Shown: piece after piece, positions 1 to 64,000 of the stretch
How positions within the stretch are numbered: position 1 is the stretch's first letter
Layout of the letters: each line of letters starts with the position of its first letter
Source: an uncultured Solirubrobacterales bacterium
GTDB taxonomy: Bacteria > Actinomycetota > Thermoleophilia > Solirubrobacterales > Solirubrobacteraceae
Direction: 5' to 3'
Assembly (NCBI GenBank): GCA_963764325.1
Contig: CAVXSE010000001.1
Location: forward strand, 644,236-708,235
Length of the DNA stretch: 64,000 nt
The notes under the pieces: model-generated
The model's input: only the letters and a program-made list of their open reading frames with translations
Database searches by the model: none
What the model was told of the DNA's origin: nothing
Program-made: the position numbers and the translations under genes

Positions 1-929
1 AGGCGCTCGCGGACGACGTCCTTCGGCCCGCAGATCGAGACCATGTCGATCAGCTCGTCGGGTATCGCCGCCATCGCCTCATCGCGCTTGCCTTCCAGGT
101 AGAAGTCCTGGATCACTTTTGCGGCGTCGCCGAAGCCGTAGCGCGTGACGAGCTGGTTGTAGAAGTTCTGCTTGCGCGAGCCCATGCCCGCCGACGTAGA
201 GCGCGATGAACGGCCGCATCGCGTCGCGGGCGGCTCACGATGTCGTCGGTCACGTAGACGTTGACGGTCGGGAGCGATGTCGAAGCCGTCGAGGCTCCGC
301 CGGCGCGCGTCGGCGCCCTCCTGGAGCAGCGGTCGAAGCTCCGCGATGTGCTCGGGCGAGAAGAGCGTCGGCAGCCAGCCGTCGGCGATCTCGCCGGCGA
401 GCGCGGTGTTCTTCGGGCCGATCGCGGCGAGGTAGATCGGGATCTGCTCCTGCACCGGGCCGATCGTCATCTTCAGCGCCTTGCCCGGGCCGTCGGGAAG
501 CGGCAGCTCGAGCGTCTCACCCTTGAACTCGAGCCGCTCGCGTGCAAGCGCGATGCGAACTGCGGCGACGTACTCGCGCGTGCGCTGCAGCTGTTTCGCG
601 AAGCGCTGGCCGTGCCAGCCCTCGGCGACCTGCGGACCGGACGAGCCGATGCCGAGCATCATGCGGCCGCCGGAGAGCTGGTCGATCGTCGCCGCGGTCA
701 TCGCCGTCATCGCCGCCGAGCGCGCAGGCATCTGGAAGATCCCCGAGGCGAGGCGGATTTTGGTGGTCTGGCCGGCGAGCCACGCGAGCACCGTCGCGGC
801 GTCCGAGCCGTACGCCTCGGCGGTCCAGACGGAGTCGTAGCCGAGCCGCTCGGCCTCCTGGACGATCGCCAGCTGGTCCTCCGATGTGAGGCCGAGTCCC
901 CAGTAGCCGATGTGTACGCCGAGCTTCAT
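1..929 (-). CDS. LLM-class F420-dependent oxidoreductase (3' end runs off window; probable indels near 190-240)
   Basis: Manual translation from ATG at 929: MKLGVHIGYWGLG...AERLGYDSVWTAEAYGSDA...GPQVAEGWHG...IPIYLAAIGPKN, typical luciferase-like F420 family. Confidence 0.88.
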   Translation of the reverse strand, partial: MKLGVHIGYWGLGLTSEDQLAIVQEAERLGYDSVWTAEAYGSDAATVLAWLAGQTTKIRLASGIFQMPARSAAMTAMTAATIDQLSGGRMMLGIGSSGPQVAEGWHGQRFAKQLQRTREYVAAVRIALARERLEFKGETLELPLPDGPGKALKMTIGPVQEQIPIYLAAIGPKNTALAGEIADGWLPTLFSPEHIAELRPLLQEGADARRRSLDGFDIAPDRQRLRDRRHREPPATRCGRSSRSTSAGMGSRKQNFYNQLVTRYGFGDAAKVIQDFYLEGKRDEAMAAIPDELIDMVSICGPKDVVRER

Positions 930-995
930 CTCAATCTCCTATTCGAGCGCCGTGCGGCGCCAACCCTACAGGGCGCCCGCGCGCGGGCCGCCCGC

Positions 996-1718
996 TCAGA
1001 GGCGGTCCCCGGGACGGACAAACATGATCTCCGGTATGACGCAGGCCGGCGAGAGGCGCAGCAGAAAGCGCACCGACTCCGCGACGTCCTGCGGGCGGAT
1101 CATGTCCTCAGCGGCGACCTGGCCCTTCACGAAGTCGGTCATCGGGGTGTCGACGAACGCCGGGCAGAGAGCCGTGGACTTGATGCCGTCGCCGGCGAGC
1201 TCCTTGTTCATCGCCTCGGTCCAGCCGACGACGGCGTGCTTGGTCGCCGAATACACCGACAGCCACGCCTCGCCGCTCTTGCCCGAGATCGAGGACGTGT
1301 TCACGACCAGCGCGTTGTGATGTTCGGCGCCCGCGGCCTTGAGCATCTCGATCGTTTCGCGGTAGAAGAGGACGATCGAGCGCAGGTTCACGTCAATCTG
1401 CATGTCCATGCGCTTGGTCTCGATCTCGCCGACGGCGGCGCCTACGCCGACGCCGGCGTTGTTGACCAGCACGTCGAGGCGGCCGCAGCGCTCGCGGTGG
1501 GCATCGACGACGCGGCGGATTTCATCCTCGCCCGAGAGGTTCGCGGCGACGCCGACGACGTCGAGATCTTCGCCCGCGAGGTCCGCGACGGCGGCGTCGA
1601 GCTTCTCGGGCCGCCGGGCCGCCATCGTGATCGCATAACCCTCCTGGCCGAGGACGCGCGCGATCTCCAGTCCGATCCCGCTCGAGGCTCCGGTGACGAT
1701 CGCTGCTGGCTTGGCCAT
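996..1718 (-). CDS. SDR family oxidoreductase
   Basis: TGASSGIG, NNAG, YSATK motifs; GAGGAG SD before ATG at 1718. Confidence 0.93.
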   Translation of the reverse strand: MAKPAAIVTGASSGIGLEIARVLGQEGYAITMAARRPEKLDAAVADLAGEDLDVVGVAANLSGEDEIRRVVDAHRERCGRLDVLVNNAGVGVGAAVGEIETKRMDMQIDVNLRSIVLFYRETIEMLKAAGAEHHNALVVNTSSISGKSGEAWLSVYSATKHAVVGWTEAMNKELAGDGIKSTALCPAFVDTPMTDFVKGQVAAEDMIRPQDVAESVRFLLRLSPACVIPEIMFVRPGDRL

Positions 1719-1834
1719 TCTCTCCTCCTGCATGGTTTGTTGGGCTAGCGGCGCGGAGCATTCCACAACGCGAGCCCGCAAGGCGCGAGCCTTGCCTACA
1801 ATCGCTCGCGCAAACCACGACGACGGAGGCCGAG

Positions 1835-2332
1835 ATGAGCCCTGATTCCAGCCCCACGAACCTGCCCGCGCTGGGCGCGCACGAGAGGGAAGAGGTCGGC
1901 TCGCAGCTTCAGGCGACGCTCGTCGAGCTGATCGACCTCTCGCTCTTCGGCAAGCAGCTTCACTGGTCGGTCGTCGGCCGAGACTTCCGTTCGCTGCACC
2001 TGCAGCTCGATGAGCTGATCGACTACTGGCGGGAGGCGAGCGACACCGTCGCCGAGCGCGCCGTGGCGATCGGGCACATCCCGAACGGGCAGGCTGCGGC
2101 CGTGGCGGCCGACAGCCAGATCACGCCGATCGAAGCGACCCCGACCGAGGACGCCGAGGTCGTGCGGGTGCTGACCCATCGGCTGGGGGAAGTCTGTGAG
2201 CGCGTGCGTGAGCGGATGGAGCGGCTCAGCGAGCTCGACGCGGCGTCAGAAGACGTCGTGGTCGAAGTTCTGCGCGAACTCGAGAAGCAGCTCTGGATGG
2301 TCCGCGCGCAGCTCCCGCACGGCTCGGCGTGA
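1835..2332 (+). CDS. dps: Dps DNA starvation/stationary-phase protection protein
   Basis: KQLHWSVVGRDFRSLHLQLDE...DTVAERA ferroxidase signature; EKQLWM C-terminus. Confidence 0.92.
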   Translation: MSPDSSPTNLPALGAHEREEVGSQLQATLVELIDLSLFGKQLHWSVVGRDFRSLHLQLDELIDYWREASDTVAERAVAIGHIPNGQAAAVAADSQITPIEATPTEDAEVVRVLTHRLGEVCERVRERMERLSELDAASEDVVVEVLRELEKQLWMVRAQLPHGSA

Positions 2333-2379
2333 CTTCGGGCAGCACGCGTCGCCGCCACGAGTGGTCACGTCCGGGTTGC

Positions 2380-3240
2380 TCAGCCGGTCACTGACGCGAT
2401 CTTCGACTGGAGCGCGCCGGTGGCGTCGTACGTTTCGTTGCTGGGCGGCGGCGTGACGTGCGGCGTCGGACCGAAATCGAACAGTTCGAGCGTCGTCGTC
2501 GCGGTTGCCGGCTGCCCGGCGTTCAAAGTCAGCGAGACCTGCTCGCGCCTCAGCAGGCCGCTCTTGTCGACCCAGACCTGGACCGGCACCGCGCTTGCGT
2601 TCGTGAGCGTTTTCGAGAGCGCACCGGTCACGGTTTGCGTGAGCGCACCGTGTGCGGAGGCTTCGATTGCAGAGAGCAGGTCGAAGGTTCCGACGTAGTG
2701 GCGCGTGCTCACCCCGCGGATTGTCTGCGTTCCGGCTTGCGAAAAGTGGGCGCCATGAGCTTGCAGGTAGCGCAGGTACTCGTCGGGATCGATGCCCGTC
2801 TCGCCTGCCGACGTCGGGTCGGCGCCGAGGGCGCCGCGCAGCGACGCTACGTCGACCTTGATCCACGTCGCACCGTCCGGTAGCTCGTGTCCCGCAAGCG
2901 GCGAGTGCACGTAGACCGAGCCGCCGGTCTCGCGCTCGGTGATTTCGGGCGCTTCGCCTCCAAGTTCCGCCGTCGCTGACTGCGGGATCCCTTCCAAGCG
3001 CACGTTAATCGCCGATTCTTCGCGGCGGAAGTTGACCGTCCCAGAACCTGTCATCGACAGGGACTCGGCTCCGGAGACGGTCGTCTGAAGCGCGAGGTGC
3101 GCGCCAGGCACCTGCGCCGTACGGCTCGCAACGTCCGCAAGCGAGTAGAGCGAGCTGCTGCCGCCTGTCGTGACGAGGACCGCCGCAGCGACTGCGGCTA
3201 GCACGAGAACTGCTGTGAGTTGACCTCGACGAGCGCGCAT
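2380..3240 (-). CDS. Membrane-anchored/secreted protein, LppX/LprAFG-like fold
   Basis: N-terminal hydrophobic helix; WIKVD, TIRGVSTRHY, VWVDKSGLLRR, LFDFG...V.PPP patterns; no lipobox Cys. Confidence 0.6.
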   Translation of the reverse strand: MRARRGQLTAVLVLAAVAAAVLVTTGGSSSLYSLADVASRTAQVPGAHLALQTTVSGAESLSMTGSGTVNFRREESAINVRLEGIPQSATAELGGEAPEITERETGGSVYVHSPLAGHELPDGATWIKVDVASLRGALGADPTSAGETGIDPDEYLRYLQAHGAHFSQAGTQTIRGVSTRHYVGTFDLLSAIEASAHGALTQTVTGALSKTLTNASAVPVQVWVDKSGLLRREQVSLTLNAGQPATATTTLELFDFGPTPHVTPPPSNETYDATGALQSKIASVTG

Positions 3241-3403
3241 GGTCAGCATTGTCCCAATCGGTGCCTGAGTCGCCGCGACGCCTCGCGGGGGGCGCGTTCG
3301 GACGGATGTCGTAGGCCGGCTTGGTGAGGCGCCGGTTGCTAGCGCCCTGCCGCCGGTACGGCAGCGGGGGGCGCTGTTAGGTTCAGGGCGCGCCACTGCG
3401 CGC

Positions 3404-3476
3404 GGGCCCGTAGCTCAGTTGGTTAGAGCTGCCGATCATAATCGGTAGGTCCCTGGTTCGAGTCCAGGCGGGCCCA
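3404..3476 (+). tRNA. tRNA-Ile2 (CAU anticodon; Met not excluded); one C missing from anticodon loop as read; CCA not encoded
   Basis: Cloverleaf: GGGCCCG/CGGGCCC acceptor, TAGCTCAGTTGGTTAGAGC D arm, GCCGA-TCATAA-TCGGT anticodon arm, GGTTCGAGTCC T arm. Confidence 0.9.
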
Positions 3477-3547
3477 TGACGAAGCGGCTGGAAATCGGGG
3501 CCTTGAGCGCTCGCCACGCGGGCGTAGTGGCCCGCTGCAACCCATGT

Positions 3548-3566
3548 GTGGCAACAAAGTGGCAAT
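3548..3566 (+). repeat. Arm-type-like site GTGGCAACAAAGTGGCAAT (left end)
   Basis: 17/19 identical to 4413-4431; two TGGCAA units 11 bp apart. Confidence 0.7.
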
Positions 3567-3700
3567 GCTGGACGACCGAGCGGGCGTCTGGCCGGTTGAC
3601 CCCCTTATTGTGAAGCAGTGGCTGGCTCGCCGTTCCCGCTGACGAGAGATCACACCGTGCCGCAAGCCACGGAGGACGCGGACGAGGCGTTGCGGGTCGT

Positions 3701-4335
3701 ATGGGCCGCCCTCGATTGGCCCCCCGAGCGTGCGTGGGTCGACATCGAAGCGAGGTCAACGCCGTATTTGACGCTCTGATGAAGGCGGAGTACGTCGAAG
3801 TATGGGGCGACTCGCCCACCGGGCTTCTCTGGGGGGTCAGCGATGCCGGTTTTGACCGCGCGGAAGTCCTCGGGTTGCCGGACTATGTCGTCGAGCCAGT
3901 TGACTTCTGGAAGCAGCACCCGACCCCAACCGACGATGACCTGGCTCAAGTAGCAGCGGGCTGGATCGCCTTTCAGAAGCGTGAGGACGGCGTGGGGCTC
4001 GAAGCGTCGAACATCGTGCCTGGGTCGCCGTGCAGGACGCCGACCGCGTACTGGATCGCGAGACCTTCTGGCGGCTGGTGCTTGCGATCTGCGCGCAGGT
4101 CGATCCGGCCGACGTGGATGCGGGCGGCTTCTTAGAGGTGGACATCGGCGCCGGGCCGCTTGAGGACTTCATCCGAAAGTTCCGCCACGAGGCGATGGAC
4201 CTCATTGAGCCGGAACTGTCACGCAACCGGACGCTGCTCGAATCACTCGGTGGCGTATGGGTAGAGCGAGGAGACAATGAGCTTCTCGCCCGTCTTGATG
4301 CGGCGCTCGCGGCGAACGGCAGTCGGCGCTATTAG
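3701..4335 (+). CDS. Hypothetical cargo protein, C-terminal DUF6869-like domain (frameshift near 4020)
   Basis: ORFs 3701-4135 and 4030-4335 join; FWRLVLAIC...IGAGPLEDFI...LGGVW motif. Confidence 0.6.
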
Positions 4336-4412
4336 GCGCGGCGCGCAGTTGCACCCGGGTGCGAAAAGTTCCGCCGGAGCGAATGCGACAATGCTCCCGC
4401 GGGGCGGTTACG

Positions 4413-4431
4413 GTGGCAACAAGTTGGCAAT
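4413..4431 (+). repeat. Arm-type-like site GTGGCAACAAGTTGGCAAT (right end)
   Basis: Direct repeat of 3548-3566, 91 bp inside attR core. Confidence 0.7.
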
Positions 4432-4522
4432 AGGCGCCACACCACGCCACGCCACACGACGGCGAGGCGTTAGTTGGCTCAGCAAGGCCAACGACGGCAC
4501 TCCACGACACCTACCGCGACAC

Positions 4523-4566
4523 TCATAATCGGTAGGTCCCTGGTTCGAGTCCAGGCGGGCCCATGA
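4523..4566 (+). repeat. attR: duplicated 3' half of tRNA
   Basis: Identical to 3436-3479; preceded by AC, giving an intact CTCATAA loop. Confidence 0.92.
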
Positions 4567-4583
4567 AGGCGGCCGGAAGCGGG

Positions 4584-4862
4584 CTATGCCGCGTGGCTTT
4601 CGCCCGGCCAAGCGCCGGTGCGGACGCGTTCGTAGAGTGTGTCCGGCGCAAGGTCAGCGCCTCCCGGCCAACAGACCGTGCCCGACTCGGGATCGACAGT
4701 CACCTCGGAGAAGCCGGCGGAGGTTCTCGCGCGCTCGAACACGGGACCGTTCATACGACCGAGCACGTCTACTTCTCCAGTCGTCCCATCGGCGAACGTG
4801 AGCCGCAAGACGCCGTGTCGCGGAACGCTGGCCTGGGTGACATCTGGGGTGATACCGATCAT
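4584..4862 (-). CDS. DUF2442 protein (DhiA-like antitoxin)
   Basis: LRLTFADGTTGEVD...GPVFE...GTVCWPGGADLAPDTLY; ATGA overlap with upstream gene. Confidence 0.88.
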   Translation of the reverse strand: MIGITPDVTQASVPRHGVLRLTFADGTTGEVDVLGRMNGPVFERARTSAGFSEVTVDPESGTVCWPGGADLAPDTLYERVRTGAWPGESHAA

Positions 4863-5119
4863 CGCAGTGGCTCGATCGGGCTCAGTGTCGCACCTTCGCG
4901 GGCCCTCCGCCAGTTGTTTTCGAGCTCGTCCGTGTGTATCCGGGCCCATGCGAGTACGAGTCGGAGCTCGCGTCGCCGCAGGTCGCTTGCGAGGACCTCG
5001 AGCGTGTCGATCTGGATCTTGGCGGTGCGCCCCGCGGCCCGAGCGTGGAAATGCGCGGGCTCGTGGTCATCGAAGTACATCGCGATCGTGAGACCGAAGA
5101 AGCGACTGATCGTCGGCAT
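4859..5119 (-). CDS. DUF4160 protein (DhiT-like toxin)
   Basis: MPTISRFFGLTIAMYFDDHEPAHFH...WARIHTDELENNW. Confidence 0.9.
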   Translation of the reverse strand: MPTISRFFGLTIAMYFDDHEPAHFHARAAGRTAKIQIDTLEVLASDLRRRELRLVLAWARIHTDELENNWRRAREGATLSPIEPLR

Positions 5120-5160
5120 CGGTGCAGATCTTGGCGAGAGCCGCGGCCGCTACGCTCACT

Positions 5161-5276
5161 TCGGAGGCACCCGACCGCGGCGACACTCGACGGTCGGAGG
5201 CAGAGCGGAGTCAACCGAAGAGCGTTCGACCTGTCACGACGGGTTGCGTCGCCCTCGCGTAACCAATCGGGCCCAT
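5161..5276. repeat. ~116-bp non-coding direct repeat, copy 1
   Basis: Ungapped alignment to 6103-6218 (offset 942), about 85/116 identical by hand count. Confidence 0.75.
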
Positions 5277-5287
5277 GCGAGGGCGAC
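5248..5287 (-). terminator. Hairpin just downstream of GNAT gene
   Basis: GTCGCCCTCGC...GCGAGGGCGAC 11-bp stem; no U-tract. Confidence 0.4.
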
Positions 5288-5288
5288 A

Positions 5289-6056
5289 TCACGCCCGATG
5301 GTGCATCCAGACGTTCGGATCCCAGTAGCTACCCAAGTCCTCGCCTCGGTCAATCGACACTTTGGAGAGCCCACCGGGGAACCAGTACACGCCGCTCTGT
5401 GGGAAAGCCATCTGCGTCCACTCTTCCCACTCGGAGACGGAGCCTGTGATCCGGACCGACTCCGGCTCGCAACGGAGAACGCGCCCCCCGACTCTCTCGT
5501 GGGTCCGCATCCACGGATCAAAGGGGAGACCGTCGCTGCGCCGCCAGTTGGCGTACTGCTCGATTGGTATGAGCGGGTAGCGGTCCTTCCAGTTCGGTCG
5601 CACTGGCGCAATGAGATCCGCGATCCCATGACGATGGGCGAGCTTCCGCATCGCAGCGAGAGCAGCCGAGATGATTCCGCGACCGTGGAGTTCGCGCGGC
5701 ACCGCTATGACGACCGCACAGAGCGCGTTGACGCCCGGCTCCTCGAAGCTGCGCATGAACGCATCGTCGAGACCGGCTGGAAGATCGTCGACAGTCCCGT
5801 CCCAGCGGATCGGCAGCGACTTGGCGCGGGCGAGGATCCCGTCGTGGCGGTCGACAAGGTAGAACTGAAACTCGGGGCGGTCTGCGTCGAGTCGGCTCCA
5901 GTAATAGTCGAGCACGTTGCCGTGATTGTTGTACTCGGGGAAGGTGTCACTAATTGCGGCCAAAGCCAAGTTCTCGAGCTCGGGACGCTCGGCGTACGTA
6001 ACGAGCTTGGCCGAGTCAAGAATGACGCCGTCGCTGGTGTTGATCTCCCCGGTCAT
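5289..6056 (-). CDS. GNAT-family N-acetyltransferase
   Basis: IAVPRELHGRGII acetyl-CoA motif; APVRP, PFDPWMRTHERVGG conserved in this actinobacterial family. Confidence 0.85.
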   Translation of the reverse strand: MTGEINTSDGVILDSAKLVTYAERPELENLALAAISDTFPEYNNHGNVLDYYWSRLDADRPEFQFYLVDRHDGILARAKSLPIRWDGTVDDLPAGLDDAFMRSFEEPGVNALCAVVIAVPRELHGRGIISAALAAMRKLAHRHGIADLIAPVRPNWKDRYPLIPIEQYANWRRSDGLPFDPWMRTHERVGGRVLRCEPESVRITGSVSEWEEWTQMAFPQSGVYWFPGGLSKVSIDRGEDLGSYWDPNVWMHHRA

Positions 6057-6102
6057 TGCACGCAGAGTATGACCCCGGGAGTTGTGTATAACCTGGATCG
6101 TG

Positions 6103-6218
6103 TCGGAGTCAGCCGGCGTCGGCGCAACTCGACAATCGGAGGCAGCGCCTAGGCAACGGCGCCGCGTTCGTCCCGTCGCTGCGGGCTATGTCGCGCCCGC
6201 GCAACCAATCGCGCCCGT
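6103..6218. repeat. ~116-bp non-coding direct repeat, copy 2
   Basis: Matches 5161-5276; shares TCGGAG(G/T)CA x2, ACTCGAC, GCGTTCG, AACCAATCG blocks. Confidence 0.75.
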
Positions 6219-6317
6219 AAATCGTCGGTGTAATAACGATCCCGCTGCAACGGGCTAGGTTCCGATGTCCGGAGGCGTGGCCCCGTTGTGGGGCCGGGGA
6301 GTCTGGGGAGGGGCGGC

Positions 6318-7721
6318 TTGCTGATAGAGACGGACTATCTGGTTGTCGGAGCGGGGGCGAGTGGTCTCGCCTTCGCCGACACGCTTGTGGCGGAGGCGGA
6401 GAACGTTGAGGTGACGCTGGTCGATCGCCAACAGGCGCCGGGCGGCCATTGGCTACACGCGTACCCGTTCGTTCGCTTGCACACGCCCTCCTCGTACTAC
6501 GGGGTCGACTCGCTGCCACTCGGCCAGGACCGCATCGATCAGGTCGGGGAGAACGCCGGATACTACGAGCGGGCGACCGCCGCGGAAGTCTGCGAGCACT
6601 TTGTTGAGGCCGCCGCTCGGCTCACGCGGACGGGGCGGGTTCGGGTTCTCACCCGCCACGAGTATCTGGGCCGCGGGAGTGAGGATGAGCAGGTCCGGGA
6701 CCTTGACACGGGCGAGATTCACGACGTCACGGTACGCCGCAGGATCGCTGACGCTCGATATCTGGAGGCGTCTATTCCTGCCACGCACGCGACGCCGTTC
6801 GATGTGGCGGCGGGCGTTCGGTTCCTGCCCATCAACGACCTGCCGACGGCCGCGCAAACGGCCTCCTCCTACGCAATTCTCGGGTCCGGAAAGACGGCGG
6901 CGGACGCGTGCCTGTGGCTTCTAGACAACGGCGTCGAGCCCGACCGCATTCGCTGGGTGCGACCGCGGGACGCGTGGTTTTACGACCGCCGCCACTTCCA
7001 GCCGCTCGAACAGGTCGGGGCGATCATGGAGGGGGTCTCCCTCGATGCCGAGACCGGCGCGGACGCAGCCAACATCAGCGAGCTCTTCGACCAACTCGAG
7101 GCTTGCGGGCGACTCGTACGCATCGACCCTTCAGTGCCGGCAACCATGTTCAGGGGCACGATGCTGAGCCCGGTCGAGCTCGACCGACTTCGCCAGATCC
7201 GGGATGTTGTGCGGCTTGGCCGCGTCCGACGCATCGAGGCGGACCGCATCGTGCTCGAGCGTGGGGAGACCAACACCGGCCCCGAGACGCTTCATGTGGA
7301 CTGCACAGCGCTTGGCTTGGCCGTCGCCCCCGCAACGCCGATCTTCGCGGGCCGTCGAATCGTGCTTCAGCAGGTGCGTCACCTCACGCCCTGCTTCAAC
7401 TCTGCGCTCGTCGGGTTCGTCGAGGCCCATCGGAAGGACGACTCGGAAAAGAACCGGCTCTGCCGACCGAACCCCTACCCGAGCAGCGTCGAGGACTGGC
7501 CAGCGATGGTGAGCCGCACATGGTCGACCGAAGCGCGTTGGTTGAGCGAGCCCGACCTCTCAGCCTGGGTGGCCGACAGTCGGCTGAATCTGATGCGCGC
7601 GCTGCCTGACCACGCGAAGGAGCCGTCCGTGCAGACGGCGATCAAACGGTACCTCACCCACGTCACCGCGGCGACCGAGCGGCTGCGGCAGTTGGACCCA
7701 TCAAGATCACCGCGGCCGTGA
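6318..7721 (+). CDS. FAD/NAD(P)-binding oxidoreductase
   Basis: DYLVVGAGASG and ILGSGKTA dinucleotide motifs; GGHW...YPFVRLH. Confidence 0.85.
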   Translation: MLIETDYLVVGAGASGLAFADTLVAEAENVEVTLVDRQQAPGGHWLHAYPFVRLHTPSSYYGVDSLPLGQDRIDQVGENAGYYERATAAEVCEHFVEAAARLTRTGRVRVLTRHEYLGRGSEDEQVRDLDTGEIHDVTVRRRIADARYLEASIPATHATPFDVAAGVRFLPINDLPTAAQTASSYAILGSGKTAADACLWLLDNGVEPDRIRWVRPRDAWFYDRRHFQPLEQVGAIMEGVSLDAETGADAANISELFDQLEACGRLVRIDPSVPATMFRGTMLSPVELDRLRQIRDVVRLGRVRRIEADRIVLERGETNTGPETLHVDCTALGLAVAPATPIFAGRRIVLQQVRHLTPCFNSALVGFVEAHRKDDSEKNRLCRPNPYPSSVEDWPAMVSRTWSTEARWLSEPDLSAWVADSRLNLMRALPDHAKEPSVQTAIKRYLTHVTAATERLRQLDPSRSPRP

Positions 7722-7818
7722 GCAACCGACGACGTCAACGCCGGAATCTACGGCGAGGCGGAGGACACCCCCAGCGCGCGAGGCGGGCCGCAATTTCGAG
7801 ATGCCAGACTCGTGCCGG

Positions 7819-8475
7819 ATGGATGACCTCCAGCTGGTCATTTTCGATTGCGACGGCGTGCTTGTCGACAGTGAGCCGATCGCGAACCGCGTTCTCGCGC
7901 AGATGATCTCTGCGGAGGGGATGCCCATGACAACGCAGACGGCTCGCGCCAACTTCCAGGGCATGCGGCTCCAAGACGTGCCAGCGCTTGTCGAAACGGG
8001 CATTGGACACGCTCTTCCGCCCGATTGGCTTGAAGCGTACGAGCGCAAGCGCTCCGAAAGCTTTCGACGCGAGCTCACCGCAGTTCCTGGCGCCCGCCAC
8101 GCGGTCGCCGAAGTGAGGCGAGCGGGGTGCGGCGCATGCGTGGCGTCACAGGCCGAGATTTCAAAGACCGAGCTGTCCCTGGAGTTGACTGGACTTAGAT
8201 CGCTTTTTCGTGACGCTGAGCTGTTCTCGGCGACCGAAGTGCCGCAGGGCAAGCCGCATCCCGACATATTTCTCCACGCCGCCGGCGCGCTGGGCGCGGC
8301 GCCCGCCCAGTGTCTGGTCGTTGAGGACACGGTGTCTGGGGTCACGGCAGCGAGGGCCGCCGGCATTCGGGTGCTCGGATACACCGCCGACAGTGACGCT
8401 GCCGCGCTGCAGGCTGCCGGTGCAGAGACGTTCGCATCGATGTACGAAGTTCCGCGACTTGCCGGATTGGCCTGA
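7819..8475 (+). CDS. HAD-family phosphatase
   Basis: FDCDGVLVDSE, GKPHPD, VVEDT motifs. Confidence 0.92.
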   Translation: MDDLQLVIFDCDGVLVDSEPIANRVLAQMISAEGMPMTTQTARANFQGMRLQDVPALVETGIGHALPPDWLEAYERKRSESFRRELTAVPGARHAVAEVRRAGCGACVASQAEISKTELSLELTGLRSLFRDAELFSATEVPQGKPHPDIFLHAAGALGAAPAQCLVVEDTVSGVTAARAAGIRVLGYTADSDAAALQAAGAETFASMYEVPRLAGLA

Positions 8476-8489
8476 CGGGCGGGCTCTCG

Positions 8490-9148
8490 ATGCGCAAGAT
8501 CGTTCTCTACACGCTGCTTTCGCTCGACGGACGCGCGGAGCGCCCCGAGGAGTTCGTCACGGAGTTCGATGACGTGATGCGCGAAAATCTGGGATCTGTG
8601 ATCGCTGCGCAGGACGCGGTGCTTCTAGGCCGGCGAACGTACGACGAGTGGGCTGACTACTGGCCTTCAAGGGATATCCAGCCCTTCGCCGACTTCGTCA
8701 ACAACGCGCAAAGTTCGTCGCGACGTCCTCTCCCGTCGACAAGTCGTGGGCCAACACGACGGTTGTCTCCGGAGATCTCTTTCACTTCGTCACAGAACTG
8801 AAGCGGCAGCCAGGTGGCGACATCGGCGTCCACGGGAGCATCGCGCTCGGTCAATCGCTGCTCGAGCAAGGCCTGGTCGATGAACTGCGCCTTGTGATCG
8901 CGCCGGCGATAGCGATGCGCGGCCGAAAGTTGTTCGAAAGGGCGGCGCCTGAGCGTCTGACGTTGACCCGAGCCGTCACTTCCCCCGCTGGCTACGTACT
9001 GCTCGACTTTCGCGTCTGCAGCCTGATGGCGCATCTTCCGCTGCGTAACAATTCGGCCCGCGCCGGCGATATCGCCGACGACAGGACCATCGGAGACGCT
9101 GTGAGTTCGACAACTGCGACCCGTCCCGCCTTACCGAAGAGGCCGTGA
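8490..9148 (+). CDS. Dihydrofolate reductase-like (RibD C-terminal) protein, frameshift near 8710
   Basis: LSLDG, LLGRRTY; second frame GGDIGVHGS...GLVDELRLVIAP...GRKLF. Confidence 0.8.
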
Positions 9149-9869
9149 CGTTGATCCGCAAGCTGGGAACAGAGTTCGTGCACTTCTTCCTGCTCGAGCA
9201 AGACGGCGAGGTCACGCTGATCGACGCCGGCCTAAGCGGATACCGCTCCAGCCTGGAGCCCGCGCTGGCCGAAATGGGCCTGTCGATCGACGACGTCAAG
9301 GCGATCGTCCTGACCCACGCCGACCCCGACCACGTCGGGTTCGCGGGCGAACTGCAACAGACGCACGGGATCCCGGTCTACGTCCACCGTGCAGACAGCG
9401 AGCGCACGCGGCAGGGCAAGACCAAGCAGACCGAAGGATCGCCGCTGGCCATGCTCGCGATGCTCAAGTACGCCCACGGCCGCCGCGTGCTGCGCCACAT
9501 GGTCGCCAACGGCGGGGCGAAGCAGTCCAAGGTCCCGAGGTCGTCGCTTTCGATGACGGCGACGAGCTCGACGTGCCAGGACGGCTTCGCGTGATTCACA
9601 CCCCCGGGCATACCGAGGGTCACTGCGTCCTCTACGCCCCATCAGAGGACGCGCTGTTCGTCGGTGACGCCATCAACAACCTCGACATCTTCACCGGAGA
9701 ACCCGGCGCGCACGTCGCTCCCCAGGCCGCGAACACCTCCACTGACCAGGCCTACGAATCGCTTTCGAAGATCGAGCAAGTCGACGCTCGAACCCTCTAC
9801 TTCGGCCACGGCGAGCCAGCCACGCAAGGGAGCCGCGCGATCGTCGCCGAGGCGCGCGCCAGACGGTGA
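9145..9869 (+). CDS. MBL-fold metallo-hydrolase, frameshift near 9540
   Basis: LIDAG, THADPDHVG, HTPGHTEGH, FVGDA, FGHG. Confidence 0.88.
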
Positions 9870-10062
9870 TCAGACGCGCCGCGCAGCCCGCGCGACAGCG
9901 GCTGGCATCGGCAGGCCGACCACGAGCTCGGCGTCAAGAGCGACGTCCGAGAGCGCAACTGCGAACCGATCGCGGCACGGTCCGGCTTGCGGTCAGCTGG
10001 ACGCGTCCTGTACGATCCTGCGATTTAAGGCGCCATGGGCAGTGAGCCAAGGAGGGACGGCA

Positions 10063-11226
10063 ATGGGACGCAGGACGCGGATCGGTGCGTTGTTGACGGG
10101 GATTTTGATCGCAGGGATGACGATCGGCATCCAGGGTGCCTACGGCGCGCGCGGCCGAGCTGATGCTGCGCCGGCGCTTCCTCAGCCGGTGAGCGTAGAC
10201 GCCGGGTATCGGCGTGCGTGCGCGGTCGTCGTCACCGGGCAGGTCTACTGCTGGGGCGTGTCGGGGTATGGCACGCTCAGCAACGGGCAGAAAAAAACGT
10301 CTGTGCCGCTCGAAGTGCCGGGCATCGATGATGCCGTCGAAGTCTCCACCGGCTACCAGTTCACCTGTGCGAGGCTCGAAACCGGCGACGTCGCGTGCTG
10401 GGGCAAAGGTGGCGTCGGACAGCTTGGCGGCGGTCACCGTGAAAACTCCACGGAACCAGTCGTCGTGAACGGCATCGACTCTGCTGTGAGCATCACTGCA
10501 GGCAGGTATGGCGCTTGCGCCGTGGTGGCGTCCGGTCAGGTCTACTGCTGGGGCTACGGCCCAGAAGGCGCTCTCGGAGACGGCCACAAAGAACCCAAAT
10601 ACGCGGCGCTCTCGCCGGTGCCTGTCTCGGGCATCTCAGAAGCCATCAGCGTCGCATCGAGCGGCGAGGGCTCCTGCGCTCTGCTTAGCTCCGGCCGCGT
10701 CGAATGCTGGGGGGACGGGTCGTTGGGGCAGCTGGGTGACGGCTCGACGGCATCCTCCGCGGTGCCGGTGCCCGTCGATCGGCTTGGCGATGCAACGCAG
10801 CTCGTGGCCGGGGAATCCGAATCCTGTGCGATCGAAGATGGCTTCGTCGACTGCTGGGGTTCCGGCGCCGAAAACTGGGGCGACTCGCCAGTCGAAGTCG
10901 GTGGCGTCGAAAGAGCGGTCCAGGTCGATACGTCGGGGCACCAGGCGTGCGCCGTTGTCGAAGGCGGCGAAGTCGAGTGTTGGGGCTCCGGTCAGTACGG
11001 AGACCTCGGCGACGAAAGCTACGAATCGAGTCTCACGCCCGTGCTCGTCTCAGGTTTGACGCCTGCGGTTGATGTGTCGACCGGTCAGAGCTTCGGCTGT
11101 GCGCTGCTCGAAACCGGCCAGATTCGCTGTTGGGGCGAAGGCGCGTACGGTCAGCTCGGCAGCGGAACGTTCTTCAGAAAACCGACATACGGCTCGCTCG
11201 ATCCCGTCACGGTCGAGGGCTTCTAA
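10063..11226 (+). CDS. Secreted RCC1-repeat beta-propeller protein
   Basis: Signal peptide; seven C(A)...G.V.CWG repeats, several with GQLG. Confidence 0.9.
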   Translation: MGRRTRIGALLTGILIAGMTIGIQGAYGARGRADAAPALPQPVSVDAGYRRACAVVVTGQVYCWGVSGYGTLSNGQKKTSVPLEVPGIDDAVEVSTGYQFTCARLETGDVACWGKGGVGQLGGGHRENSTEPVVVNGIDSAVSITAGRYGACAVVASGQVYCWGYGPEGALGDGHKEPKYAALSPVPVSGISEAISVASSGEGSCALLSSGRVECWGDGSLGQLGDGSTASSAVPVPVDRLGDATQLVAGESESCAIEDGFVDCWGSGAENWGDSPVEVGGVERAVQVDTSGHQACAVVEGGEVECWGSGQYGDLGDESYESSLTPVLVSGLTPAVDVSTGQSFGCALLETGQIRCWGEGAYGQLGSGTFFRKPTYGSLDPVTVEGF

Positions 11227-11352
11227 GACCCTAGGCGACGGACGGCAGGCGCGCGCCTACCTTCTCGCGACCGAGCGCGGCGCCGCCGCCCGCGCCCGTA
11301 GCGGCCCGCGGCCCGAGCCACCGGCGCCGGCGCCGGCGCGTTGCGCGAGGCG

Positions 11353-12162
11353 TCAGGCCGGGTTGGCCGCGAGGAACTCGAGTAGCTGCGCGTTCGCCTC
11401 GACTGGGCGCTCGTCCCAGATGAAGTGACCGGCGCCCTCGAGGACAGCGAGTGTCGAGCCGTCGAGTTCGTCGTGGAAGCGCTCCGCGAGCGCGATCGGC
11501 CCGAACGGGTCAAGCTCGCCCCACAGAACGAGCGTCGGCAGGCCGAGCGCGGCGAGCTTTCCCTCGTACGGCTGGAGCTTCTCGAAGTCGCCGGAACGGT
11601 AGAGCTCAAGGTGCCCGCGCCTGCGGTCGGAGTCCTCGAAGCAGCGGAAGTACTCGTCGACCGTGGCCGTCTCGATGCCCGGTACGAGCGCTTCGATCGC
11701 CGCGCCGAAGGCTTCGCGTGTCATCGCTTCGACGAGCGCCTCCCCGTCGCCGGGTGTGCGCAGCGTGTTTGCGAGGTCGTGCCAGCGCCGGTCGGCGAAG
11801 AAGCCACCGTCGGAGATGACGAGCGCGCGAGTCGCGCCGGGTGCGTCGCACGCCCACCGCAGGCCGATCAACGCGCCCCAGTCGTGCGTGACGAGGACGA
11901 CTGGGGCGAGGTCGAGCTCGCGCACGAACGCGTCGAGCATTTCGACGTGGTGCTCCCAGGTGCCGGGCGGGTTCACGGGCGAGCCGCCGTAGCCCGCGAG
12001 GTCCGGCGCGATCGCCCGCCAGCCGTCGGCGGCGAGGACCACGAGCGTCTCGCGCCACATGTACGACGACTCGGGGTAGCCGTGCACGAGCAGCACCACC
12101 GGCGCGTCGCTCCCGCCGGCCTCGCGGTACGCAAGTCCCGCGGCTCGAGGAAGGTCCTCCAT
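11353..12162 (-). CDS. Alpha/beta hydrolase (haloalkane dehalogenase/epoxide hydrolase family)
   Basis: HGYP, PDLAGYG, HDWG Asp nucleophile, GHF. Confidence 0.88.
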   Translation of the reverse strand: MEDLPRAAGLAYREAGGSDAPVVLLVHGYPESSYMWRETLVVLAADGWRAIAPDLAGYGGSPVNPPGTWEHHVEMLDAFVRELDLAPVVLVTHDWGALIGLRWACDAPGATRALVISDGGFFADRRWHDLANTLRTPGDGEALVEAMTREAFGAAIEALVPGIETATVDEYFRCFEDSDRRRGHLELYRSGDFEKLQPYEGKLAALGLPTLVLWGELDPFGPIALAERFHDELDGSTLAVLEGAGHFIWDERPVEANAQLLEFLAANPA

Positions 12163-12357
12163 GGCGGCGATCCTACGCTCTGATCGCGGTCCCGTGCGGA
12201 TCGCCGCCGACAACGCGGCGCTCAGGGCGCGCGGCCCCTCGCGAGAGGAGAAAGCAGGTACGGTCGACGTATCGGTAGGAAAGCGCGGGGACGCCGCGGC
12301 CGAGCCGGCGGCGCCCCCACCAACGACAGCTGCTTTAGAGCGAGAGAGGAGAAGCAA

Positions 12358-12777
12358 ATGGCGACATCTCCAGCTGATTTCAACGCCCAGGTAATCGAGG
12401 AGTTCCGGGCCAACGAAGGTCGCGTCGGTGGCATGTTCGAGGGCGGCGACCTGCTGCTGCTTCACCACGTTGGCGCGAAGTCCGGTACGGAGCGGGTCAA
12501 CCCGCTCGTTTACCGACGGGACGGCGAGCGCTACGTCGTGTTCGCGTCAAAGGCCGGCGCGCCGACGCATCCTGCCTGGTACCTGAACCTGAAGGCGAAT
12601 CCCGACGCCAAGATCGAGGTCGGGAACGAGACGATCGACGTCGTCGCAAGCGACGCGGAAGGCGAGGAACGGGACCGCATCTACGCGGAAAACGCGGAAC
12701 GCTACCCGCAGTTCTCGGAATACGAGGCGAGCGCGGGAGGAAGGGTCATCCCGGTGGTCATCCTGACGCCCCGTTGA
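12358..12777 (+). CDS. Deazaflavin (F420)-dependent nitroreductase family protein
   Basis: FNAQVIEEFRAN, GAKSG..R, ASKAG...PAWYLNL. Confidence 0.92.
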   Translation: MATSPADFNAQVIEEFRANEGRVGGMFEGGDLLLLHHVGAKSGTERVNPLVYRRDGERYVVFASKAGAPTHPAWYLNLKANPDAKIEVGNETIDVVASDAEGEERDRIYAENAERYPQFSEYEASAGGRVIPVVILTPR

Positions 12778-12932
12778 GCTTGCGGCGTCCGGCCGCGTGA
12801 AAGCAGTCTCAGGATCGGATCACGAAAAAGTACTTATTTACAGCCAAAACAGCGAAGGCGCTTGTTACGTTCCGGGTACGGAAAAGTAAGCGCCGGGGCC
12901 GCGAGCTTCGGAAGCGCAGGGAAAGGATCACG

Positions 12933-13358
12933 ATGCGCATCACGCCAGTCGCAGCCGTTGCCGCAATCAGCATGCTCGCCGCAGCACCCGTGAGCTCCGC
13001 CGCAGTCGGCCACCCCGATGTACACCGCGGAACGCAGGTCAAGAAGCAGAGCGTCGCTTTCACGACGACCTACAACGCGAGCGAATACTACGGCGGCGTC
13101 ACGTGCACCGGCGTCCACATCGTCAGCGCGAAGTTCCCCGGCGGCAAGGACGCCGAGACGTGCACGACAACCGAAGGAAAGCTGTCGCACATGAAGGCCG
13201 GCGCCGGACAGCAAGCGTTCGAAAACCTCAGCGGCGGCTTCACCGTCGGCTGGGACTCGGACTACAACGGCGTGTACACGAGCAACTACACGTTCAAGGT
13301 GAACCGCAAGCTCACTAAGTTCAAGCTCGTCGCGGTCTACCCGGCGCCTGAAGCCTAA
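12933..13358 (+). CDS. Small secreted hypothetical protein
   Basis: Signal peptide, GC3-biased codons, AAGGA SD, one Cys pair. Confidence 0.7.
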   Translation: MRITPVAAVAAISMLAAAPVSSAAVGHPDVHRGTQVKKQSVAFTTTYNASEYYGGVTCTGVHIVSAKFPGGKDAETCTTTEGKLSHMKAGAGQQAFENLSGGFTVGWDSDYNGVYTSNYTFKVNRKLTKFKLVAVYPAPEA

Positions 13359-13385
13359 GAGCGGCCCGCACACGCGGGAAAAAGG

Positions 13386-13410
13386 GGGCGCGTCCTGGTG
13401 GGCGCGCCCT
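13386..13410 (-). terminator. Intrinsic terminator between convergent genes
   Basis: GGGCGCGTCC-TGGT-GGGCGCGCCC hairpin preceded by AAAAA (U-tract on minus strand). Confidence 0.6.
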
Positions 13411-13457
13411 CGGACGTTTCCGATCCTTTTCTTCGCCTTCGCCTGCGCGGGGCCGGC

Positions 13458-13944
13458 TCAGCTGAGCGGCGCGCAGGCCGTGAGGCCGAAGGGGTGTGCG
13501 ACGCGCGCGAAGTCCGCAAAGACGCCCGTCGCGGGCAGGTCGGGCCGCTCGTCAAGTCGCCGCACGTCGCTCTGGACGATGGCCAGCATTGAAGAGACCT
13601 CCGCCTTCGCGCCCGCAGGGGCGCCCAGCGCCCTGATCTGAGCAACCTGCGCTTCGATCATCGGCACGTACGTCGAGCGCACGACGGCGACCTTCGACGC
13701 GCCGCGGAGCGTCGCCAGACGGAAAGTCGCAGCGCTGAGCGCCGGATCGCCCTTGGCGCAGATCGCATTCGCCTCCGCCACGAAGCGTGACTTCGTAAGC
13801 GGTGCTGTCGGCGCTCGACCGCGTGCTCGCCGTAGAACCACAGCCCGCGATCGCGCACGCCACCACCAAGATGGAGGCGACACCGAGCGCCCCGACACGG
13901 GGGCTAGGCGGGGCGGTATCTGCGGCGGCGTTACGCTCTCTCAT
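13458..13944 (-). CDS. Putative lipoprotein (frameshift near 13800)
   Basis: Lipobox IAGC, then LTKSRFVAEANAIC...FGLTAC in the adjacent frame. Confidence 0.65.
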
Positions 13945-14140
13945 CGGACGAACCTCGCACGCGCACTTGCGCGGCGCGACAGGTTTAAGTCGGCGCTCGG
14001 CGTCGCCCGTCGTGAGCGCTGCAGGGGCGCTCGCAGCCGCGCATGCATCATCCGTCCAGCGCGCGCGCACGTGCGACAGAGGAGCGCCGAATCGCCCGAT
14101 CGCGTTGGGAGGAAGCCGGCGAAATCGACCGCCAGCACGG

Positions 14141-16564
14141 ATGCAAGAAAGCGACATTCAAAGCCCCGCCGCAGCAGTCGCCCACCCCGCGATCGGCTTC
14201 GCGGCACTCCGCTTTCAGACCGCAAGGCGTTTCGCGAACATGTTCCGCGGCCGCAACGCCGTGATGTTCGCAGCGACCGGCGTGCTGATGATCGCGGGCG
14301 CGATGACCGCGGTGTCGGGATCGCGCACCGTGGCGCGATCCGACGCGAACCGCGAAATGCTCGCGTTCCGCTTTGGCTCCGACGAGGTCGCGTCGACGCT
14401 CAAACTCGCGATCCAGCACGAGGAAGACCTCGTCGTCTCGGCGAGCGCATTCGTCGCGAGCCACCCCCACGTCTCTCCGCAGGAATTCGACCGCTGGGTC
14501 GAAGCGGTGCACGCCATCCGGCGCTACCCGGAGCTCGAGAACGTCGGGCTCGTCAAGTACGTGCCGGCGGCGGAGCTGCCGGCATTCCAGGCCGCGATGG
14601 CAGCACACCCACTACGGCCGTTCGGGGCGGCATCGCTCGGCCCGCGGGAAAGCGAGATCGTGCCGCCCGGCGTCCACCCCTACTACTGTCTGGCATCGGC
14701 CGGCGTCGCGCGTTCCGCGACGAGCTACGTCCCGGCAGGCCTTGACTACTGCGCGGTCGCGCCGTCGCTGGAGAGCAGCCGCACATCGGGGCAGGCAAAC
14801 TTTGCGCCGTTCAGTGACGGCGCCACGACGGATCTCGCGGTGGAGACGCCGGTCTACCGCGGCGGCCTCGTGCCGCACACGGTTGCGGCCCGCCGGCGCG
14901 ACTTCGTGGGCTGGCTCGGCGAGCTGCTGGTTCCCGGAATCGTCCTCGACCGGGCTCTCCAAGGGCACCCCAACGTCGCCGTCACGTTCCGCTACAACGC
15001 CCACCACCAGCACGTGACGCTGAACAGCGGGAAAGCGCCCCGCGACGCACAGACGCTGTCCATCAATCTGCACAACGGCTGGACCGTGCAGACCTTCGGC
15101 CCCCGCGTGACGTCGGGCATCTTCGACGACGGCTACGCGCTCACGCTGCTGGTCGGCGGCGTGCTGCTCTGCCTGATGCTTCGGCGCTGCTGGCGATCGT
15201 GCTCGCGACGAGCCGCCGGCGGGCGCTGGCGCTGGTCAACGAGAAGACGCGCGAGCTCTCGCACCAGGCGATGCACGACATGCTGACGGGCCTGCCCAAC
15301 CGCGCGCTCGTGCTCGACCGCGCCGAACAGCTGATCGCGCGCACCTCGCGCGAGTCGCGGCTGCTCGCGGGCGCGCTGTTCATCGACATCGACGGTTTCA
15401 AGCACGTCAACGACAACCTCGGTCACGCCGCCGGCGACCAACTGCTGAGGACGATCGGCGAACGTCTGCAGGCAACGGTGCGCGAAGGCGACACGGTCGG
15501 CCGGCTCGGCGGCGACGAGTTCGTGGTGCTCGTCGAAACTGCCGCCGGCGAGGGCGGTCTCAATGCCCTCGCGGACCGCCTGACCGAGGTGCTGCGCGAG
15601 CCGATAGAGCTCGACGACGGTCGCAAGATCTCCTCGGTGACGGCGAGTATCGGCGTCGCGTCCGGCCGTTACGCGAGTCCCGACGCGCTGCTGCGCGACG
15701 CCGACCTCGCGCTGTACGCGGCGAAGGCCGACGGCAAGGACCGTTACGCCCTCTTCGAGCCGAGCATGCAATCGGGCGTCGACGGGCAGCGCGAGCTGCA
15801 GGCCGACTCGGCGCCGCCCTTCCGAGACGGCCAGTTCTACCTCGACTACCAGCCGATGTTCCGGCTGCCCGAGCGCGCGATCGTCGGCGTCGAGGCCCTG
15901 ATCCGATGGCGCCACCCCGAACGCGGCGTGGTGATGCCCGACGAGTTCATTCCGCTCGCGGAGGCGAGCGGGCTGATCGTCGCGATCGGCCGCTGGGTGA
16001 TCCTCGACGGCGTGCGCGCAGGGCGCCGATTGGGCCGCTCGCGGCACCCCGCTCGGGGTCTCCGTCAACGTCTCGGCGCACCAGATCGATCGCCGGACGT
16101 TCGCCGACGACGTACGCGCTGCTCTCGACGCCACGGGCCTGCAAGCCTCTGCGCTGACGCTCGAGATCACGGAGACGGTGCTGATGCGCGACGCCTCGGC
16201 CGCTTCTGCGCAGCTCGAGGAACTGCGAGCGCAGGGCGTCCGCATCGCGATCGACGATTTCGGCACCGGCTACGCCTCGCTCTCGAATCTTCAGCGTGTG
16301 CCCGTCGACATCCTGAAGGTGGATCGCAGCTTCGTGGCGGCGCTCAACGACGGCGGCCAGAGCAGCGAGCTCTCGAACGCCGTGCTCGGCGTCGGGCGTG
16401 CGCTGGCCCTGGAGGTCGTCGCGGAGGGGGTCGAAAAGCCGAGCCAGCTGCTGGCGCTGGAAGAGATGGGCTGCGCGATGGCGCAGGGCTATCTGATGGG
16501 GTATCCCGCCCCGGCGTCCGAGGTCGAGCACGGCAACGCCGACGCGGGAGCGCGGAGCCGCTGA
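14141..16564 (+). CDS. CHASE-like sensor + GGDEF + EAL c-di-GMP enzyme (frameshifts near 15180 and 16000)
   Basis: Two TMs flanking extracellular domain; REGD I-site and GGDEF; EAL; DDFGTG; EGVE. Confidence 0.88.
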
Positions 16565-16567
16565 GGC

Positions 16568-18082
16568 TCAGCTTCGGGCCAGCGCCGCCGGAGCACCCAC
16601 CGCGGCGCGAGAGAAACGGAGCACGCCGTCGTCGACCGCGCCTTCGCGCAGGCGCGACGAGGTCGTCGGCATAGCTCATCTTGATCTCCCACGGACCGGT
16701 GCCCTGCTGCGGGAAACGGTCGAGCGCACGCTGGACGTAGCCGGCGGCGAACTCCAGGAAGGGCCGTGTCGGCATCGCGGGGTCGGTGTTGACGGGCACA
16801 CACGCGTCGTAGCGGCGCTCGTCCATGAACGACATCAAGCGGCAGGCGTAATCGCAGACCAGGTCGACCTTCAATGTCCACGAGGCGTTCGTGTAGCCGA
16901 AGATGAAGAAGAGGTTCGGCACGTCGCTCATCATCAGGCTCTTGTAGACAAGCCTCGTCCGCGACGTCGACGCGTCTCGCCGTCGACGCTCACGTCGATG
17001 CCTCCGAAGGCCTGAAGGTCAAGGCCCGTGGCCGTCACGATCACGTCGGCCTCGAGTTCCTGCCCGAGCGCAGGAGGATGCCGCGCTCCGTGAACGTCTC
17101 GATGTGGTCGGTCACGACGTCCGCGCGCCCCGCGCAAATCGCGTCGAACATGTCTCCGTCGGGTACCGCGCACAGCCGCTGATCCCACGGGTCGTAGTCG
17201 GCGTGAAGTGCGTGTCGATGTCGAAGCCGTCGGGCAGCCGCGATTCCAGGCCCCGGCGCAGAACGCGCCTGACGAGTTCGGGTGCGATCGGCTCAAGCGG
17301 TAGATGTTGCGCTGAAGCCAGACGTTCTTGCGGCGCGTCAGCTCATACGCGCGCTGGGCCGAGACGAAGCGTGAGAACAGCTTCGCCAGCGGATCGTGGC
17401 GCGGCAGCGAGATGATGTAGCTCGGCGAGCGCTGCAGCATCGTGACCTGCGCGGCGCGTTCGGCCATCGCCGGCAGCAGCGTCACGGCGGTCGCTCCGCT
17501 GCCGATGATCACGACGCGCCTGCCGTCGTAGTCGAGGTCCGCCGGCCACGCTTGCGGATGAACGACGTCGCCCTGGAAGCGATCGACGCCGTCGAAATGC
17601 GGCGTGTACCCGTGGTCGTAGCTGAAGTAGCCGGCGGCGATGAACAGCCACGAGCAGGTGATCGCGTAAGCGGCCCCTTCCGCCGGTTTCACCGTCACCG
17701 TCCAGAGCGCTTCGTCGCTCGACCAGGAAGCCGAGACCACGCGCTGCTGGTAGCGAATGTGTGGCGCGACGCCGTGCTCGTCGGCGGTCTCGCGCACGTA
17801 GTCGAGGATCGCGGGGCCGTCGGCGATCGCTTCCTCGCTGAGCCAGGGCTTGAAGGCGTAGCCGTAGGTGTGAAGGTCCGAGTCGGACCTGATTCCCGGA
17901 TAGCGAAAGAGGTCCCACGTGCCACCGCTTGCCGCCCGCTCCTCGAGAATCGCGTAGCGCTTGCCGGGCAGGCGAGCGTTCAAATAACAGGCGACGCCGA
18001 TGCCCGAGATGCCGGCGCCGACGATCAGCGCGTCGAGGTGCTCGACGGCCTCGTTGGAGGCGGCTTCTGTGATTGACGCCAC
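16568..18082 (-). CDS. Baeyer-Villiger-type flavin monooxygenase (EthA-like), several frameshifts
   Basis: [27 protein letters not shown] fingerprint, [18 protein letters not shown]. Confidence 0.9.
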
Positions 18083-18223
18083 GACACTCCTTGCCCCGGA
18101 TTCGAACGACTGCGGCTGCGCGCCGGTCAGCAAAGGATGACAGCGCGGCGTACTTGCCGCCGCGCTCCCGATCGTCGCTCTCGCCGCCGAGCGGGAGCAG
18201 TCGGGCGGTGGTAGCCTCGCGGC

Positions 18224-18682
18224 ATGGCGCGCGCGGGGAGCGTTAGCGACCTTGAAAGCGGACAGCCGACACGCGGCGATGACGGCGTCCTTTGCATCTA
18301 CCGCGAAGGGCGAGCGGGGCGCAAGGCTCTCGCGGACCTGCGTACTCTCGCCTCGGAGGGACACCCCCTGACCGTCCTGGTGGAGGTGCCCCAGGCCGAC
18401 TCGCTCCACTGCTGCAGGCCGGGGATCTTCGAGTACAACATCGCGGTCCGCGAGGACTGCGAGCGCGAACTCGGGAACGCACGGGGAGCGCTCGCCGGCC
18501 TGTCTGAGACCAGGTTCGCGCTGCTCTTCGAGCACGACGGCGATGCGCTCGTGCGCTGGCTTGAGCCGCACAGTTTCCGCAGCGTTCTGCTGGCCACCGA
18601 ACGCCGCGGAATCGCGCGCCGCCTGCAGGTGCGGCGGGTTCGCCGCGCGTGCAGGGCACCGGTCCTCGTCTTCACGCGCTGA
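18224..18682 (+). CDS. Hypothetical protein, possibly universal-stress-protein-like fold
   Basis: Leaderless TAGCCT-N6-ATG; C-terminal ACRAPVLV typical of USP. Confidence 0.5.
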   Translation: MARAGSVSDLESGQPTRGDDGVLCIYREGRAGRKALADLRTLASEGHPLTVLVEVPQADSLHCCRPGIFEYNIAVREDCERELGNARGALAGLSETRFALLFEHDGDALVRWLEPHSFRSVLLATERRGIARRLQVRRVRRACRAPVLVFTR

Positions 18683-18782
18683 GCGTGCCGCGCGACGTCG
18701 CGCCGGTCGGATCGTTCGCCTACGGGCCCGTGGAGTAAAGTGGCGCGCTCAGCAATCGCCTTACGTGACCGAAAGGGGAACG

Positions 18783-19517
18783 ATGAAGGTCATAGGAGCG
18801 GGGCTGCCGCGCACCGGCACCCTCACGCAAAAGATGGCTCTCGAAATGCTCGGACTCGGCCCCTGCTACCACATGGTCAACGTCCTCTCCGACCTCGAAC
18901 AGGCGCAGCTGTGGGCTCGCGCGCTCGACGGTGAGCCGGTCTGGGACGAGGTCTTCGACGGCTTCCAGTCGACGGTCGACTGGCCTGGCGGCTACTTCAC
19001 GCTGGCGCTCGCCGAGCGCTACCCGGAGGCGAAGGTCGTCCTCAGCGTGCGCGACAAGCAGCGCTGGGCCGAAAGCATGCACGAGACCGTGTGGGCAGTT
19101 CGCAACGGCGACTCGCTGACCCGCGCGCTATCCGACGCCCGCGCCCACATCGACCCACAGTGGAAGGCGTTCCTCGGCATGATCGACTCGCTGCTGTGGC
19201 GCGGCCAGGGCACGTTCGCGCAGGAACCGGAGAGCATGGACGCGCTGATCGACGCGGCAGAGGCCCACGAGGACGCGGTCCGCGCCGCGATACCTGCGGA
19301 CCGCCTGCTCGTCTGGGATGTCCGCGAAGGCTGGGAGCCGCTGTGTGCGTTCCTCGAGCTGCCCGTGCCCGAGGTCGAGCTTCCCCACATCAACGATCGG
19401 GTCGAGTTCCTGGGACGCATCGCGGACGGCACGATCGAAGCGCTCCAGCAGTGGCGTGACGCCGCCGTCGAGACCGCGGGTGACCTGGAGAGCCCGGAGC
19501 CCTCGGCCGAGCGCTAG
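18783..19517 (+). CDS. Sulfotransferase-family (P-loop) protein
   Basis: KVIGAGLPRTGT, GPCYHM, VDWP, GWEPLCAFL. Confidence 0.9.
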   Translation: MKVIGAGLPRTGTLTQKMALEMLGLGPCYHMVNVLSDLEQAQLWARALDGEPVWDEVFDGFQSTVDWPGGYFTLALAERYPEAKVVLSVRDKQRWAESMHETVWAVRNGDSLTRALSDARAHIDPQWKAFLGMIDSLLWRGQGTFAQEPESMDALIDAAEAHEDAVRAAIPADRLLVWDVREGWEPLCAFLELPVPEVELPHINDRVEFLGRIADGTIEALQQWRDAAVETAGDLESPEPSAER

Positions 19518-19846
19518 GCCTGGTCGGCGGGGCCGACGCTCGCGATGCCCGTGACGTCCTCACCGGCCGCGAGCAGGAAGCGGCCGCGTGAGCCGGCGGC
19601 GCGCATCGCCTGGAACGGCCGGTACGCGTCGCTGGCGTAAAAGAGCTCGGCGGCCTCCTTCGAAGGCCATTCGATGATCACCACCGTCTGCGGCGCCGCG
19701 CCGTGCCCCTCGACCAGCGCGACGTCGCCGGTGCGAGCGAGGTAGCGCCCGCCTGCCGCTTCGACCAGTGGCGAGGTCCCCAGGACGTACTCGCGGACCC
19801 ACGCTGTCTCTGTGACGTCTATCTCGGCCACCGTGTAGTAGCGCAC
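19514..19846 (-). CDS. DUF1330 protein
   Basis: GGRYLAR...VIIEWPS...FYASDAY. Confidence 0.85.
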   Translation of the reverse strand: MRYYTVAEIDVTETAWVREYVLGTSPLVEAAGGRYLARTGDVALVEGHGAAPQTVVIIEWPSKEAAELFYASDAYRPFQAMRAAGSRGRFLLAAGEDVTGIASVGPADQA

Positions 19847-19933
19847 CGTCGGCAGCCTACCCCGGCTCTCTTTAGGGACGCTGCTCGCCGCGCTACAGGG
19901 CCGTGCGCGCGAGGTCGATAGATCCAGTGGAAG

Positions 19934-21901
19934 ATGAACTCGCGCTGTCCGCAGGCCGTCCGCACGGCATTTGTGCTGATGGGCGTGTGGCTCGCCGCTT
20001 ACGAGCTACACGCGCTCTTCGCGCTGCCCGCGGGCAACATCCTCTTCGGTCGTTACGCCCACTCCGTGGTGCTGTTCGCGGCGACCGCATGTTGCGCGCT
20101 GCGGGCCTACCTCGACGCGCGCCAGCGCACGGCATGGGTGCTGATCGCGTGCGCGATGCTCGGCTGGACGCTCGGTGACCTCTACCTCACGGTGGCCCTC
20201 TGGACCGCCCGCAAGGTGCCGGTGCCCTCACCAGCGGATGCGGGCTACCTCGCCGTGTACCCGCTGGCCTTCGCGGGTCTCGTGCTGCTGCTGCGCGAAC
20301 GGACCGGCAAACAGAGCGCGACGGTCTGGATCGACGGTCTGATCGCGGCGCTCGTGATGGCCGCGTACGCCGCGGCGATCGTCGTCGATCAGATCGTCAA
20401 CGCGGTCGGCGGCCAGACGGCTTCCGTCGCCACCAACCTCGCCTACCCGCTCGGCGACACGCTGCTGATGGGCGTCATCGTCGCCGGCTTCGCGGTCGCG
20501 CGCTGGCGGCCCGACAAAGGCTGGTGGCTTTTGGGTCTCGCCGTGGCGCTCTTCTGGATCGGCGACTCGGTGTACCTCGTCGCATCCGCGCAAGGGAGCT
20601 ACTCGCAGGGCGGTCAGCTCGACGCGCTCGGCTGGCTCGTTGTCGTGCTGATCGCGATCGCCGCGTGGCAGGAGCCGGTCAGCCTCCCCGGCCGTGTGCG
20701 CTCGGAAAGCCTGCGCACGATCACGGTGCCGGTGACCTTCGCCCTGCTGGGCCTGGGCCTGCTGCTGGTCGGCACGTTCCGCCCGATCGACGCGCTCGCC
20801 GCGATGCTCGCCGCCGTCTCGTTGGTCGCGGTGCTGCTTCGGCTCGCGATCACGTTCCGCGAAAAGCTCCAGCTGCTCGGGGACACCCGGGAGCAGGCGC
20901 TGACCGACGCCTTGACGGGGCTCGGGAACCGGCGCAGCCTGCTCGCGGACCTCACCGACCGCTGCCGCGCGCCGGCGCCGCGGTTCCAGCTCGCTCTCTT
21001 CGACCTCGACGGCTTCAAGGACTACAACGACCGTTTCGGCCACCCGGCCGGCGACGCGCTGCTCGCCGCGGCCGGCGAGAACCTCGCGGCGGCCGTCGCG
21101 CCGTATGGCAGCGCCTACCGGATGGGGGGCGACGAGTTCTGCGCGATCGTCGCCTGCGACGAGCGCGAGCTGGAGCGCGTCGTCGACGTCGCGCGCGTCT
21201 CCCTGGAGTCCCTCGGCGAAGGCTTTTCGATCCGCTCCTCGAGCGGAGTCGCGCGCATCCCAGCCGACGCGCGCGCGGCGGGCGAAGCGCTGAGGGTCGC
21301 GGACGCGCGGCTCTACGACGAGAAGCGCCGGCGCGGCGAACAGCCGCGCGAGCAGGCAAGCGGAACGCTCATCGAGCTGATCCGCGCGGTCGACCCGGCG
21401 CGCGCCGAGCGCGGCATGCGCGTGGCGCAACTCGCGCGCTACGTGGCCACCAAGCTCGAGCTCGCAGAGCACGGGATCGAAGATGTCGCGCGGGCCGCCG
21501 AACTCGGCGAGATCGGCGAAATCGCCGTCCAGCGCGAACTGAACGGCGCCAGTCCACGTGAGGCAGCCGCGATGTGTCTGGCGGCCGAGCGGATCATCGC
21601 CGCCGCGCCGTCTCTGATTCCCGTCGCTCAGATCGTCCGCTCATCGCGCGAGCACTACGACGGCTCCGGGCTACCCGACGGGATCGCCGGCCGCAAGATA
21701 CCGCTCGGCTCGCGCATCCTTTGCGCCTGCATCGCCTTCGAGGAAGCGCGGGAACGAGACGGCGCGCAGCGCGCCCTGGCACTTCTCAGCCGCGGCGCCG
21801 GCAGCCTCTACGATCCCGCCGTCGTCGACGCGCTCGCCGGCGCAGCGGTCCGTGATGTCCCGCGAGCGGCAACCGGTCCGCGGACGCCGGCGCGCGCCTA
21901 G
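19934..21901 (+). CDS. Polytopic membrane diguanylate cyclase with degenerate HD-GYP domain
   Basis: About 10 TMs; DLDGFK.YND.FGH; RMGGDEF; HD-GYP remnants EHYDGSGLPDG, IPLGSRI. Confidence 0.88.
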   Translation: MNSRCPQAVRTAFVLMGVWLAAYELHALFALPAGNILFGRYAHSVVLFAATACCALRAYLDARQRTAWVLIACAMLGWTLGDLYLTVALWTARKVPVPSPADAGYLAVYPLAFAGLVLLLRERTGKQSATVWIDGLIAALVMAAYAAAIVVDQIVNAVGGQTASVATNLAYPLGDTLLMGVIVAGFAVARWRPDKGWWLLGLAVALFWIGDSVYLVASAQGSYSQGGQLDALGWLVVVLIAIAAWQEPVSLPGRVRSESLRTITVPVTFALLGLGLLLVGTFRPIDALAAMLAAVSLVAVLLRLAITFREKLQLLGDTREQALTDALTGLGNRRSLLADLTDRCRAPAPRFQLALFDLDGFKDYNDRFGHPAGDALLAAAGENLAAAVAPYGSAYRMGGDEFCAIVACDERELERVVDVARVSLESLGEGFSIRSSSGVARIPADARAAGEALRVADARLYDEKRRRGEQPREQASGTLIELIRAVDPARAERGMRVAQLARYVATKLELAEHGIEDVARAAELGEIGEIAVQRELNGASPREAAAMCLAAERIIAAAPSLIPVAQIVRSSREHYDGSGLPDGIAGRKIPLGSRILCACIAFEEARERDGAQRALALLSRGAGSLYDPAVVDALAGAAVRDVPRAATGPRTPARA

Positions 21902-22428
21902 TGAGGCTCGCCGGGCGCGTCGCCCTGGGCGGCGAGTACGAGCTGCATCATCGCGACGTCGTGCCAACTCCCGAGCTTGAAGCCGATCCGGCGATAGACG
22001 CCGACGGACTCGAAGCCGAGCGCGGTGTGCAGCCCCTCGCTCGCAGCGTTCGGCAGCGTCATCCCCGCGACGGCGACCTTGTACCCCCGTTCGGTCAGGC
22101 GGGCCAGCAGCGCGCCGTAGAGAAGGCGGCCGGCGCCGCTGCGGCGAAGCCCCATGCGCAGGTAGATGCTGACCTCACACGACCAGCGGTACGCGGGCCG
22201 CGACTGCAGGCGGGCGCCGTACGCGTAGCCGACGAGCGCCGCGTCCTCTTCCAGGACGAGCCACGCGTGGTTCTCGATCGAGCTCTCGATCCGGCCGGCC
22301 ATCTCCTCGGCCGTCGGCGGCACGAGCTCGAACGTGATCGCCGTGTCCGTGACGTACGGCGCGTAGATCGCTGCGCACGCGGCGCCGTCGCCTCTGTTCG
22401 CTGCCCTCACGGTGCGCTCGCCGCTCAC
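21898..22428 (-). CDS. GNAT acetyltransferase, phosphinothricin acetyltransferase-like
   Basis: TAITFE, GYAY, PNAASEGLH..LGF, GFKLGSWHDV. Confidence 0.9.
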   Translation of the reverse strand: MSGERTVRAANRGDGAACAAIYAPYVTDTAITFELVPPTAEEMAGRIESSIENHAWLVLEEDAALVGYAYGARLQSRPAYRWSCEVSIYLRMGLRRSGAGRLLYGALLARLTERGYKVAVAGMTLPNAASEGLHTALGFESVGVYRRIGFKLGSWHDVAMMQLVLAAQGDAPGEPH

Positions 22429-22511
22429 CGCCGCGAATCTACCAACGGGGGACCCGCGCGCTCAGGCACGTACTTCGCTAGCTTCAGCGAAGAATGGGAA
22501 CGAGGGGTCCC

Positions 22512-23750
22512 ATGAAGACGGCACGGCGCGCGCGAGCGCTGCTCGCCGCGAGCGCGGCGGTGACCCTCCTCGCGCTCGGCGCGGCGCCCGCCGCCAGTTC
22601 GGCTGCGACGCCGCAGAGCGCCGGCGGCGAAGTCGGCCTCGGTGGCTACCTGCCGTTCACGTCATGGCTGCTACCGACGCTGGAACTGCCGGAACGCAGC
22701 CCCGCACGCTTCCTGCGGGATGCCGAGCGCGGCATGGCCGGCACCGCGCGATGGCGCGCGCGCGGCTGGTACTGCGAATTTCTGCGCTGCGCACACGGCC
22801 CCTACCCGATGGCCACGCTGTGGGGAGCGATCGGGCTCTTCGAGGCCGCCGACGCGATACAGATCGCCTCGCCGAGTGGCGCGCACCGTGCGGTGGTGCG
22901 CTATTTCGGCGAACAGAACGAGCGCTTCTGGAGTCCGCGCCGCGACGGCTACGCGCCGTACCCCGGCACCGGCGCCTCCGAAGCCGGCGGCCCGATCTTC
23001 TTCGATGACGACGGCTGGGAGGGGCTCGCGTACTTCAACGCCTACAGGGCGACCGGCGAAGGGCGCTGGTTGCGGTCCGCCCAGCGGGCATTCCGCTTCG
23101 TCGCGACTCACGGCTGGGACGCCCGCGGCGGCGGCGGCATCTGGTGGAACACGTCGCACCCATACCGCTCGGGCCCGGCGCTTGCCGCGGACACGCTGCT
23201 GGGGACGTTCCTCTACCTGACCGACCACCGGGGCTGGCAGATTCGCGACGTCCTGGAGTTCGTGAACTGGGCGAACCGGCGCGGCATCGAGCCGGGCACG
23301 CAGCTCTGGCTCGACCACTACCCGGGCCGCAAGACCGCGGACTACGTGGAGGCGCCGCTGATCTACGCCGAGTATCTGCTCTGTTCGAACGGCTTCGGCG
23401 CCGAACTCTGCGAACGTGCCGGCCGCGCCGCGGCGACGGTGGCCGAGACGCGGATGCATCCCAATCGCAACGGCGAACCCGAATACGAGTATCGCTGGGG
23501 CCCGCAGTACGACGCCGTGTTCCTGCAGTGGATGCTGGCCTACGGCGCCGCGACCCACGTCGGTTACTGGCAGCACCTCGCCGAACTGAACGCCGACGCG
23601 GCGGACGCGCACAGCTTCGATCGTCACGGCCTGCTGCTCGGCAGCTGGTGGGGCGGGCCGATCGAGACGAAAGAAACCAAACCGAACATGCTGCGGACAC
23701 CCGCCTCGACCGCGAGCCTCTTCGCCTGGCTCGCCGTCTACGCGCGTTGA
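22512..23750 (+). CDS. Secreted glycoside hydrolase family 76-like protein
   Basis: Signal peptide; FFDDDGW catalytic-type motif; GGGIWW. Confidence 0.75.
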   Translation: MKTARRARALLAASAAVTLLALGAAPAASSAATPQSAGGEVGLGGYLPFTSWLLPTLELPERSPARFLRDAERGMAGTARWRARGWYCEFLRCAHGPYPMATLWGAIGLFEAADAIQIASPSGAHRAVVRYFGEQNERFWSPRRDGYAPYPGTGASEAGGPIFFDDDGWEGLAYFNAYRATGEGRWLRSAQRAFRFVATHGWDARGGGGIWWNTSHPYRSGPALAADTLLGTFLYLTDHRGWQIRDVLEFVNWANRRGIEPGTQLWLDHYPGRKTADYVEAPLIYAEYLLCSNGFGAELCERAGRAAATVAETRMHPNRNGEPEYEYRWGPQYDAVFLQWMLAYGAATHVGYWQHLAELNADAADAHSFDRHGLLLGSWWGGPIETKETKPNMLRTPASTASLFAWLAVYAR

Positions 23751-23822
23751 GCGGCGCGGCGATCGCGGCGGTCGGCGGACGTGCTGAAATGGGCACGTGG
23801 CCACAGCTTTAGGCGGTGATGC

Positions 23823-26522
23823 ATGGCCGAGCTGAGCGAGCTCGAGGCGGGCGCTCGCGCCGACGCCGGTGACGGCGTCGAGGAGCAGACGATGCGCCTC
23901 GCGGTCAGCGGCATGACGTGCGGCTCGTGCTCCGCGCGCGTACAGCGGGTGCTCGCCCGTCAGCCCGGCGTGAGCGACGCCATCGTCAACCTCGCGACGG
24001 GGCAGGCAAGCGTCCGCGTCGGCGCCCGACGGGGCGGACGCGCAGGAACTCGTCGATGCCGTCGAGCGGATCGGCTACGGCGCCGAGGCCGTCGTCGCCG
24101 ACGGGGCCTCGCCGGCGCGCGCTGCGCAAGAGCTCGACGCCGAGGAAGACCGCGAAAAGCGCGACTGGCTGCGGCGCATCGTCGTCGCCGTGCCGCTGAC
24201 GATCGTGATCGTGGTGCTCACCTACACCAAACCGCACGACGAGACGGCGCGCTGGATCGTCGCCCTGCTCGCCGTTCCGGTCCAGTTCTGGTGCGGGCTG
24301 CCGTTCCTGCGCGGCGCGTGGCTACGGGCGCGCGCACGCACCACGAACATGGACACGCTGATCGCGCTCGGCACCCTCTCGGCCTTCATCTACTCCACGT
24401 ACGAGCTGCTGACGGCCACGAACCTGCACGTCCACGGCGGACCCGGCGGCGAGTTCATGAGCGGGCACCTGCACTACGACATGGCCGCGGCGATCATCAC
24501 GTTCCTGCTCGCGGGCCGCTACTGCGAGGCCGCCGCGAAAGGACGCGCCGGACGCGCCGTGCGGCGCCTGGCGATGCTCGGCGCCACCCAGGCACGCCTC
24601 GTCGACGAGAACGACCCCGCGGCGCAGGAGCGCCTGGTCCCCGTCGAGCAGGTGCACCGCGGCGACGTCTTCCAGATGCGCCCCGGCGACCGTGTGCCCG
24701 TCGACGGCATCGTCCTCTCCGGCCGCTCGAGCATCGACGAGTCGATGCTGACGGGGGAGTCACTGCCCGTCACGAAGGACGACGGAGCGATCGTCTACGG
24801 CGGCACGCGTCAACCTCGACGGCGCGCTGCGCGCCCGCGCGACCGCCGTCGGTTCGGACTCCGCGCTGGCCCATCTGATCGAGCTCGTCGAACACGCGCA
24901 GACCTCCAAGCCCCAGATCCAGCGCCTCGCCGACCGCATCGCGTCGGTCTTCGTTCCGATCGTGATCTCCGTCGCGGCGCTCACGGCGCTCGGCTGGATC
25001 GCCGCCGGACAATCCGAACGGGGCATTCTCGCGGGCGTCGCCGTGCTGATCGTCGCGTGCCCCTGCGCGCTCGGGCTCGCCACGCCCGTCGCGCTGCTCG
25101 TCTCCAGCGGCCGCGGCGCGGCACTCGGACTGCTCGTGAACGGCGCCGACATCCTGGAGCACAGCGACCGGATCGACACGATCGTGCTCGACAAGACCGG
25201 CACCGTCACGACCGGCGAACTGTCGGTGCGCGACGTCTGGGCGGCCGGCGACGGAGACCGAGAACACGTGCTCGCGCTCGCCGCGGCAGCGGAGGCATCA
25301 TCCGAGCATCCCGTCGCGGCCGCGATCGTCGAGGCGGCCCGCGACCGCGGCATCACTCTCGAGCCCGCGCAGGACTTCCGTGCGCACCCCGGCCACGGCG
25401 TGAGCGCGACCGTCGACGGAAGCGAGCTGTGGGTCGGACGCCCCAATGACGACAGCGCTGCGGCGCGTCTGGACGCCTGGGAGCAGGAGGGCTACACCGC
25501 GGTCACCGTCGAGGCCGCGGGGCGGACCGTCGGCGCGATCGCGCTCTCCGACACCGTGAAGCCCGAGGCGCGCGAAGCGGTGGCCGGCCTGAAGCGGATG
25601 GGGCTCTCGGTCGACCTGCTGACGGGCGACAACGAGCGGACCGCCGCGGCCGTCGCCGCAGGAGGTCGGGATCGAACGCGTCCACGCCGGCGTGACCCCC
25701 CAGGGCAAGGTCGAAGAGGTCGTCGCGCTGCAACGCGACGGGCGCCGCGTCGCGATGGTAGGCGACGGCATCAACGACGCTGCGGCGCTCGCCCAATCGG
25801 ACCTCGGAATCGCGATGGGCACCGGCGTCGGCGTCGCCGTCGCCGCCGCCGACATCAGCGTCCTCTCGGGCGACCTGCGCGGCGTCGCGCGCTCGCTGCG
25901 GCTCGCGCGCGAGACCTACAACATCATCCTGCAGAACCTCGGCTGGGCCTTCGGCTACAACCTGATCGCGCTGCCGCTCGCGATCAGCGGCCTGCTCAGC
26001 CCGACGCTCGCCGGCCTCTCGATGGGGATCTCGAGCGTGAGCGTCGTCGCCAACAGCCTGCGCCTCCAGCGCTTCGGAGCACCCGGGCGTCCCACGCCGG
26101 TGCGCTCGCGCCGGCGGCAGGCGCTCGGCGTCGCGGCCGCGGCGATCGCGCCGTGCGTCCTGCTCGGCGCGCTCGTCCTGATCGCGCCGGAAACCTTCGT
26201 CGGGCCGTCGACATCAATCAACTACCTGCACGAGCCCGCGGCGGAGACGCTGCTCGTCGCCGCCGAGCCGCTGCGGCCGGGCAACGTCGAACTCCACAGC
26301 TACCTCTCGGGCGCCAACGGCGCCGAACCATCGATTCGCAGGCTTTCGATGCGCGGCGTCTCGAGCACCGGGAAGGTCGTGACGCCGCGCTTCTTCGCCG
26401 CCGGCCCCGCGCACTACATCGGCCAGGTCGACCTGGGGCGGGGGACGTGGCGCTTCACCGTGTCGGGCGAGGACGGCGGCCACCACGTGCTCGGCGGCTC
26501 GTTCAGCTTCAAGATCGAATAG
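23823..26522 (+). CDS. copA: Cu(I)-type P1B ATPase with extra C-terminal TM + Ig-like domain (frameshifts near 24030, 24805, 25660)
   Basis: GMTCGSC HMA, TGES, CPC, DKTGT, SEHP, GDGIND, YN and MxxSS. Confidence 0.9.
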
Positions 26523-26528
26523 CCGGCG

Positions 26529-27224
26529 CTACAGCATCAGCTGCATCGCAGCGAGCATGTACGCCATGCCGAGCGTCATCACGCCCATCGAGAGGCGCAG
26601 GTCGCGCTCACAGACGAGCGGCTCGGCGGTCGACGCGACGATCGTCCCGCCGCGGCCCACGCGAAGGGAGCCGAAGAGGTGGCGTTCGTCGATCAGGCGG
26701 TAGCGGTTCGTAGCCCAGAGGCCCGTCTGCGTGAGGAAGTACGCCACGAGCAACCACGTCAGCGGCGCGACATAACCGGCGGGTGACCACATGTAGGCCA
26801 TTGCAGCCATGTCGATCGCCATCACGATCCACAGCGAGTTGACCGTTCGCCCGTTTGTGACCTCCACGAGCACCCACGCAAGGATCGCGACGGCCGCCGT
26901 TGCGAAGAGAACCGGCCACGCCCCGGCCGGCACGCCGACGTGATCGATGGAGCCGGGCGCAAACATGAAAGCCATTCCGAAAGCCATCAGCACATGGCCG
27001 GAATGCCAGAGGCGCCTCTGCCCCTGCGACTCAGCAACGTGGCGCGCGTGAATGACGAGGATCGCGATGAACACGAACATCCAGAGGACAGCGAGCCAGT
27101 CGGGGAGGAGATTGACGCCCGAGCCGTTGCCGGTGAACGTGACGCCCCCCATCGCCATGCTCATCGCATGGCCGTGACCCGCGTGGCTGGCCATGCCGTT
27201 CATCGTCATGTGATTGCCGCCCAC
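26529..27224 (-). CDS. Met/His-rich membrane protein, DUF5134-like
   Basis: MGGNHMTMNGMASHAGHGHAMSM N-terminus; HVLMAFGMAFM, AMAYM, GMAYM motifs. Confidence 0.75.
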   Translation of the reverse strand: MGGNHMTMNGMASHAGHGHAMSMAMGGVTFTGNGSGVNLLPDWLAVLWMFVFIAILVIHARHVAESQGQRRLWHSGHVLMAFGMAFMFAPGSIDHVGVPAGAWPVLFATAAVAILAWVLVEVTNGRTVNSLWIVMAIDMAAMAYMWSPAGYVAPLTWLLVAYFLTQTGLWATNRYRLIDERHLFGSLRVGRGGTIVASTAEPLVCERDLRLSMGVMTLGMAYMLAAMQLML

Positions 27225-27250
27225 AGCGCCTCTCCCGGCTCGCTCGCGCC

Positions 27251-27293
27251 GAGGGTACCACTGCGCATCGTCGCCCTGACGGCTGGTACTCTC
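27251..27293. promoter_or_regulatory. Back-to-back divergent extended -10 elements forming an inverted repeat
   Basis: GAGGGTACCA-N23-TGGTACTCTC; each strand reads TGGTACYCT. Confidence 0.55.
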
Positions 27294-27299
27294 GCGGCG

Positions 27300-27653
27300 A
27301 TGTCTCGCGTCCGCGCGCTACCCGTGCGCCGAGCGGCAGCGGTGCTAGCCGCCGCGGTCGTAGCGTCCTTTGTCGTCGCAGCGCTAACGCACGGGGCGCC
27401 CTCATCGCTCCTAGTCGGTCTCGCGTATCTCGCGCCCGCGGCGCTGCTCTCCGCGGTCCTCGTGGCGGGTCGCTACCCGGGGCATCGGACACTCCTCTCA
27501 GCCGCCGGGCGCCGCGCTTGCCGGCGTCGGCGGGTGCCTCTGATCCTGCCGCCGCGTTTCGCCGTCACGGCGCGGCGCTGCGGGGGTCGCCTCGCACGCG
27601 AATGCGTCGCTGGCCGTGCGCCGCCGCTTCCCGTGGGCTGCAGCCACATCTAG
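27300..27653 (+). CDS. Two-TM leader protein with C-terminal GRAPP motif (putative arrest peptide)
   Basis: 117 aa; leaderless promoter directly before ATG; ...VAGRYPG...CVAGRAPPLPVGCSHI. Confidence 0.7.
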   Translation: MSRVRALPVRRAAAVLAAAVVASFVVAALTHGAPSSLLVGLAYLAPAALLSAVLVAGRYPGHRTLLSAAGRRACRRRRVPLILPPRFAVTARRCGGRLARECVAGRAPPLPVGCSHI

Positions 27654-27748
27654 CAGGCCCCTCAGGGAAGCAAACGGCCGCCGCCGGCTGCGCGGCTGCC
27701 GTCAGCGTGCGGCATACAGCCGTGACATCTGCGAGGTAAGGACGTGGA

Positions 27749-28741
27749 ATGTCTACTCAAACCACCGTGAGACCTGCCGTCTCGTATCCCGCGGCGGCCC
27801 GCGTTGCTGGTCGCCTGCGCGTCACGAGGCGCGGCATTCAGATAGCGCTCGGCTGCATCTGGCTCCTGGACGGTCTTCTGCAGCTCCAGAGCTTCATGTA
27901 CACCCACAACTTCATCGCGTCGGTGATCGAACCGACGGCGGTCGGCCAACCCGGTTTCATCGCCGGCCCGATCCACACTTTCGCCCGCTTCTACGGCCAC
28001 GACCTGACGCTCTGGAACACGCTCTCCGCGGAGATCCAGTGCGCCATCGGCCTCGGCCTGATCGTGAGCCGACGCACCGTGAAGGCCGCCCTGATCGCAT
28101 CGTTCCTCTGGGTTCCGGTCGTGTGGTGGTTCGGCGAGGGCTTCGCGACGCTCTTCTCCGGGACGCCGATCTCGCCCCTCATGGGCGCGCCCGGCGCGGT
28201 GCTGATCTACGGCGTCATAGGCCTGCTCGTGTGGCCCGCCGGCAGGGAGGGCGAGCGCTCGGCGGCGGACGGCGGCCTCGTCGGCGACACCTGGGCGAAG
28301 GTCATCTGGTCCGCCGTGTGGGTCGAGGCGGCCGTGCTCTGGACGCTCAACGTCAACAGCTCGCGGAACGCGATCAGCGGCCAGATCAACGGGATGTCCG
28401 CGATGGCGCCGCACTGGATCTCGGCGCACCAGTCGACCGTGGCGCACTGGCTTGCGGGAAGCGGCGGCTCGACGGCGTCGGCTCTCGCGATCCTCTCGGC
28501 GCTGATCGCCGCCGGGGTGTGGACACGCTTTCGTGTCCCGACACTGATCGTCGCGATGGTGCTCGCACTCGCCTACTGGTATCTCGGCCAGAACATGGGC
28601 GGTCCGTTCTGGGGCGGCGAAGCGACGGACGTCAACACCGGCCCGCTGCTGGTGCTCTTCGCACTCACCCTGATGCCCGCTCGTCCAAGCGCGCCGCCGC
28701 GCGCGCGAACGGCGTCAGCCGCGGCTCAGGCCAGCTCGTAG
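27749..28741 (+). CDS. Polytopic membrane protein of unknown function (DoxX/DoxD-like)
   Basis: LGCIWLLDGLLQLQ, WWFGEGF, WYLGQNMGG, TDVNTGPL; apparent internal duplication. Confidence 0.7.
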   Translation: MSTQTTVRPAVSYPAAARVAGRLRVTRRGIQIALGCIWLLDGLLQLQSFMYTHNFIASVIEPTAVGQPGFIAGPIHTFARFYGHDLTLWNTLSAEIQCAIGLGLIVSRRTVKAALIASFLWVPVVWWFGEGFATLFSGTPISPLMGAPGAVLIYGVIGLLVWPAGREGERSAADGGLVGDTWAKVIWSAVWVEAAVLWTLNVNSSRNAISGQINGMSAMAPHWISAHQSTVAHWLAGSGGSTASALAILSALIAAGVWTRFRVPTLIVAMVLALAYWYLGQNMGGPFWGGEATDVNTGPLLVLFALTLMPARPSAPPRARTASAAAQASS

Positions 28742-28929
28742 CCCGCCTCTTCGAGCGCCTCGCTGACAGCGTCCTCATCAGGCACCGCTCCACTGACCAC
28801 CGCGGTTCCGGCCGCTAGATCAACCTCGACCTCTTCCACGCCCGGCAGGGCGGAGAGCGCCCCGCTCACGGCGGCGACGCAGTGTTCGCAGGACATCCCC
28901 TCGATTTGGAAGGTGCGGCTCTCGCTCAT
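28726..28929 (-). CDS. copZ: Copper chaperone, HMA domain
   Basis: 67 aa, GMSCEHC...EEAGYE. Confidence 0.9.
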   Translation of the reverse strand: MSESRTFQIEGMSCEHCVAAVSGALSALPGVEEVEVDLAAGTAVVSGAVPDEDAVSEALEEAGYELA

Positions 28930-28945
28930 GTGGTTCTCTCCTGTG

Positions 28946-29980
28946 TTAGCCGAAGAAAAGCGACGCCGTCTCATACAGCGCGGGGTCCAGCAGCTTTGGC
29001 GCAGCCAGCGCTTCGCCCAGATCCACGTCCACGATATCGGTGGCGCGGAGGGCGACCATCACGCCGCGGCGGCCCTCTTTGGCCGCGCGAGCGGCGGCGA
29101 CCCCGAAACGCGTGGCAAGAACCCGGTCGAAGGCCACGGGCGTACCGCCGCGTTGCACGTGGCCGAGGATCGTGACGCGCGTCTCGAACCCCGTGCGCGC
29201 CTCGAGCTCGCCGCCGAGGGCCTGGCCGACGCCGCCGAGCCTCGGGTGGCCGAAGGCGTCGGTGTCGCCGGAGGGCGAAGTCATCGTGCCGTTGAGCGGC
29301 ACGGCCCCCTCGGCGACGACGACGATCGAGAACGTCCGCCCGCGGCGGTGGCGGCTCTGGACGTGCTCCACGACGCGGTCGACGTCGAAGGGCCGCTCGG
29401 GCACGAGGATCGCGTCGGCGCCGCCCGCGATTCCTCCGTACGTCGCGATCCAGCCGGCGTGGCGTCCCATCACCTCGACGACCATCACGCGGTCGTGCGA
29501 CTCGGCCGTCGTGTGCAGCCGGTCCACGGCGTCGCAGACGATCTGGACGGCGGTCTGGAAGCCGAACGTGAAGTCCGTGCCGCCGAGATCGTTGTCGATC
29601 GTCTTCGGCACGCCGACGACGGGGACGCCGTCGCGGTGTAAACGCAGCGCCACGCCGAGCGTGTCCTCGCCGCCGATCGGCACGAGCACGTCGATGGCGT
29701 TCGCGGCGCATGCCTCGCGGACGGCGGCCGTGCCGTCCGCGCCGCCGGCGTAAGGGTTGGTGCGCGAAGTTCCGAGGATCGTGCCGCCGCGCGGCAGGAT
29801 GCCCGCCGTGCTCTCGAGCGTCAGCTCGACCGCGTCGCCGCTGAGGACACCTTCCCAGCCGTGGCGAAAGCCGATGCACTGCGCGTCGCCGTCGACGGCG
29901 GCACAGCGCACCACGGCGCGGATCACGCCGTTCAGGCCCGGGCAGTCGCCGCCGCCGGTGAGAAGGCCGATCCTCGTCAC
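28946..29980 (-). CDS. pfkA: 6-phosphofructokinase
   Basis: TGGGDCPGLN, GGEDT, PKTIDND, MGRHAG, LGHVQRGG. Confidence 0.95.
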   Translation of the reverse strand: MTRIGLLTGGGDCPGLNGVIRAVVRCAAVDGDAQCIGFRHGWEGVLSGDAVELTLESTAGILPRGGTILGTSRTNPYAGGADGTAAVREACAANAIDVLVPIGGEDTLGVALRLHRDGVPVVGVPKTIDNDLGGTDFTFGFQTAVQIVCDAVDRLHTTAESHDRVMVVEVMGRHAGWIATYGGIAGGADAILVPERPFDVDRVVEHVQSRHRRGRTFSIVVVAEGAVPLNGTMTSPSGDTDAFGHPRLGGVGQALGGELEARTGFETRVTILGHVQRGGTPVAFDRVLATRFGVAAARAAKEGRRGVMVALRATDIVDVDLGEALAAPKLLDPALYETASLFFG

Positions 29981-30036
29981 GCGCGGATTGTGAAGCACGC
30001 GCTACGCTCAGCGCCCCGAACCCCGGACGCGAACCG

Positions 30037-31104
30037 ATGGACGACCCCAGAGCGCCACGCCGGAAGAGCATCAGCGGCGGGCGCGACCACCACGAGGGCC
30101 GCTCGCGCGGCATCGCGATCGGCGCACTCGCGCTCGCGATCTTCGCGGTGCTCGTGATCTTCGTGGACGCCTACGCCGGCTCCACGTCGCAGCCGTCGCA
30201 GCACCCTCACAAGCGGCGCCTCGCGGCGCGGCGCCGGCGCCCGCCGTCGTTCGCCGTCGGCACGACGACGCTCCACTACGTCGACACCTCGCGGACGATC
30301 ACGCTGCCCGAAGGGCACACCGTGCCGCGGCCGCTGGAAACGGTCGTGCGCTACCCCGCGAGAGGCGGCGCCGGCGGCGAAGAAGTGCCCGCGGCGACGC
30401 CAGCGGCCGCCCAGGGGCCGTATCCGCTGATCGTCTTCGGCCACGGTTTCGACGCCTCGCCAACCACCTACGCAGCGCTGCTGGACCGCTGGACGCGCGC
30501 CGGCTATGTCGTCGCGGCTCCCGTCTTCCCGCTCGAGAACAGCAACGCACCCGGCGGCGCGACGCAGGCCGACCTGATCAACGAGCCGGCCGACTTCACC
30601 TTCGTGATCACCCACCTGCTCGAAGAATCAGAACGCGGCGCCGGACCGCTCGCGCACCTGATCGACGCGAACCACATCGCGGTCGCCGGACAGGGAGACG
30701 GCGGCGACGCGGCACTCACCGTCGCCTACGACCCGTCGATGCAGGACAAGCGGATCGACGCGGCGGCAATCCTCTCCGGCTCCGAGATCCCGCAGCTCGG
30801 CCAGTTCACATTCCCCTCGACGGGACCCGCGCTGCTCGCGGCGCAGGGCACCGACGACACGATCAACACGCCGACCGACACATACCTCTTCTTCGACGCG
30901 GCGCCAAAGCCGAAGTACCTGTTGCGCATCGGCGGCGGCGAACACCTCGCGCCCTACACCACCGACGCCGCGCAGCTCGCGCTCGTGGAACGAGTCACGG
31001 TCGCCTTCTTCGACGCCTACCTGAGAAACAGCCGAAAAGCGCTCGCCGAGCTCCAGGCCGTCGGCAACCTCGGCGCCGCCGGCTCGCTGCTCGCAGAACC
31101 CTAG
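30037..31104 (+). CDS. Membrane-anchored alpha/beta hydrolase (chlorophyllase/PAF-acetylhydrolase-like)
   Basis: PLIVFGHG, GYVVAAP, QGTDD, GEH; elbow reads GQGDG. Confidence 0.8.
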   Translation: MDDPRAPRRKSISGGRDHHEGRSRGIAIGALALAIFAVLVIFVDAYAGSTSQPSQHPHKRRLAARRRRPPSFAVGTTTLHYVDTSRTITLPEGHTVPRPLETVVRYPARGGAGGEEVPAATPAAAQGPYPLIVFGHGFDASPTTYAALLDRWTRAGYVVAAPVFPLENSNAPGGATQADLINEPADFTFVITHLLEESERGAGPLAHLIDANHIAVAGQGDGGDAALTVAYDPSMQDKRIDAAAILSGSEIPQLGQFTFPSTGPALLAAQGTDDTINTPTDTYLFFDAAPKPKYLLRIGGGEHLAPYTTDAAQLALVERVTVAFFDAYLRNSRKALAELQAVGNLGAAGSLLAEP

Positions 31105-31130
31105 GCGGCCCGCCGCTGTACGATCGCGCG

Positions 31131-31616
31131 GTGCCTTTCTATCGCGACGCCCTCGTTCGGCTCGGCGCCCAGAAATGGTTCTCCGAGTTCACGGCTGTGG
31201 TGCTCGTCCCGATCGACCGGACGGTGTACAAAGCGACCGGCGGCCGCCTCTCGATGGTCCACGCCGGCCGGTCGGAGGCCCTGCCCTCACTCCTCCTCAC
31301 GACAAAGGGCCGGCGCAGCGGACAGCCGCGGACGACGCCCGTGCTGTTCATCCGCGACGACGCAGACGGCTCGCTGTTCGTGATCGCGTCCAACTTCGGG
31401 CGCGAGCACCATCCCGCCTGGTCGGGCAACCTGCTCGCCGACCCACATGCGTCGGTGCAGATACACGATGAACACCACGACGTCACGGCGCGGCCCGCGA
31501 GCGAAGCGGACATCGAGCGTCTCTGGCCGAAGCTGCTCGAGGTTTACCCGTCCTGGACGAACTACCGCGAACGCACGGACCGGACGTTCCGCGGCTTCTT
31601 CCTGGACACCGCCTGA
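31131..31616 (+). CDS. Deazaflavin (F420)-dependent nitroreductase family protein
   Basis: LLLTTKGRRSGQPR, ASNFG...PAWSGNL. Confidence 0.9.
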   Translation: MPFYRDALVRLGAQKWFSEFTAVVLVPIDRTVYKATGGRLSMVHAGRSEALPSLLLTTKGRRSGQPRTTPVLFIRDDADGSLFVIASNFGREHHPAWSGNLLADPHASVQIHDEHHDVTARPASEADIERLWPKLLEVYPSWTNYRERTDRTFRGFFLDTA

Positions 31617-31649
31617 GAGCGCCGGGCGGCCACGAGCGCCCGGGATAAG

Positions 31650-32660
31650 GTGGCCAGCATGACCGCGGCCACGACAGCGCAGAGCGGCGCGGAGCAGCAC
31701 ACGGACGGTGGGGACGCGGAGATGATCCGCACCGAGGAACTGACGAAGGTCTACCCCGGGGCTGATTTCGCGGCCGTCGACCACCTCAACCTGAGTGTCC
31801 ACGCGGGCGAGATCTTCGGCCTACTCGGGCCAAACGGAGCCGGCAAGACGACGACGGCGGGCATGCTCACGACTCGCGTCGTGCCGACCTCGGGTAGCGC
31901 GAGCGTCGGCTCGATCGACGTGATCCGTCACCCCGCGATCGCCAAGCAGCTGATCGGGACCGTCTCGCAGACCAACACGCTCGACCGCCAGCTCACGGTC
32001 TGGGAGAACCTCTACTTCCACGGGCGTCTCTTCGGCATCGCTGCCGCGGAGTCACGGCGCCTGGCCGACGAGATGCTCGAGCGATTCCGCCTCGCCGACT
32101 GGGCCGCATCGTCCGTCTACGCCCTGTCCGGCGGGATGGCCCAGCGGCTGATGGTCGCGCGCGCGATCCTGCACCGCCCTGCGGTGCTGTTCCTCGACGA
32201 GCCCACCGCGGGCCTTGACCCGCAGAGCCGCCTTGCGCTGTGGGAGGTGATGCGCGAGCTGAACGGTGAAGGCCAGACGATCCTGCTGACGACGCACTAC
32301 ATGGAGGAGGCGGACACGCTGTGCGAGCGCGTCGCGATCATGGACCGCGGCAAGATCCTCGCCCTCGACACCCCGGCGGCCCTGAAGCGCACGCTCGGCG
32401 CCGAGTCGATCGTCACGGTCCGCGCCGGCGGCGAGCTCGAAACGCTCGCCGAACGGCTGCGTGAGGCGATCCCGGAAATCACCCGCAGCCGCGTCGCCGA
32501 AGGTGCCCTCGAGCTCCACGTGTCGGGCAGCGAACGGCTCCTGCCGCGCATCGTCAGCGCCGCCGAGAAGAGCGGGTTTGACCTCGACGACCTGTCGGTC
32601 AGCGAGCCGAGCCTCGAGAACGTCTTCATCCAGCTCACGGGGAAGGCGCTCCGCGAGTGA
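31650..32660 (+). CDS. ABC exporter ATP-binding subunit (DrrA-like)
   Basis: GPNGAGKT, LSGG, LDEP, TTHY. Confidence 0.93.
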   Translation: MASMTAATTAQSGAEQHTDGGDAEMIRTEELTKVYPGADFAAVDHLNLSVHAGEIFGLLGPNGAGKTTTAGMLTTRVVPTSGSASVGSIDVIRHPAIAKQLIGTVSQTNTLDRQLTVWENLYFHGRLFGIAAAESRRLADEMLERFRLADWAASSVYALSGGMAQRLMVARAILHRPAVLFLDEPTAGLDPQSRLALWEVMRELNGEGQTILLTTHYMEEADTLCERVAIMDRGKILALDTPAALKRTLGAESIVTVRAGGELETLAERLREAIPEITRSRVAEGALELHVSGSERLLPRIVSAAEKSGFDLDDLSVSEPSLENVFIQLTGKALRE

Positions 32661-33514
32661 GTTCGACCGCCTTGATCCAGGCCCGCACGCGCCCCGCTGT
32701 GCAGGCCAGCCGCGCCGCGCTGCTGGCGCTGGTGCTACGCGACCTCGTCGTGTTGCGCAAGAACTTCGGCGAATTCGTCGCGCGGACCGTGATCCAGCCG
32801 TTCCTGCTGGTCTTCGTCTTCCTCTACGTGTTCCCGACGATCGGCCAGAGCGTCGGCGGCCGCAACCCGGTGGCGCAGTCGCATTTCGCGACCGTGCTGG
32901 TGCCGGGCGTCGTCGCGATCACGATCATGTTCCAGGGGATCCAGGCCGTCGCTCTGCCGCTCGCGACGGAGTTCGGCTTCACGCGCGAGATCGAGGATCG
33001 CGTGCAGGCGCCGTGCCCGATCTGGCTCGTCGCCGTCGCGAAAATCCTCTCCGGCGCGACCCAGGGCGCGATAGCCGCGCTCGTCGTCTTCCCGATCGCC
33101 GCCGTGGTCCACGCCAAGGGGGTCGAACCGAACCTGCACGTCCACATCTGGATCCTCGTGACGCTGATCCCCCTGGCGTGCGTGGCGATGACCTCGCTCG
33201 GCCTGCTGCTGGGCACCTTCTTCGAACCGCGCAACATCGGTTTGATGTTCGGCTTCGTGGTCCTGCCGCTGACCTTCCTCGGCGGCACCTACTACCAGTG
33301 GCAGCGCCTCTCGCCGGTCGAAGTCGCGGGCATCCACTGGCTGAAGATCATCGTGCTCGTGAACCCCCTCATCTACCTCGCGGAGGGCATGCGCGCGGGC
33401 CTCACCGAAATCGGCCACATGCCGCTTTACGTCATCTACCCGGTGATGACGTTCTTCCTCGTCCTCTTCCTCGCGCTCGGCCTGCGCAACTTCCGCCGCC
33501 GCGTGCTGTCCTGA
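32657..33514 (+). CDS. ABC-2 type permease
   Basis: Six TMs, NPLIY motif, GTGA overlap with ATPase. Confidence 0.9.
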   Translation: MSSTALIQARTRPAVQASRAALLALVLRDLVVLRKNFGEFVARTVIQPFLLVFVFLYVFPTIGQSVGGRNPVAQSHFATVLVPGVVAITIMFQGIQAVALPLATEFGFTREIEDRVQAPCPIWLVAVAKILSGATQGAIAALVVFPIAAVVHAKGVEPNLHVHIWILVTLIPLACVAMTSLGLLLGTFFEPRNIGLMFGFVVLPLTFLGGTYYQWQRLSPVEVAGIHWLKIIVLVNPLIYLAEGMRAGLTEIGHMPLYVIYPVMTFFLVLFLALGLRNFRRRVLS

Positions 33515-33633
33515 GGGGCCCGCGCGCCGCCCCCGCGGCGCGGGAGCGCGGCGCCGGGCGTTCTTCGACGCCCCGCTGAGCTGCGACGCTTTAGCCGTTC
33601 CGTGCCCGCCGGAGCGCTGAATACGCTGGCCGT

Positions 33634-35184
33634 ATGCGCGCAGGAGAGCGGCTCGCGGTGATCGACCTCGGCTCGAACTCCTTCCGCCTCGTCGTGTTCG
33701 CGGCCGGTGAGGGCTTCTGGAGGCGGACCGACGAGATCTACGAGCCGGTCAGGATCGGCGAAGGGATGGGGGAGAGCGGCGAGCTCGGCGCGGAGCCGAC
33801 GCGGCGCGCGCTCGCGACGCTCGACGTCTTCGCCCACTTCTGCCGCGCCGCCGGCCTGGACGACGGCAAGGTCGAAGCGGTCGCCACGAGCGCGATCCGC
33901 GAAGCGTCGCAACGGCGAGGACTTCCTGGCCCTCGCGAGCGAGCATTTCGCCGAGCCGATCCGTGTGCTCAGCGCCCACGACGAGGCCCGCTACGGGTAC
34001 ATCGCGGCCGCCAACTCGACGACGCTCCGCGACGGGCTGGTGCTCGAACTCGGCGGCGGTTCGATGCAGGTGGTGCGCGTCCGAGGACCGCGGCGAGCAG
34101 GAGACCGCGTCGTGGCCGCTCGGGACGGTGCGCATGACCGAGCGTTTCCTGCCGCCCAACGGGGCGGCGAAGCCGCGTCAGCTGAAGGCCCTCAGCGAGC
34201 ACGTCGCGGCCGAGCTCTCGCGCGCCGAATGGCTGCCCAGCGGCAAGCGACGGCGACGGTGTCCTCGTGGGCGTCGGCGGCACGGTCCGCAACCTCGCCG
34301 CCGCCGCGCAGCGGGCGGGCGGCCTGCCGACCGGGGTCGTGCAGGGGGTAGATCTCGAGCGCGGCTGCCTGGAGGAGCTGATCGACGCGGCTCGCGGCGC
34401 TGCCGGCGAACGAGCGGGCGAGCATCCCTGGCGTCAAGCCGGCGCGCGCCGACCTGATCCTCGCCGGCGCGCTCGTCGTTCTCGGCGTGATGCGCCGCGG
34501 CGGCTTCGAGCGTCTGGAAGCGACCGAGGCGGGGCTGCGCGAGGGGATCTTCCTCGAGCGGCTGCTGGCGCCGCACGACCCGCCGCTGTTCGAGGACGTC
34601 CGGCGCGCGAGCGTCATGAACCTCGCGAACCAGTACGACCTTCGACTCCGAGCACACCGGCGCACGTCGCGGCGCTCGCGCTCGGCATGTTCGACCAGCT
34701 CGCGGCGCTCGGGCTGCACGGCGGCGACGCCGCGCGAGCGCGAGCTGCTGTGGGCGGCGTGCATGCTCCACGACATCGGCATGTCGGATCGACTACGACG
34801 ACCACCACAAGCACTCGCGCTACCTGATCCTCAACGGCGGCCTGCCCGGGTTCAGCCCCCGTCGAGACGGCGATCATCGCCCAGGCCGCCCGCTACCACC
34901 GCAAGGGGCATGCCGTCACCGGGACCGCTCGGCGCGCTGTTCGGCGCCGGCGACGCCGAGCGGGCTGGACCGCTGCGCGCTGCTGCTGCGCCTCGCCGAG
35001 GACCTCGAGCGCTCGCGCGACCAGCTCGGTGCGCTCCGTGCGAGCTGAGCAGACGACGGCGAGACGGTCGAGCTGCGCCTGGTCGCCGACGGCGAGATCG
35101 CCGTGCCACGCTGGGCTGCGAGCCGCGAGGGCGGGCTGTTCGCGCCGGGCCTTCGGCCGCGAGCTCTCCGTGAGCCGAGCTTAG
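33634..35184 (+). CDS. ppx: Ppx/GppA exopolyphosphatase with HD domain (many frameshifts)
   Basis: IDLGSNSFRL, ATSAIR, LGGGS, GVGGT, GLREG, LHDIG across frames. Confidence 0.85.
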
Positions 35185-37332
35185 TGGCGCGCGCTCAGCC
35201 GGGCAGTGCGTCGTGTCGAGTCGCCGCGGCGTCGCCCCGCGCAGTCGAACAGCATCAGCGCCGTATGTGCTCGCGTAGGGCGCGTTCCAGATCGCCGGCT
35301 TGAGCTCGACGGCAGACGTGGAGCACGAGCGCGTGGCGGCGTTGCCGCCGCGGTTCCAGTAGGGGCCGCCGAGCAGGACGTAGCGGGCTTCGCCGCGCTT
35401 GACCAGCGCGCCAGAGCTGCGCCGCGCTGAGCGCCGGGTCGGTGCCGCTGTAGCCGGCGAGCGGCGGCGGCCCGGGTGCCCATCAGGATCAGCGGCGGCG
35501 GCCGGCGTCGGAGGCGACCGTCAGCACTGCCCAGCGGCGGCGCGGGTCGTGCGCGCGCACGTAGTCGGCAGCACCGCTTCGTACGTCTCGTGCGGTGCCG
35601 CGCTGCGATGCCGAACGCCGCCGTAGCCGGCGGTGTGCGCGGGCCGGCGGCCGGGAACGTGCCCTCGACCGGCGCTAGCCAGGTCGTGCTCGCGTATGCG
35701 GCCGGGCACGACCAGCAGCAGCGCGAAGGCGACCGCCAGCGCCGGGCCGGCGAGGCGCCGCGACCGCCAGCGACGAGCGCCGCGAGAGCCACGGCGCACC
35801 GCGCGAGCAGGAACGGGATGAACCACGCCATGTAGCGCGTAGCTGGTGCATCAGCGCGCTCTGCACGCAGAGCGTCGCGACGATCGCGAGCACCGCGAGC
35901 ACGATGCCGGTGCGCCGGCGCGCGCCGCGCAGGAGCCGCTCGCAGGCGACGCCCCGCGCCGGCCATCGCGCCGACGCCGGGCGCGAGCGCGGAGACGTAG
36001 TAGGGGTGGACGATCCCCTTGGACTCGCTCAGCACGACCGCCTCGACGAGCAGCCAGCCGCCGAAGCACGAGCAGCGAACGCCAGGCGCGGATCGCGCCG
36101 CGGCTCCGGCAGGCGCTCGCGCCGGCGCACGCCGCGGCAGCGCCGGAGCAGCAGCAGGGCGAGCGCGCAGCGAGGCCCACGAGGGCGAGGGCAGCGAACC
36201 AGGCGGCCTGGTCGCCGAGGCCCTTGCCGAACAGCCGCAGCGGTCCCGGCGGACCTGCCGAAGGCGCGATCGGGCGCGTTCTGCGGCCGTCCGCCAGGCG
36301 CCGGCCTCGTGCGGCGGTGTAGGTGGTCTGGAATTCGCCGCTCGCGAGCCCCAGGCGGCCGCCAGCGGCGGGTGGCTGGCCGGCACGCGGACGGCGGGGC
36401 ACCTGGTTTACGTCGCCTGCCGCTTGGCCGGACGGTCCCGGCCCGCCGACCTGGCCGTCGACCGGCCGACGCCGTTGTAGTCGAACGTCAGCCCGAGCTC
36501 GCTGTTGTTCGTTGGAGCTGCCGACGTACGGGCGCTGCGAGGCGGGTGTCAGTTCCACGAACGCGATCCAGGCGCACGGAGACCGCGAGCATCACCGCGC
36601 CCGCGAGCGCCAGGCGCCCGGCGCGGCGCCGGCGCAGCCGGCCGGGCGCGCACACGAGGTAGCCGACGACGATCCCCGGCACGACCAGGTAGCGCCGCGA
36701 GGGTCTTGGTGTTGAAGGCCAGGCCGACCAGCACGGCGCTCGAGACGAGCGAGCGCCACGCGGCCGCCGCGTGATCGCGGCCCGCAGGGCGGCCCGCAGG
36801 CGCGAGCATCATCAGCAGGAGCAGCAGCGGGTCGACGCCGTTGTCGCGGGAGACGGCGACGAACGAGGGGAAGACCGCAGCGCCAGCGCGGCCCCGCGGC
36901 GACCGCCGCGGCGGGCCCAGGAAGCGCGTTCGCAGCACGACGTAGATCGGCGGCGACCGTCGCCACGCCGATGATCGCCTCCGGCAGCAGCAGGCTGAGC
37001 GGGCCGAAGCCGAACAGCTTCGCGCTCGCCGCCTGCAGCCACAGCGCCAGCGGCGGCTTGTCGACGCTGACTCAGCCCGCCCGGGTCGAACGAGACGAAC
37101 AGGAAGTTGTGCAGCGAGTGCAGCATCGACTTGACGGCCGCCGAGTAGAAGATGTTCGCGTAGCCGTTCTGTGCGAGGCGGTGGGTGTTCAGGACCGGCC
37201 GACACCGGCGACCACCAGCGGCAGCCCGCGCGAGGCTGCAGTCGCGAGCCGTCGCTGGCGCGGTGGCGCTGGCCGCGCGGCGGCCTTCGGCGCGAGCCCG
37301 GCGGCTCGAGCGGCCGGTGTAGCGGCGCTCAC
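35181..37332 (-). CDS. GT39/ArnT-like membrane glycosyltransferase (YkcB-like; many frameshifts)
   Basis: GYANIFYSAAVKSM...FDPGG, VDKPP, SRDNGVD, GLAFNTK, RPYVGSS, HPYY fragments. Confidence 0.8.
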
Positions 37333-38432
37333 GCGTCGAGCGCGTCCGAGCAGCCGCTCCAGGTCGCTCTCGTCGTTCCAGGCGCCGACCGAGGCCCGCA
37401 GCCACGGCCGCCCGGGGATGTCGCGCAGCACGACCCCCGCCTGCGCGAGGCGGTCGCGCTCGCCTGCGGGGTCGTCGCTGTGAAGGACGACGAGCGTCGT
37501 CGCATCGCGCGGGGCGACGGTCGCGGCCGCGCTCGGCGAGCAGCTCGCGCGAGGCGCTCCGCGAGCTCGCGCGGCGCGCTCGTGCACGGCCGCGCCAGCC
37601 GGCCGACTCGAGCAGGTCGAACGCCGCGCCAGCGCGCAGGCCAGCGTCTCGCCGCTCAGGCGAGGCGCGTCCAGGCGCCGGCGCGTCGGGGTGCAGCCGC
37701 GCGTCGAGCCCGTCGCCGGGGTTCGGCGAGGTTCCCGTAGCCGCGCCGCGTCGACCGCCAGGCGCTCGCGCAGCTCGGGCTGACGTGAAGAGCATCCCGG
37801 TGCCGTCGGGGCCGCACAGCCACTTCTGGCCGGCGCCGGCGTAGGCGTCGCAGCCGAGCGCGGCGACGTCCACGGGCACCGCGCCGACGCCCTGGGCGCC
37901 GTCGAGCACCACCGGCACGTCGAGCGTCGCGCGAGCTCGGCCGGCGCGAGCGAGCCGCTCATCCAGCCGACGTGCGAGCAGGCGACGAGGCGCGTCCGCG
38001 GCCCGACCGCCTCGGCGATCTCGCGCCGAGCGGCACCTCGCGCACGCTCGACGCCGCGCAGTCTCGCGCGCCGCGGCGAGCGCGCCGAGCAGCCCCGGGT
38101 GCTCCTCGTCGCTGGTGAGGATCTCATCGCCCGGCTCGAGCGCGAGGCCGCCGACCACCTGCGCGATGCCTTCGGTCGTGCAGCGTCGTCAGCGCGACGT
38201 CCTCGGTCTCGCAGTGCAGCAGCGCCGTCGCGTAGGCGCTCGCGCAGCTGCGCGCGCGAGCTCGCCCGCGGCGCTGGAAGTGGGCCGCGGCGCGGCCGTC
38301 GCGCAGCTCGCGCTCGAGCTCCGTCGGCGGCCGCGCGGACCGCGCCCGCGGCAGCGGGCCGTCGGTGCCGGCGTTCAGGTACGCCGCGTCGCGCGAGCAC
38401 CGGGAACTGTCCGCGCAGCAGCCGGGGTCCAC
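37329..38432 (-). CDS. Class V aminotransferase / cysteine lyase-like (frameshifts)
   Basis: YLNAGTDGP, EEHPG, DGAQ, GQKWLCGP, LRASVG. Confidence 0.82.
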
Positions 38433-38498
38433 GGGCGAGACATACCGCAGCGCGCGCCGACGCATGCCGTGCGCGACGCGCTATAAGGGCCAGCGCGC

Positions 38499-40498
38499 CT
38501 GGATCGACAGGCGCCAGACCGAGCAGCCGCTCTGGGAGCCGTCGCCGCAGCTCGCCGCGAGCACGCGCGATGACGCGCTTCATGCGCTGGGCCGGCGAGC
38601 GCCACGGCCGCGACTTCGCCGGCTACGACGAGCTGTGGCGCTGGTCGGTGGCCGAGCTCGAGGACTTCTGGGCGAGCATCTGGGAGTTCTGCGGGGTGCG
38701 CGCCTCGCGGCCCTACGAGCGCGTGCTCGGCTCGCAGCGAGATGCCCGGCGCGCGCTGGTTCGCCGGGCGCCGAGCTGAACTACGCCGAGAACCTGCTGG
38801 CGCGGCGGCGACGCCCGACGACGATCGCGGTGCTGCACTGCCTCGGAGCTGCGCGCCGCTGGCGAGCTGAGCTGGGGCGAGCTGCGCGCGCAGGTCGCCG
38901 CGGCCGCCGCCGGGCTGCGCGCGCTCGGGGTCGCGGCGCGGCGACCGCGTCGTCGCCTACATGCCGAACATCCCCGAGACGCTGTCGCGTTCCTGGCCGC
39001 GCGCCAGCATCGGCGCGATCTGGTCGAGCGCCGCGCCCGAGTTCGGCGCGCGCAGCGTGATCGACCGCTTCGCCCAGATCGAGCCGAAGGTGCTGCTCGC
39101 CGTCGACGGCTACCGCTACGGCGGCAAGGACTTCGACCGCACGCGAGGCGCTCGGCGGGATCCTCGCCGAGCTGCCGACGGTCGAGCACGTCGTCGTGCT
39201 GCCCTACCTGCTCGACGCACGGCGCCGACGCCGGCGCGGCGCCGCGGCGGCTCGGCTGGGACGAGCTGCTCGCGCTCGGCGAGGGCGCGGCGCTCGAGTT
39301 CGAGCAGGTGCCCTTCGACCACCCCCTGTGGGTGCTCTACTCCTCGGGCACGACCGGCCTGCCGAAGGCGATCGTCCACGGCCACGGCGGGATCCTGCTC
39401 GAGCAGCTGAAGAAGCGCGCTGCACCTCGACCTGCGGCCCGGCGACCGGATGTTCTGGTTCACGACGACCGGCTGGATGATGTGGAACTTCCTCGTCGGC
39501 TGCCTGCTCAGCGAGGCGGCGATCGTGCTCTACGACGGCAGCCCCGGCGTACCCCGACCTCGGGCGTGCTGTGGGAGCTCGCCGAGCGCGCGCGCGATCA
39601 CCTGCCTGGGCGTCGAGCGCCGGGCCTGATCGCGAGCTGCCGAGAAGGCGGGCGTCGGCCGGCGCCGAACACGACCTCGGCGTCGCTGCGGGCGATCGGC
39701 TCGACCGGCTCGCCGCTGGCGCCCGAGAGCTTCCGCTGGGTCTACGAGCAGGTCGGCGCGGACGTGTGGCTGTTCTCGACCAGCGGCGGCACCGACGTCT
39801 GCACCGCCTTCGTCGGCGGCTGCCCGCTGCTGCCCGTCTACGAGGGCGAACTGCAGTGCCGCGCGCTCGGCTGCGCGGTCGAGGCCTGGGACGAGCAGGG
39901 CAGGAGCGTCGATCGACGAGGTCGGCGAGCTCGTGATCACCGAGCCGATGCCCTCGATGCCGCTCTTCTTCTGGGGCGACGAGGACGGCGCGCGGCTGCG
40001 CGAGAGCTACTTCTCGATGTTCCCGGGCGTCTGGCGCCACGGCGACTGGATCCGGATCACGCCGCGCGGCGGCGCGGTCATCTACGGCCGCTCGGACTCG
40101 ACGATCAACCGCCAGGGCGTGCGCATGGGCACGAGCGAGATCTACCGCGCGGCCGCGCGCCGTCCCGGAGGTGCTCGACGCGCTCGTCGTCGACGTGCCG
40201 CGGGCGGCGGCGGCGAGCTGTGGATGTCGCTGTTCGTCGTGCTCGCGCGACGGCGTCACGCTCGACGACGAGCTCGCGACGCGGATCAAGCGCCGCGATC
40301 CGCGAGGACTGCTCGCCGCGCCACGTCCCCAACGAGGTCCTCCAGATCGAGGAGGTCCCGCGCACGCTCTCGGGCAAGGTGCTCGAGGTGCCCGTCAAGC
40401 GGATCCTGATGGGCGCGGCGCCCGAGCAGGCCGCGAGCGTCGACTCGCTCGCCAACCCGCGCTGCGCTCGACTACTTCGTCGAGCTCGCGGCAGCTCG

Positions 40499-40502
<4 letters not shown>
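38499..40502 (+). CDS. Acetoacetate--CoA ligase (many frameshifts; start approximate)
   Basis: [58 protein letters not shown]. Confidence 0.88.
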
Positions 40503-41660
<1,158 letters not shown>

Positions 41661-41718
41661 GCGCCGACCCTAGCGTCCCGGGCAGGAACCGGCGGCAGGA
41701 ACGTCGAAAGAGCCGCCG

Positions 41719-42608
41719 ATGAAGCGAGCAACCACGCCCACGCAGACACCGCCCGTCGACGGCACCAGCGAGCACCAGAGCCTCTCGAAGTACATCCAGG
41801 CGCGCTTCGACGAGTGCTCGCGCTCGCAGAAGGACGTCGCGCAGTACATCGTCGACCACCTCGACGAGGCCGCCTTCCAGACGGCCGAGGAGCTCGCCCG
41901 CCGCGCCAACACCTCGAGCTCCACGGTCGTGCGCTTCTCCCAGGCGCTCGGCTTCGAGGGCTTCCCCGAGCTGCAGGCGGCCGCGCGGGAGGAATACCGG
42001 CGCGTCAACGCGCAGTCGACGCCCGACGGCGGCTCGGCGCCTCGCAGCCGCTGTTCTCGCTCGACCAGAACGAGTTCGAGTCCGCGCTCGCCGCCGACCA
42101 CCTGAACCTCGAGGAGACGGCGCGCAAGCTCTCGCGCAGCGAGGTCGAGGCGCTCGTCGACGCGATCGTCGCCGCCGAGCAAGGTGCTCGTCGCGGGCAC
42201 CGACCAGATGGCCTTCTTCGCGAGCTACCTGCGCCACCTGCTGATGCTGCTCGACCTGCGCGTCGAGGTCGTCGCGAGCCCCTCGCAGGAGGCGCTCAGC
42301 CGGCTCGGCCGGATCGACAGCGCGACGCTCGTGATCGGCCTCTCCGCCGGGCCGCCCGCACCCGCTCGTCGTGCGCGCGATGAAGCTCGCCCGCCACCGC
42401 CAGGCGAGCACCGCGGCGATCACCGACGCGACCCTCTCGGAGGTCGCCAAGCTCGCCCAGATCAAGCTCTACTACTCCTCCAACAGCCCCGCCTTCGTGC
42501 GTTCCCACGCGGCGCTGCTGAGCGATCATCCAGGCCCTCGCCTACGCCGTCTACGCGCAGGACAGCGCGCAGTACGACGACCGCATCAAGGCCTTCCGCC
42601 TGAAGTAG
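41719..42608 (+). CDS. MurR/RpiR family transcriptional regulator (frameshifts)
   Basis: [31 protein letters not shown]; SIS-like C-terminus with AITD. Confidence 0.85.
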
Positions 42609-42654
42609 GCGCGCCTGCCGCGCGTCCGGCGGGCGGCCCTGTCAAACTAGGGCC

Positions 42655-43542
42655 ATGCGCGACGAGTCGACATTCCGCGTCAAGGCGGGCCTGGCCGAGA
42701 TGCTCAAGGGCGGCGTGATCATGGACGTCGTCACCCCCGAGCAGGCGAGGTCGCCGAGGAGGCGGGCGCCGCTGCGGTGATGGCGCTCGAGCGGGTTCCC
42801 GCCGACATCCGCCGCGACGGCGGCGTGGCCCGCATGTCGGACCCCGAGATGATCCACGGGATCCAGCAGGCGGTCACGATCCCGGTGATGGCGAAGGCGC
42901 GGATCGGCCACTTCATGGAGGCCCGGGTGCTCGAGGCGCTCGAGGTCGACTACATCGACGAGTCGGAGGTGCTGACGCCGGCCGACGAGCGCAACCACAT
43001 CGACAAGTGGGCCTTCAAGGTGCCGTTCGTCTGCGGCGCCACCAACCTCGGCGAGGCGCTGCGGCGGATCGGCGAGGGCGCGGCGATGATCCGCTCCAAG
43101 GGCGAGGCCGGCACCGGCGACATCGTCGAGGCCGTCCGCCACATGCGCCAGATCACCGGCGAGATCACGCCGCCTGGCGACGCTCGGCGAGGAGGAGCTG
43201 CCGACCGCCGCCAAGGAGCTCGCGGCGCCGCTGCGACTCGTGCGCGAGGTCGCGGCCGAGCGGGCGGCTGCCGGTCGTGCTGTTCTGCGCCGGCGGCATC
43301 GCGACGCCGGCCGACGCCGCGCTGATGATGGCGCTCGGCGCCGAAGGCGTGTTCGTCGGCTCGGGGATCTTCAAGTCCGAGGACCCCGCCGCGACGGGCC
43401 CGCGCGATCGTGGAGGCGACGACGCACTGGCAGGACGCCGAGCGCGTCGCCGCCGCCTCGCGCGGCCTCGGCGCCGCGATGGCGAGCCTCGAGAGCTCGA
43501 AGCTCGCCGGACGAGCAGCTGCTGGCCCAGCGCGGCTGGTAG
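42655..43542 (+). CDS. pdxS: PLP synthase lyase subunit (frameshifts)
   Basis: [45 protein letters not shown]. Confidence 0.95.
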
Positions 43543-43544
43543 CG

Positions 43545-44114
43545 GTCGCGACGACGGCGCGCCGATTCGGCGTGCTCGCCCTGCAGGGCGGCTTCGAGGC
43601 CCACGAGAAGATGCTCGCCGGCGTCGGCGCCGCCACGCGCGAGGTGCGCGTCGCCGCGCGACCTCGACGGCGCTCGACGCGCTCGTGATCCCCGGCGGCG
43701 AGTCGACGACGATGACGCTCGGCATCGAGCGCGAGGGGCTCGGCCGCAGCCGATGCGCGAGCTGGCGGCCGCGGCGACGCCGATGCTCGGCACCTGCGCG
43801 GGGCTGATCATGCTCGACCGCGACACCTCGGGCTGATGGACATCACGCGCGCAGCGCAACGCCTTCGGCCGCCAGCTGCACTCCTTCGAGGACGACCTCG
43901 ACGTGCGCGGGCCTCGGGCCGGCGCCGCTGCGCGCGATCTTCATCCGCGCGCCGTGGATCGAGCGAGCCGGAGCCGCAGGTCGAGATCCTCGCGGCCGTC
44001 GACGGGCACCCCGTCGCGGCGCGGCAGGGCGAGATCTACGCCGTCGCATTCCACGCCGAGCTCGGCGAGGACACGCGCCTTCACGCCGCGTTCGCCGCCC
44101 GCGTCGTCTCCTAG
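43545..44114 (+). CDS. pdxT: PLP synthase glutaminase subunit (frameshifts; start approximate)
   Basis: GVLALQG, PGGESTT, GTCAGLI, RNAFGRQ, FIRAP, FHAE. Confidence 0.92.
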
Positions 44115-44137
44115 CGCCGTCCCGGCGAGCAGCGCGC

Positions 44138-45134
44138 CTAGGCCGGCTCGTACGTCGCGACGCCGTCCTCCTCGCGCTCGGCGATCGCGCCTTCGCGCAG
44201 CAGGACGTCGGCGTGCCCCACGACCTCGCTGATCGTCAGATAGGACTGCGTCACCGCGATGTTTCCCCATAGCTCGAGCGCGATCTCGTGCGCGGTACGC
44301 GGGCCGCTCGCCGATCAGCTTGCCGATCTTGCGCGCGCGGCGCTCGTGCATCCGCAGGCGTTCGTCGATCAGGGCGCGGTGGTCGTAGAACGGGTCGCCG
44401 TGGCCCGGCAGGACGAGCGCCACGTCGAGCTCGCGCGTTCGCGCCATCGAGTCCATGTAGACGATCAGCGACCGCGGACGCTCGGCGTCGGCCTGCTCCG
44501 GGAGCGCCTTCGCGATCACCGGGTTTGAGGAGATGTGCGCAAGCAGGTGGTCGGCGGCGAAGAGCATCGCCCGCTCACGGTCAAGGAGCAGTGTGTCGGA
44601 CGGGCTGTGGCCGGGGGCGTGGAAGACCTCGAGCGTGCGGCCCGCGAGCTCGATGCGCGAGCCGGCCGCGAGCGGCTCGTCGATCGCCACGGGCTGGCCC
44701 CAGCGGCGGAAGGCCGGCAGCACGGCACGCAAACCGTCGATCGTCTCCTGTGGCAGGCCGTGTCGCGCCATGACCTGCTGGGCGAAATCTTCTTCGGATT
44801 CGCTGAAGCGCTCGTAGTCGCCGAGCACCGGCACGAGCAGGTCGAGCGCCGCGACGCGGGCGCCGGAGCGCTCGGCGAGGCTCGCGGCGAGACCGAAGTG
44901 GTCCATGTGCTGGTGGCTGATGACGAGCAGCTCGAGGTCCTCGACGGCGTAGCCGAGCTCCGCCAGACCCCGCTCGAGCTCCGCGAGCGAGCGCTCGGAG
45001 TGGGGCCCCGAGTCGACGAGCGTCAGCGGTTCGTCCTCGATCAGGTAGGCGTTCACGCGGCCGACCTGGAACGGCGTCGGCACCGCGATGCGATGCACGC
45101 CGGCCGCTCTGGCCTCTTCCAGCGGATCGCTCAC
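44138..45134 (-). CDS. MBL-fold metallo-hydrolase (frameshift near 44290)
   Basis: VNAYL, SHQHMDH, PGHS, ADHLL, PGHG. Confidence 0.88.
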
Positions 45135-46522
45135 GAGCGGATCAGTGCGAGCACCTCGTCGCGCCGGCGCTCCATGTCCTCACGCGAGACGAGCGACTCA
45201 AGGCACAGGCGCAGCAGCGGCTCGGTGTTCGAGGGGCGGACGTTGAAGTGCCACTCCGGGTAGTCGACCGAGACGCCGTCGAGCCAGCTCAGCTGCGCGT
45301 CGTCGTAGACCTCCGCGAGCTCGTCGATCTTGGCCTGCTGGTCGGCGACCTCGGAGTTGATCTCGCCCGAGATGAAGTAGCGCTCGCGGTACGGCGCGAG
45401 GAGCTCTGAGAGCCTGACGCCGCGCCGGCACAGGAGCTCGAGCATCAGCAGCGCGGGCAGGGTGCCGGAGTCGGCGCAGTAGAAGTCACGGAAGTAGTAG
45501 TGGCCCGAGACCTCGCCGCCGAAGAGCGAGCCCTCCTCGCGCATGCGGGTCTTGAAGAAGGCGTGGCCGACGCGGTTGACGTGGGGGTGACCGCCCGCCG
45601 CGATCACGACATCGGCTACGGCGCGCGACGCGCGCACGTCGTAAAGGATGTCGGCGCCCGCGTTCTCCGGCCGTTCGAGCAGGGCGCCCGCCAGGAGCGC
45701 CGTCATGAAGTCGCCGTCCACGAACTCGCCGTCCTCGTCGATGAAGAAGCAGCGGTCGGCGTCGCCGTCCCAGGCGATGCCGAGGTCGGCGCCGAAGGAG
45801 CGGACGTTCTCGACGATCACACGGCGGTTCTCCTCCAGCAGCGGGTTCGGCTCGTGGTCGGGGAAGCTCCCGTCGGGTGTCCAATACGTCTCGAGCAGCT
45901 CGAGACCGAGCCCCTCCAAGAGCGGTCCGACCATCGGCCCGGCCATACCGCTGCCGCCGTCGACGACGACGCGCGGAGGCCGCGTCGCGTCGCTGATGAC
46001 GGCCGGATCGATGAACGACAGCGCGCTGCGCTGGAAGTCCTCGTAGACATCGACCTCGCTCAGCTCGCCCGGGCTTCCGGCCGCGGGCTCGTCCGCTTCG
46101 GCGAGTTCGCGGACCCGTTCGATGCCGCTGTCGCCGGAGAGCGCAAGCGCTCCCTCGCGCACGAGCTTGGCGCCGGTGTAGGGCTTTGGATTGTGCGAGG
46201 CGGTGCACATCAGACCGCCGTCCAGACCCCGCGATCCGACGAGGAAATAGAGCATCTCGGTGCCGACCTCGCCGGCGTCGATCACGCTCGCGCCGCTGCT
46301 GAGCATGCCGTCGCGGTAGCGCGCCGCGAGCTCGGGCGCCGTGAGGCGCATGTCCCGTCCGAGGCCGATCGTGAGGTCCCCGACGGCGTGCCCTGAAAGC
46401 TCCGCCAGGACCCGCGCGAAGGCGCGGCCGACGCGCTCGGCGAGCTCGCCATCGATCTCCTGGCCGTAGAGCCCTCTCACGTCGTAGGCCTTGAAAACGG
46501 CCGCCGGGAAGCTCTCGCTCAT
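45131..46522 (-). CDS. Phosphomannomutase/phosphoglucomutase
   Basis: FKAYDVRG, TASHNP, DGDADR, GEVSGH, RPSNTEP. Confidence 0.95.
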   Translation of the reverse strand: MSESFPAAVFKAYDVRGLYGQEIDGELAERVGRAFARVLAELSGHAVGDLTIGLGRDMRLTAPELAARYRDGMLSSGASVIDAGEVGTEMLYFLVGSRGLDGGLMCTASHNPKPYTGAKLVREGALALSGDSGIERVRELAEADEPAAGSPGELSEVDVYEDFQRSALSFIDPAVISDATRPPRVVVDGGSGMAGPMVGPLLEGLGLELLETYWTPDGSFPDHEPNPLLEENRRVIVENVRSFGADLGIAWDGDADRCFFIDEDGEFVDGDFMTALLAGALLERPENAGADILYDVRASRAVADVVIAAGGHPHVNRVGHAFFKTRMREEGSLFGGEVSGHYYFRDFYCADSGTLPALLMLELLCRRGVRLSELLAPYRERYFISGEINSEVADQQAKIDELAEVYDDAQLSWLDGVSVDYPEWHFNVRPSNTEPLLRLCLESLVSREDMERRRDEVLALIRS

Positions 46523-46580
46523 CGCGGCAATCCTATGTCGCCGCGCCGCTTCGTCGGCGACGGCCTAGACTCAGGACGCC

Positions 46581-47330
46581 ATGTCGGGCCATTCGAAGTG
46601 GTCGAGCATCAAGCACAAGAAGGCCGTCGTTGACTCGCGCCGCGGCGCGGCGTTCTCCAAGCTGACGCGTGCGATCACAGTCGCCGCGCGCGAAGGGGGA
46701 GGCGACCCGGACGGCAACGCGGCGCTCGAGACCGCGATCCGCAAGGCGCGCGAGGCGTCGATGCCCAAGGACAACATCGAACGCGCGATCGTTCGCGGCA
46801 CGGGGGAGGGCGGCGACGCGGACGCGCTCGAGACCGTCGTCTACGAGGGCTACGGCCCGGGCGGCGTGGCCGTGCTGGTGGAGGCCGTCACCGAGAACCG
46901 AAACCGGACCGGCGCGGACGTGCGGCACATCTTCTCCAAGAGCGGCGGCAGCCTCGGCGAGCCCGGCTCGGTGGCCTACCTCTTCGACAAGAAGGGCGTG
47001 ATCCTCGTCGACGGCGAGCGCTACGACGAAGACGACCTGCTGGCCGCGGTCGAGGCCGGAGCGGAAGACATCAACGCCGACGAGGGCGTCGTCGAAGTGG
47101 TCAGCGAACCGGGCGATCTGCGACAGGTTCGTGGCGCGCTTGAAGAGGCCGGCGTCGAGATGCAGAGCGCCGAGATGGTGTGGCGTGCGTCGAGTCTCGT
47201 ACCCGTCGAGGAACGCGACGCCAAGCGGCTGATGACGCTGATCGACATGCTCGAGGAGAACGACGACGTGAACGCCGTGCACGCGAACTTCGATATCGCA
47301 ACCGACGTGCTCGAGCGCGTCGCCGGCTAG
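46581..47330 (+). CDS. yebC: YebC/PmpR family protein
   Basis: MSGHSKWSSIKHKK, YEGYGPGG. Confidence 0.96.
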   Translation: MSGHSKWSSIKHKKAVVDSRRGAAFSKLTRAITVAAREGGGDPDGNAALETAIRKAREASMPKDNIERAIVRGTGEGGDADALETVVYEGYGPGGVAVLVEAVTENRNRTGADVRHIFSKSGGSLGEPGSVAYLFDKKGVILVDGERYDEDDLLAAVEAGAEDINADEGVVEVVSEPGDLRQVRGALEEAGVEMQSAEMVWRASSLVPVEERDAKRLMTLIDMLEENDDVNAVHANFDIATDVLERVAG

Positions 47331-47333
47331 TCG

Positions 47334-48071
47334 TTGGCGCCATCGACGCCGGTAGTGATCCTCTGCGGCGGCAGGGGAACGCGCCTGAAGGAGCACGCCC
47401 GCGAGCTGCCGAAGGCGCTCGTCGACGTCGGCGGACGACCGATCGTCGAGCACGTCATCGACCTCTACCTCGCCCAGGGATTCACGCGCATCCTGCTCGC
47501 CGCCGGCTACCGCGGCGAGATGCTCGCCGAGTACGTCGCGGACCGCGCGTGGCCCGACGGCGCGAGCGTGCGCTGCATCGACACGGGGCCGCAGACGGAG
47601 ACCGGTGGCCGGGTGCTCGCGCTCGCCGCCGAGCTCGACGGCTGCGGTCGCTTCTGCCTGACGTACGCCGACGGTCTGGCCGACATCGACCTGCGGGGTC
47701 TGCTGTCCTTCCACGACGCTCACGGCGCGCTGGCGACGATCACCGTCGTGCGCCCGGACCTGCAGTTCGGCGTCGCCGAGCTGGACGACGAGGACCGCGT
47801 CCGCGGATTCGTCGAGAAGCCGCGCGCCGAGCAGTGGATCAACGGCGGCTTCATGTGCCTCCAGGAGGACGTCCTCGACCGCCTCCAGGAGGACTCCGTG
47901 CTGGAGCGCGAGCCGCTAGCGGGCCTCGCCGCCGACGGCGAGCTGCACGCCTACCGCCACGAGGGGTTCTGGCGCTGCATGGACACCTACAAGGACGCCG
48001 TGGCACTCAACGACATGTGCCAGCAGGGCAATCCGCCGTGGCTCGCGGCCGGCGCGCGCGCCGTCGGCTAG
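47334..48071 (+). CDS. Sugar-phosphate nucleotidyltransferase (glucose-1-P cytidylyltransferase-like)
   Basis: LCGGRGTRL, PK, TGGR, FVEKP, WINGG, FWRCMDT. Confidence 0.88.
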   Translation: MAPSTPVVILCGGRGTRLKEHARELPKALVDVGGRPIVEHVIDLYLAQGFTRILLAAGYRGEMLAEYVADRAWPDGASVRCIDTGPQTETGGRVLALAAELDGCGRFCLTYADGLADIDLRGLLSFHDAHGALATITVVRPDLQFGVAELDDEDRVRGFVEKPRAEQWINGGFMCLQEDVLDRLQEDSVLEREPLAGLAADGELHAYRHEGFWRCMDTYKDAVALNDMCQQGNPPWLAAGARAVG

Positions 48072-48111
48072 CCCGGGCAGGCGTCCGGGGACGGGCGCAG
48101 AATCACGCTGC

Positions 48112-48612
48112 ATGATCGTCCTCGGCATCGACCCCGGCCTGGCCGCGACGGGCTACGGCGTCGTGGGGCGCGCCGGCGGGCGGCTGCTGGCGCTCGACGG
48201 CGGCGTCGTGAAGACGCCGGCGGCGCTCTCGCACGCCGAGCGCCTGCGCGTCGTGTACGACGCGGCGTGCGCGCTGCTCGACGAGCACCGCCCGGACGCG
48301 ATGGCGCTCGAGGAGCTCTACTTCGGCCGCAACGTGACGAGCGCGCAGCCCGTCGCCCAGGCGCGCGGCGTCGTGCTGCTCGCGGCCGCGCAGCGCGACG
48401 TGCCGTGCGAGGGCTACACGCCGCAGCAGGTCAAGTCCGCCGTCTGCGGCAGCGGCCGCGCCGACAAGGAGCAGGTCGCCCGGATGGTCACCGCGCTGCT
48501 CGCGCTGAGCGCACAGCCCTTCAGCGACCACGCGACCGACGCTCTCGCGGTCGCCGTCTGCCACGTCAACCGGGCGCCGGTCTCCGCCGCGCTCGCCGAG
48601 GCGCTCGCGTGA
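48112..48612 (+). CDS. ruvC: Holliday junction resolvase
   Basis: LGIDPG, QARGV, GRADKEQV, DALAVA. Confidence 0.95.
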   Translation: MIVLGIDPGLAATGYGVVGRAGGRLLALDGGVVKTPAALSHAERLRVVYDAACALLDEHRPDAMALEELYFGRNVTSAQPVAQARGVVLLAAAQRDVPCEGYTPQQVKSAVCGSGRADKEQVARMVTALLALSAQPFSDHATDALAVAVCHVNRAPVSAALAEALA

Positions 48613-49196
48613 TCGCATCGCTCTCGGGCGAGCTCGTAGCGCGCGGCCAGGACTACGTCGTCATCGACTGCGGCGGCGTCGGCTACCGCGCCGCGGTGTC
48701 CGGCGAGACGCTGCGCTCGCTCGGACCGCCCGGTGCCCGCGTGCGGCTGCACACGCAGCTCTTTGCCCGCGATGACTCGCTGAGCCTCTACGGCTTCTGC
48801 AGCGAGAGTGAACGCGACCTGTTCATGCTGCTGCTCGGCGTGCAGGCTGTCGGCCCGAAGGTCGCGCTCGCGGTCCTCACGGCGCTGCCCGCGCCGCAGC
48901 TCGCGGGCGCGCTCGCGGCCGGTGACGGTGAGCTGCTGCGCACCGTTCCGGGGATCGGCAAGCGGACCGCCGAACGGATCGTCGTCGAGCTGCACGAGAA
49001 GGTCGCCGGCGGCGCCGGGATCGACGTTGCACCGGGCGCCGTCAATGGCGACGGCGCGCGTTCGCTGGCCCGCGAGGGGCTCGTCGAGCTCGGCTATAGC
49101 GTGGCCGAAGCCGAGCGGCTGCTCGCGGGCGTCGACGGCGACGAGGCCGCCGACCTCATCGGCGGCGCGCTGAAAGCGGCAAGGATCGGCCCGTGA
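48609..49196 (+). CDS. ruvA: Holliday junction DNA-binding protein
   Basis: GVGY, LYGF, VGPK, PGIGKRTAERI. Confidence 0.95.
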   Translation: MIASLSGELVARGQDYVVIDCGGVGYRAAVSGETLRSLGPPGARVRLHTQLFARDDSLSLYGFCSESERDLFMLLLGVQAVGPKVALAVLTALPAPQLAGALAAGDGELLRTVPGIGKRTAERIVVELHEKVAGGAGIDVAPGAVNGDGARSLAREGLVELGYSVAEAERLLAGVDGDEAADLIGGALKAARIGP

Positions 49197-50209
49197 ACGG
49201 CGAGGGCGAACGAATCCAGACGCCCTACCTGTCACCGGAGGACGAGCTCGACCGCTCGCTGAGACCGCGCCGGCTGGCCGAATTCGTCGGCCAGGGGCCG
49301 GTGCGCAGCCAGCTCTCGTTGGCCATCGAGGCCGCGGCCGCGCGCGGCGAAGCGCTCGACCACGTGCTGCTCGCCGGGCCGCCGGGGCTCGGCAAGACGT
49401 CGCTCGGCCAGATCATCGCGGCCGAGCTCGACGTTCCGTTCATCGCGACGGCCGGACCGGCGCTGGAGCGCAAGGGCGACGTCGCGGCCTTCCTGACGGC
49501 GCTCGAGCCGCGCAGCGTCTTCTTCGTCGACGAGCTGCACCGACTGCCGCGAGCCCTGGAGGAGACGTTCTATCCGGCGATGGAGGACCTGCGGCTGCCG
49601 ATCACGGTCGGCCAGGGTGCCGGCGCCCGCGTCGTCACGCTCGAGCTGCCGCCGTTCACGCTGGTCGGCGCGACGACACGGACGGGACTGTTGACCACGC
49701 CGCTACGCGAGCGCTTCGGCATCCAGGCTCGCCTCGAGCCGTACGCGCCCGACGAGCTCGCGGCGATCGTGGAACGCTCCGCCGGGATCCTTGGCGTCGA
49801 GCTAGACGGTGACGGCGCGCTCGCGATCGCGCGGCGAAGCCGCGGCACCCCGCGCGTCGCGAACCGCCTCCTGCGTCGCGTTCGCGACTACGCCGAGGTG
49901 CGCGTCCGCGGCCCGATCACCGCCGACGCCGCAGGTGAGGCGCTGGCCCTCCTGGAGGTCGACGAGCTCGGCCTGGACCGGCTGGATAGGGAGATTCTCA
50001 CGACGATCTGCGTCAAGTTCGCGGGCGGCCCCGTGGGCCTCTCGACGCTCTCGGCGGCGATCGGCGAGGAGGCCGAAACGCTGCAAGACATTTACGAGCC
50101 GTATCTGCTGAAGGAGGGGCTCATCCAGCGGACCGCGCGGGGACGCGTCGCGACCCCCGGCGCCTTCGCGCACCTCGGCCTTCTCGCGCCCGCGGCGCCG
50201 CTCTTCTGA
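49193..50209 (+). CDS. ruvB: Holliday junction helicase
   Basis: GPPGLGKT, GATTR, RGTPRVANRLL, YEPYL. Confidence 0.96.
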   Translation: MNGEGERIQTPYLSPEDELDRSLRPRRLAEFVGQGPVRSQLSLAIEAAAARGEALDHVLLAGPPGLGKTSLGQIIAAELDVPFIATAGPALERKGDVAAFLTALEPRSVFFVDELHRLPRALEETFYPAMEDLRLPITVGQGAGARVVTLELPPFTLVGATTRTGLLTTPLRERFGIQARLEPYAPDELAAIVERSAGILGVELDGDGALAIARRSRGTPRVANRLLRRVRDYAEVRVRGPITADAAGEALALLEVDELGLDRLDREILTTICVKFAGGPVGLSTLSAAIGEEAETLQDIYEPYLLKEGLIQRTARGRVATPGAFAHLGLLAPAAPLF

Positions 50210-50256
50210 GGTTGGGCGCCGGGGCCCCCTCACCTCTTTCGTAGTCTTAGTCGGGC

Positions 50257-50712
50257 ATGGCACACCCGTTCATCTGCCCCAACTGCGGCCACCGCACGGC
50301 GGAGCTCGACGGTCATCTCGGTTTCACGCGCGAGCGCAAGGGCTGTTCCAAGTGCGGTTTCGCATTTCTCTTTGAGCTGCTCGACGACTACTACCCGGCC
50401 CCCGACGCAGCGTTCTTCGTCTGCGATCGCGAGGGGCGCGTCATCGGCTGCGGCCGCAACTCCTTCTCCTTCACCGGCGTCGAGGAGCCCGACGCGATGG
50501 GCCGGCCCGTCGAGGAGATTCTGGGGCTCGCTTTCGTCAGCGAAGACGACCCCGTGGAACGCGTCCTGGAGTGGGGAGTGCGGGCGCTCGAAGTCCCCGT
50601 GACGGTCAACGGCAGGCGCGATCAGCCCGCAAAGGCCAGCGCCGACATCTTCCCCGCCTATGACGAGGAAGGCGAGGGCGGACTGCTTCTCATCCTCACG
50701 CCCGACAAGTAG
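50257..50712 (+). CDS. Zn-ribbon + PAS-like domain protein
   Basis: CPNC...CSKC, then FFVCDREGRVI...TG...MGRPV PAS pattern. Confidence 0.7.
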   Translation: MAHPFICPNCGHRTAELDGHLGFTRERKGCSKCGFAFLFELLDDYYPAPDAAFFVCDREGRVIGCGRNSFSFTGVEEPDAMGRPVEEILGLAFVSEDDPVERVLEWGVRALEVPVTVNGRRDQPAKASADIFPAYDEEGEGGLLLILTPDK

Positions 50713-50724
50713 GCTGGATCGCAG

Positions 50725-53697
50725 ATGAACGATCGCCGTCGCAACGTGTTCGTGCTGCTGCTCGTGTTGGGTCTGTTGGCCGCTTCGCTGGTCGTGATCA
50801 TCACGATGCCGACCAAGCTCGGCCTCGATCTTAAGGGCGGCGTCCAGCTCGTCTACCAGGCCAAGCCGACCGCGCAGGCCAAAGTCGACAGCGAATCGAT
50901 CAGCCGGTCGATCGAAATCATGCGTAAACGCGTCGACCAGCTCGGCGTCGCCGAGCCGGAAATCCAGCAGACCGGTGAACGCGAAATCTCGGTCGCCCTG
51001 CCCGATGTGAGCAGCGCCGAGCGCGCTCAGAACGAGGTCGGAAAGACGGCCCAGCTGTACTTCTACGACTGGGAGCCGAACGTCATCGGCCCGAACGGCA
51101 CGCCGGAACCGACCAACGCCGCGGTGACCGGCGGCACAAATGCGGGTTCCGCCGCGAGCGGAATATCGGAGTACCAGGCCGTCGAGCGGGGGCTGAAACG
51201 GGCCCCGATGCTGCGCTACAAATCGACGACTTGGACGCCGGGCTGCACGCCGGAACAGAAGGACGGCTGCCTCTACGGGAGCTGGTACCTGATCGAACCG
51301 AAGCACGAACGCGTCCTCTGCCCGGGCAAGGAAAAGATCTGCCAGGCCGGGGAAACCAAGGAAGCGCTGTACGCCGACGGCTTCAAACCGCCGAAGGGCG
51401 CGGTCACCAAGGCCGTGCGCGTGAACCCCGGGACGGTCCTCGTCCAGGCCCGGGCCGTCGAAAATGCGGAAGGCAAGAAGATCGAGGAATCACCGAACAA
51501 GTGGTACGTACTGAACGACAAGTACGTCCTCGACGGCTCGAACGTCACGAACCCGGTGCAGGGCTTCGACGAAGGCACCGGCGGCAACGGCTCGCCGAAC
51601 GTGAACTTCGGATTCACCGGACGCCGGCAAGGAAGTCTTCGAACGCGTCACGAAGGAAATCGCGCACCGCGGCCAGGAAGCGCAGCTGCCCGGCGTGAGC
51701 AAGGAAGCCGCCGAGCAGCACTTCGCGATCGTCCTCGACGGGCAGCTCATAACGGTCCCCTCGATCGACTTCACGCAGTACCCCGAAGGCATCGACGCCT
51801 CCACCGGCTCGGAGATCTCCGGCGGCTTCACGCTCACGAGCGCACAGGAACTGGCCTCCGAGCTCCAGTCCGGCGCGCTGCCGATCCGACTGGACCTGAT
51901 CTCGCGCTCCCAGGTCTCGGCGACGCTCGGCAAACAGGCCCTGCAGCAGGCGCTCGTCGCGCTGCTCGTCGGCTTCGTCGTGGTCTGCCTCTTCCTGCTC
52001 ACCTTCTACCGCGTGCTCGGCGTGATCGCGGTCGGTGGCCTCCTGATCTACGGCATCTACTTCTTCGCGCTGATCAAGCTGATCCCGATCACGATGACGC
52101 TGCCGGGGATCGCGGGCCTGGTCCTCACGATCGGTGTCGCGGCGGACGCCAACATCGTGATCTTCGAGCGCGTTAAGGAGGAGATACGCAGCGGCAGATC
52201 CGTGGTCGCGGGGATCGCGACCGGTTACCGCAAGGGTTTCGCGGCGATCGTCGACGCGAACGTCGTGACGTTCATGACGGCCTTCATCCTCTTCGCGCTC
52301 GCGACCGCCGAAGTGAAGGGCTTCGCGTTCACGCTCGGCATCGGCATGCTCGTCTCGCTGTTCACCGCCGTGCTCGCGACGCAGGCCGCGCTCGGCGTGA
52401 TGAGCACCACCGGCGTCGTCACCCATCCGCGCGCGCTCGGCGCCGAGAAACAGGCAAAACGCTGGACGTTCGACTTCATGGGCCGCTCGAAGTGGTTCTT
52501 CTCGCTTTCCGGCACGATTCTGCTGATCGGAGCGCTCGCGATCGGCGCACGGGGGATCAACCTCGGCATCGACTTCAAGGCCGGAACGCGCATCCAGACC
52601 GGCTTCGAGCAGGCCGTCACGACGACCAAGATCAACGAAGAGCTCAACAAACTCGGCGTCCACGGCTCCCAGATCCAGCGGTTCTCGAACGCCAGCGTCG
52701 GCGGCGTCGGCTACCAGATCTCGACCCGCACGCTGCACCCCGAACAGCTCGAGCAAGGTCGAATCGGGCCTGCAGAGCGCGTTCGGCCTCAAACACTTCT
52801 CCGAGAAATCGATCGGGCCGACGTTCGGCCAGTCGGTGGCGAAGAGCGCGATCATCGCGATCATCGCCTCGCTGCTGGTGATCAGCGCATATATCGCGCT
52901 GCGCTTCGAGTGGAAGTACGCGGTCCCGGTGCTGATCGCGTTGATGCACGACCTCCTGATCACCGCGGGCGTTTACGCCCTGACGGGGCGGGAAGTGACG
53001 ACGGCAACAGTCGCCGCGCTGCTGAACGATCCTCGGCTATTCGCTCTACGACACGATCATCGTCTTCGACCGAGTCAGAGAGAACGTGCCACGAATGCCG
53101 CGCGCCGCGTTCTCGCAGATCGTGAACCGGTCGATGTCCGAGGTGCTGACGCGGTCATTGGCGACGAGCTTCTGCACGCTGCTGCCGGTCACGGCGCTGC
53201 TGCTCTTCGGCGGCGAAACGCTGCAGGACTTCGCGTTCGCGCTGATCGTCGGCATCGCCTCCGGCGCCTACTCCTCGATCTTCATCGCCTCGCCGGTGCT
53301 CACGCAGTCGAAGGAGCGCGAGCCGACTTACCGCGCGCGGCGTGCCCGCCTGATCGCCGAGTACGGAGCGGTGCCCGCCTACGCGCTCGGCTCCGGCGGC
53401 AAGATGGAGGACGTCGAGCCGGCAAAGCGCCCGCGGCGCACGCGGCGCGGCGGGCTCGTCGCGCCCGAGGAGGCCGGCCAGCAGATCTCAAACGAAGAGT
53501 TCCGCGAACTGGTCCGCGACCTCGACGTCGACTCCAAGCCGACGACCGCCGCCGTCGCCGAGCCGCCGCCGCCGCCGGAGCCCGAACCGGAACCGGACCC
53601 CACGGCCGACCTTCGCCCTGAGGATCTGGTGCTCAAGGACACGCCGAAAAAAGCGCCCCGCAAAGGACGCAACAAACGCCACGGAAGGCCGAGATGA
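50725..53697 (+). CDS. secDF: Protein translocase SecD-SecF, apparently fused (frameshifts near 51620, 52755, 53028)
   Basis: LGLDLKGG, GVAEP, SGALP, DANIVIFERVKEE running in-frame into GIDFKAG; YDTIIVFDR. Confidence 0.9.
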
Positions 53698-53713
53698 GAG
53701 GGAGCTCTGACTG

Positions 53714-54003
53714 ATGGGCACTGCTCGCCTGGGTAATGCTGGGACTCGCGATCTGGCACTTCACGATCTTCATTCCGGACCGCTTCTGGGGCGGCATCAT
53801 CGGCGCGCTGATCGGCGCGCTCTTGGGATCGGTCGTCTCCGGCTTCCTGATCTACGGCGTGAAAGTCTCGATCGCTCGCGATCCCCGGAGAAAAGACCAC
53901 CGACGTCGCGGTCGTTCTCTACGCCGTCCCTGGGGCGCTCCTCGGCATCGCCGCGGTGTACGCGCTCGGCGTGATGCGTGGCGAGGAGATCCAGACGGTC
54001 TGA
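53714..54003 (+). CDS. Small three-TM membrane protein (frameshifts)
   Basis: LAIWHFTIFIPDRFWGGIIGA...VLYAVPGALLG; GAGGGAG SD. Confidence 0.65.
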
Positions 54004-54035
54004 TTTTCCGTCGTCGCCGCCGGTAGGGTCGCTGG

Positions 54036-55731
54036 GTGGACGACTGGCTACTGGAGGTGCCGCCGTGCCCGCCCGAGCAGGTGCTCGCGCTGCGCGAGCG
54101 CCTCTCCATCGGTGACGTGCTCGCGCAGATCCTCGTGCGCCGCGGGCTCGGCGCGCCGACCGCCGCCCGCGCCTTTCTCGACGCCCGCGAGCACTACGAG
54201 CCCGAGCAGTTCGCCGGCATCGAGGACGCCGTCGAGCAGCTCCTCGATCACGTCCGCGCCGGCCGGCGGATAACGATCCACGGCGACTACGACGCCGACG
54301 GCGTCTGCGCGACCGCTGTGCTTGTCCGTTCGCTGCGCCGTCTCGGCGCCGACGTCGACAGTTACATTCCCGACCGCGGCGACGGCTACGGGCTGGCCGC
54401 CGACACCGTGCGGGCGCTGGCGGCACGCGGCACCTCGCTGATCGTCACCGCGGACTGCGCGATCGGCGCCGTCGAGGAGGTGCGCCTGGCGCGCGACCTG
54501 GGCCTCGACGTGATCGTCACCGACCACCACGCGCCGTCCGCCCAGATCCCCGACGCACCGATCATCCATCCGGCTCTCTGCGGCTACCCGTTCACGGCGC
54601 TCTGCGGCACGGCCGTGGCCTACAAGTTCGCGCAGGCCGTCGAGAGTGAGTGCGGCATCGACCCCGCCGCGCGCCACGGTGATCTCGACCTCGTCGCGAT
54701 CGCGACGATCGCCGACGTCGTACCGCTGATCGGCGAGAACCGCACGCTGGTCCGCTACGGCTTGAGGGCCTTGGCGCGAACCGCGAAGCCGGGCCTGCGG
54801 GCCCTGATGGCCGGTCTCTCGCTCGACGCCACGCGCGTCAACGAGCGCGACGTCGCGTTCCGCATCGCGCCGCGATTGAACGCCGCGGGGCGCCTCTACC
54901 GCGCCGACGCGGCGCTCGAGCTGCTGCTCTGTGAAGAGCGCGAGCGCGCGATCGAGATCGCGCGCGAGCTCGACCGGGCGAACCACGAGCGGCGCGATAT
55001 CGAAAGCGGTCGTCTACCGCGAGGCCGCGGCGCGGCTTCGCGAGGCCGGCGACGCGGCGGGCTACGTGATCGCCGGCGAGGGCTGGCACGCGGGAGTCGT
55101 CGGCATCGTCGCCTCGCGCCTGGCCGAACGCTCCGGGCGCCCGGTGGTGCTGGTGGCGCTCGACGGCGACCGCGGCCGCGGATCGGGGCGCAGCGTCCCG
55201 GGGGTCGACCTGCTCGCCGCCCTGCGCGGCAGCGACGACCTGCTCTCCCGTTACGGCGGTCACGCCGGTGCGGCGGGCCTCGAGCTCCAGGCGGCCGACG
55301 TGCCGGCCTTCGCGGCGGCGTTCGCTGAGAGCGTCGCGGAGATCGCGGCAGAGGCGCCGCCGCACCACGTCGAGCGCGTCGACGCAGTGCTCGACGTCGC
55401 CGACATCGATCTCGCTCTGGCCGAGGAAATCTCGGCGCTCGCGCCGTTCGGCGAGGGCAACCCGGCGCCGTGCCTGCTGGTACGCGACGCGACGTTCGTC
55501 GATCCGCAGGAGATGGGGGAAGGCCGCCACCTGCGCTTCACCGTCGCCGCCCCGGGTGCGCGCGCGGGGGCCGTGGCGTTCGGCAGCCCGGCGCTGCCCG
55601 TCGCCGAGGGCGAGCCCGCGACGGCGACGTTCACACTCGAGCTCAACGAGTGGCGCGGTGTCGTCGAGCCGCGCCTCGTGCTGCGCCGCGCATCGCGCGC
55701 CGCAGCGCCTTTCGCGCGCGCCGCGGCCTGA
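54036..55731 (+). CDS. recJ: ssDNA exonuclease RecJ (frameshift near 55008)
   Basis: GDYDADG, DCA, TDHH, APRLNAAGR, GSGRS, GGH. Confidence 0.93.
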
Positions 55732-55771
55732 CGCCCTTCTATCCGCCGTCCCCAGGCCCTAACCTTGGGGC

Positions 55772-58060
55772 ATGGCGATCGCGGGCAAAACCGATCCTGC
55801 TGCCGCCGACCGCTCAGCGGCCGTCGAGCTACCGCTGAACGACGCCGAGCAGCAGCTGCTCGACGACCTCTACGCGGTCGTCGCCGAGCACGCCGCGGAG
55901 ACGACGATTCCGATCGATCGCCAGCGCGTGCGCGAAGCCTTCGTCTTCGCCTGCGAACACCACGCCGACCAGCGACGGATGTCGGGCGAGGAGTTCATCG
56001 TGCATCCCGTCGGCGTGGCGCGCATCTGCGCCTCGATGCGCCTGGACACCGACGCCCTCTGCGCGGCGCTGCTGCACGACATCGTGGAGGACACCTCGGC
56101 CTCGATCGAGGAGGTGCGCGAGCGCTTTGGCGACACGATCGCCGGCATCGTCGACGGCGTCACGAAGCTGACCGGGATCACGTTCACCTCGCGCGATGAG
56201 GCCCAGGCCGGCAACTTCCGCAAGATGATGGTCGCGATGGCCACGGACGTCCGGGTCATCCTGATCAAGCTCGCCGACCGCCTGCACAACATGCGCACGA
56301 TCGCTGCGATGCCGAAGGGCAAGCAGCTCGACAAGGCCCGCGAGACGCTCGACATCTACGCGCCGCTCGCGCACCGCCTCGGTATCCACGCCATCAAGTG
56401 GGAGCTCGAGGACCTCGCGTTCGCCACGCTGCACCCGCGCAAGTACCAGGAGATCAAGGCTCTCGTGGCCCAGCAGCGCGAGGAGCGCGAACGCTTCGTC
56501 CAGGAGGCCGGCGACTACCTGAAGTCCGAGCTGGCCGCGGTCGACGTGGGCGCCCAGATCTCCGGGCGCGCCAAGCACTTCTATTCGATCTACTCGAAGA
56601 TGACGCGCAAGGACCGGGAGTTCAACGAGATCTACGACCTCACCGCGATGCGCGTGATCGTCGACTCGGTCAGCGACTGCTACGGCGCGGTCGGCGTGAT
56701 CCACTCGCTCTGGAAGCCGCTGCCGGGCCGCTTCAAGGACTTCATCGCGATGCCGAAGTTCAACATGTACCAGTCGCTGCACACGACGGTGATCGGGCCC
56801 GAGGGACGGCCGCTGGAGATCCAGATCCGCACGCAGCAGATGCACGAGATGGCCGAGTTCGGCGTCGCCGCGCACTGGGCGTACAAGCAGCAGGCCGGCG
56901 AAGACTCCTGGGAGGCCGGCGAGGACGCCAAGCTCAAGTGGCTGCGCTCGATGATCGACTGGCAGAAGGAACTCTCCGACCCCGACGAGTTCATGCAGGG
57001 CCTGCGCACCGACCTCTTCGAGGAGGAGGTGTACGTCTTCACGCCCAAGGGCGAGGTCCGCTCGCTGGCCGCGGGCGCGACGCCGCTCGACTTCGCCTAC
57101 GAGGTGCACACCGAGATCGGGCACCGCTGCGTCGGCGCCCGCGTCAACGGGCGCATCGTGCCGCTCTCCTACGAGCTCGCGAGCGGCGACATCGTCGAAA
57201 TCCTCACCGCCAAGCGCGAGCGCGGACCCTCGCGCGACTGGCTCGCGGTCGTCAAGACGACGCGCGCCCGCAACAAGATCAAGGCCTGGCTGAAGGCCGA
57301 GTCGCGCGTCGACACCGAGCACGCGGGCCGCGAGCTGCTGCAGGAGCAGCTGCGCAAAGCCGGGCTGCCGGCTCAGAAGATCGCCGGCTCGGCGCTGCTC
57401 GCCGACGTGATCCGCGAAGTCGGCTTCCGCAAGGCCGACGACTTCTACATCGCGCTCGGCGGCGCCAAGGTCTCACCGAAGCTCGTCGTCAACAAGGTGA
57501 TGCAGCGCCTCAAGCAGGGCGAGGCGGCCGACGGAACAGAGCGCGCCGCGGAGGTGCTCGGCACGCGCCCGCGGCGGCGCAAGGGACGCAGCTCCGAGGC
57601 CTACGGGATCCACGTGGAGGGCGTCGACGAGGTGATGGTGCGCCTCGCCAAATGCTGCCTGCCGGTACCAGGCGACGACATCGTGGGCTACATCTCGCTG
57701 GGCCGCGGCATCACGATCCACCGCCGCGACTGCCCCAACACGGTTGCGCTGGCGCGCAACTCCGAGCGCTTCACGCCGGTCTCCTGGGAGAGCGAGCGCC
57801 AGAGCGCGTTCACGGTCGAGATCCAGGTCGACGCCTGGGATCGCCACCGCCTGCTCGAGGATCTCTCGCGCGCCTTCTCGGAGTCCGGCGCCAACATCGT
57901 GGAGGCGCGCTGCATGTCGATGCCGCCGATGGTCAAGAACCGCTTCGTGGTGGAGATAGCCGACACCCACTCGTTGAAGGGCGCGATCTCGCGCCTTCGC
58001 AACACGGAGTCGGTCTTCGACGCCTACCGCGTCACGCCCGGCGTCGTCGCGGCCGAGTAG
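55772..58060 (+). CDS. relA: Bifunctional (p)ppGpp synthetase/hydrolase
   Basis: LHDIVED, RFKD, YQSLHT, EIQIRT, TGS and ACT domains. Confidence 0.96.
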   Translation: MAIAGKTDPAAADRSAAVELPLNDAEQQLLDDLYAVVAEHAAETTIPIDRQRVREAFVFACEHHADQRRMSGEEFIVHPVGVARICASMRLDTDALCAALLHDIVEDTSASIEEVRERFGDTIAGIVDGVTKLTGITFTSRDEAQAGNFRKMMVAMATDVRVILIKLADRLHNMRTIAAMPKGKQLDKARETLDIYAPLAHRLGIHAIKWELEDLAFATLHPRKYQEIKALVAQQREERERFVQEAGDYLKSELAAVDVGAQISGRAKHFYSIYSKMTRKDREFNEIYDLTAMRVIVDSVSDCYGAVGVIHSLWKPLPGRFKDFIAMPKFNMYQSLHTTVIGPEGRPLEIQIRTQQMHEMAEFGVAAHWAYKQQAGEDSWEAGEDAKLKWLRSMIDWQKELSDPDEFMQGLRTDLFEEEVYVFTPKGEVRSLAAGATPLDFAYEVHTEIGHRCVGARVNGRIVPLSYELASGDIVEILTAKRERGPSRDWLAVVKTTRARNKIKAWLKAESRVDTEHAGRELLQEQLRKAGLPAQKIAGSALLADVIREVGFRKADDFYIALGGAKVSPKLVVNKVMQRLKQGEAADGTERAAEVLGTRPRRRKGRSSEAYGIHVEGVDEVMVRLAKCCLPVPGDDIVGYISLGRGITIHRRDCPNTVALARNSERFTPVSWESERQSAFTVEIQVDAWDRHRLLEDLSRAFSESGANIVEARCMSMPPMVKNRFVVEIADTHSLKGAISRLRNTESVFDAYRVTPGVVAAE

Positions 58061-58064
58061 CCGC

Positions 58065-59000
58065 TCAGCTGATCACCGAGAGCGATTCGGGGAGCACCGT
58101 GAACTCCGCGCGCTGCACGGCGCCCAGATAGTCACCGTCGGCCTGCAGCGGCAGCGGCCGGCCGTCCACGCTCTCGATCGTCAGCGACGCGGTCGGCCCG
58201 ATCGAGCTGACACGCCGGTGGTCCGTGACGTTGGCGCGCGAGGAGATCGCGCGGCGCGCGACGCTCGGGAGCGTCAGCGCCGAAGCGGAGTGCAGCACGC
58301 CACCGGAGAGACGCCCCGAGCGAAGGTCCTCCTGGCGCGCGACGTCGATCGGACGTCCACCGAAGAACGTGTAGGGACGCCCGTTCTGGATGATCGCGGT
58401 GATGCCCTGGACGCGCTCGCCGCCGGCGTGGACGTCGAAGCGGGGTGCGCCGCGCCGCACGTAGCGTCGTACGGCCGTGCCGACCGCGACGGCGGAGAAG
58501 AACCACGGCCCGAAGCGCGCCTTCAGGTGCGGCCGGGCGTCGACGCGCTCGACGACCGAGGCGTCCAGGCCGACGCCCGCGCAGAACGCGAAGAGCCGCT
58601 CGTTGACGCGGCCGACGTCGACGCGGCGGGGGCGAAAGTCGTCGGCCACGGCGAGCGCACGGGCCGTCGCGTCGACGAGGTCGCCCGGCAGGCCGAGCAT
58701 CTTGGAGTAGACGTTCGCCGACCCGGCCGGCAGCGCGAGCAGCGGCGTCTGGCCGCCGTGCAGACCGTTGACGGCTTCGTTGACGGTGCCGTCGCCGCCG
58801 AGCGTCACCAGCATCTCGTAGCCGCCGTCGCGCACCGCGTCGGCCGCGAGCTCGCGGCCGTGGCCCTGCGCCTCGGTCTGTGCTTCGCGGACCTCGTAGC
58901 GCCGCGCCAGCGCGCCGCGCACCAGTTCGCGCACGCGGCGGTCGACGAGCGAGGCGTGCGGGTTCACGACGAGCAGGATCCTTCTGCGCCTCTCGCTCAA
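58065..59000 (-). CDS. Diacylglycerol kinase-family lipid kinase
   Basis: VNPHAS, GGDGTVNE, PAGSAN, QADGD. Confidence 0.9.
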   Translation of the reverse strand: MSERRRRILLVVNPHASLVDRRVRELVRGALARRYEVREAQTEAQGHGRELAADAVRDGGYEMLVTLGGDGTVNEAVNGLHGGQTPLLALPAGSANVYSKMLGLPGDLVDATARALAVADDFRPRRVDVGRVNERLFAFCAGVGLDASVVERVDARPHLKARFGPWFFSAVAVGTAVRRYVRRGAPRFDVHAGGERVQGITAIIQNGRPYTFFGGRPIDVARQEDLRSGRLSGGVLHSASALTLPSVARRAISSRANVTDHRRVSSIGPTASLTIESVDGRPLPLQADGDYLGAVQRAEFTVLPESLSVIS

Positions 59001-59064
59001 GACGGCCTGCCTTCCGTTGCAGTCTTCCGCCGCATCTGCTGTATTATCGACCCTACATAGCTGG

Positions 59065-59158
59065 ACACATCCAGAGGGGTGAAGGGACTGGCCCGTTGAA
59101 ACCCCGGCAACCACCGTTACTGCCACAGCGGGAAGGTGCCAATTCCAGAGAGATGTGT
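59065..59158 (+). ncRNA. SAM-I (S-box) riboswitch aptamer, P4 absent
   Basis: P1 ACACATC/GATGTGT; ATCCAGAG, GGGACTGGCCC, GGCAACC, GGTGCCAATTCC consensus blocks. Confidence 0.9.
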
Positions 59159-59216
59159 GGCGAGCTTCGGCTCTTCGCCACACCGGTGGCGCGGCGAAGA
59201 CCAAGGAGCGAATGCT

Positions 59217-60478
59217 ATGGCGGTGAGTCATCTGCAGTGCAAAGAGTGCGGCGCGAGCTATCCGTTGGAGGCGGTTTACGTCTGCGAGGAGTGCTTCGGG
59301 CCGCTGGAGGTCGCGTACCAGGCGCGCGAGCTGGAGCAGGACATCGGCGAGCTGCGCCGGCGAGATCATGAGCGGACCGCAGAACATCTGGCGTTACGCC
59401 GATTTCCTGCCGCTCGTCGACGGACCCCCCGCACCGTCGGTGCGCCGCGCGAGCCGCGTCGGGCTCTCACCGGGCTGCACGCCGCTGATCTGCGCCGACC
59501 GACTGGCTGAGGAGCTCGGCCTGCGCGAGGTGTGGGTCAAGAACGACGCCGCGAACCCGACCCACTCCTTCAAGGACCGCGTCGTGTCGGTGGCCGTGGC
59601 GCGGGCGCGCGAGCTCGGCTACGAGACGATCGCCTGCGCCTCGACCGGGAACCTCGCGAACTCCGTGGCCGCGCACGCCGCCGCGATGGGCCTGGAGGCC
59701 TACATCTTCATCCCCGCGGACCTCGAGGAGCAGAAGATCCTCGGCACCGGTGTCTACGGGGCGAACGTGATCGGCGTGGAGGGCAGCTACGACGACGTGA
59801 ACCGCCTCTGCACCGAAGTCAGCGCGGAACGTGACTGGGCGTTCGTGAACATCAACATGAGGCCCTACTACGCCGAGGGATCGAAGACCCTCGCGTACGA
59901 GATCGCCGAGCAGCTCGGTTGGCAGGCGCCGGACCGCTGCGTCGTCCCGATCGCGTCGGGCTCGCTCTTCACGAAGATCGCGAAGGGCTTCTCCGAGTGG
60001 GCTGAGCTCGGCCTGATCGAGAGCTCCGGCGTCCGCATGTCAGGCGCCCAGGCCGCAGGCTGCGCCCCGGTCGCCGAACGCATACGCCGAAGGCCACGAC
60101 GTCTGCCGTCCCGTGCGGCCGGACACGATCGCCAAGTCGCTCGCGATCGGCAACCCCGCCGACGGGCCCTACGCGCTGGAGCTCGCCCGAACCAGTGGCG
60201 GCTCCGTGGACAGCGTCAGCGACGAGGAGATCCGGGAAGGCATCTCGCTGCTGGCCCGCACGACCGGGGTCTTCACGGAGACCGCGGGCGGCGTCACGAC
60301 GGCCACGCTTGCCAAGCTCGCGCGCCGCGGTGACATCGGGCCTGACGAGCGCGTCGTGCTGGTCATCACGGGCGACGGTCTGAAGACGCTCGACGCCGTG
60401 CGCGGCTCGTTCGAGGTCACGACGATCGAGCCCTCGCTGGCCGCGTTCGAGGCCTCCACGGTGACCGCCGTCGCCTGA
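59217..60478 (+). CDS. Threonine synthase-like PLP enzyme (possible O-phosphohomoserine sulfhydrylase); frameshifts near 59362, 60082
   Basis: CxxC..CxxC N-terminus, NPTHSFKDR, ASTGN, EGSKT, ITGDGLK. Confidence 0.88.
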
Positions 60479-60750
60479 TGGTCACGGTCAAGATCCCCAC
60501 GCAGCTGCGCTCAGCGTCGGAGGGGCAGGCCGAAGCGGAGGTCGACGGCGAGAACGTGCAGGAGGTGCTGGAGTCGCTCTTCGATCGCTTCGGCGAGCTG
60601 CGCAGCCGCCTCGCCGACGATGACGGATCGCTGCGCCGCTTCGTGAACATCTACGTCGCGGGCGAGGACATCCGCTTCCTGTCGGGCCTGGCGACGCCGG
60701 TCGACGACGGCACGGAGGTCACGATCCTGCCGGCCGTCGCCGGCGGCTGA
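60478..60750 (+). CDS. MoaD/ThiS/CysO-type sulfur-carrier protein
   Basis: 90 aa ubiquitin-like, ends PAVAGG; TGATG coupling to upstream gene. Confidence 0.93.
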   Translation: MVTVKIPTQLRSASEGQAEAEVDGENVQEVLESLFDRFGELRSRLADDDGSLRRFVNIYVAGEDIRFLSGLATPVDDGTEVTILPAVAGG

Positions 60751-60753
60751 GCG

Positions 60754-60972
60754 TCAGCGCCGCGCCGGCGCCGCGTGGTGGGCGACTGCCGCGTGGGCGG
60801 GCGCCGTCGAGCCGCTCATTCCGATCGTCGAGACGAGCCCCGCGCAGATCATGATCGCCACGGTCACGCCGCGTAGGCGGCGCGGCGTAAGCCAGCTGAT
60901 GTTCTGGCACTGGAGCCATGAACGCGCTCCGCTGGCGGCCGAGGCAGCGGCCATTGCGCAGCCTGCACACAT
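60754..60972 (-). CDS. Small single-TM protein with N-terminal CxxC
   Basis: TACGAT-N6-ATG leaderless promoter; MCAGC...; hydrophobic helix. Confidence 0.55.
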   Translation of the reverse strand: MCAGCAMAAASAASGARSWLQCQNISWLTPRRLRGVTVAIMICAGLVSTIGMSGSTAPAHAAVAHHAAPARR

Positions 60973-61101
60973 GGCCAAATCGTAGCGCGCCGCGGGCCGG
61001 ACACGCCGGGTTTACGGCGCATCGAGGCGGTGATAGGATCGCCGCCTCCGGGGATGGGAACAATCCGTCGCGCTGGAGGCGCGGCGAGGGGAGGGGGAGC
61101 G

Positions 61102-63624
61102 ATGCTCGGACGTATTGCGCTTTGGACAGGGAGCGTTCGCGGACGCGGACTGCACCTGATCGGTGCCGGCGCTCTCGCCGGAACAGCGGCTTTGGCGCTC
61201 GCGGCTAGCACTGCGGCAGCGAGCGAAGGGGAATACGGCGACCAGTCGGGCGGCGCCTACCAGATCCTTGCGCCCGGTGAGGAAGGCGGCTTTGCGGCCG
61301 GACCGGACTCCACGAATCAGGGCGAACTTTATAACAAGCTCACCCAGCTCCAGGGCAATGTCACGGCCAAGGAGATCAAGAAGTACTACCTCTCCGAGAA
61401 GTTCGGCGTCCAGGGCCCGATCGTGCGCACCGAGACCCCGATCCCGGGGCTGAAAATCGAGCGCGACTCCAACGACATCCCTCACATCTTCGGCGAAACA
61501 CGGGCCGAGGCGATGTACGGATCGGGCTACGTCGCGGCCGAGGACCGCGGGCTTCTGCTGCAGCTCGGACTCGGGCCCGCCTTCGCCGCCGCGCTCGGGA
61601 TCCCGGGCGTCAACCCCTTCGGTCTGCTGCTCGAACAGCGCTCGTTCACGCCGAGCCCCGAGGCGGAATCGTACGTCTCCGGGCAGCGGGCAGTGCTGGA
61701 AAAAGAAGGCACCGAGGGCAAACAGGTCATCAGCGACCTCGAAAACTGGGCCAAAGGCGTCAACGGCTACGAGGCGACGCTGCCGGAAGCCGACCGGCTG
61801 CCGGAAGTGACCCTGACCGACGCCATCGCGGGGTTCGCGTTCATCGGCTCGATCTTCGGTAACGGAGGCGGCCAGGAAGTGCAGAACGCGGAATTCCTCT
61901 CGCGCCTGGAGAAACTCCACGGCGAAACCGAAGGCAAGGAAATCTTCAAGGACCTGCGCGAGGTGAACGACCCCGAAGCGCCGACCACGGCAAAAGCCGA
62001 ATTCCCGTACGACCTCGAACCGAGCGGTGAAACGCCCGGATCGCCGCTCGTCGAAACGGGCTCCTCGAGCCCCGCGGCACGCGCCGCGGCGACGGACCTG
62101 AAGGCATCGCGCCGGAAGGCTTCGAACTTCCTGCTCGTCGGCTCGCAGGACACGGCGAGCGGCAACCCGCTGGCCGTGATGGGTCCGCAGCTCGGCTACT
62201 TCTACCCGGAGATCGTGATGCAGGGCGAACTGCACGCGCCGGGCCTTGACGCCGAGGGCGTCATCGCGCCGATCTCGCCGTACGTCTTCATCGGCCGCGG
62301 CAAGGACTTCGCGTGGTCGCTGACGAGCGAGACCGGGCAAAACACGATGCAGTTCCTGGACAAGCTCTGCAACCCGGAAGGGCCGGTCACCGAAGAAACC
62401 GACTCCTACGAATACGAAGGAAACTGCGTGCCGTTCAACAACTTCAACGCCGGCTACATCGGCGCGGGCAACGGCGAACCGGCGCACGAGGTGTACTTCA
62501 AAGAAAGCGTCCAGGGACCGATCAGCGGCACCGTCCGCGTCCATGGCGAACTGTACGCAGTGGCCAACGACCGCTCGACGCGCGGCCGCGAGCCGGCGGG
62601 CGAGATCGCGTTCAGCGAGCTGGACAGCGACGAAGTCCACAGCCCGCAGGAGTTCTTCAACGCGGCGAACCACCTCGAGACGACGTTCAACATGGCGTAC
62701 GTCAACTCGAAGCACATCGCGTTCTTCTCGACGGGGCGCCTGCCGAAGGTCGCGCCGGGTACGAACCCGTCGCTGCCGACGCTGGGCAACGGCGAATACG
62801 AATGGCGCGGCTTCATCGACCAGGAAGAACACCCGCACGAAGTCGACCCGGCGTCGGGAACGCTGCTGAACTGGAACAACAAGCCCGCTCCGGGCTGGGG
62901 CGCGGCCTCCAACGAATGGTCGTGGGGCCCGCTGCAGCGCGTCCAGATGTACAAAGGGTTCGGACCGGGCATGACCGAGGCCAGCGACGTCTCGATCATG
63001 AACAAGGCGGCGACCGAGGACTTCCGCGCGGAGTTCGTGTGGCCGCTGATCGAGAAGGTCCTGGCGAAAGGCTCGCCGACGAGCAAACTGGCCGAAGAAG
63101 CCGTCAGCGAGGTCAACTCGTGGGCCGCTTCGGGCGGCAGTCTACTCGGGACCAACAGGCCCAAAGCGCCGGCAGCTGCGGTCATCGAGAAGGTCTTCGA
63201 ACCGATCGCTGAAGCCGTCCTGCGGCCCGTCCTCGGCGAACAGATCGGGGAACTGAAGGGCCTCTCCGGCGTCGACAACGGCCCGAACTCGGGCGGCTCC
63301 TCGTTCGGCGGAGGCTGGTACGGCTACGTCTACAAGGACCTCAAGACGCTGCTCGGTGAAGAAGCCGTCGACGGACCCTACAGCCGCCCGTACTGCGGCG
63401 CGGGCAGTGTCTCGGCGTGTTCGGCCTCGCTCTGGAGCGCGATCCAGAAAGGCGTCGAAGAACTGAGCAAAGAACAGAAAACGAGCGAAATCGCGCGCTG
63501 GAAGGCGCCGAAGGTGAGGATCACCTTCCCGCCCGGCTTGATCCCGCAGTATTCGATGCGCTGGACCAACCGGTCGACCTTCCAGCAGGTCATCGAATTC
63601 ACCGGCGAAGCGCCGGAAGAATAG
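61102..63624 (+). CDS. Secreted penicillin acylase-family Ntn hydrolase
   Basis: RDSNDIPHIFG, AEDR, beta-subunit start SNFLLV, GPQLG, NWNNKP. Confidence 0.9.
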   Translation: MLGRIALWTGSVRGRGLHLIGAGALAGTAALALAASTAAASEGEYGDQSGGAYQILAPGEEGGFAAGPDSTNQGELYNKLTQLQGNVTAKEIKKYYLSEKFGVQGPIVRTETPIPGLKIERDSNDIPHIFGETRAEAMYGSGYVAAEDRGLLLQLGLGPAFAAALGIPGVNPFGLLLEQRSFTPSPEAESYVSGQRAVLEKEGTEGKQVISDLENWAKGVNGYEATLPEADRLPEVTLTDAIAGFAFIGSIFGNGGGQEVQNAEFLSRLEKLHGETEGKEIFKDLREVNDPEAPTTAKAEFPYDLEPSGETPGSPLVETGSSSPAARAAATDLKASRRKASNFLLVGSQDTASGNPLAVMGPQLGYFYPEIVMQGELHAPGLDAEGVIAPISPYVFIGRGKDFAWSLTSETGQNTMQFLDKLCNPEGPVTEETDSYEYEGNCVPFNNFNAGYIGAGNGEPAHEVYFKESVQGPISGTVRVHGELYAVANDRSTRGREPAGEIAFSELDSDEVHSPQEFFNAANHLETTFNMAYVNSKHIAFFSTGRLPKVAPGTNPSLPTLGNGEYEWRGFIDQEEHPHEVDPASGTLLNWNNKPAPGWGAASNEWSWGPLQRVQMYKGFGPGMTEASDVSIMNKAATEDFRAEFVWPLIEKVLAKGSPTSKLAEEAVSEVNSWAASGGSLLGTNRPKAPAAAVIEKVFEPIAEAVLRPVLGEQIGELKGLSGVDNGPNSGGSSFGGGWYGYVYKDLKTLLGEEAVDGPYSRPYCGAGSVSACSASLWSAIQKGVEELSKEQKTSEIARWKAPKVRITFPPGLIPQYSMRWTNRSTFQQVIEFTGEAPEE

Positions 63625-63636
63625 GAACGGCGGTGA

Positions 63637-63664
63637 ACGGGGGCGCCCGTGCGGGCGCCCCCGT
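63637..63664. terminator. GC-rich hairpin between convergent genes
   Basis: ACGGGGGCGCCC-GTGC-GGGCGCCCCCGT. Confidence 0.7.
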
Positions 63665-63669
63665 CCGCC

Positions 63670-64000
63670 TCAGGCTGCCGCCGGGATCTGGAAGCTCACG
63701 CCGGTGAGCTCTTCAGAGAGGGTCCAGAGGCGGGCCGCGTCCTCGGCGTTACGTGCCGCGCCGCTGGCGCCGACGACGCGCGGGTAGCCGCGGAATTCGC
63801 CGGGGCCGTCGGGGCCGAAGTACTCGCCCGAGTAGACGCCGGGCGCCGTCGCGGCGTAGAGCTCGGGCAGCGCACCCTGATCGGCACTCTGCGCGACGAG
63901 CGCGTTCATGACGGTCATGACGGCGCGGTCGAGGGCCGGTGGCGCGGAGGTCTGCAGGTTCGTCGCGGCGTAGCCGGGATGTGCGGCGAGGCTCTTGATC
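63670..64000 (-). CDS. SDR oxidoreductase, C-terminal part (5' end off window)
   Basis: AAHPGYAATNL, GALPELYAAT, YFGPDG, ARLWTLSEELTG. Confidence 0.88.
   Translation of the reverse strand, partial: IKSLAAHPGYAATNLQTSAPPALDRAVMTVMNALVAQSADQGALPELYAATAPGVYSGEYFGPDGPGEFRGYPRVVGASGAARNAEDAARLWTLSEELTGVSFQIPAAA

What the first reader, a model, noticed from the sequence alone, without database searches (positions are those of the whole stretch)
3436..4566. Integrase-free 1.09-kb single-gene cassette with an apparently complete att architecture at tRNA-Ile2
Seen: a 44-bp exact duplication of the tRNA 3' half starting in the anticodon loop. A 19-bp repeat made of two TGGCAA units 11 bp apart lies 68 bp inside attL and again 91 bp inside attR. 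A CCACR tandem tract lies at about 4437-4456. Only one cargo gene (DUF6869-like) and no integrase remnant. Established: tyrosine integrases cross over in the anticodon loop of tRNA genes and bind paired direct-repeat arm sites. Inference: a non-autonomous minimal integrative cassette (1087-bp circle) that keeps every cis site and is mobilised in trans, a MITE-equivalent of integrative elements.
Basis: partly seen in the sequence, partly recalled or inferred. Interest (0 to 1): 0.78.

Follow-up and report, generated by a model that had tools for sequence, protein, structure and literature searches.

The report
Integrase-less mini-island at tRNA-Ile2
A 1.09-kb, one-gene insertion next to a tRNA gene has lost its own integrase but keeps both recombination ends, so it is a small example of a known kind of decayed mobile element that may still be movable by a related integrase.

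Summary
tRNA(CAU) lies at 3404-3476. An exact 44-bp direct repeat (3436-3479 and 4523-4566) brackets 1,087 bp. A paired GTGGCAA repeat sits 68 bp inside attL and 91 bp inside attR, and this pair occurs nowhere else in the 2.55-Mb assembly.

Congeners show these are true arm-type integrase sites. The organism is probably a Solirubrobacteraceae MAG. Integrase-bearing elements at this and other tRNAs have the same layout, and the repeat sequence changes with the integrase lineage.

So the element is best read as a deletion derivative of an integrase-bearing element, which matches the known CIME class.

No cognate integrase, second copy or relative of the cargo was found in about 600 genomes. Mobility of this particular cassette is therefore unproven.

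Integrase-less 1-2.7-kb units are common at this tRNA in the genus. One of them, a Fic cassette, is 94-97% identical in three species whose flanks are 74-81% identical, and it sits at different positions in the array.

The DUF6869 cargo gene is frameshifted, and the tRNA lacks C32. Either could be an assembly indel.

The parts
3404..3476 (+). tRNA(CAU), most likely tRNA-Ile2. It forms attL together with the core. This copy has a 6-nt anticodon loop because C32 is missing.
   Evidence: G000 also has an elongator tRNA-Met and an initiator tRNA, and this one has an Ile-like body with a T-arm identical to tRNA-Ile(GAU). Congeners read GACTCATAA where the window reads GATCATAA.
3436..3479 (+). attL copy of the 44-bp common core, running from the anticodon loop to 3 nt past the tRNA end
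   Evidence: 100% identical to 4523-4566
3548..3566 (+). attL arm-type site pair (GTGGCAAC, 3 nt, GTGGCAAT), units 11 bp apart, starting 71 nt after the tRNA end
   Evidence: Paired repeats sit at the same position in integrase-bearing type A elements (+69/+70) and in G209 (+71).
3782..4335 (+). Single cargo gene, a DUF6869-family protein (start codon uncertain), interrupted by a frameshift at about 3985-4012. The called ORF 4030-4335 is only its C-terminal 101 aa.
   Evidence: Pfam PF21746 at 41.7 bits. Homologues are 125-155 aa long. tblastn of the homologues splits between two frames.
4405..4522 (+). attR arm. It is a relic of the last ~100 nt of a type C-like integrase gene plus its short 3' spacer. 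It contains the arm pair, the CCAC-rich tract (4436-4467) and a core-proximal CGACAC pair (4502-4522).
   Evidence: Alignment with the 3' tails of nine type C-like integrase genes and two mini-elements. Similarity stops within about 30 nt upstream of the arm pair.
4413..4431 (+). attR arm-type site pair (GTGGCAAC, 3 nt, TTGGCAAT)
   Evidence: The second unit ends in T in both arms.
4523..4566 (+). attR copy of the common core, i.e. the displaced 3' part of the tRNA
4584..4949 (-). Context only: the first gene of the downstream flank (DUF2442). It is syntenic with G017, where it lies 326 bp from the tRNA with no 1.09-kb insert.

Best explanation
Window 3436-4566 is the integrated form of a tyrosine-integrase integrative element that inserted into the single tRNA-Ile2(CAU) gene. 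Strand exchange took place within a core of about 44-46 bp that runs from the anticodon loop to the 3' end. The element regenerated the tRNA at attL and left the displaced 3' half at attR. The element belongs to a lineage, here called type C, whose integrases recognise paired GTGGCAAC-like arm sites 11 bp apart on both sides of the core. In that lineage the attR-side pair lies inside the 3' coding tail of the integrase gene. In the window almost all of that gene has been deleted. What remains is about 250 bp of att DNA plus one DUF6869 gene that reads as frameshifted. This makes it a CIME-type element: non-autonomous, and inert in this assembly because no cognate integrase is present. It remains a plausible substrate for excision or tandem accretion if a related integrase and directionality factor arrive in trans. 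Shown: the repeats, their non-random occurrence, the absence of an integrase, the homology of the attR arm to integrase tails, and the insertion relative to G017. Inferred: the deletion origin, binding of the arms by an integrase, and residual mobilisability.
For: The core and arm repeats are exact and unique in the genome. G017 is syntenic on both sides and lacks the insert. Integrase-bearing elements at the same tRNA have paired repeats at +69/+70 in attL, and 2-3 copies about 128-140 nt before the attR core. The repeat sequence tracks the integrase type: A has GGGGCAACC or GGGGCCACC, and B has CTTTCCC. Type C integrases occur in 52/201 genus genomes, and in all 9 of the 11 examined that end next to a tRNA-fragment core the pair lies in the coding tail just before that core. 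The variants are GTGGCAAC, GTGGTAAC, GTGCAAAC and others. Window 4405-4522 aligns to that whole layout. A decay series exists at the same tRNA: the G050 integrase is split over three frames, the G075 e1 integrase has an internal deletion, the G189 unit (1075 bp) keeps a 25-aa integrase relic, and the window keeps none. No integrase like A, B or C and no GTGGCAA-type arms occur elsewhere in G000. The CIME definition is in PMC5704250. Paired arm sites flanking tRNA-derived cores in actinophage attP are described in PMC3203893.
Against: No parent element with this cargo or these exact ends was found in about 600 genomes or in metagenome contigs. A random deletion that removes all of a ~1.2-kb integrase gene yet spares both arm pairs is a coincidence, although my way of finding such units selects for it. 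The attR core is still 44/44 identical, and both arms share the same C-to-T change in the second unit. The cis sites therefore look intact rather than decaying, which fits a cassette that was inserted in its present form equally well. The arm-to-core distance in attR (110 nt) is about 19 nt shorter than in G209 and G189 (129-130 nt). The MAG is 66% complete, so a cognate integrase could lie in the missing part.
Confidence: 0.62

Rival explanations
1. The 1,087-bp unit is a dedicated non-autonomous cassette. It arrived at this tRNA already without an integrase, as a small circle recombined by an integrase supplied in trans. It would belong to a population of single-gene cassettes that are shuffled among tRNA-linked arrays.
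For: Of 30 core-to-core intervals listed at this tRNA in the genus, 11 are under 3 kb. Most of the fetched ones have no integrase and carry one or two genes: HicAB, Fic, DUF433, DUF6325. Similar units with GTGGCAAC arms sit at tRNA-Leu genes, often in tandem, and carry RES-Xre, RelE/ParE-like or TetR plus cupin. A 1.3-kb integrase-less Fic cassette bounded exactly by cores is 94-97% identical in G075, G154 and G164. The chromosomal flanks of G075 and G164 are only 74-81% identical, and the next Fic homologues reach only 73% or less. The cassette is first in the array in G164 and second in G075, and its order relative to another unit is swapped between G154 and G164. In the window the cores are perfect and the arms are intact.
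Against: The attR arm is homologous to an integrase gene's 3' end, so descent from an autonomous element is the simpler origin. The window's cassette is a singleton in about 600 genomes. There is no cognate integrase in G000. The Fic cassette has different arm motifs, and its spread could be by co-transfer within larger composites (cis-mobilisation) or by homologous recombination between cores rather than by trans-acting integrase.
Confidence: 0.27
2. It is a dead fossil. The ends look complete but are no longer recombination-competent, because of altered arm units and a shortened attR spacing. The segment will be lost only by homologous recombination between the 44-bp repeats.
For: The second unit of each pair departs from the genus consensus (GCAAT instead of GCAAC), and the attR second unit begins TT instead of GT. 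The attR arm-to-core spacing is about 19 nt shorter than in G209 and G189. The cargo is frameshifted. No cognate integrase was found.
Against: The same terminal T in both arms argues for a cognate specificity rather than random decay. A difference of 19 nt is about two helical turns, so phasing is kept. The core has no substitutions. The frameshift may be an assembly error.
Confidence: 0.08
3. The duplication is an assembly artefact or a chance repeat, not an integration footprint.
For: The assembly is a MAG with possible indel errors: the tRNA lacks C32 and the cargo is frameshifted.
Against: A 44-nt exact repeat plus a unique paired arm motif on both sides cannot be chance. The same architecture recurs in 58 of the 181 congeneric genomes that carry the core.
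Confidence: 0.02

Closest known systems
CIMEs (cis-mobilizable elements) derived from ICESt1/ICESt3-type ICEs and IMEs of streptococci
   Same: The element is bounded by attL and attR of a site-specific integrase. [quoted passage not shown] Such elements sit at the 3' end of a conserved gene or tRNA, are frequently found in tandem with other elements, and arise by decay of an autonomous element (definition in PMC5704250).
   Different: The window's element is far smaller (1.09 kb with one gene) than the streptococcal CIMEs, which I recall, without checking here, to be several kb or more. The host is a Solirubrobacteraceae-like actinobacterium. Accretion or co-transfer has not been shown for this element.
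attP/attL/attR of heterobivalent tyrosine integrases of actinobacteriophages (L5, Giles, Pixie, cluster K)
   Same: A common core of about 45 bp derived from a tRNA 3' part is flanked by pairs of direct arm-type repeats about one helical turn apart. Pixie has a pair on one side and three on the other, as type A elements do here. Arm sequences differ between related integrases (PMC3203893).
   Different: In this lineage one arm pair lies inside the integrase's own C-terminal coding tail. The elements are not evidently phages. The window's copy has no integrase at all.
Integron gene cassettes
   Same: Both are promoter-poor units of one gene, without their own recombinase, arranged in arrays next to a fixed site and moved by a tyrosine recombinase in trans. 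The Fic cassette's changing position in arrays resembles cassette shuffling.
   Different: There is no attC hairpin and no IntI or attI platform. The boundaries are double-stranded tRNA-derived cores with arm sites. The arrays are short, with 2-3 units.
MITEs
   Same: Both are non-autonomous derivatives that keep only the cis ends of an autonomous element.
   Different: There are no terminal inverted repeats. A duplication of about 44 bp of the tRNA core takes the place of a short TSD. The chemistry is site-specific recombination rather than transposition. The window's element is single-copy rather than amplified.
IMEX elements that exploit XerCD (e.g. CTX-type phages)
   Same: Both are integrated elements without their own recombinase gene.
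   Different: IMEX elements use the host Xer recombinases and dif. Here the site is a tRNA core with arm sites typical of element-encoded integrases. The nearby xerC/D-like gene (G000 C1:635911) is a conserved chromosomal gene.

Membership tests
CIME (decayed integrative element retaining att sites) | Flanked by attL and attR direct repeats of the integration target | tested here: met
   Exact 44-nt repeat of the tRNA 3' part
CIME (decayed integrative element retaining att sites) | No integrase or excisionase gene | tested here: met
   No PF00589 hit in the interval. No Pfam hit other than DUF6869 in any long frame. tblastn with type A, B and C integrases gave E>=0.26.
CIME (decayed integrative element retaining att sites) | No conjugation or mobilisation genes | tested here: met
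   There is room for only one gene, DUF6869.
CIME (decayed integrative element retaining att sites) | Derived from an autonomous element by deletion | tested here: inconclusive
   The attR arm aligns with the 3' tail of type C integrase genes, and a decay series exists at the same tRNA. However, no parent with this cargo was found.
CIME (decayed integrative element retaining att sites) | Can be excised or transferred with the help of a related element | not testable with these tools
   Only class-level comparative evidence is available, from the Fic cassette.
Heterobivalent tyrosine-integrase att site (lambda/L5 type) | Arm-type repeats on both sides of a core shared with the target | tested here: met
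   Paired repeats start 71 nt after the tRNA end at attL and 110 nt before the attR core. They are unique in the genome. Their positions match integrase-bearing relatives.
Heterobivalent tyrosine-integrase att site (lambda/L5 type) | Arm sequence specific to the integrase lineage | tested here: met
   Type A, B and C integrases each have their own repeat, and variants occur within type C.
Heterobivalent tyrosine-integrase att site (lambda/L5 type) | Integrase N-terminal domain binds the arm repeats | not testable with these tools
   The type C integrase has a Phage_int_SAM_5 domain and a catalytic domain, preceded by an unassigned N-terminus of about 65 aa.
MITE | Terminal inverted repeats and a short target-site duplication made by a transposase | tested here: not met
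   No inverted repeat at the ends. The ends are direct repeats of a tRNA core.
Integron gene cassette | attC recombination site (imperfect palindrome) at the cassette 3' end | tested here: not met
   No palindrome near 4336-4566 appears in the inverted-repeat list. The boundary is a tRNA-derived core.
tRNA-Ile2 (lysidine-modified CAU tRNA) | CAU anticodon on a tRNA that is neither the elongator Met nor the initiator | tested here: met
   G000 has three CAU tRNAs. The other two are the elongator and the initiator, and this one has an Ile-like body. Lysidine itself cannot be tested.
DUF6869 (PF21746) | Score above Pfam's gathering cut-off, and an intact ORF | tested here: inconclusive
   The score is 41.7 bits against a cut-off of 30, but the gene is split between two frames. 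This is either a pseudogene or an assembly indel.

The most novel reading that the evidence does not exclude
In this actinobacterial genus, tRNA genes (Ile2, Leu-CAG, Leu-GAG) carry short arrays of 1-2.7-kb units of one or two genes. The cargo includes toxin-antitoxin pairs, Fic and DUFs. Each unit is bounded by a tRNA-derived core plus arm-type sites and has no integrase. In this reading, heterobivalent tyrosine integrases supplied in trans move, reorder and exchange these units between species. That would be an integron-like cassette system built on lambda/L5-type att sites, and the window's DUF6869 unit would be one member.
Probability: 0.22. Interest if true: 0.68.

Novelty: new member of a known kind. 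Interest (0 to 1): 0.4.

Why it matters
By itself the element is a textbook integration footprint that has lost its integrase, which is the CIME state. It is useful mainly for annotation: an island boundary at tRNA-Ile2 and an arm-site motif for a poorly studied actinobacterial integrase lineage.

The wider pattern it led to is more interesting. About a third of congeners that carry this core (58 of 181) have an att-flanked insert at this tRNA. Many inserts are 1-2.7-kb integrase-less units carrying addiction or defence-type genes. At least one such unit has moved between species and changed its position in the array.

If that reflects regular mobilisation in trans, tRNA hotspots in these soil bacteria would work as small cassette exchanges. 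The co-varying integrase and arm-site pairs, with one pair embedded in the integrase's own coding tail, would give a natural series for studying how arm-site specificity evolves.

Tried and rejected
- I could not look at other assemblies of the cargo protein or check the frameshift independently.
- **Metagenome scans.** A 30-mer of the downstream flank, chosen to catch empty and filled alleles, found nothing. A protein-pattern search for the cargo also found nothing.
- **Cargo DNA.** It has no relative in 200 genus genomes or in 400 family genomes.
- **Contexts of DUF6869 homologues.** In named Solirubrobacteraceae MAGs they show no att repeats. One lies 470 bp from a tRNA-Arg, without a duplicated core.
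- **Cargo function.** PADLOC, the protein atlas and a literature search gave no function for DUF6869.
- **Cognate integrase in G000.** The nine PF00589 hits include none closer than 33% identity to types A-C. None has GTGGCAA-like or other paired repeats downstream, apart from one unrelated pair.
- **116-bp repeats at 5161 and 6103.** The idea that they contain degenerate tRNA cores was tested by local alignment against a null. Scores were 36 and 29.5 against a null 95th percentile of 34, which is not significant.
- **IMG/VR hits.** Most hits to the exact arm 18-mer are from unrelated phages of lower G+C (26-50%). Only L053 (56% G+C) shows the arm next to a tRNA-like core.
- **Census of arms with and without an integrase.** The apparent excess of GTGGCAAC arms without an adjacent integrase is not used as evidence of amplification. 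Every integrase-bearing element also has an attL arm far from its integrase, and type C integrases use variant arm words that my exact pattern misses.

Full report
**1. What is in the sequence**

ARAGORN and Rfam place a tRNA with anticodon CAU at 3404-3476 on the + strand. An exact 44-nt direct repeat lies at 3436-3479 and 4523-4566, spaced 1087 bp. It starts in the anticodon loop and ends 3 nt past the tRNA.

A 19-nt repeat made of two GTGGCAA units 11 bp apart lies at 3548-3566 and 4413-4431, with 17/19 identity. The pattern TGGCAA-N5-TGGCAA was never seen in 100 shuffles of the window. In the whole 2.55-Mb assembly it occurs only at these two places.

G000 carries three CAU tRNAs. The other two are the elongator Met and the initiator. 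This one has an Ile-type body whose T-arm is identical to tRNA-Ile(GAU). "tRNA-Ile2" is therefore right by elimination.

ARAGORN could not name the window's copy because it has a 6-nt anticodon loop. All congeners read GACTCATAA where the window reads GATCATAA. This is either an assembly indel or a broken tRNA.

**2. The cargo**

Only one Pfam family is found inside the element: DUF6869, at 41.7 bits, in frame 3985-4335. Homologues are typically 125-155 aa. Their first 30-40 residues match 3881-4012 in a different frame from the rest (4000-4335).

The gene is therefore about 150-185 codons long (about 3782 or 3881 to 4335), with a frameshift near 3985-4012. The 101-aa ORF is a fragment.

The nearest named relatives come from "uncultured Solirubrobacteraceae bacterium" MAGs. 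The host is therefore probably a member of that actinobacterial family, and the assembly may be a long-read MAG. I cannot tell whether the frameshift is real.

No function is known for DUF6869. The element's G+C is 65.1% against 69.1% for the genome, which is the 11th percentile.

**3. It is an insertion**

G017 is syntenic with the window on both sides. Window 1-1729 and 4584-5120 match it at 75-83% identity. G017 has only 326 bp between the tRNA and the DUF2442 gene, whereas the window has the 1087-bp unit plus 17 bp.

**4. The paired repeats are arm-type integrase sites**

Many congeners have a second copy of the core at variable distance from the same tRNA. Where an integrase is present it lies at the attR end, and the same layout recurs:
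- a pair of 8-10-nt direct repeats 11 bp apart, 69-70 nt after the attL core;
- two or three copies about 128-140 nt before the attR core;
- a second short repeat next to the core.

The repeat word follows the integrase. Type A (G022 and G003, 64% identical to each other) uses GGGGCAACC or GGGGCCACC. Type B (G004 and G005, 93% identical) uses CTTTCCC.

The window's word, GTGGCAAC, is found at the 3' end of a third lineage, type C. Type C is 31-34% identical to type A and has Phage_int_SAM_5 plus catalytic domains. Type C-like genes occur in 52 of 201 genus genomes.

In 9 of the 11 examples fetched, plus G190 (L042), the pair sits inside the coding tail. It is followed by a CCAC-rich stretch, the stop codon, a CGACAC-type pair and then a tRNA-fragment core. 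The other two examples (L089, L094) end in unrelated sequence with no arm pair or core. The arm word varies with the gene: GTGGCAAC, GTGGTAAC, GTGGTAAG, GTGCAAAC, GTGTGAAC.

Paired arm sites flanking tRNA-derived common cores are the published architecture of actinophage attP sites such as L5, Giles, Pixie and cluster K (PMC3203893).

**5. The window's attR arm is the relic of an integrase gene's end**

Window 4405-4522 aligns along its length with those integrase tails.

Similarity stops within about 30 nt upstream of the arm pair. tblastn finds no protein-level remnant. So an integrase remnant does exist, but only as the part that doubles as the arm.

The same tRNA shows a graded decay series in other species:
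- an integrase split over three frames (G050);
- an integrase with residues about 185-406 deleted, in a 2057-bp unit (G075 e1);
- a 25-aa integrase relic in a 1075-bp unit with degenerate GTGG(A/C)AAC arms (G189).

This makes deletion from an autonomous type C-like element the simplest origin.

**6. Is it mobilised in trans?**

For this unit there is no evidence either way:
- It is single-copy.
- G000 has no integrase closer than 33% identity to types A-C and no other GTGGCAA-type arm pair. The MAG is only 66% complete.
- Neither the cargo nor the ends have a relative in 200 genus genomes, 400 family genomes or the metagenome contigs.

In favour of retained competence, the attR core has no substitution. 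Both arm pairs also share the same departure from the genus consensus (second unit ending in T), which looks like a specificity rather than decay. Against it, the attR arm-to-core distance is 110 nt, compared with 129-130 nt in G209 and G189.

**7. The class does seem to move**

The core pattern is present in 181 of 201 genus genomes, and 58 of these have two or more copies. These tallies, and those, include the unpublished genomes G057 and G166. No specific claim rests on those two.

Of 30 same-strand intervals that I could read from the listed rows, 11 are under 3 kb: 1075, 1087, 1268, 1320, 1401, 1591, 1784, 2057, 2213, 2242 and 2650 bp. The fetched small units lack an integrase, apart from the truncated one in G075 e1 and the 25-aa relic in G189. 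They carry HicAB-like genes (G007), DUF6325 (G013), DUF433 (G139), Fic (G075 e2 and G154), and an IS110 in a unit with GTGGCAAC arms at +71 and -129 (G209).

Units with GTGGCAAC arms and no integrase also flank tRNA-Leu(CAG) and tRNA-Leu(GAG) cores, often in tandem. Judged from their translated ORFs (these were not scanned against Pfam), they carry RES-Xre, RelE/ParE-like or TetR plus cupin genes.

The strongest case is the 1.3-kb Fic unit:
- It is 94-97% identical over its whole length, bounded exactly by cores, in G075, G154 and G164.
- All other Fic homologues in the genus are 73% identical or less.
- The chromosomal flanks of G075 and G164 are only 74-81% identical.
- It is the tRNA-proximal unit in G164 and the second unit in G075.
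- Its order relative to another unit is swapped between G154 and G164.

That pattern needs horizontal movement of an integrase-less unit as a block. Three routes are possible: an integrase acting in trans, co-transfer in a composite (the CIME route), or homologous recombination between cores. I cannot tell which.

**8. Comparison with what is known**

[quoted passage not shown] Decay followed by accretion of a new element at the retained att site is the published explanation for tandem arrays (PMC5704250).

The window's unit meets the structural criteria of a CIME. It differs in being very small, in its host, and in belonging to a lineage whose arm pair is embedded in the integrase coding tail.

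It is not a MITE, because it has no inverted ends. It is not an integron cassette, because it has no attC. Both are analogies only.

**9. Verdict**

The unit is non-autonomous with apparently complete cis sites. However, it is most likely a deletion derivative of a known kind, and its own mobility is unproven.

The surrounding genus-level pattern of small cassette-like units, one of them demonstrably exchanged between species, is the part worth following up.

Noticed in passing
window 3431-3442: The tRNA-Ile2 copy lacks C32, giving a 6-nt anticodon loop. ARAGORN returns 'tRNA-???'. All congeners have the canonical CTCATAA loop. This is either an assembly indel or an inactivated single-copy tRNA.
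   Followed up: partly
window 3985-4012: The DUF6869 cargo gene changes frame here. The database ORF of 101 aa (P0001) is only its C-terminal part.
   Followed up: yes
window 1730-3399: About 1.67 kb immediately upstream of the tRNA has no counterpart in the syntenic G017 region, which has 92 bp there. It holds a 338-aa minus-strand ORF (2380-3396) with only a weak DUF7537 hit. This may be a second insertion on the other side of the tRNA.
   Followed up: no
This suggests arm sites of yet another integrase type and older decayed units downstream of attR. A test for degenerate tRNA cores in the repeats was not significant.
   Followed up: partly
L074:2722-4000, L096:3681-4998, L095 (reverse strand): An integrase-less 1.3-kb Fic/DOC cassette is 94-97% identical in three species whose backbone is 74-81% identical. 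It sits at different positions in the tRNA-Ile2 array.
   Followed up: yes
L042:4218-4240 and L084-L093: In type C integrases the arm-type site pair lies inside the gene's own C-terminal coding tail (encoding GGNKVAT-like residues). The same bases therefore code for protein and serve as a binding site. Word variants co-occur with integrase variants.
   Followed up: partly
L077 (G209:C1:1067600-1071500): A 2650-bp integrase-less unit has GTGGCAAC arms and an IS110 insertion. It is bounded by two tRNA-Ile2 3' fragments but is not at the tRNA gene, and the left flank is an RCC1-repeat gene. It may be a translocated piece of an array.
   Followed up: no
L053 (IMGVR_UViG_3300005544_000049) about 3905-4040: An unrelated viral contig (56% G+C) carries the identical GTGGCAAC-AAA-GTGGCAAC pair about 60 nt (67-78, depending on where the core is taken to start) before a tRNA-like 3' fragment. 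This arm word may be used by integrases well outside this genus.
   Followed up: no
L015 (G007) reverse strand, about 330 nt inside attR: The HicAB mini-element contains a long composite inverted repeat made of paired GTGTTCG and CGAACAC units plus a 21-nt perfect inverted pair. Its role is unknown.
   Followed up: no
This small pair is often toxin-antitoxin-like and is conserved next to this tRNA in G017.
   Followed up: partly
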